Shown here piece after piece: positions 1-64,000 of a stretch of 64,000 nt of DNA. Positions within the stretch are counted from its first letter, which is position 1. The number at the start of each line of letters is the position of its first letter. The stretch lies in assembly GCA_001662655.1 (NCBI GenBank), contig KV460237.1; one strand, written 5' to 3'. The position numbers and the translations under genes are program-made. The stretch is from Pseudogymnoascus verrucosus. Its lineage: Eukaryota. The notes beneath the pieces are model-generated. The model made no database searches and had not been told where the DNA came from. It saw only the letters and a program-made list of their open reading frames with translations.

Positions 1-12
1 TCTAAAATATAA

Positions 13-1166
13 TTGACACCAAGCAGGTACGACAAGGCCGCCAATGTAGTGAGGGCGCCGTATCCAAACAATCATCCGGAGGACAGAGCTACTGCACGCC
101 CTGGGAAATGGAGCGTCGGCTCCATCGGCGTCACACTCAGCGAATGGGCCTACCTCGGCCTGCGCCTCGCAAGAGCGACCATGAAGATCTCAGCCCAAGT
201 CGAGATCGCACACGCGAATGAAAACTACATGAAACTAGTGGTGACTGAGTACACAAAGAACCTAGCAGAGCGGGTTCGCGCCTGGGAAAGAGAGGTTGAC
301 GGCACAAGAGGCAACTACAGCCTCATTGAAATCGCCACACCTCTAGTCAAGGACGCCGATAAGGATGAGCTCACTGAAGAACTCGCTCTCCAAATCCTGC
401 AGGAGAAAATCGTCGAAGAGAGCAATCGCAACTGGGAACCACGCGCTACCCCAACGACGATATGGGATTGGACCCGGAAGAGCGACCGCGTCCCTCTGAC
501 TGAAGAGTGCTTCTCTATCAACCGCTGGACCCCCTCGATCCAACACATGGGCGACATGGATAAGGAGAACAGGTACTTGGAATGGGCTAGGAACCAACAG
601 CCCGACGACTCTGGAGATGGACACTCCCACAAGCGGAGGAAGCTCATCCAAGGCGAGCCGGTCTTTCCGTTGGGCGAAACGTCGAAGCAGCAGGAGGCTA
701 TAAGTAACAGGATTGATGGGCAACTTCGCGGTCGTACGTATTACCCCTCCCCTTCTCTCCTATTTATGTGCTAGTTGGCTGACATTGGGTAGTTGGGAAT
801 AAGGAGTTTGACGGGATATATGGGCCTGAGGGGTCCTATACTCGGAAACAGAAGGCTGCTCGACAGCGAGAGGCTGAGGAGAAGGCTAAGGCGGCGGCGG
901 CTGCGGAGGCACTGGCTAAAGAACTGGCTGCGGGAGGGAAGGGTAAGGAACCAGAATCAAGGGCTCAGGCCAATGAACCGGCTGCGGGGGGAAAGGGTAA
1001 AGAACCAGAGTCAGGGGAACAGACCCAAGAACCGGCTACAGGGGGAAATGGTGAGGAACCGGAGCCAGTGGCACAGGATGCATTACCGGAGACAAACCCG
1101 GGCAGACGCGCCAGGGCCAGAGGCGCAGGTGGAGGTGGAGGTGCACAGGCGGGGACAGGGGCGTAG
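13..1166 (+). CDS. Hypothetical protein, probably 5'-partial; two exons (intron 734-792), acidic/Gly-rich C-terminus
   Basis: 253-aa ORF. A GTACGT donor at 734, GCTGAC branch site and TAG acceptor at 792 continue the frame (LGNKEFDG...AGTGA*). No family recognised. Confidence 0.45.
921..1070 (+). repeat. ~3 imperfect 54-bp coding tandem repeats (E[LP]AAGGKGKEPES...)
   Basis: GAAC[TC]GGCT...GGTAAGGAACCAGA unit recurs at ~54-nt spacing. Confidence 0.75.
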
Positions 1167-1756
1167 ATTGATATGGGGGCACGCAGACGGAGAGAGACGC
1201 ACAGACGGAGATTGAGGCACGGAAGGAGATAGGGGCACAGACAGACGCTGCAGAGCTACAGGTCGACAAATCTGAGACAGGGGCGCCGGTGGGCGAACCT
1301 GAGGCAGTGGCATTGATGAACGAAACCTGAGACATCGTATCGGACGGAGATGATAGGGAGGTGCATTCTTTTGTTGAGGTTTTTTTACTTTTGTAGGTAA
1401 CTGCGGATATGCAAACCTACTGTAATGTCCGGGATCGACTGTTCTATATTTTTTGGTTTTCCGAGTCGAGTCAGGAGTTTATGTAGTTTGCAGGAGTGCA
1501 ATATGCAATATCACAGACGATCATTTTGGGGTTTAATTTGCAAGGTGATCGATCATATGCCATGGCCTACGTCCACCCAACAATTCTAGAATAGAGCAGC
1601 TTCAAGAGAAACATTTCACAACCGGACGTAAATCCTCGCACGAAGTTTTTTGGCAGAATGTTCATTTTAGGCACAGCTATAGTATAAGCGCACCGAATGC
1701 AAGGTGCCCATCAAAGATGAAAACCGTTCAAAGCATCACCGCTCCAATGCAGACAT

Positions 1757-2432
1757 CTAGTATCTCTTTCCCTCGCGCAGAACATCTCCGAACTCATCAA
1801 GAGGAGAGCGGACAAGCGCAGTCTCCTTCCACAGATCCGGGGTCAGGTAACCGTAGGTGTTGCCAACAGCAACGAAGGTAGCCTTGAGGGTGTTCTCGAG
1901 GGTCTTGGTGGAGCCAGCGGACGAGGTGTAGATATCCTCAACACCAGCAAGTTGTAGGAGACGCTTGACGGCGGGGGAGGCGACGAGACCGGTACCGCGG
2001 GGCGCGGGGATGAGTCTGACGGAGACGGAACCGCACTTGCCGGACTCCTTGGTTGGGAGGGAGTGGGGAGCACCCAGGTTGGAGCCCCAGTATCCGCGGC
2101 GGACTGGGATAACGGACAGCTTGGCGATGATGATGGCGGCGCGGATGGCGGTTGCGACTTCCTTGGAGGTCTTGATGCCGAGTCCGACGTGACCCTCGGA
2201 GTCACCAATGATGACGATGGCCTTGAAGCGGGTACGCTGTCCGGCACGGGTCTGCTTCTGGACGGGCTTGATCTGTAGAGGGGGGGTTGCACGTTAGCTG
2301 TCTGTATCCCACGATAGTCTCTCCTCTGCAGTCTCTGCAGCATTCCAGAATATCCGTACCTTCATGACCTCATCCTTGAGCTTGGGGAGGAAGAAGTCCA
2401 CGATTTGGTACTCCTTGATGGGGAGGGAGTGC

Positions 2433-2465
<33 letters not shown>

Positions 2466-2720
2466 GCCTTGACGAGACGGCCCAGCTTGGTAACTGGCTG
2501 CCACTCCTTCTCCTCGTTCTTGTTGGCACCACGGCGGGCACCACGGCGTCCGCGTCCGCGGTCACCACCACGTCCACGGTCTCCTCCACGGTCTATCACG
2601 AAAAAAATATATGTTAGCCAAACTGTCCCCCCGCCCTTCTCATTGCGCATTGAACGTACCACCGCGGGATCCGAAACCACCGCCACGAGCTGCTGCTCCG
2701 CCTCTTGCTGCGTCGGCCAT
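1757..2720 (-). CDS. RPS2: 40S ribosomal protein S2 (uS5); exons 2660-2720, 2360-2592, 1757-2272
   Basis: RGG-rich N-terminus, [19 protein letters not shown] and [18 protein letters not shown] motifs; canonical splice sites keep the frame. Confidence 0.97.
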
Positions 2721-3263
2721 GTTGATTGATGTGTTGTGAGGGGGTTGTCGGCGTTGGGTGAGGTTGCGCGTGCGTCGTCGTCGTCGGGCGGGTTTTCGAT
2801 GTTCTTCTCGAAGTGTGGGAAATTTTAGCGAAACCCTAGTGTATCTAGGGGTGTTAGCGTCAAAATAAATTTCGGGATCTTATCTTGGGGTGGCTTATCG
2901 GCAAGGCTAGATTAGATCAATGGGCTCGCGGAGTACAAGATGCGCCTCGACCACAACAATCTCGAGATTCAATCAAATTCAATTATCAGCGTTCAATAAT
3001 TTCATCATACTACTCACTAATTGTTGCCATCATCCCGCTACACTTATGTGCATATTCAAAGCAATTATGGACACGAAACAGCCAAAGATAAACGAAGAAA
3101 GGAGTGAAGTAACATTTGTTGTCATATCAAGCTTGACCCCGCCGCCTCCAAGAAAACTCCATGCTTCAACGATCCTAGGTATCCACGCCAAACGATTGAG
3201 AGAAGAGAAGTGCGCATAAATACCGCTTTCAGAAACCGATTTCCCAATAGTATGTTCAAGTAA

Positions 3264-4338
3264 TCAATCGTGTTCAGTCTTGTTGATCAGGCCGTCCGAA
3301 GGTTTGACACGTTGAGCCCATTCACTATGTTCTCGATTAGCATTCCATAGTATATGGCATAGGAAATGATTGCACAGCAGAAACTCACGTCCAGCTTCCG
3401 TCATATATCATGCGCTTCTCCGCATCGCCATAGCCAGCTTCCTCGAGAGCAGTGTCGATGATGGCAGCAGTGACACCAGACCCACAGCTGCTGATCAACG
3501 GCTTCTCCGGGTCGACGCCCTTCGATTCAAACACCTTGCGAAGCTCGTCCTTTGGCAAAAAGGTCTTTGTCGTTGGGTCAAGAACGTCGCTCATAGGAAT
3601 GCTGATGGATCCAGGCATATGTCCAGAAGACAATCCAGCCCTCGGCTCTGCATCCTTTCCTGACCAGCGCCCAAACGGTCTTGCGTCCAGAATCTGGATG
3701 CCTTCGGCGCCTTCCTTGTTAAAATCTTGGACAACTTCCCTTACCCCCTCAAACTCAATGACCTTGGATGTGTCGAGCTTGGGGATGCGATAGGCGCAAC
3801 ATTCCACACTGTAGAACTCTCCGGACTCGGTCGGGTAGCCCTCCTCCACCCACAGCTTGAAGTTGTTTAACACATGGACTTGGTCATGCCCGAAAACCTT
3901 GAGAGTCCATGCGACCCGAGGCGCACTGAATATGCCTAGTTCCTTCGTATCGTAGACCACCACCGTATCATCCGGGTTAATACCAAGCGCGCTCATCGCG
4001 GCGGCGAAATCGGATGCAGACGGAAGCATATGTGGGTAAGTGCTGTGACGGTCTACGACTTTGTCGAGGTCAAAAAAGCGCGCATTAGGAATGCGCTGCT
4101 CTCTGAAGGTGTCGATACCCTTGCGGCCATCGTTCGGGAGGAACCATGCTGCGGAGAGGGGTATCGTTCGGGGTAAGGTGGATATTTTCGTGGGTGAATT
4201 CTTCTTCAGAGCTTCATTGAGCTCCTTGGGTGTGACGAGGTAAGAAGAAAATGATCTTGTGGCTGCCATCCTGAGCAACGGTGATGTCGAGTTCAACCTC
4301 GGAGCTCCGATCCGGGCGAGAATCTTAGTTCGGAACAT
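3264..4338 (-). CDS. TUM1: 3-mercaptopyruvate/thiosulfate sulfurtransferase (tandem rhodanese) with likely mitochondrial presequence; intron 3325-3388
   Basis: RIPNARFFDLD, HMLPS, GHMPGS, active-site CGSGVTA, and YDGSWT|EW completed across the intron. Confidence 0.93.
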
Positions 4339-4769
4339 TGCATACGGCGCCGTGATGAATATTTGTCGGTGATCAGAGATGCATGTGAGACAAGACGGGG
4401 TTATAAAAACACCCGGGAGCTCTTTGTACACGTTTGAACGATGGCCTGTCCTCAGTATCCAGAAAGCTTTATTGTATGTTTGTTTGTAGAGGTTCACGGG
4501 AGTTTAATGAGGAAGTGGGGTTTAAAGCAAATACGCATTGCGTCTCCCTGACGCAACCCTGCTATCCCTGTCGCGATAAGTGCTGGATCGCTACTTCTCC
4601 CGAATCCTTATCGGGGTTCCTGGCGACAAAATAAATAACAACATAAACGGCTTTGTCATTGACAAAGCTCCATGCATATATGGGATAGCAGGCCATCACA
4701 ACAAAGAGATCCTAAAACAGACCCTGAAGTGTTGAATCTATCCTGTGCCAACCCCCGACCAACTTGAAA

Positions 4770-5258
4770 ATGAAGGTCACGATCAGAAAATGGAATGCGG
4801 TCGCGACTTGGAGATGGGATATCCCAGAAGACGACGTCTGCGGTATTTGCCAAGTCCACTTCGACGGCACTTGTCCAACCTGCAAATATCCCGGAGATGA
4901 TTGTAGCTTATGTGAGTCCCTATTACATAGCTGGATTCCCCAAATGCCATGTCTGTTTGCTGATATTTAGTCTCCAGTGTCTGGGAAATGCGGCCACAAC
5001 TTCCACATGGTAAGAGACAAGCTACTAGTCTGTGACAAGCAGACAACAGTTGCTAATCCATTAATAGCACTGCATTGTCGAATGGATCAAGCAGGACTCC
5101 TCGAAGGGCCAGTGTCCAATGTGCAGACAAAGTAGGTGTCCATCCGTTTCAAGTACCTGCCAACACAGCCCTAACATCACTTCTCTACAGAATTCGAATG
5201 GACTGAAACCATCGCAACCGACGAGCAAGAGGAGGAAACAAACACTGCCACAGCATAA
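4770..5258 (+). CDS. APC11: Anaphase-promoting complex RING-H2 subunit 11, four exons
   Basis: MKVTIRKWNAVATWRWDIPEDDVCGICQVHFDGTCPTCKYPGDDC, then GKCGHNFHM, HCIVEWI and CPMCRQ across three introns. Confidence 0.96.
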
Positions 5259-5662
5259 CTACTCCTATCCGACTATACGAAGCATGAAACAAGACGTGTA
5301 ACGAAGGCAGGGTGCGGGTTCTGGGGAGAAACATTGTTTTCAAGGCGTTAAAGGAACATCCAGACAGGAACCAGCAAAGCGCTACTATCTTCTGTCCAAC
5401 CCCAAGGCGCATTATACCACGACATCTGATACTCAAAATCATTAATCCCCCCTCTCCCACAGTCTGATGCCCAGCCCATCACCGCGTCCAAAGAACGCGT
5501 GATCACGTGGAGATAAGAGGTATCCACGTATGGCGCCTCGCTCACCAGGGCCAGCCAGGCCAGAGCTCTTTGACATCAAACGTTCGTGCCTGGCCACCTC
5601 CTCCAGCCTCGCCATCCCATCAAACCTCCTAATAACTAATCACCCCCCCACACAAACACACA

Positions 5663-6550
5663 ATGTCCCCATCAACATCACAATCTCTGCCTACGGGAAA
5701 GGATCCCCCAGACAACGCCGCTCATCCCGCCAGCAGCCCCATCACCTCCCCTCGTCTCCCGTACGCAAGTCTGCAGCCGTCACAACAGGCTCCCGAGGAG
5801 CCGCAGCATCAGGAAAGCACAATGGCGCCACGGCCGGCATTCACACCCTTTTTTACCCTTGTTGATGACGCTACGAGCGGCAGCACGCACCATCCCGTAA
5901 ACGTGCGATACATCTTCTCAGACGACGACCAGGACCTCACAGACGAATATCTCGCTGCCATATCCTCCGCACCCTCTCCGAACTCAAGCTCGCACATCGC
6001 GCACTCCTCCGGATCATCGAGCCTCACTTCCTCCTCCCGCCACCAGCAACAGCAGCGGATGCCATCAGGCAGCGAGCCGCGAGAACCCGAACACCGCACC
6101 CTCCTCCTCGATCTCGACGAGAGCGGCACGGCCGTGACGGCATTCCACTCCCTCTCCCCCTCGTGGCAACTCCTCTCGGCGAGCATCACCAAAGCGCCGA
6201 CCTGGGAATCCGGCCCCGCCGCCGCGGACGACGGGGAGGACGAGGGCGCGGCAAGGTTCATGCTCAGGCTTGAGGGGACGAGGGGGAGGGATGAGGGGAT
6301 GAGGGAGAGGGTTGGGAGGGTGTGGAGGGAGCCGGGGGAGGGGGTGAGGGGGGAGGATTTTCAGGTTTTGGTGGAGGAGTTTGAGAGGAAGATGAGGGTG
6401 CTTAGGACGGTGGTTGATACGGGGAGGGATAGTCTTGGGTTGGAAGAGGAAGAGGGGGAGTATGGAGGGGATGGGGGTGAGGGTGAGGGTGAGCATGAGG
6501 AGGAGGAGGCGGAAGGCGAGAAGGAGGGCGAGGATAGGCCCAAGGAGTGA
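5663..6550 (+). CDS. Uncharacterised protein, candidate Atg31-like (start could be 5822)
   Basis: Intronless 295-aa ORF with blocks HPVNVRYIFSDDD, LLLDLDESG, SLSPSWQLLS and a C-terminal amphipathic helix; see findings. Confidence 0.7.
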   Translation: MSPSTSQSLPTGKDPPDNAAHPASSPITSPRLPYASLQPSQQAPEEPQHQESTMAPRPAFTPFFTLVDDATSGSTHHPVNVRYIFSDDDQDLTDEYLAAISSAPSPNSSSHIAHSSGSSSLTSSSRHQQQQRMPSGSEPREPEHRTLLLDLDESGTAVTAFHSLSPSWQLLSASITKAPTWESGPAAADDGEDEGAARFMLRLEGTRGRDEGMRERVGRVWREPGEGVRGEDFQVLVEEFERKMRVLRTVVDTGRDSLGLEEEEGEYGGDGGEGEGEHEEEEAEGEKEGEDRPKE

Positions 6551-7213
6551 GGGCGAGGAAAGGTTATATGTTTTGGAGTCAAGGAGCGGATCGTTAGCAT
6601 CGCGGGCGCATAATGGATGGGTTGGGGGGTGGGGGTATACCACGTCCTGCAGGACACAGACACAGAAGACAACTCTCCCATAGAAACTAGCCATGCAGAA
6701 TCAGGCACCCGCAATAAAGGAGTCATCATCACATTTATCACATCGCATCACATCATATCGCATCACATAAACCAGAACTCAGTGCCAAATTAATACCGTA
6801 ATAATTTTGAAGACCTATATATAATACCCCCCTCCCCCCGGGAACAACATTCCGCATCCATCCCTGTCCTCCCCCTCCCAATTACCCCACCACGGAGACA
6901 GGAAGACCCAGGATTTCCAATGCGAAATATTCCCATTTCATTCAGAAGAGGACAAAAGTAAAAAGGGGCCACGTGGAGTCTCGACAGGTGATTTTAAAGG
7001 AAAAGAGCTGGTTGGTATCCGTACACTACTACAACTAAGAGAGCAAAAAAACAAAAGGAATCCCCCACCCCCCACTCTTCTCAAGGGACAGAGAAAGGGA
7101 GGGAGCGTAGTTCCAACAAAAATGAACGCCGTGTATGCGAAAAATAAGTGCGAGGGGGCCGGGAATCAAACGCGCTGTACAGTATCGTCCGTCCACATCT
7201 GTGCTTAGGATAT

Positions 7214-8749
7214 TCAACCAATCCAAGGCAGACCCCTCTTCTCAGCAGCATTGGCGACTTTGTCGATCGTTTCTTTCGAGAGGGACGCGATGAGAGATTC
7301 GATGGATGCTCCTCCTGCGCCGGGAGAGACAAGGTGGCCGTGGATGTTGTACAGGACGTCGCGCTTGGCGGCGTTGTTCGATTTGGGGGGTGCGTTGACG
7401 ACCTTGACGATGACGACGGCGACGACGATGATGATGATGATGATGACTGGAGAAGATGTGTTAGTAAGCTGGTCTTTGCATCTACAGACGGATAACACGG
7501 GTAATACGTACGAACAATACCCAAGCAGTACCACTTCTTGCGGTTACGCGAGCGGGCACTCTTAATAGCCGTCCCGATATGCTCAGTCCCCTTATCGAGA
7601 TTCTCCTGCACCTCCTCGCCCTTCTGCTCAATCATCGTAACAGAATCCTCCTGCTGCACCACCAACGCCTCCATATCCTGGAACAGCTGCGCCAGCTCAA
7701 TCATCTGCGACTCGATCTTCTGGATCGCCGCGTGGCGATCCTGCACATTGCTCAGCGCCTGCTGCGACTGCCCACGACGACTGCTCTGCAGCAGCGCCTG
7801 GCTGAAGACTTGCTGGTTCGTATCCTCTACCGCCTCGCGCACCTCCGCCTCCGACGCATCAGGTCGGACAATCCTATACTGCCTCGCCATCTGCGCCTGC
7901 AGCTTCTTGCGGAAGTCGCTCTCGACGTTCTGGTACTGGTTGATGGCGGCCTTGAGCTTACGATCCACCTTCCCCAGCTGTGGCGCGTTCTTGGGACTGC
8001 CAGACTCTGGCTGCTGCTTGAGCGACTTGATGCGCGCCGCGAAGCTGCGGTACATGGTCATTGTCTCCGAGCTCATGGAGTCCAGCTGGCTGTTCGTCGC
8101 GCTCTGCTGGCTGGAATCGGGGTCGTCGAGCGCGCGCTGCTGGAGCATGCGGATGGTATCCAGGTTGCGCTCGATGGCGTCGATGCCTTTGTCGATCTCG
8201 CGGCACTCGTTGAGGATGGCGTTCGGGTCCTGCTGGTGGCCGAATTGCTGGCCGTTCTGGGCCAGGGGCTCCAGCTCGACGTTTTGGCCTGGAGAGGGGG
8301 GGTTAGGATGCGTTTTGAATATGGGTTCAATTGGGGGGGGGGGGGGGGGTTGGCTCACCTCCATAGCTGTCACGGCCTACATTTCCTCCGTAGCGGTTGT
8401 TTCCTCCGTATCCTCCACCGTTGTAACCGCCGCCCGAAGGTTGAGTGTCTCGCTGGTCATATGGGTTCGACCCGCCGTAGCTGTAGGGGAGAAGTCAGTA
8501 CGATGCGACAGTTTATTTGGGACCCAGGCTTCGGAGCGTTGCAGTTTGGGTTTGCGACCGGTGTCACAACGCCATGCTATACCATGCTTGTTGACGCCTG
8601 GATAGAATTGGGATGTACTGACTTGTTGTTGTACTGTTCCATTGATTCGTTAGCTGCAATTCTCGTGGCATCAAAAGTAATATCGCAACAAGTAAGGGAG
8701 TATACTTGATGGTCAAGAAGGAAGGGGGGGAGGGTGAACATACGCTCAT
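7214..8749 (-). CDS. SSO1: Plasma-membrane syntaxin (Sso1/2-like Qa-SNARE); exons 8744-8749, 8623-8633, 8359-8480, 7512-8288, 7214-7446
   Basis: Habc region, RQYRIVRPDASEAEV, SNARE motif (RHAAIQKIESQMIELAQLFQDM...QQED), RKKWYCLG followed by a poly-Ile/Val TM segment after splicing. Confidence 0.93.
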
Positions 8750-9536
8750 TTTCGAATCGAGGGACACCACAGCCCCTAAACTAGACGCTTTGTTGACTTT
8801 GGCTCGGGTAGAAGCTGGCGCCTGATGATGAAGCTTTTTCAATTCAACAGCAGAGCCAAGCAATAATTAATACTTGATGGCCTTGTGATTGTCGTGTATT
8901 CGCTATCGCGTGTATTTTGATGGAACAAATGTGTAGCAGGTGAGGCCAAGAAAGGTTCGAGGACAAAGGAAGGCTGGATGGGGCGTATGGGTATGGAGTA
9001 AATTGCGGCGGCTGTGCTTTCACGTCTGCCCACCAAATCAATCGCGGACAGGGGGGGTTGGGTGGTTGGGTGGTTGGGCCACAGAACGTTCCGCCACAGA
9101 AGAAACAGGAGACAAGTGAGACAAGGGGGGAGAGTGGGAACAGTGTCAGACTATGGGCTAAGCGAGTTGAGATACGGGGTCCAGGTACCCCCACTAGAAA
9201 TAGTACTTACTCTGCAGTGTATGGAGGCGTATAAGGAAAAGTAGAAGAGTAGAGAGAGTACAAGAGTTAGAGATGCTCGATGCTCCTGTATGTAAGATGT
9301 TACAGCACAGAGTTGAGTTTTAGTAGGGAGATATTTGTATGTACGTGAACTTGTCCACTAGAAGATTGCATACTATATGGTGCATACAGGCGTATAGGGA
9401 GGAGCGACAGACAATACCACATAAAATACCCTCATATGAGCTTCCAAGTCGACGTCCTCAAAAATATCATATCTTCTTTTTGCACTCTATAAACTATATA
9501 ATGACTCTCTACAACCTCGCTCTCCCCAATCCAACC

Positions 9537-9635
9537 ATCGTGGTGCCAGAGTGGTTAATGGGTATGACTCGAATGCTTTATTGCGATAGATATCATATGG
9601 CTTCGGCCGCGTAGGTTCAAATCCTGCCCACGATG
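9537..9635 (+). tRNA. tRNA-Ser(CGA) with short intron
   Basis: Acceptor stem ATCGTGG/CCACGAT, D loop AGTGGTTAA, anticodon stem TATGA/TCATA around CT-CGA-A plus intron, long variable arm, GGTTCAAATCC T loop, downstream T tract. Confidence 0.93.
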
Positions 9636-11279
9636 ATTTTTAGTATCATTTTTTTAATATATTTTTTGTTAGCGTTGAGGCCTGTGGTGGAGCACAAAGG
9701 CGATAGAAGCTGTACTAGGGTGCAAAGACGAAGAGAAGGTTTCCATCATATACAAGCGCACAGTAACTATCATACCTTCAATCCCTCTCAGCTTCACCAT
9801 TAATCAATTTTTGCAACAATAACTATCCCCCGAAACACCAACCGTAACCCCCCATACCCCCCAACATATCGAACCCCCCCTTCCCCCATCGTTTCAAACC
9901 CCGATCTGACCACCACCCATTCCCCAGCCGCTCTGCTACTTACATTAACGCTGACAACCTATACGTACTGTACGTACGTTGCATCCGCCCCTACATGCGC
10001 CCGCGCGTATATGATTCAGCTGACGGACGCCTAACACTGGTGCCTGAACCCTCCTTGACAGTGAGTGGTGGGATGATACGAGTAGCGCGCTAGGGGGGGG
10101 TGTTCTGGATGGAAGAGTGGAAGAGTGGTTGGCGCTATCGCGTGTGGCGTTAGCTTGGAGGGGGTGGGGATTTTTGGGGTGCAGTCAGGAAGGAAGTACT
10201 AAATATAGAAACCGGGTAATGGGCGGTTTTTATGAGACTGGAGACGGGATGGGTATTCTCATCGTTGATGGGATTTTATCTTATTTTTACGTGAGGAAGA
10301 TGGGAGGAGATGATAGGATGGAAAGTACGATTACTTAGATGAGATGCCCATACAATCCGATGCCATAATGTACGTGGGCGATGAACCGGGGGAAGCGTCG
10401 AGGAAAACGTCTATATAATCTGAGCCTCGATCTAAGATCCGGGCCAATTGTCATTCAACTAGAAACGTGGTGGAACCAATCCACAGAGTTCTGGGCGATC
10501 GTGCGTTGCCCCGATGGCTTCAAACGGAGTCGGTCATGTACGCGGCCAATACCATTGGACGAGTGTTTTGGCCGAGCTTCTGTCGTCGTCGGTATGCTGT
10601 CACCACCACTGTGCTGCTGTTGTCACCGCCCTTCTGTCACCATCACCATCGCTTCGCCGTTGTCACCGTGCCAAATCCGAATAGCCCCCTCTCTACTCGT
10701 CCAGTAAAAAAAATACATGCAAGTGTCCGTTCCTCTGGGCGTAATGATAGATCGCTGCTAACATATCCTCCGTCTGGAATCCTTGCCGATTGCGGGTCTC
10801 GATGGTGGTTATATGGGTCGGACCACTCCATAAAATGCCAGTTTGGCATGGTCTCACCTCTGTATAATTATTGTAATCTCTATCTAATTTTGATCTGGCT
10901 TCGTGGGTTCTTTGGGGTTTTTGGCGGTGTTGGCTATTTTCCTGCCATGATTTTAGAAGAGGAATTGTGATAAATTTTATGGACTTAGCAATATTTATTT
11001 CGGATTCTAGTAGTTAGAAATTACAAAGGGGACTATGAATAATAATCACTAGGGGATTAAAAGAACTCCTTAGACCCTATCATGGTTTAGAGTGTCAATT
11101 CGCGTGGGTTTCAGCTCTTGCAGTATGACCGTTCATTCTGTGTTGCACAGATGTTCTGGGTACATTGTAGAGTCTACACGCTTCTCGGACACTTATTTTA
11201 TCAGAGGACTGAATAGATTTAATAGCTAATACAATTCTTGCTTCACGGGATTGTAGTGGCATTTTTTGTTGTTAAAGAA

Positions 11280-11343
11280 TGTGATGTAGAATTATGAAGA
11301 CCGTATGACGGTGGAAAGTGGCCCGCTTGGTGATGAACCACGT
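11280..11343 (+). mobile_element. Possible isolated Fot1/pogo-type transposon terminus
   Basis: Ends ...GGCCCGCTTGGTGATGAACCACGT followed by TA; no partner end found. Confidence 0.35.
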
Positions 11344-11375
11344 TATATTTAATTGCTAAGTTAGCTGAGATAGAA

Positions 11376-14300
11376 TTACGCTGAGTTTTTGAATATTGAG
11401 TTCAAGCTTTTACGGTTAATATAGAAGCTTAAAACTTGACCGTTACGAAACCCAATACCCAATTGATCGCCTATGGCATCATGACATTGTACCTCGAAAT
11501 CTAACGGTAAACGAAATATAGGCATCGCTCCATAGTAAATCCACTGATTATCTACCCAGAGATTTTCTAACGACTCGAAGCCAAAGCTTTGCCTATTTGC
11601 AAGGATGCTTTCGATCTTGATCTGACCGAGATTTGTTATGAGGTGTCGGCCGTTTGCGGAGAATTTTAGAGAGAAGACAGGCTTTGAGGTCTTGATTTCC
11701 CGCCATGCACGGTGCCTGAGATGACTACCTAGAGTGCTACCAAGCAATTTTGAGACCTTTAAAGCTTTGGTAACGTCCCACAGCTTGATGGTGTTGTCAT
11801 CAGACCCTGTGGCGATCTGCTTGCCGTCTGGCGAGAAGGCTACAGCCTCGACCCAGTCCGAGTGGCCTGCGAGCGTCTTCTGGAGGCCGCCTGTGCTAGC
11901 ATCCCATAGCTTGATGGTGTTGTCCGCGGACCCTGAGGCGATGTGCTTACCGTCTGGCGAGAAGGCTATAGCTGCTACTAAACCTAAGTGGCCTACAAGC
12001 GTCCTCTGGAGGCCGCCTGTGCTAGCATCCCATAGCTTAATGGTGTTGTCCCCAGACCCTGTAGCGATCTGCTTACTGTCTGGTGAGAAGGCTATAGCTG
12101 CCACTAAGCCTGAGTGACCTACGAGCGTCTTCTGGAGGCTGCCTGTGCTAGCATCCCATAGCTTAATGGTGTTGTCATTAGACCCTGTAGCGATCTGCTT
12201 GCCATCTAGTGAGAAGGCTATAGCCTCAACCCAGCCTAAGTGGCCTACAAGCGTCTTCTGGAGGCTGCCTGTACTAGCGTCCCATAGCTTAATAGTGCTG
12301 TCTTCAGACCCTGAGGCGATGNNNNNNNNNNNNNNNNNNNNNNNNNNNNNNNNNNNNNNNNNNNNNNNNNNNNNNNNNNNNNNNNNNNNNNNNNNNNNNN
12401 NNNNNNNNNNNNNNNNNNNNNNNNNNNNNNNNNNNNNNNNNNNNNNNNNNNNNNNNNNNNNNNNNNNNNNNNNNNNNNNNNNNNNNNNNNNNNNNNNNNN
12501 NNNNNNNNNNNNNNNNNNNNNNNNNNNNNNNNNNNNNNNNNNNNNNNGCCGCCTATGCTAGCGCTAGCATTCCACAGCTTAATGGTGTTGTCATTAGACC
12601 CTGTAGCGATCTGCTTGCCATCTAGTGAGAAGGCTATAGTTCTAACCCAGCCTAAGTGGCCTACAAGCGTCTTCTGGAGGCTGCCTGTGCTAGCATCCCA
12701 TAGCTTGATAGTGTTGTCCCTAGACCCTGAAGCGATGTGCTTACTGTCTGGCGAGAAGGCTATAGCCTCAACCCAGTCTAAGTGGCCTACGAGCGTCTTC
12801 TGGAGGCTGCCTATGCTAGCATCCCATAGCTTAATAGTATTGTCCCAAGACCCTGAGGCAATGTGCTTGCCGTCTAGCGAGAAGGCTATAGCCTTAACTA
12901 AGTCTAAGTGGCCTACAAGTGTCTTCTGGAGGCTGCCTGTACTAGCATCCCATAGCTTAATAGTGTTGTCCCCAGACCCTGAGGCGATGTGCTTACCGTC
13001 TAGTGAGAAGGCTATAGCCCCTACTAAACCTAAGTGGCTCGCGAGCGTCTTCTGGAGGCTGCCTGTGCTAGCATCCCATAGTTTGATGGTGTTGTCCCTA
13101 GACCCTGAGGCGATGTGCTTGCCGTCTGGCGAGAAGGCTACAGCCTCGACCCAGCCCAAGTGGCCTGCGAGTGTCTGGATTAGAGAAGCCCACGAGTCTT
13201 CCACTTGGGGGAGCGTTCCTAACCACATAGGAAGCTTGTCTAGGTTGTTTGTCCTTACTACACTTGTTCGAGGGCTGAAGACTATCGCAGAGCTATAAAT
13301 TTGTAATGGCCAAGTTGCTATTGTCAGGTAGTGTCGCAACAAGAAACGTGTAGCATCTTGCACAAGATTCGATAGCGAAGGGTTTTTTTTTATCTAGACG
13401 AGACTTCAGTCAGATAATGACATTGGAAATTGATGTCTATTACGCACCACGTCTGTAAATGTACTTAATGTCTCAATAGCGCTTGGGAGCCTATCCAATA
13501 AACTCAGGCATTCTAGCCACTCTAATAACCTTGTGCGGAGGAATGTACTAGCCTCCCCTTGCTCAGCGAGAGCATTTTGTACCAGCGTGGTTCGCTTGAC
13601 GCACTCCATGTGCTGAACCCAGAAGGTAGCTGTATAGTCCACGCTAATCAAGAGTGCATTCGTTTTCATCGATTCCCTAGTTGAATCAGGTCGCGACAGA
13701 TCAGCAAGATTTATCTTGAGTCGTTTGGTTAAATGGGAGAGACAATTAAGCGCAATCTCACCATGCCCATAATGTTCATAGGAGTTGAATATAGATTGTC
13801 CATCCCTTCCAGCCAGGAAATCTCGAGCCGATTGATGAACAAATTCGATGTCTGTTCCTCGTCTCTTGACAAATGAAGCACATCGATCAACCCACACTTC
13901 AATAGCAACCAATTGTTTAGACAGACCTGTCACGCTACCCACCTCTTCCACATTCAGAGGTCGATAGGCCAGCATCATTGCCTTGAGGAGTCGCATACAT
14001 CCCTTGACAACGGCTGACTCGCCTTCATTAAGCTGATTGAATACCCGACGATAAAAATCAGGCAGATCTGGCGGCAAATCTTGAATTGTGGTCAAAACCT
14101 TGTCCCGGTGTACGCTCTCGAGTCTCCTGCATACTAAGCTTACCCACAACATTGTGTCCTCAGCCTTTGCAGCAAGCTCAGTCTCTACCTTCTGCCGCAA
14201 TGTTGGTCCATAATGGTGGCGACGGTCGAGTTCAATTGCTTTTGAAGCGATGAAAGTCTTTACAACTTCAGAAAGTTGTTTTTGGTTGAGCTCTAAGCTG

Positions 14301-15674
14301 ATCCCTACCTGATCAGATCCAGCTAACAACTCTCGCTCAGCGCTATCCAATGGTCGACTAGTCAGCAGCCATTTGATTTTGGAGGGTTGATCGAGCCCTG
14401 TTCGGACAATAAGCTTTAGAAAATCTGCCATGCCATCATCTTGGCACTCATCAAGAGCATCCACGATCACGTACACTCTCGGGCACTTGCATCGGCTTAG
14501 CATCTCTAAAAAGATGTTCCAGAGCGTTCGCCACGACGTAACATCCTCATCAAAACGTTCGTTTGTAGTATCCCAACGGCGTCGCAAAGACTCTTTGAGA
14601 TCCTTTTGCTGAGTAACTAATTGCAGAATCAGGCCCTTAATGATTGCTTCAAGGGTTTTAAGCTCATAATCGGCCTCTTGACAGAAGAAATAGGTCACCA
14701 CGGTAGATTCATCTTGTGGACGTGAAAGTCGCTCAATAAGGCCAATCGAGATCATAGTCTTTCCTTTGCCCGCGCCGCCCTTGATCCAGAGTAAACATAC
14801 ATCCTCTCCATCCTTCCAACTAATATATCTAGGGTCTTGAAGAATCCAGTCGATGGATTTAGGGAGCAACTTGTCCTTATTCTCTTTCAGCCGATTTTTG
14901 ACAGCTAGCGTATCAGGGCATCGCAGAGACCGGAGACAAGATCGATCTATATCATCGGGAGTTGTAATTTTATGATTATTAACTACAACATTTGTTAACT
15001 ACAAAACCCTTGTACAAGGACTATGACATTGGCATACCAATATGATTGGTTCCATTGTACTGATTGCCTGGGCCGTTGAGCTGATTGCCAGGACCATTAA
15101 TGTACTGATTCCCCCCCCCCAAGTGAACGTTTTGGGCGCCACTTCCATAGTGTGCGTATGCAGGCGTCTGCTCAAAGCCGTCAGGTAAAGAAGGCTCCAT
15201 CTTAGTCACCTCCTCGATGGCCGTTGCCAGCTGGTCTTTGCCTCTTGATGTCGTTACTTCTGGAAACCTCGTTGCTAAGAGTTGCAAGTCGTCTAAAATC
15301 CTCCCAACCAGACTCTCCACACGACCGCCTTCGCCAATCGTCCGAGCAGCTTTCATATATCGGTCCCACCTTGAGTCACCCTCTCCTGGCATGACCTTTT
15401 CAAACAACTCTTGAAGTTGTATAGCTTGAACTTTACAATCCTCTAAAGTAGGTGTAAACGCAGCCTTTATCGACTCGTCCGTCTCGTTATTAACGTATTC
15501 TTCCGCATGTTCGAGGAGTTTTAAGATAAGAGGGAGTTTCGTTGCCGACTTTTTGAAATTTGTTGGGAGGCCAACTTCGTCTTCGACAGCCTCGTAAACT
15601 TTTTTGGTGGCATCAATGATTGAAATGATTGCTGAGATGGTGCCAAGGACAAGACCTGCTTCAGCGCCGGACAT
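11376..15674 (-). CDS. Fungal NLR: SesA (HeLo-like) domain, sigma-type amyloid motif, NACHT, high-identity WD40 repeats (HET-E-like); introns 14983-15037 and 13394-13447
   Basis: MSGAEAGLVLG...GLP...LPL...MEPSLPD N-terminal domain; P-loop GGAGKGKT; Walker B VIVDALDEC; FVHQSARDFL; PLQIYSSA; GH..WV..[VI]AFS.DG..IASGS.DNTIKLWD repeats. Both introns restore the frame. Confidence 0.92.
11775..13165 (-). repeat. Array of at least 10 near-identical 126-bp WD40 units; true number unknown because of the gap
   Basis: 126-nt periodicity on both sides of the N run. Confidence 0.95.
12322..12547. other. Assembly gap inside the WD40 array
   Basis: Run of N. Confidence 1.
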
Positions 15675-15925
15675 GATTTATCGAAGCTGGAATAAGTCAG
15701 AAGTGTATGCAGCAAATTGAAAGTCTTCCTCACAGGGTTGTCAACAAATGGTAAGCAGATAATGAGTGCGGAGTAGTATTGAATGAGGGGATGTTGACAC
15801 AGTAATGAGACTGGAATGATGAATGAGATTGAGGTTCAGCCTCATAAAACGGCTGGGGTGTCGCGCTAAAATGCTACCCCGCTCCAAGGGTTAGCGCGAC
15901 GGCCCGTGGCTTAACCAGAGTTCTA

Positions 15926-16104
15926 CAGTAGAACCCCTGTTATAACGATGGCAGTTTAGCCGATAATCATGTATATAACGATATTTTTTAAGGTGACGAA
16001 TTAGGCGTTTTTGTATGGTGTTACGCTACCGTTATACCGATATTTCAATTATAACGATACTTAGGTCTGGTTAAATTTACATCGCTATAACAGGGGCTCT
16101 ACTG
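15926..16104. mobile_element. 179-bp MITE of the Tc1/mariner-pogo superfamily
   Basis: 25-bp TIRs CAGTAGAACCCCTGTTATAACGATG / CATCGCTATAACAGGGGCTCTACTG (2 mismatches), TA on both sides, internal TATAACGAT-like repeats. Confidence 0.92.
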
Positions 16105-16581
16105 TACCATTAATCATCCGTGGGGCTGTCGATTTGTGGCACCTGCCAGTGCCATACGTTTACGGGTTTTTCCGGCTCCGGAATGCTCCCTTGGCTTGCT
16201 TGGCCAGTGCTGTGGCTTGAAATTAACCAAGCCACAATCAGAGGATGTATGTTTATTCCATGTGGGCAACTGATATGGTGACCATAGTCGGCACAGAAAA
16301 CTTCGGGCCTGGCTTCTTCCAACATTTATTATGAATAGTGTGCCTAGTACAGTATACCAAATTTTATTACGAAATTTTAGCTGGAAGAAAACATCATTCC
16401 ACTCCGTAACTACCGAGTCTGCCTCCCTACCTAGAAAACAATCCTGCTCTTGACACTAGACGAATAAGTTGGTCGAATGGCATAATGTGCCGTGTGGCAA
16501 TAACCACAACCCTTAAATATTGGCAGGTGGATTTGTCCCCTTTTACCTCGTTCACTCCTTCCCATGCAAGACATACGTTGC

Positions 16582-17702
16582 TGTAAGGCGGCCCATCACG
16601 TGAGGCCGCCCTGAACTTAGGGGTGTTGGAATATGCTTAGTCACCACGCAGCTGAGCCACGTCAACTCACATCGTCGATCACGGACATATAGATTTATAT
16701 ATTCCTATGATCTATCCTACTATTCTAGTTATCTATCTAATCATTATAATTGATGCTGTTGATACCACTGTGCCCGTCACCTGTGATTTGCCTCGTCCAA
16801 TGCTGTTCCGCTGCTCAACACACCAGAAATCCAACAAGGGGCTGCCCCCTAGTAGGGCCACTAGGGCTCGGTAAACCAGGGTATGTAGGAACGTAGGAAC
16901 GTAGGACATAAGGAGCTGGAAGCCTCAGAAGGAGGCCTCCAGCCGATAGTCGCTGTACATACGTAGACCTACTGTCTTGCAATACGATCTCACTTCCCGC
17001 CTTCTGACCTGGTTCCCTGGACTCCCGTGAGACCCTAGCTACTACGCTTTACAATTCTATCGGCTCAACCCATATCTAGCCTACCAGTTCAGAATGGCTA
17101 GCCAGGAAAGAAGAATCACCTAGGCGACCTCGGGAGGAGCGACGCCGACTGTAGAAGCTGTCGAGCCAGACTTGAGGCCTACTGCCACAGAAGTCGACAA
17201 CTCTGCGACGGGCAAGCCCTAGGATATGGCCTTAAAGCTAGCCGACCTTTGGAAGAGGATGGACGAAGAGAGGGCCTATATTAATACCATGGAAGAAGCC
17301 GTACAGCTATTCTGACGGTCGCACGGTGAGGACTATAGCTCCTACCCTAAGGAAGTTAGGGCTTTTACAGAGAAGCAAGCCTAGATCTAAGAAGAAAGTC
17401 GTTAGAAAAGGCAACGCTAAGAGATTGAAGAATGGGCAGGACCCTAAATAGAGGATGACCACGAGACTGCCTCTACTGTATCTAGGGAGGTAACGCTAGC
17501 CTATAGGCTAATGGGTAAGGTTAAGTAACCTAAGGTGTACAGGGGCGATTCTACCTAGGAACTTAACGAGTTCATGGCCTCCCTCTACGCCATTTTCTGC
17601 TACTAACTAGGGGCCTTTCTGACTAAACAAGCTAAGGTGGCCTTCGTAGCCTAGTACCTAGAAGGCGATTCTATGAAGGAATGGGACAATCGATGCGCGG
17701 CC
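16582..17702 (+). mobile_element. Truncated LTR retrotransposon relic: LTR ~16582-17053 plus RIP-mutated gag
   Basis: TGTAAGGC...GCTTTACA inverted ends; frame from ATG ~17093 with many TAG/TAA stops and Gag-like KVYRGDST*ELNEFM...AKVAFVA*YLEGDSMKEW. Confidence 0.75.
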
Positions 17703-18021
17703 TAGGGCGAAGGCGTAAGAGGCGTATAATGCAAGGAGGTAGTCTCTCTATACGAGAGGGAGAGGATATCCTTTAGAGTGCTGAGGTTGAAGCTCAAGTC
17801 CGTATAGAGGTAGCAAGTGAGACTACTCGGCAGGTGGGTTCTAAGGGCCAACAACGGCGCTGTGGCCGATGTGAGAAGATCGTACATAATACCCGTACGT
17901 GCGAGAGGCGCCAGGAATCAATTGCAATTGAATGGGGGTCATTATGTAGGGTGGTGGTAGTGTAGTAGTAGGAATAGTCAATTTTTGGTGTTGTGGTGCG
18001 CAGCTCGCATGTGAAATACGT
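17703..18021 (+). mobile_element. 3' end of a Fot1/pogo DNA transposon
   Basis: Encodes RRIMQGGSLSIREGEDIL*...QRRCGRCEKIVHNTRTC (transposase C-terminal zinc knuckle); terminus ...GAAATACGT followed by TA. Confidence 0.8.
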
Positions 18022-18465
18022 TACATACGAATATTATTATTATATTAGAGATTTTAACATGTCAGTTACTCATACCGCCCACAACCTCGACAGTAACCAT
18101 GCAAGGATATAGATTACAGTAACTACAATTTAAATATAAGCTCCTAATCACTCATAGCCACAATTCAAACCGTGACCCTTAACAGACTAGAGAAGGATTT
18201 TGGTCCCGAGCACGGCTTTGAATGTTCGTAGTAACTGTAAACAAAACAAGGATATTTAATCACTCACAAATATCATCATTACATTAGAGATTAATATAAG
18301 ACAAGCTACGCTGAAAAACATGACACCAACAGCGCTTGATCACCACATCTAAATACCATCAGCAATCTGCGCGTCGAATCCAAGTTCGACGGTATACCCC
18401 CATCCCCAAAGCTCCCCACGCTTTCCATCCCCCAACCCAACCCAATGCCCGTTATATCCGTCTCC

Positions 18466-19275
18466 CTACAGCGCCATCACCAACGCCGCAACCCCCACCA
18501 CAGCCGCCCCAACAGCAACCTCCATCCTTCCCGGTGCAGCGCCCGGCAGGTTAACGTCAGAGGTCTGAGTCGGTGTTGAATCCTGAGTAGTCGATGCGGC
18601 ACCGCTAGTCGTCGTCTCGCTGCTCACATCGCCCGTCGACTTCGGCAAATCGGTGCCGGTACCTGTTGTCGATGACTGGTAGGTACTATCAGAGCTCGTC
18701 CCATTCCCCCTCCCCAAACCGACGCGGTGGTCCCCAGCAGAACCAGAAGGGCATTCCCCATCCAAACTCCGGCAGACACATGCATTCCCCACCGCCATGA
18801 GCCTAACACCACAATAATCCGTTCCACAAGCATCACAAGACTCAAGACACGTCGCACCCCACCCACAATACGGACTAACGCTATAAGCGCCTTTAGGGTC
18901 GTCGTCACCGCTACCCGACCCGCCGCTGCCACTCTCAGAACCGTCCCCAGGCCACGCGCAGGACCCCGCCTCGTTGGCACAGATGCACGACCCGTCTGTG
19001 TCCTGGACGCCGCAGGAGGTGGTTCCGCACCCCTCGCAGATTTCTTTGCATGTTGAGCCGTGGCCGCAGGTTTGTCGCGCGCCTAGGGAGAAGACTTGTC
19101 GTCCTTTGATGTGAGAGGAGGCGTGGGTGATTGCCCTGGCGGATGGGGTGCGGGCGGTGTTCTGTTGGGGCGGGGAGAACATGATTCCGTAGACTGTATT
19201 GTCTGCGGCGGCGACATCTGCGGCGGCAATGCTGGCGAGGGCCGTGATCAGGAGGGGGATGGTTGGGAACTTCAT
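18466..19275 (-). CDS. Secreted, probably GPI-anchored Cys-rich protein with two 8-Cys modules
   Basis: Signal peptide, duplicated CG.G.TC...C..CG...CG...C.C......C module, Ser/Thr stalk, hydrophobic C-terminus. Confidence 0.85.
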   Translation of the reverse strand: MKFPTIPLLITALASIAAADVAAADNTVYGIMFSPPQQNTARTPSARAITHASSHIKGRQVFSLGARQTCGHGSTCKEICEGCGTTSCGVQDTDGSCICANEAGSCAWPGDGSESGSGGSGSGDDDPKGAYSVSPYCGWGATCLESCDACGTDYCGVRLMAVGNACVCRSLDGECPSGSAGDHRVGLGRGNGTSSDSTYQSSTTGTGTDLPKSTGDVSSETTTSGAASTTQDSTPTQTSDVNLPGAAPGRMEVAVGAAVVGVAALVMAL

Positions 19276-20364
19276 CGTGAGGAATTGGGGGTAAAGGGAC
19301 GATTGGATGTGTGAGCTTCACACGGGGAACGCGAGCTGCGGTGCATTGTACTTATACCATGGCACGATGGCCAGGGTCAATCACCCCAGGAACAGACATA
19401 ACAATAGGAAACAAGACTAACTTAAAATTGAGGCTCTACTGCGCCTGCCATGACAGAAAGTTAGAGCTCACGGTCGAATCACACCCGATGTGGTTGGGTC
19501 TAGCAAGGGCTTATATAGGCAGATAGCAGACAGGCAGCCGTTGTTGCCAATAGTCTTGTTAAGGCCGTGAGCTAAAATCTTGGCAGGGCGAAAATGACCC
19601 TGATATCAAGGGTTGGCGTGAAATGAGTCTGTTGGTTTATAAATGAGTGTTGGTTTATACCGCAAACCGTGCACGCACAGCCCCGTGCGCAGACTTTTGT
19701 CGCTGTATTGTGTATTTCAAAGTTGTGGTCGGTTAATATACTGTCAGATAATTTCTTCTTGGTGTCAGGGCCAATGGCGGTCGGGCCGGTGCGTGACGGA
19801 AAGGAAGAGATTAGCTTTGAGGCAATTTTGACAGCACCACCCCTGCCTCTAATCATGCGCTGCCAAAGCACCATGGTTCAAATATAAGTTCCCAACTACA
19901 CATGCCCATAATTAAAATCATGGATAATTCACATTATGGCCTTTGAACGAGCTAAATTGCTGTTCTGACGCCTCAGCCACGCCAAGTCCCTCTTCCCATG
20001 TCTAAGCAACACGAAATCCCAGAAATTGAACTGGAGCGAGAAATTCAATCATCTTTAATCCCATATATTAACATCTAGCTATGCAAGACTTGTCCTTAGA
20101 CCTTCGAGCGTGCCATTGGCTAGCCAGGATACAAAACCCTCCACTTCTGATGAGTACAAAAGCTATACACCCGTGCCCTATCAAGATATGATGCCCCAGA
20201 CTTCAACTCTACCCCATATTAAATAAAATCGACCCTCAACTCGAGGGTCGATGGAAAATGGTAACCCAGCCTTTAAAAACGCCCAGTGTCGCCATCTCCG
20301 GTCAACATCTGTTCCCCCCGACCCCCCAAAACGCTCTACATCCCCCCTTCCCTCTCCTCAACCT

Positions 20365-21057
20365 TCAAACATTAACCCACCCCAGCCCCCCAACCCACCT
20401 CCTCTGCCCCGCACAACCAAGACACCTCCTCTGCACCCCCAAATTCGACACCGCACACCCATGACACACCTGCCTCCTACACTGCGAGCACGCAAACCCG
20501 TCCGCCCCGACGCCACCGTACATATCAACATCGATATCCATCTCCATCGAATCGCCATCCCCATTAACAAGCACCACATCGCAGTCCTCGCAGTTCGTCT
20601 CCTGGAAACACGGCGCTGCTGCTGAGGGGGTGGTGGAATGGACGCTGGAGTCGCGGCGCGCGGGGAGGGCCCAGAAGGAGTGCAGTGAGGATTGCTGCTG
20701 GGGCGGGGGAGACATGGCCATCGTAGGTTCTTGCTGGGGGAATGTGGGTTCGGCTTGTTGCTGTTGGTGGTGTTGTTTTTGAGCCGAGAAGAGGAGGTTG
20801 AGTGTGTTTTCTGGGGGGAGTTAGTTTTGCTTTGAAGGGAACGCGTGAACCAAGGGGTACTTACCATGGATCTGGTGCTCTGAGGGACGGTTGTCGCGAA
20901 CGCGCTTTCGGGTTCGGCTGGAGAGGTGGAGGGGGGTGATTTCGTGGTTGAATTGGGATGGGTAGGGTGAGGAGGCCATGTGTTGTGTTGGGCTGGGAGA
21001 CATGGAGAAGCTCTGGCTGGAGATCTCGGAGTCGGAGCGCTTGCGTTTGAGGAGCAT
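20365..21057 (-). CDS. Hypothetical nuclear protein with C-terminal Cys-rich zinc-finger-like region; intron 20811-20864
   Basis: MLLKRKRS (NLS-like), SRTRKRVRDNRP, splice restores ENTLNLLFSAQK, then CEDC...CSQC..QVCHGC...CLGC. Confidence 0.8.
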
Positions 21058-21480
21058 TTTGATTGAGTTTGGGGATTGAGGGATTGTTGATTGAGTTGGG
21101 ATTGAGTAATTAGAAGGATATGAAGTGATGAATTGAGTTATCAGGATACTGAATGTAAGTATTTGTTTGTTATTATGGGATGGTGGAATTGATGTGTGAG
21201 GAGGTGCGAAAGAGGTGGCTGGAAGGAAACGTGGATCAGAACCGCGTAAAGTGCCATTTGCGAAGACGCGACTTGGGACTAACACCAGAACTGGAAGAGC
21301 TTGGGCGCGCGCGGGGTTATCGGTTATCGCTGATAACAGGGTGACCATCTATCCGCCTTGTCAGCCTCGTGGTGCAACACCCCACGATCGTACGAATACG
21401 TAACTCCCTCATAGAGATATTGTTGAAGATCACTACGGATAATCATACTACATTCGGAGTATAGAAGGCTACTGCGAAAA

Positions 21481-22515
21481 ATGTCAACCAGAGCTGCAAG
21501 CCATGCAGGCTCGTGGTATTCCTCAGCTCCGGCGACGCTGTCGAGCGAGCTCGATGGCTGGCTGGCCCAGGTGCCCGACAGCATCGATGGCAACAAACTA
21601 CCTGTTCCAGGCGCGAGAGTGATTATTGCGCCGTGAGTATTAGAATATTCCCATACAGTATGAGCATTCTAATCCAGGTCCAGTCATGCCGGCTACTCAT
21701 ATTCCGGCCCTGCTGCTGCTTGGGCGTACAAGTCCCTGGACCTCTCAAAGGCCAAACGCATCTTCCTCCTGGGCCCGTCTCACACCATGTATCTGTCCGG
21801 CTGCGCGATTTCCTCACAGGAATATTATGCTACGCCATTGGGCAACCTCAAGCTAGACCAGGCAACCATCAAAGAACTTCAAGCAACCTCGAAGTTCGAT
21901 GCGTGGAAAGCGAAAACCGAGGAAGCTGAGCACAGTCTTGAGATGCATCTCCCCTACATCTACAAGGTCCTTTCAAACACCTTCAGCTCCCCCGACGACT
22001 TCCCTCTGCTCGTCCCAGTCCTCGTTGGCGCTACATCTGGATTGACCGAGCGAAGTTATGGCGAGATATTTGCGCCTTACCTCGCTGATCCAACATCGGT
22101 CTTTGTGGTGAGCTCAGACTTCTGCCACTGGGGCGAAAGGTTCCAGTATACATACTACCTCCCCGCATCACCTTCTGCGAACTCCGAAGGCTACAACCTC
22201 AGTCGGCGCGATAAAACGCCTACAAACCCTTGGATCCATGAGAGTATAGGCAGGATAGACAAACTGGCCATGGATGCCATTGAAGAAGGGAAACACCAGG
22301 GGTTCCTGGACAACTTGAAGGATACAGGTAACACTGTATGCGGCCGTCATCCTATTGGAGTTGTCATGGCGGCATTAGAAGTTCTCGAACAAGAGGGGAA
22401 GATCTCTGCTGAGAATGGTGGGCGATTTAAGTTCGTTCGGTATGAGCGCAGCAGCGACGTGAAGGATATCAAGGACTCTTCGGTCAGCTATGCATCTGCC
22501 GTGGCCATTCTTTGA
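21481..22515 (+). CDS. MEMO1: MEMO1/AmmeMemoRadiSam protein B family; intron 21633-21683
   Basis: TRAASHAGSWY, APHAGYSYSG, LGPSHT, EHSLEMHLP, SSDFCHWG, NTVCGRHPI, DSSVSYAS. Confidence 0.95.
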
Positions 22516-22814
22516 CGGCCTACAGATACTCATCCCCAGAGATAGAAGGAATTATTAATTTGCTCATTGAAGTACGCTGAGGCCGAGTCTTTTAATTATG
22601 TAGAAGTTGAAAAGTCTAAGCCCCCATGGTGGAACTCTGCACAGTGGGGGGACAATCCTCAGTGAATCCCCGCTAGAAGCCTTCGACCCACCACCATACA
22701 AAGTTCGCCCCGCACAGACCAAGCGCACGGACCATTTTGTTTATCGCCTGAATTTATCTTCATTGCCTCTTGTCGAACTTTTTTGCTGTCGAGGTACCAA
22801 GTAATATCGGCGCC

Positions 22815-25617
22815 ATGGACGTCCACCGCTGTCGCTTCGTGCCATATTCCCCGTCAACAATCAATGCCGTAGCATTCTCTCATTCGCATCTCGGCAGAGC
22901 GAATAAATCCGACACTCTCCGCCTTGCGATAGGACGAGCCAACGGTGACATCGAGATCTGGAACCCGTTAAATGGCGCCTGGTTCCAAGAGACGATCCTG
23001 CGAGGCGGCCAGGATCGCAGCGTAGATGGGCTGGCCTGGGTGCAGGATCCAGATGAGGAAGACCACGATGGCAAAATTATACCGGGAAAACTTCGACTCT
23101 TCAGCATTGGCTACACTACAACGGTGACGGAATGGGACCTTGAGCGCCTGCAGCCGCTGCGCCAATCGAGCGGGAACCACGGCGAGATCTGGTGCCTGGC
23201 TGCCCAACCGCAATTGGCACCTGGTCAGCAACAGGAGAATGGGGCTTGGAATGGGCAGAACTTGATCACTGGGTGTACAGACGGTGCTCTTGTGCTTTAC
23301 TCTACGGCCGATGACGACCTCAAACTGCAGCGTGTTCTTGTTCGACCATCGGCGAAGAAGGCGAAGATTATAAGCGTCAACTTCCAGGACCGCAATATTG
23401 TGGTTGCTGGGTGCACAGATAGCACAATCAGAGTTTATGACAGTCGAAATGGGTCTTCGATTAGGAGCATATCACTTGGCAGCGGACCATCGGGTGGACC
23501 GAAAGAGATCATAGTTTGGGCAGTGAAGTGCCTGCCGAACGGGAATATCGTGTCTGGAGACTCTACCGGAGAACTGCGGATATGGGATGGAAAGACTTAT
23601 ACCTTGATTCAACGTATCAAGAGCCACCGACAGGATATTCTCAGTCTTGCAGCAAGTGCAGATGGATCGACAGTTTTCAGCGGAGGCATGGATAGACGGA
23701 CCGTCGTTTACAAGCAGTCAGGAGGCCCGAAATCTCGTTGGGCAGAAGTCAGCCATAAACGACTCCACAACCACGATGTCAAGACTATGACATCCTTCGA
23801 GGGCCGTGGGATGAGCTTTGTCGTATCTGGAGGTATGTTTTTATACCCCTGGCCCATCTTACAAATACTAATTATCATCAGGACCCGATGCGACACCAAT
23901 CGTCCTTCCCCTTCGGGAGTTCGGTGCGGAGAACCAGCGCATGCTGCCATACCTCCCCCAAGAACCGATAGTGCAGAGTGTGCCTGCGAAGAGACTTCTG
24001 ATGAGCTGGTGGGACCGCGAGGTTCACATCTGGCGCGTGAGCAAGCTTACGCAAGCCAACGACAATGCCGAATCCGATAGCGAATCCGAGGAGCGTCACC
24101 GCAGCAGGAAGCTAGTGGCTAAGGTCATTATCAAGGGAGAAGCTAATATCAATTCTGCCTCTGTGGCTGCACACGGTGGTCTTCTCGCACTATCCACGAA
24201 CAGCGAAGTCAAACTCTTCCAATTGAGATCACGAGGTGGGAACCAAGGGGATGCTTTAAGAGTGTCAAAGTTGGATCTTTCCGAAAAACTGTCCCGTGGT
24301 GGAGCACGTCTTGTTCAGTTTTCTCCGGATGGCCAATGGCTAGTAATTGTGCGAAGAGACAACCGCATTGTTGCCACGCGTATCGTGGGTGACGTTGCAA
24401 AGTCGCCGTCAACTGTCAGGGTTTTACCCTCTCCCGCAAAGCTGTCACGACTAGACAGGAAGGTAGACAAGGCCACTAGGTTTGGCGGTCTGGGAGACTA
24501 CGAGAGGAATATCAACCGCATCGCCTTTTCGTCTGACAGCCGCATCCTGGCAGTTAGCGATCTAGCGGGATACATCGATACCTGGCTCTTGAAGGACGAT
24601 GGAGATCAGAATGGCGCTGACTCGGATGATATAGCAGAGAGTGACGCGTCTCCAGAATCATCGTCGGACGAATCGGACAGCGAGGATGCAACCAAGTCGA
24701 TTACGTTAAAGGGACAATCCTGGACGCGTAACCCATCCACCTCTTCTCTTCCCAAGCTCCCTGCAGCTGCTGTCGTGCTATCGTTCCGACCATGTGCAGC
24801 ATCGATAGCGCCCGAGACGGAAGACCGCATGCTAGTGGTAACGGCGACATCTGCAGTTTTTGAGTTTGAAGCCAAAAGTGGCAAACTGACACCTTGGTCG
24901 AGAAGCAACCCCACCACAAAATTTCCCGATGAGTTCAAGGGTCTCCGGGACCAAGCCATGGGGTGCTTCTGGGATGTAGCCGACTCCAAGGAGAGACTAT
25001 GGCTGTACGGGAGCAAGTGGATGTTCATGTTCGACCTCTCACGAGACTTCCCACCCGAGACGGAAGCGAACGCACAACGCAAGAGGAAACACATGCACAT
25101 TGCCGGTCAGGACAACCCGCGCAAAGGCACCTCGGGCGCCGGGAGTAAGATCCCGGACGAGCAGCTCACGAGCGGCATGTCACGCAAGATGCAGCGTGTA
25201 AACCACGAGGACGACAGCAGTAAACCCCGTGAGATTAACCTGCGGAATCACGTTGGCATCCTCGACGACGACGAGGATGACGAGGAGGACCGCATGGACT
25301 ACGGTAAGGGGAGCGACGAGGCGGGTGGGGGCGCACAGGGCAAGTTGCGTCGTGGTGGGGACGTGGAGGGGGGAGCGCAGGCAGGCGAGCTGACGGAGTA
25401 CGGCGACGAGGAGGGGAGCTCAGAGCACCCGCCACACTGGTGGCATACGTACAAATACAGACCCATTATGGGGATTGTCAGCCTGGGTGGTGGTGGTGGC
25501 GAGGCTCCAGCGAGCAGCAGCGGGCTGGAGATTGCGCTGGTGGAGCGGCCAGAGTGGGAGCTGGAGTTGCCACCGAGGTACTATGGGGACCAGGAGTGGG
25601 AGAAGCGTGGACTGTGA
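22815..25617 (+). CDS. UTP4: U3 snoRNP WD40 protein Utp4 (cirhin); intron 23833-23881
   Basis: MDVHRCRFVPY, LAIGRANGDIEIWNP, SGDSTGELRIWD, HNHDVKTM, TYKYRPIMGI, LVERP. Confidence 0.93.
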
Positions 25618-25844
25618 GGGGAGTTCTGGGTTCTTGTGTGTGTGTGTGTGTGGGTGTTGTTGGATTGGGTTTTTGTAGAGTATGTGGAGTAGGAGTAGTA
25701 GGGATGGATGGATGCACACAGCCAGAGTTTTCTAATATGACTACGGATACCCATTCTATCGTTCATCCCATGGTATCCATAGTAATAGTGTTCTGTCTGT
25801 GTGGTTATGTGATGTCCAGTATTCACCGCCGTGTTTCATAACTA

Positions 25845-25960
25845 GAGGAAGTACTACTTTACTATCTATTACTCTACTGTAGTACTATACTATACCGCTT
25901 TACTATTATTTACTGTAGTATTCTATACTCTTCTCTACTGTATTACTATACTATACAACA
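25845..25960. repeat. Low-complexity TAC/TACTG repeat tract; (TG)n microsatellite also at ~25636-25652
   Basis: Seen directly in the sequence. Confidence 0.7.
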
Positions 25961-26876
25961 AGTAAGAACGACATAGCCGGGGGGGATGATTTTGCCCCGT
26001 CGTTCCCCCCGTCCCCCCCATCCTCCCCGTCCTCCCCCTCGTCCCCCTGTCCCCTTTTTATCAAATTTTGTACTGGCTGCGTGTAACTGCGCGTACCCAT
26101 TTTAACGTTTTGCCCCACTCAACCAATCAGATCTCTCCGTTATGGTGGTTATTCGTGATTAGTCGCAGTTAGTCTTAGTCAGTCCCCGTTAGTCGTCGTT
26201 ACTCGCAGTTATTCGTGGTTGTGGCCATATAATCCAGGCACCAATCTACTAGTGTGGTGTGAAGCGTCGTCAGCTCTCCACGCCAGCACTTTCGCCGTCA
26301 ACCAGGCAAAAGAGACATCCAAGCCCCATTTTACCAACGAACCTCCGAAAAGGCCCATCCCCCATCGAACAACCACTGTTACAGACTACAAACGATTAAA
26401 TCTCTTCCTACAACACAGACAGTCCTACATATTGCATCGCCAATACTTCATCGAAATATGCGACAGTGTTATACTCTGTGAAAGGCACGAAAGAAGGGCC
26501 TCATTGTTTCTATAATTGTACCCGCGACCCTGCCGGCTGTACGTACTACTGCGACTACTGCGACGAGACCGAAAGTGGCGATTTGAAGCCTGGCTGTGCT
26601 GGTGCTGCGGTCCACCTCCCACCTCACCTCCACCCTCCACGCGATATCACGACTCACACCCTGCGCAAACCCCGAACGAAACGACATCACATCAATCATC
26701 AACGACTACAACACATCTCTCATTAAACCGACGAACACGAATACACAACCACCATCACCGTCACCATAGGGAAACACCACCAGCCACGACACGACGACGA
26801 CGACAACAGCAGCAGCAAGCACCACCAAACCGGCTCGGTCGAGTCCGCGGCAACCCTCCACATCAGCCTTTACCTC

Positions 26877-28355
26877 ATGGCGGACTCGAATGGGCCTCCG
26901 CGCCCGCCGCAGGAGTTCGACGAGGCATGGGCCAAAGACCTGCGCGTGCAGTTCGAGCAGCTGCTGCGCACGAAGCGGTTAAACGAGCTCGATCGCTCGC
27001 GGTCGCGCAATGGTTCCCCGTCGCCGAGGGAGCGAGCGTCGTCATCGGATTTGCGCGGGGATGTAGGGTCGAGCTCGAGGCCGATGAGGCCGACGACTTC
27101 GAGTTCCGCGGCGACGGGACAGACGCCGCCGAGTTACTCGTCGTTGAGGAGGCTGCCGAAATTGCCGTCGCCGCCGAATGATTCGCAGAGTCAGAAGTTT
27201 AGGAATTTGTTGCTTACGCTGTCGGCGATGCCGACGAACTACGAGAATCCGGGGTTGTTGGATGAGGCGTTGCTGGCGCTGCCGTTGGATAGGATATACG
27301 GCGAGGCACAGGAGGAGAGCGAAGTGCTGCAGGCTCAGGCGGAGAGTATGGGCGATGGGAGGAAGCCAGAGTGGGGGTATCAGGATTGCGTCATCCGCGC
27401 ATTATTAAGGTACGCTCCCCCATTTACTCTATTCCACGATTCGAAGTGCATCGACTAACCTCACCCCAGATGGTTCAAACGCTCCTTCTTCACCTGGGTC
27501 AACAACCCCGCCTGCCCCGTCTGCATGTCCCCCACCGTCGCCCAAGGCATGGCACGCCCCACCCCCGACGAAGCCGCCTGCGGCGCCCTCCGCGTAGAAC
27601 TCTACCGCTGCTCCGCCGGCGACTGCGGCGCCTACGAGCGCTTCCCCCGCTACAGCGACGTGTGGCGCCTCATGCAAACCCGACGCGGCCGCTGCGGCGA
27701 GTGGGCCAACTGCTTCAGCATGCTCTGTCGTGCGGTCGGTGGCCGGGTACGCTGGGTCTGGAATGCCGAGGATCATGTGTGGACGGAGGTGTACTCGGAG
27801 ATGCAGAAGAGATGGGTGCATGTTGATGCGTGTGAGGAGTCGTGGGATAATCCTAGGCTATACACTGATGGCTGGGGGAAGAAGATCTCGTATTGTATCG
27901 GCTTCTCTGCTGATGGCGTCACGGATGTCACGCGCAGATATGTCCGCAAGGCAGATCACGCGGAACACCGCAATCGCTGCCCCGAAGAGGTCCTCCTCTA
28001 CATCCTCAACGAGATCCGCACCCTCCGCCGCGCCAACCTACCGAAGGAAGAGCGCTTCCGCCTCGAGAAGGAGGATAGTCGCGAGGACCGCGAATTGCGC
28101 GGGTACGTGGTATCTTCCATCGCGCAGTCCGTCCGCGTCAATGTCCCGGATATGGTAGCGGAGCCAACGATGACGTCGAATCAACCCCCGCCACCGCCAC
28201 CGCCGCCGAACTCAACGTCGAGGAGCACGAGCGATGACCAGAAACTGCCTGCTGAGCAGCCGGCGGGGAGGCAGAGTGGGAATGAGGAGTGGACGCGCGC
28301 GAGGGGGGAGGCGGGGCCGAGGAATAATAACTTACCCCGTGATCCTACTTACTGA
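26877..28355 (+). CDS. PNG1: Peptide:N-glycanase; intron 27410-27469
   Basis: [61 protein letters not shown]; Cys-His-Asp triad present. Confidence 0.95.
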
Positions 28356-29385
28356 AGTACTCGGCTTTGGGGTTCGACTACTCTGGTGGTATCTACACTG
28401 GTGGTAAAGCCTCACACCAATAACATTGGGGTACGCAGCTACACCTGGAGGTAAACACGACGCGCCTACCAGGTTGGCAATACCACCGCACACTAGAGGC
28501 GTGGTGTGCGTAATGAAGAAGCCGTTCACAACACGACGGCGCTCCACCTGTCGCCGCCACGAACACACACAATGGGGAGGAACACATCACATCACGACAC
28601 AAGCTGTATATAGCTAGCGCCTAGCGAAGCCAGTCACCGGCGTCCCGTTTCGTCACATTTCGTTTCGTCACATCAGCATAGCATGCAGATCGTCCGGGGT
28701 CAAGTCATCGGCCATCGAGTCGATCAGTCAACGGGGAGGGTCGTGGAAGGGCAAGGCGTTTATTTTGGGAAACACACATATATTTATTATTATTATCTAG
28801 GGCTTTTGGGCTTTGGGGGGATTTTTGGGTGGGACGGTCTTGATCACATTCGACGATATCCGGTTTTTTGTCATCTGGGAGAGGCATTTAGGGACGGGGA
28901 GGGGTTGGTGGGGATGGGAAAGGCGGGATGGGATGGGATTTTGGGGCGTATTTGGGTATGGAAATATTTGGTGGGATGGGGTATTGGGGATTGGGGATGG
29001 GGGATTGAAAGGGAAGGGGATGGGGATGGGGGGTGTGTATAGGAAAATAGAAATGAATTGAGATTCTATGTGCTTTATATTATATGATCTTGCTTTTGAT
29101 GCGTGGTTGTGAACTTATGTGTTTTGCTTCAGTCGGTCGACATTCATTTTATGTGAGATAACTTCTGTGGGATTGACGGTTTTGGCTGATAGTAATGGCA
29201 TTCAAACAAGCATAACGTGATAGGTATATACATAGCATGCTCGCCTCGAGTGATGGAAGAATAGCCCGCCGGATTGTTATATCAATACCTCCCAAACCCC
29301 ATACCACCCACGCACTCAAATGCTCCCCCTCTAACACCATAACCCCTCTTCCCACCCCCTCCACCCCCCTAAAAAGATAGAACCC

Positions 29386-31031
29386 TCAAAACACAGTCAA
29401 CCCACACACCACCCCCCCTCTCAACACTTCAAACACCAACCCCGGAAACCCATACAGAGTCGTATTCCCCAACCCCCCATTCCCCCCCGCACTAGCCACC
29501 CCCTCCCCCCTTCCCCCCGCCCCAGTCGTCCCTTCCTCCCAATCCCCAAGCAAATCAACACTACTCCCCGGACTATCGCCCCAATCCCTATTAAGCACCA
29601 TGCCCCTCTGTCTCTGCACAGCCTCCTCCTCCGTCGCATATATGGACTTCCACTCCTCGTGCAGCCGGGTTGCGATCTCGGAGTAGGGCGATTCAGAGGT
29701 GGGTGGCGAGGGGGAGGAGAGGTAGGAGAGAGACCAGCGACAGCGACGGTGGCGGTTGAATGCGTAGGAGCCGGGGATGTTGGAGTGGAGGATTAGTTTT
29801 GTGGCGACGAGGGGGGCGGGGGAGAGTAGTGTTTGGTCTGGGGGGGAGGGGTGGTCGTCGGAGATGGCGGTGGGGGTGGAGGGGGGTGGACGAGAGGGGG
29901 AGGTGGGGGGAGAAACGAGGATGTCGAAGCCGTGGTAGAAGTAATTGTAAAAACACTCCTTGGACATTTTACCGTCCACGGATCCGCTGTCCGATTCATC
30001 CCCTGAAACGGAGGTCCCGGTGCGGATCGATGATGCGTCGGTGTCTGTTGAGTCATCTTGACCTGGGGGTTCGAGGTGAGGGCGGGTTTGTTGGCTTTCG
30101 CTGCCTGCGCGCGCTTTGTGGATTGCCATTCGCTGGTCGGATTTACGGTATATTGCGTCCGGTGGTCCTAACTCGGCGACCAGTTCTTGGGGTGTGGTTT
30201 GGCCCAGGAACAGCCAGAAGGGTGTAGACCCCCACGCGCGGTCGAGGCGGAGTTTTCCCTCGCCGAAGATATTCACGAGGCTTATCTCATCAGGGTAAAC
30301 GTCTTTCCCCTTATGGCTCGGGGAGTAAGAGCGCGGATCTTCGAGGAGCTCGTCATACAGCACTTTCTGCGCCTCGACCCAGCTGTCGCCGATGAAGACG
30401 GCCATCGAGGTCGCGGGCTTGGTGGAGGGCAGCGCGAGCATGGTGGCGTAGTCTTTGGAGGGGTTCCAGGTCGAGGCGAGGACGGGGAAGGTAAATGCTA
30501 TGCCTGGGTAGGAGAGGATGTAGACGCCGTATTTGCCGTCTCCGTTCGCGTCGGGGGGGACATAGTCGCCTGGGTAGGAGGGCGCGAGGAGCTTGTTGTA
30601 GATGTGTTTGAATGTTGGCCCCGCTGAGGAGGAGTCGGGGATGCTGGATGATGTGCTACTGGGAGAGGCAGGGCTGGCGGGCTTGACGATATCGATGTTT
30701 TTGTAGGTTAGCTTGCTCTTGGAGAAGTCGGTGATCTCTATGAGTCGGAGGCGTTGTTCGGGGCCGTCGAAGCGGAGGCGGAGTCCGTTGGTGGGGAGGC
30801 TCACGATGACGGGCTCGGTGACGGGGTGGTCGGGGGAGTAGATCAGTTCGAGCTTGCCGAAGGTTTGGGGTTCGGCTTTGAGTCTTGTTACGATGTCGTG
30901 GAGGGAGGATCCTAGAGCTGAGGGGGGGGTGTTAGTTACTGTTGCTTGTTCTTTCGCCTGGTGAGCAGTGAAGCGGTACCTAGAAACCCCAGCGACCTTC
31001 CTGGTGTCACAGCAGCGCTGAACTGCGACAT
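29386..31031 (-). CDS. UPF0183/PHAF1 (C16orf70-like) protein; intron 30918-30979
   Basis: PGRSLGFLALGSSLHD, NGLRLRFDGPEQRLRLIE, LSYPGIAF, FYNYFYHGFDIL, KLILHSNIPGSYAFNRHRRCRW. Confidence 0.88.
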
Positions 31032-31663
31032 GGCCACTGTGGGCGGTCGATAAGGAACAGGTATGTAAGTGTATCTCAGCTCAGGATGGAGAGAAGCCTT
31101 TGTTGTCGTGTTTCTATCGTCGTGAACAGTCCAGTATCTCCTAAGGTTACAGGAAGCAACTCGTGGACAATAGCGGGCAACAGCGATAAGCCAATGATGA
31201 TAAGGCCCTGCGAGGGCCAAGATAGTGCCTGATCTGCCCCACCTTCGCCTAAACCCAAATGGGACGAAACGCTAAACTGTTTTAGGGGCCCTTCTGTTTA
31301 TGGCGACGCTTTGTTTACATCGAGCTTGTCTGCCCTGCCGAATTCAACCACACCGACCATCGAATGTACTCTATACACCAACCCGCCAACCAGTACACCA
31401 ACCAACGTCTACGAGGAAAATTGTCAGGAGCGGACTGCATCTGAGATGCTCTAACACCTGACCTGTATATCTTTACACGTTGTATTGTCTCATGTTTTAG
31501 CAAACGAACAGCTGCATTGGCACCGATTACCTCGATTTACACGCTTGCAATCGCTCGACAAGGGTATAGAAGCTTGCCCACTGCTCGACGAAGGGCACAT
31601 TGCCCAAGCTAGAAAGCTCTTTTTACTATACACACAGGGCCTCATCTACACACAAACGGTCCT

Positions 31664-34600
31664 ATGGCAGGTATGCCACGGCCGACATCTGTCGCGCCTT
31701 CAAGGAAGAACAGTATGCGCCCACCACGTCCTCGCCCATCCACAGCTAGGGCAAACTCAGTACGACCAGCCAGCCGAATGGACCGAAACGGTGCAATCTC
31801 GCCAGCGGACTCGATAGCTTCTGCAGCTACGACAGGAACAAAGAGGAAGGAGAGGGACTTCGAACGCGATGGCCCGGAGGAGACAAACATAAATGTCGTT
31901 GTGAGGTGTCGAGGGCGCAATGACCGCGAGGTCCGAGAAAACAGCGGAGTTGTTTTGACAACAGATGGTGTCCGCGGGAACAGCATCGACCTTTTGATGG
32001 GACCAAGCGCGTTGAGCAACAAGACGTACCACTTCGACAAGGTCTTTTCCCCGGCCGCTGACCAGGCGATGATATACGACGATGTCGTGACGCCGATATT
32101 GGATGAGATGATCGCGGGCTTCAACTGCACCATTTTCGCGTATGGCCAGACGGGGACAGGGAAGACTTATACGATGTCGGGAGATATGGACGATACCCTG
32201 GGCATGTTGTCGGACGCGGCTGGTATTATTCCTCGGGCTCTCTACGCGCTTTTCAACAAGCTCGAGATTGATGATGCGGAGAGCTCTGTGAAGTGCTCAT
32301 TCATCGAACTTTACAACGAAGAGCTTCGCGACCTTATCTCCGCCGACGAAACCAGCAAACTTAAGATTTACGAGGATGCTGGCAAGAAGGGACACGCGGC
32401 GACTTTCGTCCAGGGTATGGAGGAGGCACACATCAAGAGCGCGGTGGAGGGGGTGAAATTGCTCCAGAATGGGAGTCACAAGCGTCAAGTGGCAGCCACC
32501 AAGTGCAACGACCTCAGTAGTAGAAGTCATACGGTGTTCACGGTCACCGCGTATGTCAAGCGCACGGGCGAGAACGGCGAGGACTACATCAGCGCCGGAA
32601 AGCTCAACCTGGTGGATCTGGCAGGTAGCGAAAACATTCAGCGAAGTGGCGCTGAGAACAAACGCGCAGCCGAAGCGGGTCTTATTAACAAGAGTCTGTT
32701 AACACTTGGGCGAGTTATCAATGCATTGGTCGATAAGAGCTCTCATATCCCATATCGCGAATCGAAACTCACGAGACTGCTGCAAGATTCGCTTGGAGGA
32801 CGGACCAAGACTTGCATTATTGCGACTGTCTCCCCAGCTAAGAGCAACCTCGAGGAGACAATATCCACTCTGGACTATGCCTTCCGCGCGAAGAACATCC
32901 GGAATAAACCACAAGTCAACCCGAAGATAGACAAGAAGACTCTGCTCAAGGAGTTCACCAGCGAGATCGAAAAATTAAAGAGCGAGCTGATTGCCACACG
33001 GCAGCGAAATGGAGTTTATATGACGAACGAAAGCTTTGAAGAAATGACGGTGGAGAGAGAGTCGAGGAGGATATTAAGTGAAGAACTCAGCGCGAAGATT
33101 GAGACGATGGAAATCAACCTCCGGAATAAGGTCCAGGATCTACATTCACTGACCGCCAACTTTATGAACCTCAAGAGGGAGAATGAAGGCACGCGAGCAA
33201 CGTTAGACGAGACGAAAGACGTACTTGAGCAAACCGAAACCGTTCTTACCCAAACCCGCCAGCTTCTATCCGAGGAAGAAATGCTAAGGAAAGCGCATGA
33301 GCGCACCGAGGAGGAATTGGCAGAAGTCGGCTCGACGTTGATATCTACTTTGGAGAAGACCGTCACCGATGTCGGCAGCCTTCACTCGAAAATCCGCAGG
33401 AAGTCCAACCTCCAATCGATAAATAGAAGCACTTGGGGTCTCTCGCAGACCCAAGTTTCCGATGTGACAAGCCTGGTCGAATCTCGTGTTGAAGAATTTA
33501 GAGCGCAGCAGGAGGAGCTCATGGCAAGTGTTTCCACCAGGATGCAGTCGTTTGTTCAGGAGGAGCTGGAGAAGCTTGGGGCTACGCAAGCATTTCTTAG
33601 TGAGAATGTGGCTTTATTCGAAGCATCGCGGGGAGAGGTTTCTCAGCAGACCAGCCAGGCAAAGGATAAGATGGATGAGGTTCTTGAGGAAATCAAGGTC
33701 TTACGGGAAGTTGTTAAATCCCGCGTCGGGGAGGGATTGCAGGGCCTCTCTGGTGCTGCTGAACGCATTTCTGGCGAGGTGTTGAGTGAACTTGACACCT
33801 TCCATTCCCAGCTCCATACGTCTTATAGCTCACTTGGTCGCGACTTCAAGGGCATGTTTGAAGATCTTATCAAGCACGTTAACTCGCAGAAAGCCGAAGC
33901 CGATGACCTTCGAAATCAACTCAATGCAGCTAGCGAAGCTTTGGTGGAGTCAAACTCTGCGGCAACATCCCAGCTGGAACGCGTGATTGTTGAGGAGCGT
34001 GAGCAAGCTGCTACAGATCGCGAGAACCTCCTCCGACAGATCACCACTCTTGTTATGTCTCAGGGTGAGAGGCAAGATGCTAGAGTTGAAGCTAAAGTCA
34101 CTGCGGTTAAGGAAAGTATCAAGAGCTCTGAGGCTACATTTGAGGCATCTAGGTCTGCGTATAACCAGAGTATGGATGCATGGAACGAGAAGGAGCAGAA
34201 GCTTGTGGAAGAAGTTCACCTGTCTCGCGAAAACTTGAAGACAAAGCTGAAGGAAGATTGGATAGTAAGTACATTGCTCGATGTAATCGAAACTCTGCTA
34301 ACATACATAGACCGCCAACAAGCACAATGCATCCATCCAATCGACAACAAAATCTGTCCATGAGGAGACTATCCGTATTGTGGACGAGCAAATGAAGGAT
34401 ATTGCCATTCACATGGAGGCTCTGGACGACTTCGTCAGCCGCGCACGAACACAGAATGCCGAGCACCACGATAGCCATGCGCAGTCTCTGAAGGACCTTT
34501 CATCGACTGTTAGCGATTCTTACAGCAATATTGGAACTCACTTTACGTCCTCATATGACAGGGTGAAGGACCTGGGCGAAGAGATGGCAACCAAGACGAC

Positions 34601-35201
34601 CACATTACAAGATGCTTTATCACCACTCGATACGACATTACGCCAGCCTCTTGCAGAATTACGCTCAAACATCGTCAGCACTCTTCTCCAGGAATACGTC
34701 CCTACAGGCAACACTCCACTCAAGCAGCAATATCAGTTCCCAACAACGTTGCCTCGCACAGAGCCGCATGAGAAGCTGTTAGAAAATGTCCGACAACCGG
34801 CTGTCTCCACTACTCCGTTGGTGTCGCCCACCAAATACATCCCAGTGATCTTCAACGACGTGGCTACACCAGCCAAAGAAGAAGAGGTATCTCCTCCTTC
34901 CAATCCCACATCGGAGACGGCGCCAACTCTCGGACTTAGGGAAATCGATCTCAATATACACGCCGGGTCGCTAGGCTCCGTACCCCTCAGTACCGACACA
35001 GCCTCCAGCAATGATGCCGAGGCACGACCCGCATTCAAACGCAGCATGACTGCTAGTGGAATGAGGCTTCCGCAGAAATCGGCCAAGAGGGCAACGGTTG
35101 TGCCACTTGAGGGGAGGGAGAATAATATAATCCCCGTTGCTGCGTTCTCACAAAGCACTGGGAGGAGGAGGAGCCCGAGAATTGGGGGAGGGTTATCATA
35201 G
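31664..35201 (+). CDS. bimC: Kinesin-5 (BimC/Eg5); intron 34265-34310
   Basis: Motor motifs AYGQTGTGKT, SSRSH, LVDLAGSE, HIPYRESKLT; coiled-coil stalk; BimC box YVPTGNTP. Confidence 0.96.
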
Positions 35202-35608
35202 ATATTTACTGTGGGGGGAGGTGTTTAGGGATTGATTGATGGCCTTGGTTTGCTTTTGAGCACTGGCGGCTGGCTACTTTATCGGCGCAACGGCCTTGGG
35301 GACGGAGGGATAGTGTGGTGTTTGTCTTTCTGTTGTCAAGGTTTATGGTGATACCTGGGTTCAGTATCGTTCTGGGACCCTTCTGTTTGAAGTAATACTT
35401 GAAAGGGGCTTGGGTCTCCCTCGGTTCTGTATGAAGTTGGTCGAGAATAAAATTTCAATTATGCATTTAGATCGGTATGAATACTGTGCTTTACTATGCG
35501 CATATGCTGAATAACTATAAACTGTAAATTTTGATGTTCTCAGGCACAAGAAGCAGAAATGATAGTCAGCTACAGCAGTATTTAGTCCTGGAAGTACACA
35601 TAACTGTC

Positions 35609-35670
35609 ACATACGATCATGGACTTAAGAGAATTGTGCATCCCGTCTGCTCTGCCGTATACAAGCTTAA
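35609..35670 (+). rRNA. 5S rRNA, 5' half (nt 1-62), interrupted
   Basis: ACATACGATCAT...GAGAATTGTGCATCCCGTCTGCTCTGCCGTATACAAGCTTAA matches the ascomycete 5S 5' portion, then similarity stops. Confidence 0.88.
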
Positions 35671-35755
35671 AATTCATGGCTTAATACTCTCTAAATTGTG
35701 CTAATAGGCATGGCGTGGAACCTAAGCTCCTTGCCGCCTTAAGGGCTTCCTATAT

Positions 35756-36975
35756 TTATGTTGCAGAAACAGCAAATTGCTCCCACAACGCCGCTCCGGT
35801 TGCGGTAACACCTCCAATAGTGGCCTCAATAGTACCAACCCAACGAACATATATCCCGATATTAATCTGCGTCGACGTCTGAGTCAAGACAGCATCCAGG
35901 TGACTCCCATCATTAAGAGTCATATTGAGAGTCAACGCCTTGGGGACAGTAGTGAAGATGGTTGGAGGATATGGGGTGTCGATAGGTCGGATCTTAACAC
36001 CGGTTGTGCAGGTAGACGCGACGACTTGGCCATCCTTCAGAGCATAACCACCGACCTTGTTGGCTCCTGATGGGTCGATCATGTCGAAGAAAACGAGGTC
36101 GTAACCACCAACGCTCGCGTGGCCCCAGTACCAACTCTTCAGAGCTGAGATGAAGGGGACGTCTCCCCAGTTCTAAGATATTGTTAGTATCGCATCGCAA
36201 TAAAGTATCAAGACCACCGAAGACCGCCTACCTTGTCATGATATCCATGTCCCGTAAACTTCAGGGGCTTGCCAAGGACCTTAACATCCACCACTGCATC
36301 AGCACCTGGCATAACATTAACCCAGCCGATATTGGGCAGTGACTGTTCATCCTGGCCAGGTCCAAGAGGGCCACAGTTATAATGTCCCGGACCACGCTGA
36401 AAGGGTCAAATGTTAGCTGGAAATAGACCTGAATCTAAAACATGGGGAGCGCATACCGATTTCAGGGTGAAGGTGCCAGTGAGGCCAATAAGTGGGTTGT
36501 TCAGGTTCACAACGTAGGAGCTGAGATCGGGAGCTCCTTTAAAGCTGATGCCGCTTCCTTTCCAGTCTCCCGACGCTCCATCGCCATTCGTAGTGGTAGT
36601 AACCGACACTGCTGGCACGGGGAAGACCGCAGGAGGCGTTCCGTCCGCAAAGGTTGCAAATACCCAGACGTTCAAGGGATCGACGGTGCTGAAGAAGTCG
36701 AAGCTGAACCCAATGGCAGATGAGGTAAAGAAGATGACCGTGAAAGCCTGAGTTCCATCACTAGAGACGGCGTCAAAGTACCACCAATCGAACGTCGTCG
36801 CGTTGAGTGGAAAGATCCTTGGGCCATCTGCCTGGCTTGGGCAAGATGTGAATTGAACTTGGCTGGGCCCTGCATAGGGAATGGGAGAAAAGGTGTTTGT
36901 GTCCGGGAAGCACTGGGACAGGGCAGCTGGAACCAGCGCGAGCAAGGACGCGAGGGTGAAGAAAATATTCTTCAT
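35756..36975 (-). CDS. Secreted lipocalin-like protein of the Diels-Alderase (Fsa2/CghA) / CrtC-like hydratase superfamily; exons 36457-36975, 36232-36396, 35756-36172
   Basis: Signal peptide MKNIFFTLASLLALVPAALS; FDWWYFDAVS, GHYNCGP, GWVNVMP, GYHDKNWG, SWYWGHA, YVRWVG, GAALWEQF. Confidence 0.8.
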
Positions 36976-37099
36976 GTTGGGATTTGATAATCGCGCGGTG
37001 CAATTCAACTGGGAGGCAAAAGAGCAAGCCAATGTCCCTGAAAACACCCAGGAAAGCTTAATATTTAAGACTTTTCCAAGGTGATACAATGGATGCTTT

Positions 37100-37440
37100 A
37101 TATCTCTCCATCCCAGCCCCGCATATGTGGGTTCATAACTCCACGCGATACCCCGCGGTTCGGAGAGAGCTGCCGTCATGCAATGTCAGAACTCTCCTAC
37201 TCGAATAGTTAGTTTCGACAGCAAAAAGAGGGGAAAAAGCTGTCTTGACCATTTACACGCTGCTATACTGATATCTCTCCATCCCAGCCCCGCAGAACTG
37301 GGTTCAGAACACCACGCGATACCCCGCGGTTCGGAGAGATATGCCGTCATGCAATGTCAGACCTTCCCTACTCGAATAGCTAATTTCGGCCAAAAGCGGG
37401 GGAAAGCTGTTTAGACCATTTACACACCTGCTATGTTGAT
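37100..37440. repeat. Direct tandem duplication of a ~171-bp promoter segment
   Basis: Units start ATATCTCTCCATCCCAGCCCCGCA at 37100 and 37271 and align over their whole length. Confidence 0.92.
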
Positions 37441-38274
37441 TCAAATAACTCAGCTGTGCCTTCGTCTCCATGTTTAAATGGTGATACGCGGCATGTTGAG
37501 TCAGGAACCGCGACCTCAGTTTTTCCAGAATAGGTATAGTCCGCGAAACAACGGCACAAACCTTGGTCGAACTCGAATATGTAAGGTAAATCCCCACAGG
37601 GATCGGGGTAGGTAGACAAGCCTCTTCCCACTTTTCTTGGTAAAGTTTATTTCCTGTATGGTGACCCTGGCTGAGGTTCAGATGAGAACATGGCCGATGA
37701 AACTGTCCAAGGACTCCGCAATTTAGAGTCAGCACGTCAGTACCTTAATACCGGCGCTAGTAATGGACAGTTCTAGTGCGCTCCGTGCACTATAGAGGCC
37801 ATGCTATCTATCCTCTTCACTATTATCAAGTAGGAATGTCTCAAGTTGTGTCGGGATAATGCCACGAGATGACGACTTGTTGTGGCACGTTTTTGGACCT
37901 GGTGTGTTGTCATATTCCTATATGGTTGGTACCAATCCTATTTAATGCGGTACATACAGGCAAACTGATTATTCTCCTCGTGTATTCTATCAGCTCCTGC
38001 GAGGAATAAATTACCCCTTCCCTAAATCGGTTAACTAGGCTACGAATTACAATGCCGAGGATGCTAAGTTACTATGGCGAGGGTATAAGGGGACTGAATG
38101 ATAAGTTGATGATAGGGATTGGCACAGGGTTAATGCATGTAAAAGCTGGCATCATAAGAATATTCGACGATCTGTATGCGCCTTTGGCGCTAGTACAGGA
38201 GTAGCTACATGGGTATTACGCATGACCATGAGTGGCTCGAACGACATCAAGGTGAGATATAGGCAAGTGTAGTA

Positions 38275-38620
38275 CCTGCTCTGCTTCGATGTCCTTCCGG
38301 ATCCAGAGCATGCTCCGGAAAGCCCACCTCTCCCAACGCTGGTCCGTCGGCATCATTTTGGTCCAATTTGGGTGTCCTGTAGGGACTGTGATCACTGCGT
38401 TGTCGGTCGTCCACGCATATGGTCCCGATATTGCTAGCACTCCAAAGTCTTTCAGTTGTGGATCGCTCATTAAGCTGTGTTGTACCATCCGCTGCTTTCG
38501 GACATTCAGTTGAAGGACCTGGAGTGTTCTATTCATGATGGGTAGGATAAAGCACTCGGCAGTTCCTACTAAACGATTCATGTGGTCCTCCGCATGGAAC
38601 GCACCTCGGTATCACCGCTT
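38275..38620 (-). mobile_element. Tad-like LINE fragment spanning the ORF1/ORF2 junction
   Basis: ORF1 end PRCVPCGGPHESFSRNCRVLYPTHHE* overlaps the ORF2 ATG; endonuclease start LQVLQLNVRKQ...RSMLWIRKD. Confidence 0.85.
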
Positions 38621-38865
38621 GACTGTTACTAGTCCGCATGTTTGCCTGGATATATTTTCTAGCCTAAATACAAACTTACCCTTGCTTCAGCCCCAAGATA
38701 TAGATAGCTATATAAGACCATCCCACTTGATGTTTTCAAGGACATAGAGAGGGTGTATATACATAGCTCTAGAGCTCAGTAAGTAGCAAGTAATGGTATA
38801 AACTAATACATTCAGAATTTAAAGGGTTTAATAGTGGTATGCCTAACTATACGGAAACTCCGCTA

Positions 38866-40133
38866 CTAAGAGCGTCTAGTCTGTAATCTATGCATATAAG
38901 CATTGTCTTCATCTTGAAAACCTGAAAAGTCTGTTATTAAGTCGTAGACGTTTTCACGTCTCTCCCAGAGCTTCCTCTCAAAATCCTCGACTTCTTCTAA
39001 TGTCATGTAGTCTTCCTGCAACGTCGTGCCGACTACTCCATGAAACTCCTTATCACTTTCTTCGCACATTTCCGGCCACTCGTGCATAACTGGGAAGTCA
39101 GCTTTGTATACCGCACTCATGCTACCACTGGCCCACTCCTGGCAATGAAAGCGCTGTCGAATTCGTCGCTCGATATAGAATGGCTGAGGCGGGCTCTCTT
39201 CAAAAAAGTGAGTATCTGGTCTTGCATAGCGTGGATGCAACTTTGGAAGGTTAAACGTTATATCCATGTGAGGCGTGGTTTGCTCTTCAGAGCAAGCCTG
39301 CATGCGTGCAATCAGGGCAGCGATGATCTGACGCAGGGCTACGCGTTCGTTGACGAATGACCATGAAGGTCTGTCGTCGTGGTCTAACCATATGTGAAGG
39401 CTGCGTAGTTGCGGCAACTGGCAGGTAGCCTGCCAGAGACGGGCCCACGCAGAAGCGCATTTGTTTAATTCGACGCTCGTGTCATGATTTGTTACCAAAA
39501 CTAAGTTTTCATCTTCCTGTAGTGCTTCATAGAAGGCTAGCGGAAGTCGTAGGGCGATGTTCAGCTTATGAATAGCAGGACGTGTGTGATCCCAGAAGTT
39601 CCAGGGGCGGTTTAGGTCACTACTCGGCTCAAAAGGCGTTTGTAGCAAGACGTCCAGGGTATCTAGATCTGTGATGTTTATCGCTGTACCCTCCGAAACA
39701 AAGTCACAGACATCGAGAAACCTATAAGTTAGAAGTGACACTTAGCGAAGAGCGATCTTAAGGAATAGATAAAGGAATTTGTTTACATTTTCTTACATAC
39801 AAAGAGAAGGTTGCCTATGTTATTGCGGCTATGCTCGTGCAAGTTCTCTGCGTAGGCAGCCTCCTTACATTCCCAATGTGCCCCCCACGAGGATCGCAGA
39901 CGGCGGGCCCACGTAGTATCTGGCGATCCTTCGGCCGTAGGCTTACGCTCGCGGCCGTCGTGGCGGTCATCCCCTAGGCTGGGCTGAAGGCATACTGACA
40001 GTTGAAGTCTGCCCTGCGACAAAAATGCGTGAGTCTGGCCATGAATGATACGAGCATATATTGCTCGGCGAATCTCGACGAGCATAGAGAGCAGTTTGCT
40101 CTCATGCTGCGAGTGCACATGTACGTCGTTCAT
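38866..40133 (-). CDS. Hypothetical protein with F-box-like N-terminal motif, two exons
   Basis: QHESKLLSMLVEIRRAIY...LLFVCKKM joined by a GT-AG intron (~39724-39786) to a ~290-aa ORF with LPQLRSLHIWLD. Confidence 0.7.
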
Positions 40134-40529
40134 GTTTCTTTAATCGGTAAGTAGATGATATTTTGACTAGGATAGTTCGATTTGTTTTTAAGGTGAATGC
40201 TATATCACAAATTAGTGGCAGTTAACCAGACTTTACAACGTAGACGTAGTTGCGGGATCCTCGGCAAAACAATTATCTAGGAAGTTGTTCTAGTTTGCAG
40301 GGAACCTAGTATTGGCCTGAGTTATTATTGGAAATACGAGGCAGTGCAATAGAGCAATCTCACAACTGCACGACTACTGCCATATTGAATTTCACTATCG
40401 CATTATTAATAACAGTATTCCTATTCGTTTAGACATTATAGTTTTGAACGACATTAATAGAGGCAAGTTGCAATGAAATATACGTTTCTCATGAGTGGCC
40501 ATGATGTGTAATATCTGCGAAACTTCAGT

Positions 40530-41125
40530 CCACTCCAAGCCCTCTAACTTATACTTCTATATGCTATTTATTATAAGTAGTACCTTATGTCCTTATAAGA
40601 GTAAGCTAATCTTTAGGAGTAAGGGCTTTCTATATAAGGATATAGAGTACTATATTATAAGAAGTAGTATATAGAAGTATAAGTTAGATAGGAGTTAGTA
40701 TAATTCTATAGGTCTACTACAAAGGATATAAAAAAGATAAAGAAGAAATAGGAACCTATTATAGTAGCTCCCCCTTAGTATCTGAAATAGGTCTAACTCT
40801 ACTAGGTTATATATTATAAAACTATACTACTCTACTTCTATAGTATATAACTCTATAACAGCTCTAAGTCCTAATCCTATAAGTACCCCCTAGGGGAGGC
40901 ATCCTTATATTCTATCCTATTATAGTAGATATTAAAAAAAAAACACAAAGTTGTAGACAGAGGACCTTAAAATATAAAGGTAGGAGACTGGCCCTTTATA
41001 CCATTTCCCTAGCTTAGCTATACTCAGCTTCCTTACCTATCTAGCTTACCCTACTTACCTTGCTCACCTTACTTACCCTACTCACCTTACTCACTATGCT
41101 TACCTACTTACCTAGCTCACCTACG
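40530..41125. repeat. AT-rich, TpA-saturated RIP relic ending in CTTAC/CTCAC tandem repeats
   Basis: Very high TA content with CA/TG/CG depletion; original element not identifiable. Confidence 0.75.
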
Positions 41126-41287
41126 TGCATCTAATGTTGCGTTACAACGCGTTGTTAAAAATGGACCTACTTTTGGATAGTTGAGGTAGTTAAAGTGGTC
41201 GCCATCTCGAAATAAGGGTAAGGGCGGCGAGGCTTACCTGCTAGCCCAGATGGCACCGATTTAAGTAATATCTAGGTGTTTGCCCAA

Positions 41288-41344
41288 GATCAGTAGATTA
41301 GTAGTTACGTGGGTGACCACTAGCGAATACCCACTGTTGTATGT
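41288..41344 (+). rRNA. 5S rRNA, 3' half (nt 63-119), interrupted
   Basis: GATCAGTAGATTAGTAGTTACGTGGGTGACCACTAGCGAATACCCACTGTTGTATGT; its 3' end pairs with ACATACGA of the 5' half; T tract downstream. Confidence 0.9.
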
Positions 41345-41556
41345 TATATGTTATATGTTGTATGTTTTTTATTATTTTGCCATTTTATACGTTGAATTTT
41401 GGCCCCTGAAGTTGAAGTGGTTTGCAGGGAGTGGGGGACGACCCTGTAAAAATATTGTTGTGGCCTTGCAGCCTCATCCCACCTCAGTGTGAACCGCGAA
41501 CCGCGCCGCGGACCCAAAAAGTTCAAGCTCAACCCCAAAGCCATGGGCCAGTGCCA

Positions 41557-44543
41557 ATGATGAGGGTGCCCTCAGCTAAATCCTGGTCTTCAACAATCAG
41601 ATTGCCCAAGTCCACATTCCCGTAAGCCAAAATAAAGCCCCCATTGGAAGCCACCCTCATAGTCCCGAAGTACTAACACAGCACCGATCTAGCCCTCGAA
41701 CGAAGCCGGCCGACCAAGCTAAATATCTCCAACGATGCACCGATGACCTGTACGCCTGGCAGGCGAAGGTTCGCGCCCAGCAGAAGCCGTTTGTGCTTCA
41801 TGATGGGCCACCATATGCCAATGGCAGCCTCCACGCTGGCCACTCCGTGAACAAGATCCTGAAAGATCTTATTTGCCGAACAGAGCTCCAGCAAGGTACA
41901 GCCGCGGCACACACACACATTGAAGCTTAATCTAACACATTGGCAGGTCGCAAGGTACAATTCGTGCCGGGCTGGGATTGCCACGGCCTCCCGATCGAAA
42001 TCAAAGCCCTCGAACAAGTCCGCGCGAAGAGCGAAGATAGAGAGGTAAACCTCGACCCCATAGGCATCCGACGCGCCGCGCGGAATCTTGCACGGAAAAC
42101 AGTGAAGGAGCAGAAGAAGGGGTTTAGGGAGTGGGGTATAATGGCAGACTGGGAGAATCCCTGGGTCACGATGGATAAGGAGTTTGAACTGAAGCAGCTG
42201 GAGGTGTTTTTGGAGATGACGAGGCAGGGACTGATTTTTAGGCGGTATAAGCCTGTTTATTGGTCGCCGTCTTCGAAGAGCGCGTTGGCGGAGGCGGAGT
42301 TGGAGTATAATGAGGCCCATGAGTCGATAACGGCCTATATCAAGTTCCAGGTTGTGGCGGTGCCGGAGGCGTTGAAGGCTCGGGGGGTGGATACTGAGCG
42401 CCTACATGCTGTCATATGGACTACTACGCCGTGGACTCTACCCGCGAACAAAGCAATTGCCGTCAGCCCTGACCTCGAGTATACAGTGGTGGAAGTCGGC
42501 AGTGAACAACTGCTGATTGCCAAGTCACGCCTCGAGCATGTTGCGGCGAAATGCGCATTCCCCGAGTCGTTCAAGGTGGTTGTCGAATCGATTAAAGGCT
42601 CTGAACTCGAGGGACTGACATATGTCAATGCCCTCCATGGCGAAAATGCTCCAATCCAGCCCTTGATATTCGCAGACTACGTGTCGGATGCGAGTGGATC
42701 GGGTCTTGTTCACACTGCTCCCGGCCATGGAATGGAAGATTACGACGTGTGCACAAAGTTGGGGATCGAGGCTTCCGCGCCCGTGGATGATGCCGGCTGC
42801 TTCACGGACGAGGCATTACCTCACAATCCGTCCGCGCTGGCCGGAAAATCTGTTCTTGGCGGCGGCAATGAAGCTGTGCTCGCGCTTTTGGGATTCCAAG
42901 TCCTTGGGGTTCATAAGCACGAGCACAAATACCCCTACGATTGGCGCACGAAGCTTCCTGTGATAGTCCGTGCGACTGAGCAGTGGTTTGCGGATGTAGG
43001 CAGTATCAAGGATAAAGCGCTGAAAAGCCTTGACAATGTCAAGTTTATCCCGGAGAACAGCCGTTCGAGGCTAGAGAGCTTTATCAAGGGGAGGAGCGAG
43101 TGGTGTATTTCCCGGCAACGAGCTTGGGGTGTTCCCATCCCTGCTCTGTACGACGAAAGTGGCAAGGCTATTTTAACGCAGGAGAGTGTGTCACATATTA
43201 TCTCGGTAATCCAGGAAAGGGGCATCGACTCATGGTGGACGGATGCTCAAGATGATGTATCATGGGTTCCCCCTAGTCTCCGCGGCCAAGGTACCCTAAA
43301 ACGGGGTACAGACACCATGGATGTGTGGTTTGACAGCGGAAGCAGTTGGACTCAAACCGAGGGGCCTGCAGACGTATACAGCGAGGGAACAGACCAGCAT
43401 AGAGGGTGGTTCCAATCGAGTCTTTTGACGCACATAAGCGCATCCGGACTGGACTCGGCTCCCTTTAAGACATTGGTCAGCCACGGTTTCACGATCGATG
43501 AGCATGGCAAGAAGATGTCCAAGTCTATTGGCAACGTTATTTCTCCCGAAGAGATCATGAATGGAACCTTACTGCCACCGATAAAGCGTAAGGGAAAGGC
43601 GACTGGCCCACCGGCATACGATGGTCTCGGAGCTGATGCATTGAGGCTCTGGGTCGCGAGCAGTGACTACACGCATGATGTTGCACTTCGCCAGCCGGTT
43701 TTCAAGGCTATCAACTCGACCTTACTGAAGTACCGCACAACCCTCAAAATGCTCCTGGGCTCAATGAGGGAGAGCAGCGAAAAAGTGCAGTTGACGAAGT
43801 TGGATACTATTGCATTGTACCAGCTGCAGCAAACTCAGATTGGCTTCAATGAAGCGTGTCGGGCGTACAATTTCCACAAGGCTGTCAGCATTTTGAATCG
43901 CTGGATTAATACGGATCTATCGTCGTTCTACTTGGAGGCTATCAAAGATCGCTTGTACTGTGGAAATGGAGGCGGTGTGCTCTACCCCATCTTCATGGGA
44001 CTTATGCATATGCTTGGTCCCATTACACCGGCTCTAGTCGAGGAATCATGGGAGCATAGGCCGCAGTGGATGAAGGACAGTACTTCTTCTGTACACCCCC
44101 TTCAACGCAGCACCGAGGAGCTACGTCTTCTCACCTACAAGTTCCCCGCAAGTCTGCCAACAGATATCTCACATCTGATGGCCGCCAACGCCGCCATCAA
44201 GACTGCTCAAGAAGAGGCCCGAACCGAAAAACTCGTTGGGTCATCTCTCCAATCTTCTGTTATCCTGACCCTACCCAAAGAATCACAAGATTTGTTCCAG
44301 AACTACGCCGACGAGCTCCAAGAAATCTTCGTCGTCTCATCTGTCGAGTTTGGCTCTGGAGAAGAGCGTGTGGCTGAGTGGAAATTCAAGGCTGAATTCG
44401 AAGTCCCAGGTGGGAAGGGAATTGCATGGGTTCTCCCTCCAAAGGAGGCGAAGTGTCCTAGGTGCTGGAAATACGTGGCTCCTACTGAGGATGACTTATG
44501 TGGGAGGTGTGCTGAGGTCGTTGAGGTTACGCCGTCGTCGTGA
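41557..44543 (+). CDS. ISM1: Isoleucyl-tRNA synthetase, bacterial/mitochondrial type; introns 41622-41692 and ~41896-41946
   Basis: [54 protein letters not shown]-terminal CPRC...CGRC. Confidence 0.95.
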
Positions 44544-45049
44544 AGAAGCGGGTGAAGTGGTGATGCTGGCTCTCTACTACTTGTATTGTATGTAAAAACA
44601 GAATTGCATTGTATAATACATAGAGGAATAAATGTTCATATATCTGGTTATTTGTTATTAGATTTCCAATAGTTGTTTACATTATTTTCAGACAATATGC
44701 CCAATTCGAGTTTACTCGTTCGTGAACTTGCTCAACTTACGGTTGGGCCGGAACATGTATATTCAGCAAAGTTGCTGACTAAATGCAATATGTCAGCATC
44801 CACCACATCCACCACCTCGATACAACTTGCTAGTCTCAAGCAAAGATTCCCCATCTGAGAAAGTATTTATATATGGGCTCTAGTAATTTGGGTTCAGACT
44901 GTCGCGGCTTAGTTACTACTCTGTCAAGACGTTGAGGACCTGGCCCAAGGCCCACGGGAGAAATGTTAGAGGCCCTGAAGGAACCCATCCTACATACTTT
45001 TGATTTATGAACCGAGTCTCAGACTTTTATCTTGCATTTTATTCCTCCC

Positions 45050-46882
45050 ATGGCTAGAAGCGGTGGTCCGAGCCGGGGTTGCCAAGTATGCCGGCAACGT
45101 AAAATCAAGGTGCGTCAAGTTTTTCCCCTGCTGATTGCTTCGGCCTCTCAGCATTGGCTCTCGTAATTCCAAGCCAGGTCACTTGCATACCCAGAAACTT
45201 TAATTGCTGACAGTATGCCAAATACTAGTGCGATGAGACTACGCCACATTGCACGAAGTGTACATCTAGTGGGCGTGTTTGCCCGGGGACTATCACGGGG
45301 GTAATTATCAGTGATATGACTTCGAATGTGAGACGAAAGGCATATCCTAGGTTAACTAATAGCTCTGTTGGAGTTAGAAACAGAGAAAGTAGTGGTAGGA
45401 ATCCAAGTCAAACGGGCCAGTATGGACCTGTGTCAAATGAGACTCGGGACGACGGCCAAAATCTTGATATCAATATCATGCACTCAGATCCGCCGAATAA
45501 ACCAACCTCATCATGGAACCAGCAAGCAACACTGCCTGGAGCATTGAAAGACTGGGAGCAAATCTAGATCCATTTGAGAGTCTGCCAGTCAAACTACATT
45601 TTTCTACTCTAAAACTCTTGGAATACTGTATGTGACACCGAAATCCTCACCAGCTAGTATGGTGATCTGAATCTAAACGGAACTCAGGTACGAACACTAT
45701 GAGGAATGCGTTCGTTGCGCTTGGCCCTGGTGATCCGATGACGGATGTCTGGCTTCCAATGATCTTGTCCGACCAGCTATTGCTCCAGTGCACACTTTAT
45801 TTACATGTGCGCCGTTCATATGTCAACAATTTTCGGAATAGACGCGATGGATAGTGTGGATGTGGTGACCCATAGGACTGAGACATTATCACTATTGAGC
45901 AAGAGAATTGGAGATCCCAACGAAGCTGTCAACGATGTTACGTTGACGGCTGTAGCCAGATATGTTGGCCAAGTTGTACGCAAGTTCTAAGCCTCAACAC
46001 TTATCTTGCTGACCATTAAGTAGATTTTATGTAACAACGGTAACAACGCGGAGGAGACTAAATTACACATGAACGGCCTAGAGAGGATGCTTGCTCTCAA
46101 TCCTGACTTTGAGCCGAGTAACCAAGTCCGGGAAATGCTGTTCTGGTATTCCATCTACCTGAGCTCCTCTCCCGAGCGCGTTAACTGACTATCAATTAAG
46201 GACTGATCTGACAGCTGCCGCACTCTGCCATGCACCTCCACGGCAGCTCACAAAGCGGCCCAATATCCGACTTTACGGCAATCCTATGCTCCAGACTCCT
46301 CGCTCTACCATTGGCATAGTATGCCGTGGGTTTCAAAAAATAATAGCTGACCACGAGGTCTTCAAAGGCATTACTGACATACTGCATGATCTTCGATGTC
46401 TCGCAGCAGTAGCTCACTATTCAGACTCCAAAGTGCATTCTGAGATACCTATATTTGTCAGTCTTTGCTTTGGAGTTGGTGAAAGGCTTGGGGGCCTACT
46501 GGCGATGGGAGGGTCTACGGTTTTTGAGTCTTGTCGCCTTGCTGCCATGGTATTTGTCGAAATCGTGCTCCTCCATAACAATACTCCCAATGCGGTTTTG
46601 CTGGCAGCGGGTATGAAGAGGACTTTGAGCCGGGCAAACATGGAGGTATTGCTACAGCAGCAGCCAGAGCTCTTGACCTGGATATTGTATATGGGAAATA
46701 TGGCGGCTTTCGGAACTGAGATGGCTCCTTGGTTTCTGCGAAGGTTTGCTCAGGCCCTCTCGTTCCAGGGGCTTAGTCTTTTTGAGACTGTTAGGAACGT
46801 CCTGATTGAGTTTCTATGGCTTGATGGTGTCTCAAACGAACACTTGAAGTCCGTTTGGTCGGAAGTACAAGAGATGATTTGA
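45050..46882 (+). pseudogene. Zn2Cys6 transcription factor with two apparent frameshifts
   Basis: CQVCRQRKIK|CDETTPHCTKCTSSGRVCPG. The frame stops at 45567 while NLDPFESLP lies in another frame; a second shift occurs near 45800. Confidence 0.7.
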
Positions 46883-47463
46883 TCCCCATTCTTTGGTATG
46901 GGCATGAATGTGAGATCTGACGTATAATAATATAATTATGATACTTTATTCTCTACCCCTGGGGTTTAATTTCTAATGGTATCCACCTTGACGATTCCAT
47001 TTACCCAGAGGGTCCGCCACGGTAATTTGATAACCTCCGGAGAACGTCCATACAACAGAAAAACTGCCGATTTTGCTTATCCCCATTTTATTGAATATTC
47101 CAATTGACTTTTCTAGTAGTCGTAATTCGTATATCACAATTGGGATCGTTACTGTCGCCCTAATTATTATGTCAGATGACAATAAAGCGGAGCTGAAAAT
47201 CAAGCCATGACAACGCAGACTTGTCGCCATTGGTAACTCGACGTGGTTACCGACGTCGAATGTGAGCCTTACCAACGCAACAGGCAGGTACCAAGCTTCT
47301 GAGTCACAGCCTAAAGTATCGAAGATATTGCTTCTAAATATTGATATATATATATCACATCATCTCCCCATAAATACCCATAAACACGACTTCCCGCCTG
47401 CCGGAGTCCCGCACCCCCGCCTCGAACCAACCCAAGAAAAATCAGGCAACCAGCCGAACCACC

Positions 47464-48201
47464 ATGGCCAAACCCACCGTCTGCGTATTGTAAGCCCAAC
47501 CCCCTCCCATCTCGTGACCTCCCCCCCTTTATCCCCCATCAGACTCCTAACACCCTCTCAGTTGCGGTGCCTCGCCCGGCAAATCCCCCGCCCATCTAGC
47601 TGCGGCCCGCGCGCTCGCCACCTATTTCCATGAGCACGGAATCAACCTCGTCTACGGCGGTGGCACCACTGGGCTCATGGGAGAGCTGGCTCGCACTTTG
47701 GTCTCCCTTTCCGGACCCTCCGCCGTGGAAGGGATCATCCCCGCCCCACTAATGGCCCAAGAGCAGCGCGCCGCGGAGACGGTGACGATCATGCACGAGG
47801 GCCGCCAGATAGCCGTCCCTGACGAGGCAATCTACGGCACAACGACAGTAGTGCCAGACATGCATTCACGGAAACGGGAGATGGCTCGACGGGTTGTAGA
47901 GGGTGGGGACGGGAGCGGGTTCGTGGCGATGCCGGGGGGGTATGGGACGATGGAGGAGCTGATGGAGGTGGTTACCTGGAACCAGGTGGGGATCCATGAT
48001 AGGCCTGTTGTGGTGTTTAATGTAGAGGGGTATTATGATGGGGTGTTGGCGTGGATTAGGGATGCGGTGGAGGCGGGGTTTGTGAGGGAGGGGCAGAAGG
48101 ATATTTTGGTTGAGGCGAGGACGGCGGAGGAGTGTGGGACGAGGTTGAGGGAGTATGCGGTTAGTGATGGGAGGTTGGATTTGAAGTGGGGGGCGCATTA
48201 G
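47464..48201 (+). CDS. LOG1: LOG-family nucleotide phosphoribohydrolase; one intron ~47490-47561
   Basis: VCVF|CGASPG, LVYGGGTTGLMG, MHSRKREM, PGGYGTMEE, TWNQVGIH. Confidence 0.92.
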
Positions 48202-49180
48202 AGGTTGTGTAGTTGGCCAGGTTGTGGATGAGATCTTTTGGATTTGAGCTCGGTTTGGAACGATGGTTGTATAGTACAGATAGGTAACTCAACTCAGAAA
48301 ATTATATTACTTGCCACTCAGGTGCTTTTATATACTGATATAGCACACTGGATAGGGAAAAATCTTCCTCTACTCCTCTTGGCAGAAATCTTCTTAGCCC
48401 AGCCTGAAGGTGTCTAACTCTGGACAATGAAACCTGCTCAGCGTATCAAATTGCGCAAACCCGTGCCTTCTGCACATACGAATTTACAACTGCGGCACAC
48501 TCTATCGCTGCAGTCTTCAAACCGCCGTGCTGAAATTTCACCACTGATTGTTTAGTGCTGTCGCTGCATTCTTGTTGCGAGTTGCTGTTGCTGTCAGATA
48601 TCCTTCTTGGTAGCGCTCGAGAACCCGAAGCTTGACTCGATCCTTCATTTTGATACTTATCGTAAAGACTCATCCATTCTTCACCAGCGCTCCTCAGAAG
48701 ATAGCCGCTTTTTGATCTGCGTTTCGAGAGAATTCTTCTCATCACTCAGATTTAGCTTAACACCCAGTTTAGTTAGACCCCCGAGAAATGATCTCGACAT
48801 ATGGAGTCATATATTGCCCATGACTACGCGAAAGTTTTATCCCCATGTACTCTGGAGACTATCGACTTTCGCTGCTCTTTCGGGTTGTTGAAGAAGATCT
48901 CGAGCTTCGATCTTGCAGCAATGTTGGCATAATTGCAAATTAGATAGTGCTGAAAAGGTTGTTGAAGACGTGCAATGACCTGATAGTCGATATTATCTTG
49001 AAGTTGAAGCAGGGCGTACAAGATGGAATTCCGAAATAGCAGTTTATGCATATATTCATTTCAGCACCAAGCCTCCCCAAAGCGCCATAATTTCAAATCC
49101 ACCCCAATGTAAATGCACACTAAATATTAAGACATGCAATACTTGCCCATTCCGCATCCAAGATATTACCCCCGCCTCAA

Positions 49181-50481
49181 TCAAGCTTTCTTAAACTCGG
49201 CCGCAACAGCCTCCACCTCCCCCTTAAAACTCCCCATAAAATCCCCCTTTGTCCTCTTCGGAGCCCACCCAAGCTCCCGACTGAGCTTAGCACGAGACCG
49301 CGAGCTATTCCAATGTCAGCACTATCCAGACCACAATCTAACCACATCAAAAACTCACTTGGATCCAAATCCCAGCTCGGCGTATTGTTTATCACCGCCC
49401 GTCCACAAATCAGCGCCCTCCTGGAGAGAAATCGACTTCACCACATTCGTCTTGATGAGGTCCTTCTTGAACAACTCGTCTGCCAGGCCCTGAGACAGCT
49501 GCTTCCACGAATAATCCTCCGTCTCCGAGAAATAGATACCCTTCTTTCCAGACGGTATCTTCTCGCCCGAAAGAGCCTTAAAGAGGAGGAGTTCATAGAG
49601 AGGCGCTAGATCCGCGATATGCACAGCATCCCATACTCCTGCCCCATCACCCATAACAACAGCTTGCCCTGATTTAATGAACGTGCGGATGAGTATGGGC
49701 AGCTGGATGGATCTGCGATTGAACTTGCCGGTCCCGTCGCCGTAGATGGTTGGGGACATGATGAGGTGGGTTGGTACATTGAGTTCGAGGCCTGTGTCGA
49801 TGGCGACTAGGTCTGTGGTGCGTTGCTGATACGGCTCGGCGGCCTCGCGTGTTTTGAGGTAGCTGTAGAGGTCATCGTTGTCGGTGAGGATGCGGGACTC
49901 GTGGTACTCCTTTGACAGTGGTTTATCCGCGATGTTGGAAGTTCCGGTCGTCTTTAAAAATTAGTAAAGGAACCTGCTGGGTGTTTGAACGCTGCTGAAG
50001 TGACGTACGTGGAAGTAGTAGACTTCTTTGCCAGTCTCCTTTTTCCTCTGGCTGAGACCAACGATGAGAGCCCTGGCTAGACCGGAGTGGAAGCCAGAAG
50101 CAGTGTTTATAACGACTGGGGACTTAATTAGTTTCAGGAACATTCTCACGTTCTCGATGACCTACTGTCATGCTCACTCGCCGCAGCCGTAATAGTGCCC
50201 GCATCGTCAAAGCCCGTGAAGTAGATAGAAGTGATACCGTCCCTTGCAAGAACAGCGCCCTTCTCTTCGTCTCTCACGAGAACAGAAATGTCAAGGTCCC
50301 GAATCGACTCATGCTTTGATTCAAGCAGCGTGGTTAGGACGGAGCCTCCGCTGTTTGACAAGGTCAGAATTGAGATCGTGCACGAATTGAGCACTGGCTG
50401 GAAGCTTCTTTCTTACATGTACCCGGTGGCTCCTGTCAAGAGAAGGCGGAGCGATGCCGTTGCTTTAGTCGGAGTACCCAT
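49181..50481 (-). CDS. NAD-dependent epimerase/dehydratase (extended SDR), multi-exon
   Basis: LLLTGATGY[I]GGSVL, VINTAS, TTGTSN, PTIYGDGTG, VHIADLA, LSRELGWAP. Confidence 0.85.
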
Positions 50482-51450
50482 TTCTCTGTAGGTATTCACA
50501 GGTTGAGGTCTGTTTGAGAGTAGAGAGATATCAAGAAACAAGATGCTTTGACGGAATATAAAAAATGTGAAAGAGAGAGAGAGATGATACTTATATTCTT
50601 TACCGTCAGTGTGTAAATAAAAATATATATATGACGCAATTACTGTTTACAAATATCTACAACGATTAGATACTCACAAACATGGCGAATGAGAATGCGG
50701 AGGCATGATCGTGATTTCTAAGCAACAATCTGTATCTTCCGCCGAGTACCAAAAATCAGCCAATGACGCCAAGACGAACCGTGCCGTTACTACGATCTAA
50801 CGATCGTTGGGTGTGGAGACAAATATGCCTGTCACTTAGCTCCCTTGGTCGCAGAAATTTCCTAATCGGGCGTAAGGCGGCTGGTAGTGCCGTTGCTGCG
50901 CCAGAAGGGGGTCGAGATATATGTAAGCATAGATTTCTAAACCTTCATTACCAATTTATTACCATGTGAATCCATACTCCTACTTACTCTGTACTGAGAT
51001 GAGATGGTGAATGCTGGACACAACTGTGCGAAAGATGGCTGAGCTCCGTGTTCTCCATTTTGAAGTGAGTGCCAAGATGAGCAAGAGAGAGTAAGTAGTC
51101 GTTCGGCGGTTCTTGCTGAATGGTCTATGAGTTGAGCTCAAGACTATGCCTGTACATCTGAAAGGGACTGGTATGTTGCACCTCTTTCCCTGCCGTGTGC
51201 GGCAGTGTTGGGCATGAACCGTCAAGCAATTATATAAAGTCAACAATTCCCCCTCCCACGACAAGAACAATTCCTCCCTCTTTCACCAGCAAGTCTCCCT
51301 CTTCTCCTGCAACACTGCCAGCAAACCTCACATCCCATCACCTATTGAAACACCACCAGCAATCCCCCCATCCTATTACCCACCGCACCACCACCAGCAA
51401 GCCTCTCACACACACACCTCACAGTAACACCAATCCCACCCCCGTCCACC

Positions 51451-51857
51451 ATGTCCCAACCAATCACCGAAATCGTCCAATTCAAACTCCAACCCAACGC
51501 CTCCATCGAAGACCAAATGCCCGAATTCACCCGCCTCCTGCAGCGCCAACCCGGCTTCCTGCATCTCGCCTGGGGACGTAGGGTTGAGTCCCCGGACAAC
51601 GTCCAGATGCTCATAAGTACCTCCCCCCTCCTTCTGAGCTGAGGTCCGGGCCTCGTGTAACGTGCCGAATTGTGTGACTAACTCTCTGGCCAGATTGGGA
51701 TACCATCGAGTCGCACCATCAGTTTGAGAAGTCGGGAGCCGATTATGCGGCCTTAGGGGTGATTGTGAAGTCGCTGGTTGCGGAACCACCGGTGGTGTAT
51801 CATGTTAATTTCAAGTCTGATAATGGGTTGGTGATCCAGAGCACTTCGGCTACTTAG
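51451..51857 (+). CDS. Small dimeric alpha/beta-barrel (ABM-like) protein; intron 51617-51693
   Basis: PITEIV...QPGF...WGRRVESP...LI[N]WDTIESH pattern; the splice keeps the frame. Confidence 0.72.
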
Positions 51858-52115
51858 GTGTGGTGTTGTGGATTGTTGTACTGGTGTTCTACTACTGCCA
51901 GTACCTGAGAAAGGATAGGGGTTAAGGGGATCGCAGAAGGTTGTCAGCGGGGGAGCTGGAGGGAGAAAAGAAATAGGGGGATAGCAGGTTTTAGTCCGCT
52001 CTGATTGCACAAGGCAATGACATCTGCAACCTCAAACCAAAAAAATGATGGCTCTAAGTTGAAGATCAATCTCTATCAAATCTATTCCACTACACCCCCA
52101 CCAACCCACCACCCC

Positions 52116-52604
52116 CTACGCCTTCCTAATCCTAATAACCACCTCCTTCTTTCCAATCGCCGTCGTAGCCCCCCCAAACGCCAACGGCCCCGACGCGCAA
52201 TGACTAACAATCCATCTCGCCGAGATCCCCACATCATTACAGGGCACCGATGCGGTCCCGCCCATAAGCCCATTATACCCCGTGATCGCCACATCTCCCT
52301 TCGTCACGAAGACGACGCTTTCTTGCCCGACGACGCAGGGCGTGTTGCCGAGAGAGATTAGGTAGTTTATTCCCAAAAGGATGTTGGCGCGGGTTAGTTG
52401 GACGGTGTCGCAGGTGTTTAGGTCGGTGAAGGTGGTGGGGGTGTTGGGGGTGGTGAGATTGAGAGATTCGAGGCTGGGAGGGTTGGGGGTGGTGAGATTG
52501 AGAGATTCGAGGCTGGGAGGGTTGGTGGAGTCTGCTGAGAGGGCGGTGGTGAAGGTTGTGGTAAAAACGAGGAGGGCAAAAGGGAGGGTGGATAATCTGG
52601 TCAT
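52116..52604 (-). CDS. Small secreted Cys-containing protein, possibly KP4/Ecp2-like
   Basis: Signal peptide, duplicated NPPSLESLNLTTP, and C...INYL..LG..PC.V...C.DV...A..I..HC...GG core. Confidence 0.7.
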   Translation of the reverse strand: MTRLSTLPFALLVFTTTFTTALSADSTNPPSLESLNLTTPNPPSLESLNLTTPNTPTTFTDLNTCDTVQLTRANILLGINYLISLGNTPCVVGQESVVFVTKGDVAITGYNGLMGGTASVPCNDVGISARWIVSHCASGPLAFGGATTAIGKKEVVIRIRKA

Positions 52605-53945
52605 TTTTAGAGTGAAGCTCGAGTTGTTGTAGGGGTCGTTTTAAGATAGTTTGGGTATGGAGTTTGGAGTTTTTGGAAAGAGCACTGGTTGTATAAAGTT
52701 GGATATAAGTCTGGGAGAACAGCTGCAAGCAGTATTCGGCTTTATGAGGTTGATAACATGATAATGAGAGCTCCTCAAAAAGATCTTCTTCTCGCATCTC
52801 GCATCTCAGGAGAGAACTTTATATAAGACGATTCTGGAGAAAGGTTGCACAAAGACTGCAAATTTTATTATTGCTCAACCAACATCTCTACTTGTGAAAT
52901 TCTTAAAACACTGTCTGGTGGCACAGTAGGACCTCCGCATACAAATATAACCGAGGCTTGATATCAGCAAGAGTAGTTGAGGTATTCTAACTTCCTGGTA
53001 TTGTAGGGGAGTTCATAGCTACTGTGGCAATAGGGCCATGTAGCTCGAAAAGTGTCCAGCATCGAGGGGTGTTCGTAGGTTGAGCGGTGGTGTTCGTGAA
53101 TGAGGAACTAACAGAGCAGTGTTACTCACACCACATATATGCAGTGAAAATATGGCCCAGGCCAATGGAATTATGGCCATTTGTCTTCCCTAACTTATAA
53201 TCAACATTGCTGTTTGACAGGTCTCAGCCCTCATTCTCGTTCTGTTGTCGTTCCTTTTGCCCCGTTGTTTCTGACAATCACCATGTGGGTTCACCTATCA
53301 ACCCCCCGCACATTGTTGTGGAGAATGAAGAAGATCTACCCTGTCGAATATACACCTGAGATCAACCACTGGCACATTGGTTCTCAAGGAATGCAGTAAT
53401 AGCACCGTTGAGACCAGTGAGGTTGCACAAGAATCGCGCGAACGAGGGAGTGAGGACCGCATCATCACTATCTCCAATCCCCAACTCTCGTCCTTACGTA
53501 CAACCAACCTCCTTGCCTAAGCACTCCCGTCTCATCCGCGATCCTAATCCTCCGAGTTGATTAGTAAGGAAGTAAACGCCCTTTTGAAGACAACCAAAGA
53601 CAGACGTCCGCGCCGGCGGAACCTTATTTTAACGGGTCCATTTACAAATCCTTGGCAGGTCCTACTTGTGTCCTCGCGCGAAGCTAGCCCGAAGAAGCAA
53701 CTTTTGCTTTCCTATATTCAGTGGTTCAGGCTTCAAGATGTTCTGTTTTAGCGCGCAATCGAGAGTTAGGTGTTATTGCGCGTTTTTGCAGTTCGGTGGG
53801 AATAAAGCGAATAGTTAGTAAGTCATACGCTTTGTTAGCAATTATATATCATAAACTGAGAAGCTGGCATAATTATTGGTTCGAAGACCAACAAGGTAGC
53901 AGATAATATAAGAAAGCTGCTCCGTGCAGCTCTTGGCCTCTCATA

Positions 53946-56900
53946 ACGTGCATCCCTGCATTGAGGGACGCACCCCATGACAGGACAAATATTAGTACTT
54001 TGAATTTAATTGATTCTAAATTTGTAAGTCCATTGAAAATTCTAGTATTTTTGTGTCAGTCATGTTGTGTGACCACCTCCTAAATAGCCCAAACCCTAGC
54101 TACTCTGAAATTTACGATCACGTCGTCGCCGTCGCGCCTAGTTGCGGAGGGCGTCAATTTGAAGTATAATAGGACCCCTCGATCTACAGCACCACCCGAG
54201 CTCGTTGCACCTTTCAAACTCATATAACACTTTGATGTGGGTTTCCGAGCCTCACCACAATGCTGAAAAATCATTTTCAGCCTTGTGGTGACTAGGGAGT
54301 ACCCTGTCTTCAAGTAGTCGAGATGATGCTTGGGGACGCACACTGGCCCCCGATTGTCTGCTGGGCAAAGGCACCGCTATTTAGGAGCAGCAGGGAGCAG
54401 CACACGGCTTGGAGAGTGATAAGTAGCATTGTCAAGTGTATGTCACTTGATGGTACTATATTGATATAATGTTGCCCTAGTTTGATGACACACAATACTA
54501 CCAAGACAAGATGGGGGGATAGGAATGGTTTATATTGCGCATTATCGCCTTTCCCTGATATAGCCTGTATTGCTGTGAATCTATCTCCGAAGGGTAAGAC
54601 GGAGAGATGGAAAACTGGATTTGGGGAACCTATCAATAGGAATGGTGCACGGATCGGATCGTCCCGGTTGATTTGACAAGCTTACAAAGTAGTGACGACA
54701 AATAGACCAACAAATAAGCTGAAAACTACGATAGGAGCGCACGCCTGAGATGTTAACCAACGTTTCCTGACGGCGATATATTGAAGAGCGCACATAGAAA
54801 CCATTTGAATAGCAGAAAATAATTATACGCCGCGTGAGTCATCCGGATGAAGTCGAGGGAAGCTTTGGACCCCAAGCCGCGGCGTAGCACAGCGATCTTG
54901 CCGCATATATATCTCAATCGTGAGGCCGTATGAGTTGTCTTACAAACAGAAACTAGCCATGTCAACGATAATGGAGGACTCTAATGCCGGAGATATGGCG
55001 AATCATGAATACCCCCGCGACAAAACGCGGCCTATGCACATTCTCCATCTTCCAATGGATATCCTCCTTAGTATTTTCGACCACGTCCACAATGATAGAA
55101 ACATAAAATTGCACATTCGCCGCGATGACCACGACATCAAAACCATTCAAAGCGCTCGTCTTGTCTGTACTCTCTTCAACCGCCTTGGATCGCCGTTTCT
55201 ATGCCCAATCCTCACGGTGCAACTAGATCAGGCATCCCTTGACTGCGCAGATAAGATTTCAAGGGCACCGCTCATTGCAGCGGGGGTCCGCAGCATTGAT
55301 GTCGTGCTCCACTACTGCCCGAAAGAACTTGCAGAGGACCTGTCACGGTACAAAAACCAGCGGGAGAATGACCTAAATTCACTGAGCAGTAGCTGTGACT
55401 ACCAGGCTGAGACGTGGTATCTAGGTGGACACGATCCCGATGATGAGACGGTGTGTGAACAGCCTCTAAGGGTGTATAATAAGGCGATGGCAGATTACAG
55501 CGCTATTATCTCAGCGTGGGATGAGTATATTGGCCAGCCGGATGTGGCTTCGACGGACGAGGATACGCTTAAGTATCAGGAGATCCTCCGGCAGGGTCAC
55601 GAAGAGTATAAGCAGAAGCACAAAGAGCAGTTTAGACTGATCATGGACGGGTCTTTCGTTGAGACCTTGGCGTTGGCGATATCCCGGATGAGACATGGCA
55701 CTTCTTTACATTTCGTCGACGAAATAGGTGGCTGGGATTACCTGAACCGATGTTCAGACGACCCAACTCGTATGTCAACCCACCCAGACGAGCTGCCCCG
55801 ACTTATGGCCATTCCGTTGGACTGGCGGACAATTGAAAATCTTGAAGGAGGGGCAGAACTCTTACCCGCGAAAATCCTTTCTGAGCTACCAATCGCCATC
55901 CACAAAGCAGGCGCAACCGTCCTCGACATACTAATCCGTTGCTTCCCGACCGTAAAAAATTACTCCATGATTCGCCCTAGCCATGACCCAAATAACCCCT
56001 CCTGGCCAGACCTCCGCTCTGCAAGCCAGCACCTCACGGAATTCTTTTTAAGTACAAACCAACCGCCGATCCGCGACCGCCATCTCCGACCCGAGGAGCA
56101 CTGCCCCATCGACCAGTACCTCTGCGCTATTCTCTCTGGGCATGACATCGAAGACGTACGCCTCTATTTCCACGGATCAAATGTTAACGACGGCGGCTTG
56201 TATCGCATAGGTACCATCCTTGCCACCGCTAATTGGCCGCGCCTTAAGCGATTCTCTATCTCGGACGTCTCGTTAGACCCGGGCAAGCTAGAAAATTTCT
56301 TCCGCAAGCTGGATGGTAGCAGGATGGAGCGAGTCTACCTGCGCAATGTGGAGTTGCTGGATGGGAACTGGGCAGGGGCGCTGGATCTACTACGCGAGAG
56401 GGTGGCGTCAAGGTGCCTGGATGGAAAATGTGAAGTCGAAATTAGTAAGCTTAAAGGGGGGGGGTTTGGAAAAGGGATATTAACAAAAAACAACTCTTCG
56501 CTTTGGTTCAGTGGTGAGGAGTCAGATGAGGAGGAAGATGAGGGGGAGAAGCTCATTGCGCAGGCGCAAAGTTATGTCTCGGGCGCTAGATTACAGCACC
56601 CGCTAAGGGTTGAGTAATGCTAGACCGTACAGCCGCCACAAGGCTGATGACGATCTCCTGCATCGTAGTGGGGCCTTAAAGCTTAGATAAGACTCTCTTA
56701 TGGGTATTAGGAGTGATAAGAGTTCGTGGTGATGCTGTAGCTCGAGGGGTTCTATTATGCTTCGAATTGATGCCCTCCGTAATCAGGCGCAACAGCGACG
56801 ACGTGATCGTAAATTTTAGAGTAGCCGGGGTTTGGACTGTTTAGGAGTAGCCACACAACACGACTGACACAAAAATACTAGAATTTTCAATGGACTCACA

Positions 56901-56978
56901 AATTTAGAATCAATTGAATTCAAAGTACTAGTAGCTTGTCCCGTCACAGGGTGCGTCCTGTGATGCAGGGATTCACGT
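53946..56978. mobile_element. Non-autonomous cargo-carrying TIR element (ACGT termini, TA target duplication), TIRs ~343 bp
   Basis: 53946-54288 is the imperfect reverse complement of 56636-56978; TA|ACGTGCATCCCTGCAT ... ATGCAGGGATTCACGT|TA. Confidence 0.88.
54959..56617 (+). CDS. Intronless F-box-like protein with LRR-like C-terminus (cargo of the TIR element)
   Basis: ILHLPMDILLSIFDHV...IQSARLVCTLFNRLGSPFL; WPRLKRFSI...VYLRNVELLDGNWAGALDLLR. Confidence 0.8.
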   Translation: MSTIMEDSNAGDMANHEYPRDKTRPMHILHLPMDILLSIFDHVHNDRNIKLHIRRDDHDIKTIQSARLVCTLFNRLGSPFLCPILTVQLDQASLDCADKISRAPLIAAGVRSIDVVLHYCPKELAEDLSRYKNQRENDLNSLSSSCDYQAETWYLGGHDPDDETVCEQPLRVYNKAMADYSAIISAWDEYIGQPDVASTDEDTLKYQEILRQGHEEYKQKHKEQFRLIMDGSFVETLALAISRMRHGTSLHFVDEIGGWDYLNRCSDDPTRMSTHPDELPRLMAIPLDWRTIENLEGGAELLPAKILSELPIAIHKAGATVLDILIRCFPTVKNYSMIRPSHDPNNPSWPDLRSASQHLTEFFLSTNQPPIRDRHLRPEEHCPIDQYLCAILSGHDIEDVRLYFHGSNVNDGGLYRIGTILATANWPRLKRFSISDVSLDPGKLENFFRKLDGSRMERVYLRNVELLDGNWAGALDLLRERVASRCLDGKCEVEISKLKGGGFGKGILTKNNSSLWFSGEESDEEEDEGEKLIAQAQSYVSGARLQHPLRVE

Positions 56979-57036
56979 TAATCTTCCGACGATTTTGCAT
57001 GTTGATATGAGTACAAATACCTCCAAATACATCAAC

Positions 57037-57754
57037 ATGGCCGGTAGCCCCTCCGAATTCCCCTTCGACAACAGCTTCTTCACAGATATCCCCAACACTC
57101 CTTCCCTATCTCCCAACACAACCCCCTCCCATCAGCAACCCCACTACCCCAAATTCCCACTCACAGAACCCCTCCCGCCGCCAGCGCCGCACCATGAAAC
57201 CCGCCTGCTTCGAATCCTCCACCACTGGCTCATCCTTCCAGGACGCCTTTCATAGACCCATCTCAGTATGCATACACCCCTTCCTTCTTTCCCATCCGTC
57301 CCCTCCTCCCCATCCAAAAATAAACACTAACCACCCATTAGCAACGTCGCAAATCCCAAACCGCACCTCCCAACGCGCCTTCCGCCAACGCCGGACTGAG
57401 CGCCTCCTCGCTCTCCAGTCCCGCGTCGCAGGTCTCGAAAAGCAAGTCGACGCGGCGAAAGTGGTGAATCGGCTATTAGCACAGATGACCTGTTTGCGAG
57501 CTCTCGGAGAGACGGAGGTGGATGAGGTGGCTGGGGAACCGCCTTCTTGTGATGAGGGGACGGGGTTTCAGACGTGTGATTTGACGTTGTTGGGACAGGG
57601 GTTGGGAAGGGGGTATTGGGATGCGTTTGCAGGCAGGGAAGGAGAATTTGAGGCGGATGATAGGGTGGATTGGCAGACGGGGGGGTTGGGCGAGGGGGCG
57701 CTTTCGGAGGCGTCGCTGTTTGGGCGGGTGCTGGATGGGGCGGGGTGGGCGTGA
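57037..57754 (+). pseudogene. bZIP (Yap/AP-1-like) gene with apparent frameshifts
   Basis: After the intron, QRRKSQ and NRTSQRAFRQRR...LQSRVAGLE are one base out of frame (CCCAAACCGC at ~57355-57364); the upstream part also switches frame. Confidence 0.6.
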
Positions 57755-57952
57755 GTGACGGCATTGGAGGGGTTGGTTTTTGATTGATGTTTGGATTGCG
57801 TTGGAGTCTGGCGTGGGTAAAAAGCACGAGACTGAAGACCCTGGTGGTGATAAAGGATTTGATTTAATATTTAAAGTAGATGTTGATCTCATATAAGCTT
57901 ATATAGCCATACTTACTTAACCTACTTTCCAACGCATCAGCCATACTGGCCA

Positions 57953-59551
57953 TTACTTAGCAGCTTCCAACGCCTGCACCAAACTCCCCATCAAAGCCAG
58001 TCCCCCACTTTGAGTCTCCACCGTCCTGCCCCTACCATTATCATTGGGGTCCGCCGCCGCCGCATTTTCAACCGGGCTCATTCCTTGCTCTGACACAAGC
58101 GGGTTGCTCGACAGGCGCCACACCTTGTTCAGCGGGATACCTTTATTCCTCACATCCGCAGCCCCCGAAGGCTGCACAGGCGCGCTCTTAGCATTTGATG
58201 CAACCGCTGCTGCCCCAGCATTCCACCAACCGCCATACTTTCCATCAGCATTGCGCGTGCTATATGCCGCTTGCGCATTATGCAGGATCCACGGCTGATA
58301 CCCGTTGCAGACCTCCTGGTGAGCCTGGGCCTGCGCATCTGTGCCGTTGAAGATAACAGTCTCCTTCTTGCTGAGCGCGATCGGCTGGCAGAACAGTGTA
58401 AGGTGATGGAAGAAGATGCCCTTGAAGTTCTGGCCGTCCTGGCTGCAGGTGCTGTCGGCATCGCAGGTTTCTTGTAGGATACCGTTGCTGCCGAGGCCGG
58501 ACCAGGTGTTTGTTTGCTGGGTTGGGGATACCCAACCTGTAGCCGCGATAACGTCCTTTATGAGGGTGTAGCCGTCAGAGAGATAGTCTGTGCTGCCTGT
58601 TGCATCCCATAGGCCGCGGAGTCCCGAGAGGATGACGCCTTGGTTGTAGGTGTAGACGCTTTCGTCTCGTGAATCGCATTTCCCGGTCCCGATGTTGTCT
58701 GGGCTGGTCCAACCAGTGATGTGAAACCCATCTGTATACAGCCCCTGTGAGTTCTTCATGTTGCTCGTTGAGAGCCATTTGTACTCTTCGATGGCAGCAT
58801 TAAGGTACCTCTCGTCGTGTGCTGGTATTGGGAGTAGTGCCTCCGAAGGGTCGTAGGCTTTCCCAGGCTCTGAGTAAGGGCTTGGATTGTCGTCTCCTGG
58901 GGAATAAAGATACATGGAAATGCTCGCCGAGAGGTAAAGCTCGTTGGTGATGGCGTTTTTATACGGCGTGAGTGTATCAGTCCAGACCATCCCGCCACCG
59001 CACAACTTGGTGTCGTATCCCTTCGAAGCCAGATCCCAGAAAATACGAGAACGATGAGCAAAGTCTCCAATATGTTGCTGACCGTCGAATGTCGAGTCAA
59101 TAGTGGAGTATACATTGATGAATTTGATGGCTTCCAACCATTCCAGAACTACCCATTCCTGATCGTCGAATTTCTGTGTTTGCAGCGATTCCACATTCTC
59201 GCCACCGTAAAAGGAAACAATTTGAGAGAAATATTTGGTGATATCATCGCTGTAGGTACCTGCATCATACATGGCCATTTCAGTCAGGGCTGCAGAGACG
59301 TGCGTGCTGGTTACCGCTGACGTCCAGTCAATCCCAGTTGGCCAAGTATTGGAGCTCCAATATTGAGACTGCATAACATCGAGGGTATTGACCATGGCTG
59401 AAAATGCTTCTCCAAGGGTCTCTAGGTCTCGAGACACGAGATTTGTCCCTCCATTTCTAAAATTGGGATCGAAAGGTTGAGGGAGCGCCAACGCTGTGTC
59501 AAGCACGACAACGAGTGGGATAATTAATGACAATCTTCCTAGACGAGGCAT
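57953..59551 (-). CDS. Secreted glycoside hydrolase family 76 (alpha-1,6-mannanase-like)
   Basis: Signal peptide, IDWT, FDDQEW catalytic DD, CGGGMVW, YKNAITNEL, YTYNQGVILSG, FKGIF. Confidence 0.92.
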   Translation of the reverse strand: MPRLGRLSLIIPLVVVLDTALALPQPFDPNFRNGGTNLVSRDLETLGEAFSAMVNTLDVMQSQYWSSNTWPTGIDWTSAVTSTHVSAALTEMAMYDAGTYSDDITKYFSQIVSFYGGENVESLQTQKFDDQEWVVLEWLEAIKFINVYSTIDSTFDGQQHIGDFAHRSRIFWDLASKGYDTKLCGGGMVWTDTLTPYKNAITNELYLSASISMYLYSPGDDNPSPYSEPGKAYDPSEALLPIPAHDERYLNAAIEEYKWLSTSNMKNSQGLYTDGFHITGWTSPDNIGTGKCDSRDESVYTYNQGVILSGLRGLWDATGSTDYLSDGYTLIKDVIAATGWVSPTQQTNTWSGLGSNGILQETCDADSTCSQDGQNFKGIFFHHLTLFCQPIALSKKETVIFNGTDAQAQAHQEVCNGYQPWILHNAQAAYSTRNADGKYGGWWNAGAAAVASNAKSAPVQPSGAADVRNKGIPLNKVWRLSSNPLVSEQGMSPVENAAAADPNDNGRGRTVETQSGGLALMGSLVQALEAAK

Positions 59552-60798
59552 CTTATATTATGTCCTCTCAAGAATTCAGAAAGAAAGAATTGGAGGGGCT
59601 GACAAAACGAAAACCTTAAAGAGGACCTACCACAGTCTTATAAACAGAAGCCCCAGGAACCTTCCAAGTAGCTCTGACTGACTGAGACCTTAGCAGAGAC
59701 AAATATAACCTTACCCCGCGGCAGCAGCCAGGTGCCGGAGTATGGATCATCACTGTGGAAGAGTTGGATGACCACCCTATCAACTAACGACCTTCTGGAT
59801 CAGGAGTATCAGAAGGATTCCCCACGCCCGTTCGCTTGCCGAACACCCACACAGTCGTAAAAAGCCGAGTGTAGTAGGGCCGTTGCGAGGCCGTTGCGAG
59901 CGTTGGTACTGCAACGTAGGATGCATCACAGCCACATGCCGGCTCTAAGAATGCTTAGTTGATGCTAAGATATCACGAGGCGCCTCTTCGACGAGCTAAA
60001 AATGTACCTGATTCTGGACCTTGATCATGTCATCTTATAGCGTCCCCCGCTTGATCCTTCGCCCCCAGCCATGATCGTTCGCTTGGTTTTGGATGCATCT
60101 TCGACATATATTTGTGTATTTTCAAGATGAAGAGGTCGGCCCGAGACGCGTCTAAGACAAGTCTAAACTTTGGTGGCACATCGAAACCCACCGAGGTTGG
60201 TTGAAACCACCTTAAGCTCCCGGTTGCGAGTTGTGTCTTATTGCCACGTGACCTGTTTAAATCCGTGGACAAAGTGATATGGACAAAGTAATACAGGAAG
60301 TTTTCGTTGTCGAGAACGATCAAAAACGATACTACAGAAACAACAAGCCCTGGTTGGGGGAGCTCAAATATCGGCTTCGGATATGCGATCTGTGGGAACT
60401 GTGCTGCCTAGGATAGCTTCAGCATGAATACAAAACTTCCATACCTGAGAAATAGGTGAAGAAGAAACGTAGGAAAAATTGGTGATCTAAATCGAATTGT
60501 CATGTCAGTCTAATGGCCTGCGTAGCATTCGCAGAAATTATCATGGCTGGATCTAATTGCTGTTGCTGCATATAGCACAGTGGCAAAATGAATGTATAGG
60601 TATCGAGTGAGTGCGAAGTCAGATCATGAATTTCTCTCCTGACGCCCAGTCAATCCCTATCGTTCGCTTTGATTTTTAGATGATCACACTTCATTTGATA
60701 TGGTGAAAGACGAATTGTATCTTAAAAACGCCATGGGCATTCTTCTTAAAACCGCTCCCAAGAAAAGAAATATATACAGTAATTAAGGAGAGGTCCGC

Positions 60799-62544
60799 CT
60801 AATCAGCATCCCTTCTCTTTTTCACCAATTTATCCCAAAGGCGTACTTTAGCAACCAACCCCTGTAATCCTTTGACTCTAGTCAAGGCCTTGATATGGGG
60901 ATCATCAGACTTCTGTAATCCTTCGACTCTTGGGTCAGGCACGGCGTTAAGACGAGGATCATCAAACCTCTGTAATTCTTCGACTCTTGGGTCAGGCACG
61001 GTGTTAAGACGAGGATCATCAAACCTCATTGTCACTGAATACGCTGAGTGGACAATACTTGTCCAATGTCGAGGAAGAATAATAGCGTAGTCACGACCGC
61101 CTAGTAGTATGAATGGCTGAAGGCCAAGCTTGAGGCCAGATTTGTTGCGTTTCTCGACCTCAGACTTCAGCTCATATCCCCAGTAATCGTCACTTGTATA
61201 AATCTCCCTTAGGATATTAACCATGCCCTATAAACATTTGTTAGTACTGACACAAGAATAATAGGTCAATTTAAATACCAATAGAAGATGACTTACTTCC
61301 CATGTCTTACAGTCACTTAAAGGCAAAGTATACCTCGTTCCACGAGCATCGGTAAACAATAGGCTACCATATGCTACATTAGTCACTTCGGCTTTTGTAG
61401 TTGGTACGTTTTCTGCAGCTACTGAAGCAGTCTCCGAGCTAGCAACGGACTGCTGCTGGTCAAGTGACTCTGGATTTCCTGAGTTATAGATTACGGTTCC
61501 ATTCATGTGCTCCATGTGAGACTGAGGTGGTGGAGGGTTGCTGAGTCGAGTTCCATCCTGAGAGTTGCTAGAACCTTGATCATTAGGTGCATTGATATCA
61601 TCAGCTGTAGCCCTATCCTCTTCCGCTCGGAGAACAAGTGTCGCAAACTGAATAGTGCGCTGTTGCAGCAACGAAATTTCCAAGTAAGGGGTAACAATAT
61701 CTAGTTCTTCAATGCCAAATTCTCTCTCAACTTCCTCCTCGTTTTCGACGTTTTTTGAGTGGACGATAATGGATTTCTCAACTTCGCTAGGCTCGAGTGA
61801 GAGCGAGTCAAGCCCTGGGTCTACAGATTGCGATTCATCTTCTTCGCCATTAATGCTGTCATCCGGAATTCTCCGTAGCTTTAGAGGCTGGCTTTCTCGA
61901 GATTCTTTTAGAGGGTTTCCCGTCAAGAGGGGGCTTTCTCTTTGCATGAGGCGAGAAACATTTTGATGTACACGGTTGCTGTTCTGGATTTCTTCTGATG
62001 CTACGTTCTGAAGCTGGAGTCGTAATGAAATTCTATTGTGACGTTAGAACTATATTTAAATAGAGGTACTTGGTATTGGTTACTGAATATCCCTTGGCCT
62101 ATTTGATGCAACGCCGTCAGAGTAGTTTACTGTGCCTATCAATAATGATAGAGTGCTCTTTAGGGCTTCCAAAGACTGCAGATGAGTAGCAAATTTAGAT
62201 TTCTCAAATACCCAACGTATTCGAAGTATAAACCGCTTTTGAGCACTACCAGTGAGTTCCACTAGCGGTCGGAGCCTCTTGAGAAGGTTGCTGCTATCAT
62301 CCAATATAGTTTGGCAAAGCGTAATCAGGCCATCGGCAATGGTCTTTGCCTTGGGCGAAATTGGCTCCTTCGTCACTAAAGCATCGCTCAGGTTGGTAAG
62401 AACTTGAGCAAGTGAGCTAGCATTTGAAGCAAAGGCGCGTACTTCAACGCCTGCCGTTCCAATGGCGGCTGCGATACTGAATAATGAGATAGAGAGTTTC
62501 GCGGCACCACCAGCGACGCCGATAGTTAACCCGATTTGAGCCAT
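60799..62544 (-). CDS. HeLo-like N-terminal domain plus C-terminal fungal ubiquitin-like domain, three exons, with 57-bp terminal repeats
   Basis: MAQIGLTIGVAGGAAKLS...RIRWVF...LEALKSTLSL; FTDARGTRYTLPLSDCKTWE|GM...ILPRHWTSIV...VTM; GT-AG introns near 62035-62082 and 61228-61297. Confidence 0.7.
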
Positions 62545-63173
62545 ATATTACACAGAGACAGATAATAGAAAAGTTCGGTAAAAGAGAGATGCATATATAT
62601 TGTAGTAGCGGGGTCACTTTCTAACCGCCTCACTTTCCTCCATGCAAGGCTAGCATAGCCACTGCCAGGGGTTCACCACGGAGGCGCAGGAGCCAACAAA
62701 TGTGCTCCCTGCCTTATGGCTGTGTAAAAACGAGCGCCAGCAAACCTACCCAAGGCCGTCAACAAGGCCTACATAGGTAAATAAAACCCCACAGCATGCA
62801 GCGGCTACATATCCTTGCCAGCTTGAAGCGGGCTATCACAAGAGTGGCTGGGGAAATTTCTTTGTGAATATAAGTCGAATATGGAGAATATTGAGATAGT
62901 ATTTGCTTGCGTATTTTCAAATGTACTAAAACGCTACTAAAAACTCGCATACCTTCTTTCAGTGAATGTACCTGTCTATATATGTTCTAGTCCAACTGTA
63001 AATTTTGCCCGCTCATAATGTGGCCGGCAGCTCACGAGGAAGAATAACCCTCGGCTGGGCTGGAACATATACTATATATCGCTCCTTAGCATCTTTTATC
63101 GGTCTTGTCTTATTATATTTCATAACTCATAATCATGTCCAAGAAGATAGGGAGCTAGCTGAAAAATGCGCAG

Positions 63174-64000
63174 CTAAACCCTCTCTTTCATCCAGCCCAG
63201 TTTCTTTCCAAGGAAACTCACTCCGCCCACCGCCGCAGTGATGCCAGTGAACACGATCAACCCACCATATCCAGTTCCATATGCCAGAGTGGCCTTGCCT
63301 TGCCACGGCCTGGAGCTGAGAAGAGCTTCACTCAGCGGCCCAGAAGCCACAGCTCCAATGCCCCTTCCAGCGGACAAAATACCAAGCAATGTGCCAACAT
63401 CCGTCGTTTCATCGAGGCCTTTCACCGCCTTAACGATGCCGGAAATGGTGGTGACAAACCCCCCAGCGAATAAACCATACAAGATGCTAAATACGATTAG
63501 CAGAGGGAGAGCATCTGAGAACCCCCAAAACAAGAAGACGGAGAGTACAGCACCGACAGTGCTGATGATAACCACAGTCGTCACGTGGAAGCGGTCGATC
63601 AGCATCCCCAGTAAGATCGTACTTGGCACAGATGATGCGTTTACCAGGGCGACAAGGAGCGTGCCGATTGATGGACCATAGCCGAGTGAACGTGCAAAAG
63701 TCGGCAAGTAGATGCTCGGGATGAAGTACCCCAGGCTCTCCATGGTGAGGCCCATTTGGAGGAGCCAAAATGTTTTGGTTCGGAGGAATCCTAGGCCCTG
63801 GCGAACTGGTTGCCGAGTCTGGGAGGGTGGTATCCGTGCCCGCAGGAAATAAATCAATGGTGCTGATATGACAGTGATGACCACAGCCCATATCCTGAGC
63901 GTGTTGCGGAAACCGTATGCATGCAGAAGCCAGTTGATGGTAAAAGGGATGCATAGGCCGGCAGCGCCCGAGCCACCCTTCGATGAGTGTTAGAGGATGT
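63174..64000 (-). CDS. MFS transporter, monocarboxylate porter-like, 5'-partial
   Basis: Multiple TM helices; GFRNTLRIWA, LGYFIPSIYLPTFA, GMLIDRF, RGIGAVASGPLSEALL. Confidence 0.88.

Follow-up and report, generated by a model that had tools for sequence, protein, structure and literature searches.

The gene and its two predicted products

The window analysed here, a 64-kb stretch (64,000 nucleotides) of DNA from Pseudogymnoascus verrucosus, carries on its minus strand an NLR gene whose N-terminal region combines a SesA domain with a sigma-like motif. Its features are the following:

15734..15793, minus strand: non-coding first exon, 5' UTR, its extent given by RNA contig cover
15687..15733, minus strand: 47-nt 5'-UTR intron, GTGAGG...CTGAC...CAG, with a consensus branch site; spliced, with the joint 15686/15734 seen in runs X1, X4 and X5
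15038..15674, minus strand: shared coding exon, supplying aa 1-212 and one further base to each predicted isoform (from sequence)
15588..15668, minus strand: hydrophobic N-terminal helix, aa 3-29 (model helix), a candidate membrane-inserting segment
15276..15638, minus strand: SesA / HeLo-like helical domain, PF17107, E 2.3e-36
15038..15152, minus strand: sigma-like G/N/Q-rich motif, four GxGxQ units, without D, E, K or R; pLDDT <50 as a monomer
14983..15037, minus strand: intron 1, a 55-nt phase-1 intron whose donor GTATGC has C at +6; seen unspliced in RNA
15021..15023, minus strand: in-frame TAG within intron 1, end of the 217-aa SesA-sigma protein (from sequence)
14994..14999, minus strand: non-consensus branch site GTTAAC, TTRAY class (from sequence)
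14955..14955, minus strand: end of the unspliced X1 RNA contig, four unaligned letters beyond; a weak hint of a short-transcript 3' end
13448..14982, minus strand: NACHT exon, P-loop GGAGKGKT at 14779-14756 (Pfam and sequence)
13394..13447, minus strand: intron 2, 54 nt, consensus branch CTGAC (sequence and the annotation of P0121)
11376..13393, minus strand: last exon, near-identical 42-aa WD40 repeats, with an assembly gap at 12322-12547 (Pfam and sequence)

An earlier note on this DNA had described a SesA domain, an amyloid motif (15152-15038) and a 55-nt intron in that order, and all three are present in the sequence. The coding frame opens at an ATG at 15674. If intron 1 (full pattern GTATGC...GTTAAC...TAG) stays unspliced, this frame meets a TAG 14 nt, or five codons, into the intron and gives 217 codons ending GMPMS-stop, as the earlier note had read it; that note was also right to call GTTAAC non-consensus. 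The stop by itself was rejected as evidence: when the interior of intron 1 is shuffled, 68% of the shuffles contain an in-frame stop, and 22% have one within the first six codons. A stop at a single locus is therefore not above chance, and support has to come from RNA and from relatives.

Removal of intron 1 is predicted to join the same exon to an NLR body. The SesA match spans aa 13-133 (125 bits, Pfam cut-off 26.3) and is accompanied by a weak HeLo match; the downstream frames match NPHP3_N (E 1e-37) and NACHT (E 7e-8), followed by C-terminal WD40 repeats of high internal similarity. The SesA domain lies N-terminal to the motif, and the NLR thus neither begins with the motif nor is without an effector domain. 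The donor/acceptor pair 15037/14983 gives the longest open frame among all pairs tested. Since the NACHT frame has no Met upstream of the P-loop, it needs the intron 1 splice. A protein 100% identical to the predicted one, P0121 (VE01_07574, Pseudogymnoascus verrucosus), is annotated with the same intron 1 junction and with intron 2, which places effector domain and NOD in one polypeptide. The spliced SesA-amyloid-NACHT-WD40 product of the earlier note is predicted from intact frames, annotation and conserved splice signals; its junction is absent from the RNA contigs. That absence, together with several NCBI annotations that end at the stop, would suit a free-standing sesA gene that merely has the remnant of an unrelated NLR behind it, with the splice an annotation artefact. 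Such an arrangement seems scarcely credible: the NACHT frame is intact and without a start of its own, conservation extends to the donor codons, the position of the branch site and the acceptor, and RNA from the NACHT region is present.

In the structural model, aa 3-157 are helical and aa 171-217 unstructured. A fold search returned MLKL (Z 9.1, rmsd 3.6-3.9, 113-132 residues aligned) at rank 7-8 amid unrelated bundles, the search being non-specific for a helical bundle. The motif, with its four GxGxQ units in aa 176-213, has His as its sole charged residue and fits the definition of the sigma motif as a threefold repeat of GxGxQFN / GGTQNINT sub-motifs given in PMC3321046. Against the Pfam NACHT_sigma profile (PF17106) this protein scores 11.8 bits (E 0.27), below the cut-off of 27.6; 30/32 family members match the profile at E <=1, the best at 6e-8, and NACHT_sigma is annotated on 38/120 relatives among the matches listed. 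A predicted complex of four copies of aa 168-217 received a score of 0.02 and counts neither for nor against assembly.

Part of the motif (15060-15101) is a tandem 7-aa repeat, NGPGNQ[LY], present in two or three copies among close relatives (P0002, P0124, P0128). A motif profile found neither a second copy in the 64-kb window nor an adjacent motif-bearing gene; in 224 kb of sequence from the same genome its only match was a weak one, to the L004 paralogue. No separate gene with the motif was found in this genome (G000) by genome-wide motif searches, which are insensitive. Just upstream of the gene, a stop-riddled stretch (16900-17950) resembles, by eye, a decayed mobile-element remnant, and farther on a Cys-rich frame (18466-19317) with a signal-like start, a hydrophobic end and no Pfam match probably encodes a GPI-anchored wall protein.

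Intron 1 among relatives

Relatives of this gene, termed family 1, were drawn from 11 metagenome loci; with two duplicates, one fragment and L016 (which has no motif end) dropped, seven remained, making eight with the window. A sole prokaryote-genome match, L033 (NYXK01000013.1) in a bacterial MAG, was also dropped, being identical to the fungal locus L011 over 900 nt and probably fungal contamination. Viral contigs contained no relatives of family 1 or of family 2, described below.

All eight loci have a phase-1 donor immediately after the motif, a stop 14-23 nt into the intron, and an acceptor with further coding frame downstream of the stop. The body that follows is NACHT in 6/8, ankyrin in L010 and unassigned in L009. 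Fourfold-site distances among the loci are 0.3-1.2, with introns still alignable. Intron identity past the stop is 0.64 versus 0.63 at fourfold sites; the stop itself has 0.81, and positions +6/+7 are invariant (1.0).

Downstream of the constant exon the loci vary. Extra sequence or a second intron lies between a short second exon and NACHT at L007:2116-2368 and L013:1676-1800; the NACHT of L013 is of a different type, which suggests that the NLR body swaps behind a constant SesA-sigma exon. At L010:3175-3990, ankyrin repeats follow that exon, with no NOD frame seen.

The branch site of intron 1 sets it apart. Read from the sequences, it is TTRAY in 7/8 family 1 loci and CTRAY in 0/8, against CTRAY in 7/8 UTR introns and 4/4 second introns of the same loci. 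Within this genome, TTRAY occurs in 3/3 motif-bearing SesA-NLR genes and CTRAY in 4/5 boundary introns of motif-less SesA-like genes. Eighteen candidate introns called blind to the branch comprised 12 with CTRAY, five with neither and one with TTRAY, the last being intron 1. For comparison, four Fusarium species have CTRAY in 91% and TTRAY in 4-5% of introns, with T at +6 in 66% and C in 16% (PMC5677156). On read-through, 4/12 ordinary introns stop within five codons, in a set whose filter favours early stops.

How far the read-through tail is conserved was assessed in the 120 best of 194 family 1 protein matches, of which 110 could be anchored; all counts that follow are among these listed matches. 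The second tail position holds T in 79, M in 24, A, R and K in two each and I in one, the residues encoded by donor variants, and Pro is third in 92/110. Tails are 3-6 aa long in 75 proteins, at most 8 in 87 and at most 11 in 103. Neutral evolution was simulated along the tree (five roots, four rate settings, 150 runs each). A stop within six codons has a frequency of 0.68 (75/110) versus neutral means of 0.42-0.62, a value reached in 1-69/150 runs; conservation of the precise place of the stop is modest, and not clearly significant. A stop within 11 codons (0.94) compares with neutral means of 0.56-0.85, with 0-5 runs reaching it at the calibrated rate and at most 22 at the lower rate; for third-position Pro (0.84) the neutral means are 0.45-0.61, and the observed value is reached in 0-1 runs. 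In one clade the tails run to 11 aa and nevertheless finish with PKS/PKA-stop, and a few tails are long through frameshift (P0091, P0098). The tree shows 14 switches between tails of 5 and of 6 residues; these are not taken as 14 indels because recombination among paralogues could produce them. Of the conservation that the earlier note had proposed to look for in homologues, that of intron position holds, and that of the exact family 1 stop is not clearly above the neutral model. The weak branch site and the short read-through tail are conserved as well.

The genome itself yields 15 SesA matches. Two further SesA genes with a G/N-rich motif precede an NB-ARC-like/TPR body and a NACHT-ANK body, respectively. 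Both have a phase-1 intron directly after the motif, a stop after three and five codons, and a TTRAY branch. The three TTRAY paralogues are 32-38% identical to this gene. Among the motif-less SesA-like genes, read-through stops come after about 1, 10, 15, 18 and 37 codons. Apart from these, the SesA exon has a truncated copy, L002 (G000:C20:462810-463238), which is 79% identical, contains a stop and is without motif or NLR body.

A second family, family 2, is built around the L003 paralogue (38% identical) and has no sequences in common with family 1. Among the 120 best of 218 matches, ranked by a query that itself shares the tail, 110 end in [SGC][KMTE]x-stop, and [SGC][KMTE] corresponds to the donor codons GT-AAG, GT-ATG, GT-ACG and GT-GAG. 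In these listed matches the third residue takes ten states with at least 26 changes on the tree, and the stop has been lost twice. The observed 0.93 among them compares with simulated means of 0.41-0.71, and 0/300 simulations reach it in each of four settings, at a rate borrowed from family 1. The DNA context of family 2 is that of one locus, and free-standing genes may be among the 120; P0278, P0361, P0368, P0392 and P0412 are annotated with a splice at the matching place. More broadly, 85 short SesA representatives at 50% identity, a protein-only set in which fused and free-standing genes are not separable, show a donor-like end pair in 32/67 motif-bearing versus 6/18 motif-poor members, over a background of 17%. 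In many distant SesA-motif proteins the last residues are FGKD or FGKDx, and Gly-Lys codons can form a donor; such ends offer a possible route from free-standing effector to fused NLR.

These comparisons bear on whether intron 1 is an ordinary phase-1 intron, placed at a domain boundary where it aids exon shuffling, with retention as noise and the stop inherited by descent. The SesA-sigma exon is indeed annotated as joined to NACHT-WD40, NB-ARC/TPR-type and NACHT-ANK bodies, Nectria het-eN likewise has a 5' intron (PMC3321046), and the family 1 stop lies near the neutral expectation in introns that can still be aligned. Such a reading is nevertheless quite improbable in view of the family 2 stop conservation, the TTRAY sites of three paralogues as distant as 32-38% identity, and the unspliced path that the assembler retained in X1. 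Annotation itself is divided: several NCBI annotations stop at the read-through stop, and near-identical exons of two Trichophyton species are annotated once as short and once as spliced.

RNA across intron 1

RNA data consisted of assembled contigs from four runs (X1, X2, X4, X5) out of 24 listed. Runs X1, X4 and X5 belong to one study of organism A, a relative about 99% identical, and the 5'-UTR intron 15687-15733 is spliced out in each, which identifies them as RNA. Run X2 is probably DNA and does not cover intron 1.

One X1 contig of 170 nt (depth 4.5) covers 15120-14955 unspliced, with no differences and no gap. It reaches 83 nt to either side of the donor, takes in the stop and the branch site, and extends only 28 nt past the acceptor, just below the 31-nt rule applied to acceptors. 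The depth in the bins beneath it, by arithmetic from the depth table, equals the share of that contig alone. No spliced joint at intron 1 is among the joints listed for the four runs. Unspliced intron 1 RNA is therefore present in 1/1 informative run, and constant splicing, which the earlier note had named as the outcome contrary to its proposal, is not what this one contig from one study records. The contig may nonetheless be pre-mRNA. Contigs of X4 and X5 end near the G-run 15112-15123, short of intron 1. A run of ten G (15111-15120) inside the motif breaks RNA contigs and could be slippage-prone.

The four unaligned letters past 14955 are possibly the start of a poly(A) tail. Poly(A)-type words 3' of the stop differ among loci and were not counted as evidence. 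RNA pieces from the NACHT region occur at depth 2.2 in X1 and 6.1 in X4; cover is missing across most of NACHT in X1 and X5, and these data are no measure of levels.

An all-in-one NLR that uses its motif as an oligomer scaffold would account equally well for the unspliced RNA and the weak branch site; intron 1 would then limit receptor dose through decay and yield no useful short protein. Internal motifs have been proposed as scaffolds (PMC9815663), fungal intron retention often feeds decay (PMC12861292), the NACHT-region RNA pieces agree with such a receptor, and the early stop would merely avert a harmful tail. However, in 7/8 family 1 loci the length of intron 1 is not a multiple of three, and retention would bring a premature stop in any case. 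The fixed stop position in family 2, the conserved Pro and the length changes that keep the frame point instead to selection on the protein end, and the X1 contig ends 65 nt after the stop rather than running on. We consider dose control of this kind unlikely, if a serious contender, and hold it likely that the short 217-aa protein is a selected product.

Known systems and a proposed mechanism

Fungal amyloid signalling has been described in two forms, with receptor and effector as separate genes or as a single fused NLR, and the accounts in PMC3321046 and PMC9815663 leave open why some fused NLRs retain an amyloid motif within the protein and how the two forms turn into each other. The present gene resembles the Nectria haematococca ses locus (SesA, SesB, HET-eN) in placing a G/N/Q-rich motif of sigma type C-terminal to a SesA domain, in having an NLR with the same motif upstream of NACHT, and in interrupting the 5' region of the NLR gene by an intron. 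It differs in that the Nectria partners are separate adjacent genes and the NLR there has no effector domain, whereas here one exon would equip both forms with SesA and motif. Podospora NWD2/HET-S and Chaetomium PNT1/HELLP offer the model for the proposed templating of a HeLo-type effector's amyloid motif by an NLR oligomer, and the internally similar WD40 repeats recall the NWD genes. Unlike the present gene, whose function is putative, those systems comprise two genes, use the HRAM and PP motifs and have experimentally demonstrated functions.

The predicted spliced product has the same architecture as the all-in-one SesA/HeLo-like NLRs (P. anserina NWD3; Wojciechowski 2022). Internal motifs are read there as scaffolds, and the main text of that study contains neither 'intron' nor 'isoform'. 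It reports four HeLo-like plus sigma NLRs; the SesA-sigma NLR architecture looks far commoner here.

Short N-terminal proteins made by intron retention or an early 3' end are also known from the truncated isoforms of plant TIR-NLRs (RPS4, N) and from FPA-dependent premature polyadenylation, although those involve no amyloid step, are usually cut after the NB domain and have regulatory roles. Truncated isoforms do regulate full-length plant NLRs (PMC4100160), and the short fungal protein might analogously be made as a brake or decoy that binds or caps the receptor's amyloid seed. The sequence evidence for this is the same as for an effector, and the full-length protein, having a SesA domain, could kill alone. 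A decoy role is improbable all the same: the short form retains the whole SesA domain and the N-terminal helix, and its layout matches that of SesA in Nectria, without which sigma is not generated (PMC516043).

We lean instead, with reserve, towards one gene making both the NLR and a free SesA-sigma protein, a putative effector templated by that NLR. The proposal of the earlier note, a free effector supplied by intron retention or intronic polyadenylation, is to this extent partly supported. Lying directly after the sigma-like motif, intron 1 with its weak branch site and donor would leave much RNA unspliced, as seen at contig level in one relative. Translation of this RNA would stop five codons in and release a stable 217-aa SesA-sigma protein resembling free-standing SesA effectors. 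The contig end offers a weak hint that retained RNA is polyadenylated early, probably about 65 nt after the stop, and may thereby be spared from decay. Spliced RNA, on the strength of intact frames, annotation and conserved splice signals, would encode SesA-sigma-NACHT-WD40. Upon ligand binding, this NLR would oligomerise, its clustered motifs would adopt an amyloid fold, and the NLR amyloid would then serve as template for the short protein, which carries an identical motif and would be the more abundant of the two, leading presumably to membrane damage. Receptor and effector motifs come from the same exon and consequently cannot diverge or be split by recombination.

The chances are about even that this extends beyond one gene, SesA-motif-NLR genes across ascomycetes keeping a weak, stop-bearing intron after the motif so that each specifies a receptor and a prion-like executioner. 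Splicing or early polyadenylation would then set the receptor/executioner ratio in a third, widespread architecture. We regard the arrangement as a real feature, supported by comparison among relatives and to a limited degree by RNA; with its putative function it would add a further form to amyloid NLR signalling. In the literature searched, which included few subscription journals, no single fungal NLR gene was described as the source of both partners, and the supplements of PMC9815663 and PMC3321046 may list such loci.

Pairing a sensor with a small cell-death protein has so far been known to need two genes. If the proposal is true, a single gene would suffice, forming an intermediate between the two-gene and all-in-one forms; it would explain the internal motif and keep the two motifs identical for free. 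RNA processing would be the control point of fungal immune cell death, and many annotated fused NLRs would hide an unannotated effector.

Follow-up and report, generated by a model that had tools for sequence, protein, structure and literature searches.

A 5S rRNA gene split by a 5.6-kb gene-bearing insert, possibly a captain-less relic of a Starship-lineage cargo element

Results

The split 5S rRNA gene

In the 64-kb window (the whole stretch of DNA analysed, 64,000 nt), two halves of a single 5S rRNA gene lie between a kinesin-5 gene and an isoleucyl-tRNA synthetase gene (Table 1). The gene is broken between nt 62 and nt 63, with an AA dinucleotide at both junctions, exactly where the preliminary description had placed the cut. 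In an Rfam RF00001 search, the 3' half gave a 5'-truncated match at 41286-41345 (model positions 61-120; 19.3 bits, E 0.042 in a 105-nt search), which is below the full-gene gathering score of 38 bits. A forced full-length alignment of 41246-41345 scored 16.6 bits, lower than the truncated match, and the 3' half has no partner of its own. The 5' half alone had no Rfam match at E ≤ 10, which is unsurprising because helices I and II depend on the 3' half. There was no 5S match in 35500-35800 either, so the 5' half has no adjoining partner.

When the halves are joined, all 17 standard pairs of helices I and II are present by script, including the 12 that require the 3' half. When both strands of the 64 kb were scanned in 57-nt windows (127,322 in all), only the true 3' half reached 12/12 pairing. 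With helices I and II enforced, the joined halves adopt a 5S-like fold with a three-way junction (-23.3 kcal/mol); the unconstrained MFE is -25.8 and its z-score (-0.12) is uninformative. It had been proposed that the terminal helix and helix II form only on rejoining. This holds for the 12 pairs mentioned and fails for most of helix II: six of its eight pairs (CTTAAG/CTTAAG) are internal to the 5' half, so that only two need rejoining.

Contigs of related genomes read across the cut. Two contigs of relative X4 join 35643 to 41286 and 35655 to 41286, with 24 and 13 diverged letters between, ending ...AAGCTT and ...AAACTT, respectively, and loose contig ends before 41287 in relatives X2 and X3 end ...AAGCTTG. 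The intact 5S of this lineage therefore reads AAGCTT(A/G)A-GATCAG. The AA is found once in the intact paralogs and twice at the split gene (35669-35670 and 41286-41287), and homology with the paralogs begins at 35608/35609 and ends at ~41345. By these contigs, the split gene is continuous with intact paralogs of its own lineage. It is best explained as one of the dispersed 5S rRNA genes of a Pseudogymnoascus-like fungus, functional in the past and interrupted by a single cut between nt 62 and 63. The insertion, flanked by the 2-bp AA repeat, has destroyed the gene by drawing helix II and the internal promoter 5.6 kb apart.

Upstream of the 5' half by ~30-35 nt is a TATTTA motif. The T6 run behind the 3' half looks like a Pol III terminator, a role suggested by Pol III biology.

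Table 1. Features of the split 5S locus (positions in the 64-kb window)
Feature	Position	Strand	Basis
Kinesin-5 (BimC-type) gene, left flank	31613..35201	+	Pfam Kinesin 2e-107, Microtub_bind 1.2e-10
5S rRNA gene, 5' half (nt 1-62)	35609..35670	+	Sequence; paralog contig starts at 35608/35609 and joins to 41286; helix I/II pairing
AA, left copy of 2-bp direct repeat	35669..35670	.	Sequence; right copy 41286-41287
Inserted DNA, 5,617 nt including right-hand AA	35671..41287	.	Between 5S halves; relatives' contigs bridge junctions
Left terminal piece of insert	35671..35745	.	Repeated elsewhere in related genomes
Secreted AsqO/Diels-Alderase-like gene, intact, 366 aa, 3 exons	35756..36975	-	Pfam, gene model
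Tandem duplication, 171-nt period, two 118-nt copies 90% alike	37100..37388	.	Upstream of Diels-Alderase-like gene
Endonuclease/exonuclease/phosphatase (LINE-type) ORF scrap	38219..38611	-	ESM-Atlas likeness
DUF7730-family gene, intact, 400 aa, 2 exons, intron 39786-39722	38866..40133	-	Relatives, gene model
RIP-mutated AT-rich repeat relic, inverted repeat 40543-40576 / 40655-40688	40540..41030	.	RIP indices, GC
Tandem array, 9/18-nt units (CTTACCCTA-like)	41031..41122	.	Repeat analysis
Right terminal piece of insert, terminus of dispersed repeat	41123..41287	.	Contigs of relatives
5S rRNA gene, 3' half (nt 63-119)	41288..41344	+	Rfam RF00001 match; paralog loose ends behind 41345
7-nt repeats reiterating 5S 3' end, then T6 run 41365-41370	41335..41375	+	Sequence
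Isoleucyl-tRNA synthetase gene, right flank	41580..44543	+	Pfam tRNA-synt_1 1e-93, Anticodon_1, zf-FPG_IleRS

Genes and repeats of the insert

The insert carries two intact, unrelated genes without RIP mutation, and the nearest named proteins to their products are from Pseudogymnoascus, the genus to which the window is assigned by its protein matches. The product of the secreted AsqO/Diels-Alderase-like gene (introns 36456-36397 and 36231-36173) matches Pfam DA_N (PF24137, 3.5e-16) and AsqO_C (PF25581, 6.2e-40) and is identical at 362 of 366 residues to the annotated 366-aa protein P0040. A contig of X3 skips from 37099 to 37271, so this relative has a single copy of the 171-nt duplication. 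Exon 1 of the DUF7730 gene matches PF24864 at 21.4 bits, below the cut-off of 27; 38 relatives were found, many full-length ones with PF24864, and the best is 97% identical. The endonuclease scrap had no Pfam match, and its first ESM-Atlas matches (0.95) are to Exo_endo_phos fragment clusters. Position 38273 is a structural hot spot, where X3 and X4 have 105 nt in place of 546 and the genome X14 has ~3.7 kb extra.

The interval 40540-41030 has a TpA/ApT index of 1.80, a (CpA+TpG)/(ApC+GpT) index of 0.28 and a GC content of 0.31, and its summed depth in relatives is 7-70x single copy. The Diels-Alderase-like gene, the RIP relic and the two flanking core genes of the preliminary description were thus recovered, while its "F-box-like" gene proved to belong to the DUF7730 family. 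Its LINE scrap finds backing in ESM-Atlas and none in Pfam.

No domain of DUF3435 or another recombinase, a transposase or a reverse transcriptase was found among the 118 ORFs of at least 110 aa outside the insert in the window or among the 74 ORFs that overlap 35601-41399 and have at least 40 aa. Reading the two non-genic stretches through in six frames gave none either. The insert is captain-less, as had been described. Pfam searches of the insert gave no DUF3723, FRE, PLP or NLR gene. Outside the insert, an NLR gene lies 20 kb away.

Ends of the insert

The insert ends read AATTC... and ...GCCCAA. Terminal inverted repeats were not detected on the insert (best local score P 0.18), nor did the ends show the TIR or TG..CA termini, with a fixed-length target-site duplication, that mark cut-and-paste and LTR elements. 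The AA is the only exact direct repeat at the junctions, besides the imperfect GCTTAA/GCCCAA. Placed in the same register, the insert agrees over its first 21 nt with 5S nt 63-83 at 11 of 21 positions (P 0.006); its last 6 nt are similar to 5S nt 57-62 (GCCCAA vs GCTTAA, P ~0.03). Attachment-site homology would produce such likeness, which lends weak support to a recombinase-type origin; gapped alignments of the insert ends with the 5S halves were not above background. Further inside, 35740-35755 and 40620-40635 form a near-perfect direct repeat of 16 nt on either side of the gene-bearing 4.9 kb; a wider gapped alignment including it scored 33 (P 0.02).

Both terminal pieces are repeated in related genomes. 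The left one has no second copy within the 64-kb window. In X3, X4 and X14, 3-5 contigs each have loose ends behind 35745, and the depth of bin 35569-35935 is 3-4.4x single copy in X2-X4 and ~2.5x in X14. Depth arithmetic gives 6-14 copy-equivalents of extra left ends in the relatives, and no 5S 5' half stands in front of these, since only one extra single-copy contig covers 35669. On the right, 41235-41268 is covered by 4-13 contigs per relative, and contigs of X3, X4 and X14 with a variant at 41268 end 21 nt later, approximately at the junction; contigs sharing the right end stop there and so continue into different flanks. The end family is therefore dispersed, and specificity for 5S genes, which the preliminary description had suggested, is unsupported. 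Two metagenome scans for other copies with the same ends returned 0 matches.

The locus in related genomes

The insert is present at the same locus in all four related genomes compared, with ~1-5% divergence on the pieces listed, and is therefore old and shared. Contigs span the left junction in four of four and the right junction in three. The preliminary description had called for a search of the kinesin-5-isoleucyl-tRNA synthetase interval for an empty, intact 5S; with the insert in all four genomes, no clean empty site was seen. Nor did these genomes show two separate 5S genes at the positions of the halves, the outcome that by the preliminary description would have spoken against a split gene. 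Only one contig skips the insert block. It is an X14 contig from a genome ~13% diverged and joins 35422 to 41434 with sides of 30-33 nt, and the 5S is missing too. In the same genome, the contig with the Diels-Alderase homolog shows no alignment to the kinesin flank. The join and the displaced homolog, as read from these contigs, hint that the block was inserted at this locus. Divergence from X2-X4 is 3.5-5.4% in the right flank and 1.1-2.5% in the left flank and insert, which places a change of history close to the right end.

Discussion

Then, what is the insert? We give a probability of about 0.4 to its being a relic, captain-less and no longer mobile, of a cargo element of recombinase type (Starship lineage). 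What remains is more likely a worn-down transposon of a known, cargo-carrying kind than an element of a new kind. The ancestral element would have been moved by a site-specific tyrosine recombinase of the Starship/Crypton lineage, and its circular form would have entered the 5S gene by recombination at a short core common to both. Both junctions would have been preserved, while the recombinase gene and most of the element body would have been lost afterwards. The LINE and other repeats may then have nested within the insert and the repeated part may have been mutated by RIP, with the two single-copy cargo genes remaining intact. Judged against the end features of Tc1/mariner, hAT, MULE, LTR and recombinase-type families, the lack of terminal inverted repeats and the very short direct repeat fit the recombinase type and none of the other four.

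A 5S target is well precedented for Starships. In the published accounts drawn on here, 23% of 222 curated Starship insertion sites are in 5S, with at least five independent internal target sites, and 5S genes fragmented by Starships are described in Aspergillus and Macrophomina (PMC11162782, PMC9156397, PMC12153272). For the nine Pseudogymnoascus genomes in the Table S8 rows covered, the predicted Starship recombinases number 11-33 per genome and the delimited elements 0 (PMC11162782). As far as these accounts go, Voyager of Macrophomina, the Osiris/Enterprise-family elements of Aspergillus and the Arwing family resemble the present locus in that insertion inside the 5S coding region fragments the copy, accessory genes are unrelated, direct repeats are short, inverted repeats are often absent, and the hosts are Pezizomycotina with many DUF3435 genes.

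The differences are considerable, and the membership in Starships that was first proposed for the insert is not supported. Starships measure tens to hundreds of kb and carry many cargo genes and a DUF3435 captain near the 5' end, whereas the insert has 5,617 nt, two genes, no captain in itself or in the window, and none of the typical accessory genes. The 5S-targeting Starships described span 19-700 kb, and the smallest published Starship that we found is ~15-19 kb. Their families have direct repeats of 6-16 bp (PMC11162782) as compared with 2 bp here, and Voyager cuts 20 bp from the 5S start. The insert also differs in being fixed in the four relatives examined and in having dispersed-repeat ends. 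Also akin to the relic that we favour are the "Derelict" regions, captain-less and degraded Starship regions in which cargo persists after the recombinase is lost, immobile and common to isolates (Gluck-Thaler et al. 2022, PMC9156397). As described there, these are large and recognised by the Starship-specific cargo FRE, DUF3723 and OCH1, of which the insert has none, but both insertion junctions of the insert are still readable.

Nearly as likely as this Starship-lineage relic, and tentative in its turn, is an ordinary transposon nest. A repeat of another class (non-LTR, Helitron-like or unclassified) would have hit one of the few dozen 5S genes by chance, and the genes, LINE and repeats would have come later, through nested insertion or segmental duplication, into a dead spot. 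The dispersed repeat family of the ends gave no sign of a 5S beside its other copies (depth at 35669, contig ends at ~41289), the high-copy repeats of the right third form a RIP-mutated mosaic, the content at 38273 differs among X3/X4, X14 and the window, and the 16-nt repeat surrounds the gene-bearing part; all of these fit a nest. Transposons do strike 5S genes by chance: Neurospora psi-63 is reportedly a 5S pseudogene with the RIP-mutated transposon Punt. Borsuk et al. 1988 reportedly described 5S 5'-half pseudogenes of Aspergillus nidulans with conserved adjoining sequence. Like the present gene, these would be 5S genes broken mid-gene and adjoined by repeated DNA with RIP-type mutations. 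To our knowledge, however, neither carries intact protein-coding genes, as the insert does. A nest must further accommodate the tiny target that 5S genes offer, ends without TIR, LTR end, poly(A) tail or longer target-site duplication, and the extra events required to place two intact non-RIP genes inside a transposon relic.

The preliminary description pictured both ends as intact and allowed for present mobility. That the insert is a miniature, non-autonomous cargo element targeting 5S genes and still mobilisable in trans by a captain of the genome is improbable. The sharp junctions, the intact genes and the captain-type genes of Pseudogymnoascus would suit it, and an engineered mini-Hephaestus, a small element that keeps Starship ends, transposes (10.64898/2026.09.21.753150; Urquhart et al. 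2023). That element, in the account given, is man-made and its mobility was shown experimentally, whereas no sign of mobility was seen for ours. The same locus and structure in four of four relatives, the internal decay (RIP, LINE scrap, indels) and the 2-bp repeat speak against mobility, and no second gene-carrying copy, empty site or circular junction was seen.

About as improbable is a non-mobile origin, in which a double-strand break in the 5S would have been repaired by capture of 5.6 kb from elsewhere, with AA as repair microhomology. Two base pairs shared at the junctions, no element-like ends, no mobility gene and a Diels-Alderase homolog located elsewhere in a more distant relative are compatible with capture, but both termini of the insert are repeat termini common to several contigs in relatives, which is unexpected for random captured DNA. 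Least probable of all is an origin of the halves from two 5S genes, the left and right junctions of two same-family insertions having been joined by recombination or deletion between copies: the more diverged right flank would agree with it and any 5' half of the lineage pairs with any 3' half, but it requires a 5S-specific family, and the halves meet precisely at nt 62/63 and share one orientation, with promoter-like and terminator-like flanks on the proper sides.

The split 5S rRNA gene

We consider it highly probable, at about 0.85, that a single 5S rRNA gene at this locus was split by one old insertion that is now a fixed relic. Two co-oriented stretches, 35609-35670 (nt 1-62) and 41288-41344 (nt 63-119), combine into a 119-nt 5S rRNA gene, with 5,617 nt (35671-41287, the insert) lying between them. 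The Rfam 5S_rRNA model matched the 3' half at 41286-41345 (model positions 61-120, 5'-truncated, 19.3 bits, E of 0.042 in a 105-nt search) and gave no match to the 5' half by itself; in the scan of the whole window at gathering thresholds, the sole match was the tRNA gene listed in the table. When the halves were joined in silico, 17 of 17 pairs in helices I and II were standard. The 12 pairs requiring the 3' half all formed, a result equalled by only one of the 127,322 57-nt windows in the 64 kb, the true one. The preliminary description had proposed one 5S gene in two halves, and both the pairing and the paralog contigs described below confirm the join. Its statement that helix II forms only upon rejoining holds for two pairs; the other six of the eight (CTTAAG/CTTAAG) already lie within the 5' half, so that only two depend on the 3' half. 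With helices I and II enforced, the joined halves adopt a 5S-like three-way junction of -23.3 kcal/mol, as compared with a free MFE of -25.8 kcal/mol. The free MFE is close to that of shuffled sequences (z = -0.12), and its structure lacks the 5S fold except for helix I. A TATTTA motif upstream of the 5' half and a T6 run 21 nt downstream of the 5S, where the 3' end is first expanded into 7-nt repeats, would mark a once-functional Pol III gene. In 41335-41375, about four reiterations of the terminal 7-10 nt of the 5S gene precede the T run.

The sequence of the unbroken gene was read from relatives. In 14 public runs other than the likely source, 5-43% of the sampled words were present, and contigs of four of these 14, from related fungi (X2, X3, X4 and X14; four organisms, four studies), were compared with 33000-44000 at 85% likeness. 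Two contigs of X4 led to 41286, one from 35643 across 24 diverged letters and one from 35655 across 13, these letters ending in AAGCTT or AAACTT, and loose ends preceding 41287 terminated in AAGCTTG in three contigs of X2 and two of X3. From these joins and loose ends, the intact 5S genes of this lineage are read as AAGCTT(A/G)A-GATCAG. Paralog homology in the relatives' contigs started at 35608/35609 and ended at about 41345. The AA dinucleotide noted earlier at both junctions is indeed found at 35669-35670 and 41286-41287, and it is present once in the intact paralogs. No further 5S half lies hidden beside either one: 35500-35800 gave no 5S match, and a forced full-length alignment of 41246-41345 reached 16.6 bits, below the 19.3 bits of the truncated match.

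One contig of X2 steps back 59 nt, from 41345 to 41287, so that somewhere this genome may contain a repeated 5S 3' half. A piece of a 21-kb contig of X4 matched 35605-35691; this could be a second split 5S or, just as well, an intact paralog whose alignment was carried too far, since an intact 5S agrees with 11 of the 21 nt past the junction. Self-BLAST within the window found no further copy of the insert ends or of either 5S half, and purine/pyrimidine-coded metagenome scans with the left junction and with the lineage's 5S 3' half gave zero matches each.

Content of the insert

As described before, the insert lies between two core genes, those of kinesin-5 (left) and IleRS (right). Its features are collected in the table together with those found elsewhere in the window.

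Features of the insert and of the rest of the window
Feature	Position	Strand	Details
AsqO/Diels-Alderase-like (DA) gene	36975 to 35756	-	366 aa, two introns, intact; PF24137 3.5e-16, PF25581 6.2e-40
Tandem duplication	37100-37388		171 nt; single copy in X3
131-codon ORF	38219-38611	-	closest in ESM-Atlas (0.95) to clusters of ascomycete Exo_endo_phos fragments
DUF7730-family gene	40133 to 38866	-	400 aa, one intron, intact
AT-rich block	40540-41030		RIP indices 1.80 and 0.28
Tandem array	41031-41122		9/18-nt units
tRNA gene	9537-9635	+	99 nt; Rfam 44.9 bits
NLR-type gene	11379-15677	-	SesA N-domain, NACHT/NPHP3_N, WD40 repeats

The model of the DA gene, whose N-terminus is signal-peptide-like as judged by eye, shares 362 of 366 residues with a 366-aa protein annotated in Pseudogymnoascus sp. 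VKM F-4519. Identity drops to 84% for the next relatives, from another Pseudogymnoascus, and more distant ones (56-67%) were scattered among Dothideomycetes (Periconia), Chaetothyriales (Cladophialophora/Exophiala), Fusarium and Xylogone, a patchy distribution that fits an accessory gene which may move from lineage to lineage. The second gene had been called F-box-like, an assignment that we replace: a match to an F-box family was absent, exon 1 scored 21.4 bits against PF24864 (DUF7730) in Pfam, below the cut-off of 27, and PF24864 is carried by many full-length proteins among its 38 relatives of similar length. The closest of these, from Pseudogymnoascus sp. 24MN13, was 97% identical. The LINE scrap proposed for the 131-codon ORF fits a nested LINE relic by its ESM-Atlas neighbors, and a Pfam match to the ORF was absent. 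Within it, all four relatives showed a break at 38270-38273, where X3 and X4 have 105 nt replacing 546 nt and X14 has about 3.7 kb extra; position 38273 is a structural hot spot, probably a single nested retroelement whose decay took a different course in each lineage. The RIP relic was upheld by the clear RIP indices of the AT-rich block, and a RIP signature was absent from the two insert genes.

A near-perfect 16-nt direct repeat, TAAGGGCTTyCTATAT, at 35740-35755 and 40620-40635 brackets 4.9 kb in which the two genes and the LINE scrap are located. When the gapped alignment was widened to take in this repeat and a weaker upstream likeness, it scored 33 (P of 0.02 against the window background), and loose ends of the relatives' repeat copies fell inside both copies of the repeat (35745 and 40633). 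We considered a 5S-specific element of about 0.75 kb into which the 4.9 kb had been inserted between the repeats (35740 and 40620). This was dropped because, in other copies, the sequence past 35745 and that before 40633 do not carry the repeat on, and because no joint from 35755 to 40636 was listed among the relatives' contigs.

The insert in related genomes

The left junction was bridged in all four runs (X2 and X4, 33000-38273; X3, 33000-37099 and onward; X14, 34174-38273) and the right junction in three of them (X2, 41216-41320; X3, 40949-41338; X4, 40714-41338). An empty site at this locus was not seen among the contigs of these near relatives, whose divergence from the window was about 1-5% over the listed pieces and 0.4% over one short piece of X14. 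As judged from these contigs, the insert is old and shared among relatives. In X2, no contig covered 38505-40339 and no contig join spanned the gap. The IleRS flank (41316-44000) differed from X2-X4 by 3.5-5.4%, whereas the kinesin flank and the insert differed by only 1.1-2.5%, so that a change of genealogy seems to lie close to the insert's right end, as expected of recombination or exchange between lineages.

X14 includes a second genome, about 12-14% diverged from the window. Across 33298-43184, two related genomes are present at similar depth. Contig pairs of equal length differed from the window by 4 and 104 letters of 903, and by 51 and 170 of 1,308, which identifies X14, by sequence, as a hybrid, a diploid or a mixed culture. 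A 1,444-nt contig of the diverged genome matched 34174-35188 and 35390-35422 and then jumped to 41434, with sides of merely 30-33 nt at the jump; it seems to be without the 5S as well as without the insert. The DA homolog of the same genome was on a 6.6-kb contig that did not align to the kinesin flank. Together, the jumping contig and the homolog on the other contig are a weak indication that the block as a whole was inserted at this locus, and they are not read as an empty site.

The insert ends and a dispersed repeat

The insert begins with AATTCATGG and ends with GTTTGCCCAA, and no terminal inverted repeats were found. Both ends are repeated in relatives. X3, X4 and X14 each had 3-5 contigs with loose ends behind 35745, 41235-41268 was covered by 4-13 contigs per run, and the summed depth over 40340-41440 was 7-70 times single copy. 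By depth arithmetic, the left-end bin held about 6-14 extra copy-equivalents; since only one extra single-copy contig covered 35669, the extra left-end copies do not have the 5S 5' half ahead of them. In X3, X4 and X14, contigs with a variant at 41268 stopped 21 nt further on, at the junction, a pattern that a repeat terminus with different flanks would give. Judged by the repeated ends, the 5S-free left copies and the stops at the junction, a dispersed repeat family seems truly to terminate at the insert ends. The relatives' contigs gave no sign that this family is specific to 5S. One contig each of X3 and X4 joined 41007 to 41287, a hint that in a second locus, too, related repeat DNA borders a 5S 3' half at this nucleotide. 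When compared in register, the initial 21 nt of the insert matched 5S nt 63-83 at 11 positions (P of 0.006) and the last 6 nt matched 5S nt 57-62 at four (P of 0.03). We rate this likeness as weak, because gapped comparisons of the insert ends with the 5S halves were not above background (P of 0.07-0.94).

Origin of the insert

To our knowledge, Starships are the one eukaryotic system known to move whole host genes as cargo. 5S genes are among their preferred targets and contain 23% of 222 curated Starship insertion sites; five or more target positions inside the gene are known, and families that target 5S have direct repeats of 6-16 bp (PMC11162782). In Voyager the cut lies 20 bp from the start of the 5S, and captain-less "derelict" regions, which lack the DUF3435 tyrosine recombinase (captain) that moves Starships, have been described (PMC9156397). 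In A. fumigatus, Osiris elements, which are 37-138 kb long, fragment 5S genes (PMC12153272). Starships pass through a circular form when they move, and an engineered mini-Hephaestus is able to transpose (10.64898/2026.09.21.753150). For nine Pseudogymnoascus genomes, Table S8 of PMC11162782 gives 11-33 predicted Starship recombinases each and zero delimited elements.

By Pfam, no DUF3435 or other recombinase, transposase or reverse transcriptase was found in 118 stop-to-stop ORFs of at least 110 aa outside the insert. The same domains were absent from 74 ORFs of at least 40 aa overlapping 35601-41399 (E<=1) and from six-frame read-through, with stops as X, of 37186-38873 and 40140-41290. The insert is thus captain-less, as had been claimed, and so are the ORFs covered in the rest of the window. 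The target, the intact cargo, the absence of terminal inverted repeats and of any long duplication, and a genus rich in captains lead us to favor, tentatively and at somewhat less than even odds, a captain-less relic of a recombinase-type cargo element of the Starship lineage. In contrast with known Starships, the insert lacks a captain and the typical accessory genes and, at 5,617 nt and two genes, is below Starship size; because of these differences it is classed as probably Starship-derived and not as a member.

An ordinary transposon nest comes next and is a doubtful but serious alternative to the relic. Should the ends be those of an ordinary repeat, the locus would be just a dead 5S copy serving as a dumping ground. 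Considerably less likely is a naturally occurring "mini" cargo element of the Starship/Crypton lineage that is non-autonomous, with two recombination ends and two genes, captain-less and mobilisable in trans. In that case, a captain-type recombinase, of which Pseudogymnoascus genomes have 11-33, would excise and re-insert it in trans, and the dispersed end copies in relatives would be further members of a miniature family; the parts of the literature covered by our search, which was not exhaustive, held no description of a natural captain-less miniature Starship. Capture of the DNA at a break is slightly less probable again. The bringing together of two different 5S genes is the least credible of all.

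In this 5.6-kb captain-less block both junctions are still readable and both genes are intact. If the relic is Starship-descended, it shows how small and durable the footprint of such an element can become, and a route by which accessory genes become fixed between core genes. Pseudogymnoascus, with zero Starships delimited in nine genomes in the part of the starfish catalogue concerned, is in addition flagged as a place to seek 5S-linked elements.

Other features of the window

The NLR-type gene contains an assembly gap of 226 N (12322-12547) within its WD40 repeats. The tRNA gene has a 20-nt insertion at the anticodon region and a long variable arm, and is probably of the intron-bearing tRNA-Ser/Leu type.

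Follow-up and report, generated by a model that had tools for sequence, protein, structure and literature searches.

The locus analysed here raises the question of what divides a 5S rRNA gene of Pseudogymnoascus verrucosus, and whether two short inverted motifs near the ends of the dividing DNA serve in its movement. The window is the whole stretch of 64,000 nucleotides from contig KV460237.1 (assembly GCA_001662655.1). The original prediction had placed these motifs about 50 bp inside each end of an insertion in the 5S gene and read them as recombinase or accessory-protein binding sites that could be the cis signal for mobilisation in trans. We find that the split gene is real, with nt 1-61 at 35609..35669 (plus strand, 8/61 differences from the commonest intact 5S copy in the genome) and nt 57-120 at 41282..41345 (plus strand, 8/64 differences). 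An Rfam search detected neither half; both were located by BLAST with an intact 5S copy as the query, and intact 5S paralogs supply the pre-insertion sequence. The two motif strings lie exactly at 35723-35741 and 41219-41236. The insert is a dead, captain-less derivative of a fungal giant transposon (Starship) inside a 5S rRNA gene, and we call it a derivative rather than a full Starship because, of the captain, the copy in the window retains no more than an 11-nt relic at the start. In our reading, which we consider likely, an Enterprise-family Starship entered the 5S gene at nt 57-61, its captain antisense to that gene, and the 5,622-bp insert is its RIP-damaged relic. On the same reading the motifs correspond to box C, which lies innermost in an imperfect, asymmetric terminal inverted repeat of about 65 bp that belongs to the attachment sites; the captain would exchange strands across a GCTTG core, box A would be a half-site, and boxes B and C and the arrays described below would be extra protein sites.

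Related ends are numerous in this genome. At least 43 left and at least 32 right family ends were counted, after removal of one left-junction row (C69, 72% match) that is without an element end, and all of these junctions fall at 5S nt 57-61, a 5S target being typical of family 6 (PMC11162782). These five nucleotides read GCTTG, which forms a target-matching short direct repeat at both family junctions and is found in 40/47 left ends. This putative recombination core is degenerate in the window copy, reading GCTTA at the left junction (35665..35669, plus strand) and GCCCA at the right (41282..41286, plus strand), where the metagenome locus L159, of the same head type, likewise departs from GCTTG. 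The right-end pentamer is TGAGC in 23/36 cases and TAAGC in 2/36, and the left-end pentamer is variable (TGAGC in 12 of the 35 rows kept, TAAGC in 2), with CCCTTGCCGCCT as the conserved part (mean majority 0.95). A palindromic core site of the form TAAG..CTTA was considered and rejected, as it reflects mostly RIP-type G>A changes.

The spacing of the motifs in the window is not symmetric, unlike in the first description: 53 nt separate the left core from the left motif and 45 nt the right motif from the right core, giving offsets of 58 and 50, respectively, from the outer base of the 5-nt core. Across the family, the offset is 63 in 25/43 left ends and 50 in 24/32 right ends. As anticipated, the motif keeps both its position and its sequence at homologous ends in the genome, and the right end does so in 4/4 related metagenome captain loci (L159-L162) as well. 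The statement that the extreme ends show no obvious terminal inverted repeat does not hold for the family, in which the inverted likeness begins 4-10 nt inside the core and runs for about 60-65 nt. Taken by itself, the window element shows no significant resemblance between its two ends (local score 11, attained in 12-44% of 2000 shuffles; p 0.12-0.44, by the length compared), and a repeat search of the window did not list the motif pair. Inverted alignment of the consensus family ends gives scores of 20 and 22, compared with 7.8 and 7.4 in shuffles, and 0/5000 shuffles reach them; a pattern search with the right box returned 35 matches, compared with 0 for the reversed control. The motifs are the inner box of an imperfect terminal inverted repeat of about 65 bp, a feature that is optional in Starships. 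Its tail (3' end) arm occupies 35670..35745 on the plus strand (profile match E 5.5e-24), with box A at 35678-35688, the box B region at 35698-35713 and box C, which is the left motif, at 35723-35745. Its head (5', captain end) arm occupies 41220..41281 on the minus strand, with box C, the right motif, at 41220-41238, box B at 41250-41257 and box A at 41264-41273.

The sequence of box A is similar to 5S nt 62-86 (right p 0.004, left p 0.012) but not to the 5' arm of the 5S target; at the left end the similarity to the 5S arm is slight, ranking 17 among 64 5S 25-mers. The left and right boxes A of the window copy are of different types, and across the family the same types are found at both ends. 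Co-variation of the left and right types within an element was rejected, since the two types of one element agreed no better than those of randomly paired ends (p 0.18 for 13 pairs; 0.09 when four junctions are included).

Could the inverted likeness be a neutral vestige of an ancestral terminal repeat, maintained by kinship and occasional conversion among copies? All copies share ancestry, so that counts within one genome overstate independent conservation; the family ends look mosaic, and three heads carry a tail-type inner part, which indicates exchange between arms. We nevertheless regard a neutral leftover as highly improbable. In a comparison of head types with captains about 65% similar in DNA, GGTGCCAT, CTAG and GGTGAGC stay at a majority of 0.96-0.97 against 0.55-0.68 for neighbouring columns, and two further metagenome head types retain the same conserved islands. 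The end sequences conserved across sister copies are probably needed for movement, and a recombinase or accessory-protein site is a reasonable reading of box C.

Inside both family ends sit inverted arrays of a 9-mer, GGGTGAGCA, which the original prediction did not mention. A search for the triple 9-mer gave 56 matches, compared with 0 for the control, and 29/30 places adjoin an end. The window copy retains a RIP-mutated array at the head (41031..41122, minus strand, unit read inward); at the left end family homology stops at 35745, and the array that usually follows has been deleted. The arrays would be better arm-site candidates than the motifs themselves. Just outside the head array is a conserved block D (41128..41152, minus strand), kept in both head types and in L159-L162, and further inward is a TATA-like box of a putative captain promoter (40992..41000, minus strand), whose TATAAA is invariant in 11/11 aligned heads.

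In the aligned heads the array ends about 30 nt before this TATA box, and the right array may be a promoter element because it lies directly upstream. It is conceivable that box C and the arrays are host or element transcription factor sites that control the captain promoter, with the tail array boosting the captain in the circle, and are not recombination sites. The head box C does contain the array core GGTGAGC, and in the Hephaestus circle tail DNA raises captain expression; that boost, however, needed at least 699 bp of tail DNA, much more than the 150-nt tail conserved here. Boxes B and C keep their distance from the core almost to the nucleotide, as would be expected of a recombination complex more than of an enhancer, and we consider the transcriptional explanation unlikely.

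The right end corresponds to the head of an Enterprise-family Starship. Just inside right ends begin three long captain relics and five N-terminal stubs, and the metagenome captains with upstream DNA show the 5S 3' part, boxes B and C, the array and the TATA box in 4/4 cases, the captain-linked ends seen from other genomes being heads (right ends). At two metagenome loci, L159 and L161, the captain appears unbroken and its head matches. Neither 5S sequence nor end boxes were seen at five distant captain-like metagenome loci (24-27%) or on one metagenome fragment, and no unbroken captain of this clade was found in the assembly. As the first 5' gene reading inward, the captain (DUF3435) is seen in sister copies on C27, C25 and C52, where it is broken, and in L159-L162; it is absent from the window copy, in which a mutated start codon plus 8 further bases (40910..40920, minus strand) align with the start of the C27 captain relic and of the L159 captain, the relic start codon lying 366 nt inside the right end. 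At the former site of the captain gene is a RIP-mutated repeat of about 280 bp (40633..40909, about 30 genome matches) that is probably a solo LTR, to judge from its ends. The cognate enzyme is, by sequence, a predicted Starship captain tyrosine recombinase. Its assignment to family 6 (Enterprise) draws on named homologs looked up in PMC11162782 Table S4, where four of six are given as fam06, one is unassigned and one is absent; two further homologs are absent as well. The captain C-terminal region carries conserved Cys/His residues in putative C2H2-like fingers. It matches the fold of C2H2 arrays weakly (best Foldseek E 0.047, best Z 3.1), and for the last exon Pfam returned no match and structure searches no significant match.

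We then considered mobilisation in trans, for which the insert would be a true non-autonomous mini-Starship, moved as a 5.6-kb captain-less unit. Captain action in trans has been demonstrated for Hephaestus, many family units are only 3-15 kb yet keep both ends, and two tandem junctions place a captain-less unit of 3.7-3.8 kb between another head and the 5S 3' part. Against this, the left junction is occupied in 4/4 relative runs compared (of 14 listed), with different internal deletions and no empty allele seen; runs X2 and X5 share their differences and are perhaps not independent of each other. Two short joints in X5 link the 5S halves, but we take them to be other 5S copies because they carry no flank and a long X5 contig holds the insertion. 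On a contig of X8, 1,126 other letters stand between 38273 and 41241, so that the right box C has perhaps been lost or has diverged there. The window insert has a single full match in the genome, and no near-identical captain-less small unit occurred at two loci among the 26 stretches compared. The captain stub and RIP damage point to decay, the tail array is gone, and the clade captains found here are all broken. A mini-Starship moved in trans therefore appears quite improbable, and the original prediction is not borne out on this point. The window copy is fixed and probably immobile; in itself it is an ordinary dead relic.

Elements of this kind are already known, and what is new here is the end anatomy. 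5S-targeting family-6 Starships, such as Osiris of Aspergillus fumigatus and the family-6 elements with DR aagccaca or ggctt in Table S7 of PMC11162782, share with the window element family-6 captain homologs, a mid-5S target at an apparently homologous position, judging from a listed 20-nt DR and the 5S of this genome, and a short DR with imperfect TIRs 30-50 nt inside it. The annotated TIR of family-6 aspacu4_s00331 contains GGGTGAGC about 50 nt inside the captain end. The published TIRs examined are single 10-30-nt strings from automated annotation, whereas the present family has a 65-bp arm of several boxes, 9-mer arrays in inverted orientation, head-to-tail junctions and relic ends by the dozen in one genome, none of which we found in the published passages and tables consulted; the window copy also differs from the listed family-6 elements in being without a captain. 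The antisense orientation in 5S was dismissed as a novelty, since the DR ggctt or tgtggctt.. of listed family-6 and other elements is consistent with that orientation too; no DR gcttg or caagc appears in the available part of the PMC11162782 tables. That study presumes a role for DRs and TIRs in excision and integration, which it describes as not yet demonstrated (PMC11162782). Voyager also inserts in 5S and has TIRs, but it belongs to family 10 and sits 20 bp from the 5S start, compared with nt 57-61 here, and derelict Starships of Macrophomina are captain-less remnants with lasting cargo (PMC9156397). In the Enterprise / Spok block of Podospora, with its solo ends bufo and schoutedenella, internal deletion leaves the head (463 bp) and tail (231 bp) behind as dispersed repeats, and its captain, Kirc, has a zinc-finger domain (PMC8092012). 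Its target is RGGTAG, not 5S, and its authors found no TIRs, unlike the clear inverted head and tail here (PMC8092012).

As the most likely mechanism, we propose that the captain tyrosine recombinase would exchange strands across the short GCTTG core, with head and tail meeting across the core in a circle. Circle formation has been demonstrated for Hephaestus, and six head-core-tail junctions present in the chromosome have the sequence that a circle would have. The outer box A, resembling the 5S arm 3' of the core, would be a core-type half-site, and boxes B and C together with the inner inverted 9-mer arrays would be extra protein sites that bring both ends together, with the captain's own C-terminal zinc fingers as their plausible reader. 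Lambda Int and the Tn916/ICE integrases offer a parallel, with a short junction core, one arm that mimics the target, repeated sites inward and tandem accretion at a conserved RNA gene. In such bacterial tyrosine integrases an N-terminal arm-binding domain recognises the arm-type sites, whereas the candidate reader here is the putative C2H2-like region at the captain C-terminus. The data point to a compact, 5S-specific integration system.

A broader proposal, which we advance tentatively and hold to be somewhat doubtful, is that clade-2 Starships have attachment sites in two tiers, like those of lambda: a core half-site that mimics 5S and, further in, GGTGAGC-type boxes and 9-mer arrays for which the captain's C-terminal zinc fingers would be the reader, with the motif common to Leotiomycete, Aspergillus and Fusarium elements (two annotated TIRs). 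The complete cis signal would in that case amount to about 150 nt of tail and 350 nt of head; working mini-elements and starmids keep a 1.9 kb tail and a 3.8 kb head. In one junction type, present in four copies, with such junctions on C6, C17 and C22, the 5S 3' part and terminator would serve as the tail arm, and on this proposal such a sub-lineage would rebuild an intact 5S gene on insertion, like tRNA-targeting bacterial elements. With their natural deletions and substitutions, the roughly 75 relic ends of one 5S-targeting family single out three boxes, fixed spacings and inverted 9-mer arrays; together with the two apparently unbroken metagenome captains and their matching heads, they make the cis question directly testable.

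The cargo genes expected of a Starship are present in the window copy. A second, probably spliced, gene at 38866..40133 (minus strand) is DUF7730-like (PF24864 E 1.6e-4, below the curated cut-off) and has a 74% paralog on contig C10. Around the cargo paralogs, no right end was found within about 21 kb downstream on C34 and no end within 10 kb on either side on C10. The first, at 35756..36978 (minus strand), is spliced and encodes a secreted Diels-Alderase-like protein with DA_N and AsqO_C domains (Pfam PF24137 E 1.4e-16, PF25581 E 1e-25), for which no PDB sequence match was found. In its last exon, 9/10 listed differences in relatives are at third codon positions, and this cargo gene looks to have been retained by selection.

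Both motifs named in the original prediction are present, at 35723-35741 and 41219-41236, and they are real: a dead Enterprise-family (family 6) Starship relic is bounded by a terminal inverted repeat (TIR), and the motifs are its inner box. The interrupted 5S rRNA gene has nucleotides 1-61 at 35609-35669 and nucleotides 57-120 at 41282-41345. The split at nucleotides 57-61 means that the insert is 5,622 bp long with the 5-nt core (GCTTG in the family) at each end. The motifs do lie inside the ends, but the proposed symmetry did not hold, with the left motif 53 nt and the right motif 45 nt inside the core. When the two ends of this element were aligned alone, the score of 11 was matched by 12-44% of shuffles. 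At the right core (41282-41286), and at four of four captain-bearing heads from metagenomes (L159-L162), the first two bases of GCTTG are kept and the last two or three differ, which may reflect either host 5S variants or overlap sequence carried by the element.

We searched the whole genome of this filamentous fungus (30.2 Mb, 151 contigs); each search scored no more than 40 candidates, which gives lower bounds for the number of ends. Loci taken from these searches contain at least 44 left and at least 32 right junctions at one 5S position; a spurious left row was removed, leaving 43 left ends counted. Of 47 5S candidates scored for comparison, 43 were intact matches. The left core motif occurs at 37 of 43 left ends (25 of them with offset 63, and 30 with offsets 61-64), and the right motif at 28 of 32 right ends (24 of them with offset 50). 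Thus, the motifs are conserved at homologous ends at a near-fixed offset, the check that had been proposed for them. On contigs C63 (161903-161833), C57 (47039-47160), C3 (577198-577119) and C15 (256929-256812), 70-120 nt separate the 3' part of one 5S gene from the 5' part of a second split 5S that follows it; these are neighbouring 5S genes struck in series.

The family consensus overturns the earlier impression that the extreme ends lack a TIR. Inverted, the left consensus scores 20 and 22 against two right consensus types, compared with shuffle means of 7.8 and 7.4 (equalled in 0 of 5000 shuffles), and the mean over all left-right pairs is 13.3 inverted, 7.4 direct and 7.7 shuffled. This likeness starts 4-10 nt inside the core and spans three blocks: A, of type GATTAATACT or GATAATAGT; B, GTGCCA; and C, the predicted motif. 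Among ends with canonical spacing (28 of 36 right, 30 of 47 left), GGTGCCAT, CTAG and GGTGAGC reach majorities of 0.96-0.97 on the right, versus 0.55-0.68 in neighbouring columns, while on the left CCCTTGCCGCCT reaches 0.95 and the TGAGC preceding it just 0.69. A pattern of boxes B and C has 35 matches genome-wide, and its reversed control has none. The right-end pentamer is TGAGC in 23 of 36 ends and TAAGC in two, and 45 of the 57 differences between the window head and the like-typed L159 head are C>T or G>A; the TAAG letters of the predicted motifs are mostly RIP damage.

TIRs are a known Starship feature, reported for 18 of 20 high-confidence A. fumigatus elements, and those in the available part of Table S7 of PMC11162782 often lie tens of bases inside the direct repeat. 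The same source describes Enterprise-family elements that insert in 5S, and their position is apparently the one used here. In that part of Table S7, GGTGAGC appears in the TIRs of only two elements, one of family 6 and one of family 7, 45-50 nt inside the captain end in both versus 43 nt here; because the table has hundreds of TIR rows, this likeness is suggestive only. Solo ends are likewise known, as bufo and schoutedenella, which differ in being described without TIRs (PMC8092012).

On C27, C25 and C52, relics of the captain, the DUF3435 tyrosine recombinase of Starships, point into the element from its right end. Every segment that matched contains stops, and N-terminal stubs occur at five further right ends. 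In the window, a mutated captain start codon (40920-40918, minus strand) is followed by just 8 bases and then a RIP-mutated repeat. Together, the inward-reading relics and this start identify the right end as the Starship head. The start of the captain is occupied by one LTR-like repeat in two elements, the window's (40633-40909, with a partial inverted copy at 40543-40597) and L143 (C8:403500 region); its positions are ~11 nt apart, apparently reflecting two independent insertions. Among named homologs of the captain, the nearest come from Pseudogymnoascus, and six named homologs sought in Table S4 of PMC11162782 comprise four in family 6 (Enterprise), one unassigned and one absent. A metagenome search returned 10 captain loci, five of them close relatives, four of which have DNA 5' of the captain start; each of these four carries the 3' part of a 5S gene, boxes B and C with unchanged spacing, the array and a TATA box. 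Judged solely by the positions of tblastn stops, the L159 and L161 captains look unbroken. The last captain exon encodes a Cys/His region that recurs in 30 distant homologs out of 160 proteins compared, with nine invariant Cys/His across 20 sequences. Its predicted structure (pLDDT 86) gave only weak matches, the best being C2H2 arrays (E 0.047; Z 3.1). A zinc finger has already been reported for the captain Kirc (PMC8092012).

Box A is similar to the 5S arm lying 3' of the core, at right ends (p 0.004, rank 2 of 64 5S 25-mers) as well as at left ends (p 0.012, rank 17 of 64); it shows no likeness to the arm 5' of the core. The same set of box A types occurs at left and right ends across the family. 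The two ends of one element do not match significantly better than randomly paired ends (p 0.18 for 13 pairs), indicating that the elements are mosaics; in the window element the two box A types differ. Inside both ends lie inward-reading arrays of the 9-mer GGGTGAGCA. Of 47 left ends, 27 have such an array, mostly from offset 90; of 36 right ends, 19 have one, at offsets 156-224. A triple-unit pattern gave 56 matches, against 0 for the control, and 29 of 30 places adjoin an end. The window keeps the right array (41031-41122), and its left array is cut away at 35745. At 14 of 47 left ends, a further conserved block of TTTTCGTGTCA type comes after the array, at offsets 100-165. Three right ends (C2:379302, C25:11482, C6:534762) have a left-type inner part, in which box C is followed at once by the array; they are either a third end type or the product of crossover between arms.

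Published accounts of Hephaestus describe captain-dependent scarless excision with action in trans, and a circular intermediate whose junction increases captain expression. Here, strand exchange would take place across the GCTTG core, with box A as a putative core-type half-site; boxes B and C, like the arrays, would be additional candidate protein sites, perhaps for the captain's own fingers. The arrays may instead be promoter elements, since the head array ends ~30 nt before the TATA box. The literature searched, which included few subscription papers, yielded no mapping of captain binding sites and no multi-box arms or 9-mer arrays in Starships. The value of the feature lies in the family-wide footprint of the ends, which narrows the question of mechanism to a few boxes that can be tested.

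At six places (C2:296640, C3:131612, C33:136520, C39:230499, C64:2823 and C71:1827), a right end is joined to a left end across a single core with no 5S between. This head-core-tail sequence is the one that a circle junction would have, and is expected from tandem insertion or from an integrated circle junction. Another junction type, shared by four copies, joins the 5S 3' part with its T-run directly to a left end without its outer dozen bases (C6:549847, C22:445211, C17:224821 and C6:534665; loci L079, L138, L178 and L197). At three unlinked loci of this type the 5S is intact and the upstream flanks differ. On C17, a right end with a 5S 3' part lies 5.1 kb beyond the junction; on C6 one lies ~15 kb beyond, followed by a fourth copy of the junction type. 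These junctions may stem from gene conversion among themselves, or may mark a sub-lineage whose insertion rebuilds the 5S gene that it targets; no 5S-restoring Starship was found in the literature searched, again with few subscription papers.

Four of the 14 listed sequencing runs of relatives were compared (two of which, X2 and X5, are perhaps not independent). In all four, a contig starts in the left flank and continues into the cargo, and no empty allele was seen. The relatives' versions differ through internal deletions at 37099 and 38273. The latter is a breakpoint in all four, and one has ~3.7 kb extra there. No near-identical interior was present among 26 element stretches compared. In the last exon of the Diels-Alderase-like cargo gene, nine of the 10 differences listed from relatives fall at third positions. 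The simplest reading is that the window copy inserted long ago, lost its captain and shrank in place while retaining one cargo gene. A 65% paralog of that gene lies at C34:81967-83096, ~9.7 kb inside another left end, with no right end within ~21 kb. Upstream of the cargo gene is a 171-bp tandem duplication (37100-37388) that is absent in X2 and X5. A 121-aa frame at 38216-38581 (minus strand) has no Pfam match and presumably resembles a piece of a non-LTR retrotransposon endonuclease. ARAGORN with a bacterial setting gave no tRNA gene at 9537-9635, where Rfam identified an intron-type one.

Follow-up and report, generated by a model that had tools for sequence, protein, structure and literature searches.

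A segment of 3,033 bp (53946-56978) within the window that we have analyzed very probably belongs to a long-armed subgroup of the Fot transposons (pogo, DD35D), as a non-autonomous element that has moved as a unit with the F-box-like gene that it encloses. The window is the whole stretch of 64,000 nt under study, and corresponds to C32:62001-126000 of the 30-Mb fungal assembly that was searched as its source genome; the nearest named relatives of the proteins it encodes belong to Pseudogymnoascus. An initial annotation had read the segment as a non-autonomous or composite transposon responsible for moving a host-type gene. Paired copies elsewhere in the genome, a transposase-bearing relative and an empty site in a related run (X5) now bear this out for a non-autonomous element of the Fot/pogo type.

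Structure of the element and its cargo

The segment is bounded by two inverted arms, 53946-54288 and 56636-56978, each of 343 nt. Their reverse-complement alignment has 277 matching columns of 345 (80%), with the identity concentrated in the outer 260 nt (226/262, compared with 51/83 in the inner part). Both arms open with TA|ACGTG, and both finish at their inner ends with CCACAAGGCTGA. The next-longest inverted pair that the 64-kb window contains measures only 38 nt. Between the arms lies an unbroken open reading frame (ORF) of 552 codons, the stop codon of which is separated by 18 nt from the 343-nt right arm. The ends and coordinates of the arms, their closer match on the outside, the intact ORF and its spacing from the right arm had all been described in the initial annotation, and the alignment and ORF analysis agree with it on each of these. 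A profile of the arm family (see below) places the inner bounds slightly deeper, at 53946-54310 on the left and 56624-56978 on the right. The features of the segment and its immediate flanks are as follows.

53944-53945, no strand: left TA, a presumed target-site duplication (from the sequence, and the TA present at most tips of the family)
53946-54310, plus strand: left arm, type A throughout, its inner end truncated relative to the full family arm of ~480 nt
54252-54291, no strand: almost perfect hairpin of 40 nt, at the inner end of the left arm (DNA fold)
54311-54958, plus strand: single-copy, non-coding 5′ region of 648 nt that travels with the cargo (genome search and run comparison)
54959-56617, plus strand: cargo, an intronless ORF of 552 codons (ORF, domain, homologue and model evidence)
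56624-56978, minus strand: right arm, mosaic, with an outer part of type A and a B-like inner part that recurs in the C35 element, in its left arm
56979-56980, no strand: right TA, a presumed target-site duplication (from the sequence, and the TA present at most tips of the family)
57037-57754, plus strand: bZIP gene of the host flank (bZIP_1, E = 8.5e-6), an inferred gene model in which the intron is not modelled

No transposase coding was found in the element, either among its ORFs or by domain search, and the genome search indicates that the element is single-copy in the source genome. In alignment the outer ~45 nt of the left arm resemble the tip of an ordinary Fot element and contain two imperfect direct repeats, for which a role in binding may be suggested from the sequence. 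The hairpin at 54252-54291 has a calculated folding energy of −19.8 kcal/mol (DNA fold; z = −7.1, 0/200 shuffles). Its palindrome recurs in one other arm, at L027:6833-6872. The 5′ region is probably a promoter; three of the related runs discussed below (X2, X18 and X5) have an extra 35 nt at 54692. Since only a few bases lie between the cargo stop codon and the right arm, the 3′ end of the transcript may come from the arm. The element is located near core genes that include IleRS, kinesin and syntaxin (domain search), and the likely start codon of the bZIP gene is 58 nt past its end.

The protein encoded by the cargo has a putative, degenerate N-terminal F-box and an α/β LRR-like solenoid. 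It has 67 homologues, distributed patchily across Pseudogymnoascus, Cadophora, Aspergillus, Podospora, Coniochaeta and Clonostachys (Pezizomycotina), and four members of its cluster are 93-99% identical. The earlier description of the cargo as F-box-like stands at the level of this family, in which PF12937 is detected at E = 0.01 or better in 27 of the 57 homologues that were aligned; for the window protein taken alone the match is below the cut-off, at E = 0.04. The predicted structure has a pLDDT of 83. The best Foldseek matches are F-box/LRR proteins, D3/MAX2 first, with TIR1, COI1 and FBXL2 also at the top, and the neighbors of the model in the Atlas are ascomycete F-box clusters. An N-terminal F-box occurs in the cargo family as well; the structural matches are weak (E = 1.7e-4 and up, TM-scores 0.17-0.33, identity 10-14%), such that no ligand or substrate can be inferred from them. 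Judged by its fold and its family, the cargo is probably an SCF substrate adaptor.

Two paralogues of the cargo are present in the source genome, with amino-acid identities of 54% and 41%. These are the nearest relatives there, no close parental copy having been found, and neither has arms in the 9.9 kb around it. Comparison with the closer paralogue gives dN/dS = 0.42, which indicates purifying selection on the cargo family, not specifically inside the element. The cargo carries no RIP signature.

The arm family and its transposase

Searching the genome gave 22 matches to the left arm and 27 to the right, together with 20 to a related arm type, B. A profile built from 19 arms was used to scan 39 genomic stretches, revealing 11 inward-facing pairs that span 2.0-7.9 kb; both tips are recognizable in 8 of these, and 3 have one damaged end. 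The search for paired copies with different cargo, proposed in the initial annotation, has therefore yielded ten pairs in addition to that of the window. Their interiors are as follows.

Window element: F-box gene
C26:8153-14177: broken NACHT-ankyrin NLR
C26:3448-7299: 749-codon ORF
C26:111617-115815: fungal rhodopsin-type GPCR
C7: SesA-TPR NLR
C35: ankyrin fragment
C37: chromate transporter
C41: HET gene and transposase remnant
C46: intact transposase and Patatin-TPR NLR
C57: two ORFs, with a faint DnaJ match
C90: jacalin lectin

These comparisons show that the arm is a conserved family, up to about 480 nt in length, and that its pairs have unrelated interiors. TA adjoins 28 of the 30 intact arm tips in the genome, against a background of 5%. 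The 749-codon ORF begins with the 5′ part of the broken NLR of C26:8153-14177 and then continues in frame into unrelated sequence. At 17 of the loci scanned an arm stands alone, and 7 of these were followed to about 17-19 kb.

The genome contains at least 88 NLR-like loci (63 NPHP3_N clusters and 25 TPR_12 clusters), a lower bound from two domain searches in which some of the TPR loci are not NLRs. Three of them are inside the 37.7 kb of paired interiors, where 0.11 would be expected (Poisson P = 2e-4); the calculation assumes even spacing, yet NLRs and transposons both cluster, and the excess is thus only suggestive. Since 85 of the 88 lie outside paired arms, the arm family is a minor carrier of NLRs in the source genome.

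An autonomous partner for the window element had also been sought, and this was found in part, in the form of a transposase-bearing relative at C46:254444-262385. This element is 7.9 kb in length, with 487-nt arms that are 93% identical to each other. Its transposase, of 571 amino acids, contains HTH_Tnp_Tc5 and DDE_1 domains and the triad D162/D273/D309 (DD35D), and is the sole intact member of its clade among 76 transposase matches in the genome. The other close matches to the clade are fragments at 57-75%, and most of the remainder are about 30% identical. Among the 76, no transposase gene tied to arms of type A was found. The C46 arms are of type B, homologous to those of the window but only 55-58% identical to them over the outer 250 nt, and so the C46 copy is a relative and not a proven mobilizer. 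The C41 element, in which a shortened arm is joined to the last third (the C terminus) of the transposase and then to a HET gene, is an internal-deletion derivative. A 57% transposase fragment located 5 kb from the C37 arm was not counted, as there is no second arm within 18 kb. Relatives of the C46 clade are found at 59-71% in Lachnellula, Rutstroemia, Alternaria, Bipolaris, Curvularia, Exserohilum and Pyrenophora; the relatives of the clade fall in the Leotiomycetes and Dothideomycetes.

The transposase clade of C46 was also sought in metagenomes, and the best 80 of 169 relatives were kept. The arm profile matches in 29 of these 80 loci and in 0 of the reversed controls. TA adjoins 26 of the 29 arm tips, and 22 arm matches in 21 loci cover 340 or more positions of the profile. 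There are seven loci with at least 3 kb between the transposase and an inward-facing arm, and three of the seven cargoes are NLRs, of the NACHT-WD40 type in L074 and L126 and HET-NACHT-WD40 in L095; the cargoes of L085, L134, L144 and L070 gave no Pfam match in the ORFs scanned (40/123 overall). Both arms are present in L074 (8.0 kb), L085 (7.8 kb) and L126 (5.9 kb, with a truncated transposase), in the order arm-transposase-cargo-arm. Three further loci (L097, L102 and L142), in which an NLR or HET gene follows the left arm and transposase with no right arm in view, were excluded from the counts. Plain elements exist too, as the gap is only 0.6-1.6 kb in four loci. Moreover, 14 loci that include the start of the transposase and >700 nt upstream have no arm match, so that long arms are not established for the whole clade. 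The window cargo protein had no match among the 80 loci, and the joint pattern of arm and tip gave 0 matches in viral contigs.

The arms have evidently exchanged sequence within the family. Over the outer 230 nt both window arms fall within the type-A clade (support 100/100). In a tree of positions 255-350, with two short arms left out and one added relative to the outer tree, the left arm stays in type A (99/98) and the right arm groups outside it with the left arm of C35 (100/98). The left window arm is 91% identical to an arm of another element, compared with 88% to its own partner, and the C46 arms are identical across their inner half and 87% identical outside it. The conflict between the two trees, taken with these identities, indicates that arms recombine or convert among copies.

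This alters the reading of the mismatch between the window arms. The initial annotation took their divergence around an unbroken ORF as a sign of selection on the cargo. However, the outer divergence of 12-14% is that of mosaic arms, and it predates the insertion, given that the element has diverged by only ~1% between runs and that the right arm is mosaic. The mismatch is far above this insertion age of ~1%, and therefore carries no information on selection acting on the cargo. RIP was considered as a source of the mismatch and ruled out, since the transitions run both ways and TpA/ApT is 0.77 and 0.96. A bias of C>T and G>A is present in some other arms of the family.

Movement of the element and alternative explanations

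Four related runs (X2, X18, X5 and X19, the last too shallow and fragmented for a call) were compared over positions 51500-59500 of the window; runs with small word shares were left aside. In X2 and X18 the flank contigs continue into the arms on either side, and identity over the interior is about 99%, i.e., the element is at the same site. An empty site, which the initial annotation had proposed seeking in relatives, was seen in one of the four runs. In X5 a single contig of 44.7 kb crosses the site with neither arms nor gene, having 908 nt where the window has 3,876 (53171-57047); homology resumes at 57047, and the site is thus short by about 2,970 nt. A clean empty site would be 841 nt. 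The X5 joint is 67 nt longer than this, with its junction known by length and not by bases, and discrepancies of up to 76 nt relative to the window occur at other joints of the contig.

The cargo of X5 is carried on a separate contig of 2,441 nt that ends inside both arms. There are 24 differences from the window in 1,962 nt of the ORF region (about 98.7% identity) and 6 in the 5′ non-coding part over 54271-54692 (about 98.6%). By comparison, the flanking GH76 gene has 98 differences in 1,548 nt (93.7% identity), and the non-coding flanks are below the 85% limit of alignment. Contamination or a mixed sample was ruled out as the origin of the cargo contig, because its read depth (132) matches that of the host contig (118) and there is no second high-identity flank contig; an X5-specific insertion of 22 nt near 54644 argues further against it. 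The arms and gene are jointly absent from the site in X5, jointly present elsewhere, and far more alike than are the host genes. The conclusion is that the unit has moved. It may have passed between lineages, with horizontal transfer or introgression involving the X5 lineage as the simplest reading, in a direction that four runs do not give.

A plausible pathway can be outlined. A transposase of the family, supplied in trans, would bind the tips, excise everything between them and insert it at a TA. An excision break could have been the occasion of capture, the cargo being copied in through gap repair or template switching; alternatively, the long arms of different copies could have recombined, bringing in the cargo and accounting for the mosaic arms as well. 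The transposase gene would later have been lost by internal deletion, with the C41 copy perhaps representing such an intermediate. The unit would then have inserted just upstream of the bZIP gene before the split from X2 and X18, and would have been common to the X5 lineage more recently than the divergence of the host genes, by horizontal transfer or introgression.

Could a resident F-box gene have come to lie between two arm-like repeats that inserted independently? With only one TA|ACGT tip apiece, the arms are not two-ended elements in their own right, and the same layout recurs in the ten other pairs. In its favor, the window arms are not mutual closest relatives, unpaired arms are common (the 17 loci) and arm-free paralogues of the cargo exist. 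The initial annotation had noted that, if this were the case, a relative might carry the gene here without the arms. Instead, arms and gene are both missing here in X5, and the gene with the inner parts of the arms is found elsewhere in that run, an observation that largely refutes the explanation; we attach next to no weight to it. We likewise find it very improbable that the element is ancestral at this site and that the X5 lineage lost it by excision or deletion, the identity of the cargo resulting from strong conservation and not from transfer. Only one run is without the element, and four runs cannot polarize the direction of change. Yet in X5 the 5′ non-coding part of the element is about as similar as the ORF, while the coding neighbor and still more the non-coding flanks are not, and the dN/dS of the cargo relative to its paralogue gives no indication of extreme constraint.

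The mosaic arms raise another explanation, in which the first arrival was an arm-bounded element with different contents, the F-box cargo being introduced later by homologous recombination through the long arms, without ever having been moved by transposase. The same A/B mosaic type is found on elements with other cargo, and the C46 arms, identical only in their inner halves, and the arm plus 735 nt that C26a and C26b have in common before they diverge are in keeping with such exchange. However, the cargo is at this site in X2 and X18, and the same cargo is present with inner parts of the arms elsewhere in X5; the combination of cargo and arms consequently occurs as a unit at two places. Nor is there an allele with other cargo at this site in the four runs. 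We regard a cargo acquired in this way as unlikely, and retain the reading of the segment as a gene-carrying element that transposed whole.

Comparison with known mobile elements

The window element works like a Pack-type Fot transposon, and departs from one in the length of its terminal inverted repeats (TIRs) and in having no parental copy. As with the Pack-MULEs of plants and the Pack-TIRs of animals, in so far as these are described by Tan et al. (2021, PMC8277862), sequence derived from the host is enclosed by TIRs, capture may proceed by gap filling or template switching, and chimeric genes are formed; in X5, one of the four runs, TIRs and cargo are seen to have moved as a unit. The family differs from these in its fungal host, in a cargo that is a whole ORF with no close parental copy, in that its autonomous copies also carry cargo, and in its lean toward NLR and HET genes.

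On the published descriptions available, the nearest precedent among fungi is found in wheat pathogens: ToxTA (formerly ToxhAT), a single 14-kb element with 74-bp TIRs and a TA duplication, whose mobilizing transposase is unknown (PMC12506042, PMC6737239). The two are alike in being non-autonomous and TIR-bounded, with a TA duplication (presumed for the window element) and intact cargo, including a Patatin-TPR NLR, and in moving within and, for the arm family possibly, between species, a likeness drawn from description and not from end sequence. Unlike ToxTA, the arm family has many cargoes and a candidate transposase clade, and its arms are five times the length. Starships are also fungal carriers of cargo, often with NLR and patatin genes, but average 110 kb and possess a DUF3435 tyrosine recombinase, according to the account consulted (Gluck-Thaler et al., 2022, PMC9156397). 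The elements described here are of 2-8 kb, DDE-type and have long inverted arms, and the window copy is located among core genes; in place of a DUF3435 captain leading, from the 5′ end, an element of tens to hundreds of kb, its 3 kb hold a single ORF of another kind.

A 2026 study of Podospora describes NLRs translocated near transposons, suggesting ectopic recombination or direct mobilization, and in the portion available names only Starships as carriers (PMC13449251). Fungal NLRs turn over fast and are sometimes translocated, and in the arm family they have a defined vehicle, with recognizable arms and a DD35D clade. The complete elements of about 8 kb with transposase and NLR make cut-and-paste gene capture and transfer across species testable. 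We tentatively suggest, at somewhat short of an even chance, that a widespread Fot clade with ~480-nt arms is a cassette shuttle for genes of non-self recognition (NLRs, HET genes, lectins and F-box proteins), in which the transposase would move cassettes within and between species and the long arms would recombine to swap cargo and fuse domains. If so, the shuttle would represent a small-scale equivalent of Starships and a direct cause of the relocation and turnover of NLRs in ascomycetes, and the clade would be a candidate class of mobilizer for ToxTA-like elements.

Within the literature searched, from which subscription papers largely fall outside, we found no description of a long-armed, cargo-carrying clade of Fot; the arms may nevertheless sit in a repeat library. 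In the survey of Gao et al. (2020, PMC7386202), as far as its text was available, Fot elements measure 1.2-5.2 kb and their TIRs 40-60 bp or, in FotC, about 100 bp; repeats of 392-856 bp are given only for insect pogo. DD35D is grouped with Fot1 in the corresponding part of Dupeyron et al. (2020, PMC7325037). The arm family resembles Fot in the TAACGT found at both ends of the window element (TA|ACGT, or TAA|CGT in the reading of Gao et al.), and in the DD35D transposase with HTH_Tnp_Tc5 and DDE_1 of the C46 relative, the window element itself having none. It is unlike Fot as so described in its arms of 343-487 nt, in elements of up to 8 kb and in the carriage of whole host-type genes, where the transposase is the only content of Fot. 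Four 11-nt tip motifs of the arm family are absent among the listed entries of table S1 of the survey (PMC7386202). According to its text, that survey employed 2-kb flanks, with which the far arm of long elements would be missed, suggesting that surveys of this kind may have undercounted large Fot elements. The ordinary Fot copies of the source genome, of which three were checked, are 1.85 kb in length with TIRs near 60 nt.

Nested, stacked and widely spaced arms

Arms of the family that bounds the window element recur in several arrangements in the genome stretches and metagenome transposase loci that we scanned (L-numbers) and on contigs of the source assembly (G000).

L051:8425-8622 (G000:C33, about 294,920-295,120), three stacked arm tips, head to tail, with TA at each
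L027:6209-6596, type-B arm within a type-A element bearing a NACHT-ankyrin gene
L122:2569-3440, two-arm unit of 870 bp, almost empty between the arms
G000:C37:73772 (+) and C37:142396 (-), type-A tips, both intact and pointing towards each other, with 68.6 kb between them
L055:1731-3014 (G000:C83), partial arm adjoining a gene with KP4 killer-toxin-like domains

The stacked tips appear as if the family had inserted repeatedly into its own ends. Together with the nested type-B arm there is a short piece that matches DNA directly after the transposase of C46, the family copy with an intact DD35D enzyme. The 870-bp unit is a miniature form of the arm family, and the facing tips on C37 are a possible large composite unit. 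The partial arm beside the KP4-like gene has no partner within the fetched stretch.

A second long-armed family

L054 (G000:C105:1-9900), nest of elements with ends TA|ACGTAG

The arms in this nest are 421-516 nt long, with 98.5-99.8% identity, and are not matched by the arm profile of the first family. Inside the nest are fragments of transposase that resemble the C46 enzyme at 61-65%, together with an NLR-type N-terminal remnant.

Other repeat-bearing features of the window

11771-14857, - strand, NLR of the NACHT-WD40 type in which a 126-nt repeat occurs seven times
15924-16106, miniature element of 183 bp with 38-nt inverted ends, first letters TA|CAGTAG
37100-37425 and 40543-40688, direct repeat of 118 nt whose copies are 90% identical, and an AT-rich inverted pair of 34 nt
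52116-52604, - strand, small ORF that begins like a signal peptide and contains a 13-residue repeat in tandem

Coding of the NLR is spread across several ORFs, reflecting introns or breaks, and no family arm was found near it. The ends of the miniature element resemble Lemi-type pogo ends in the table of Gao et al. (2020; PMC7386202), and the AT-rich inverted pair looks like a decayed element. The small ORF has no Pfam match; in the related sequencing runs X2 and X18 it contains one repeat unit fewer.
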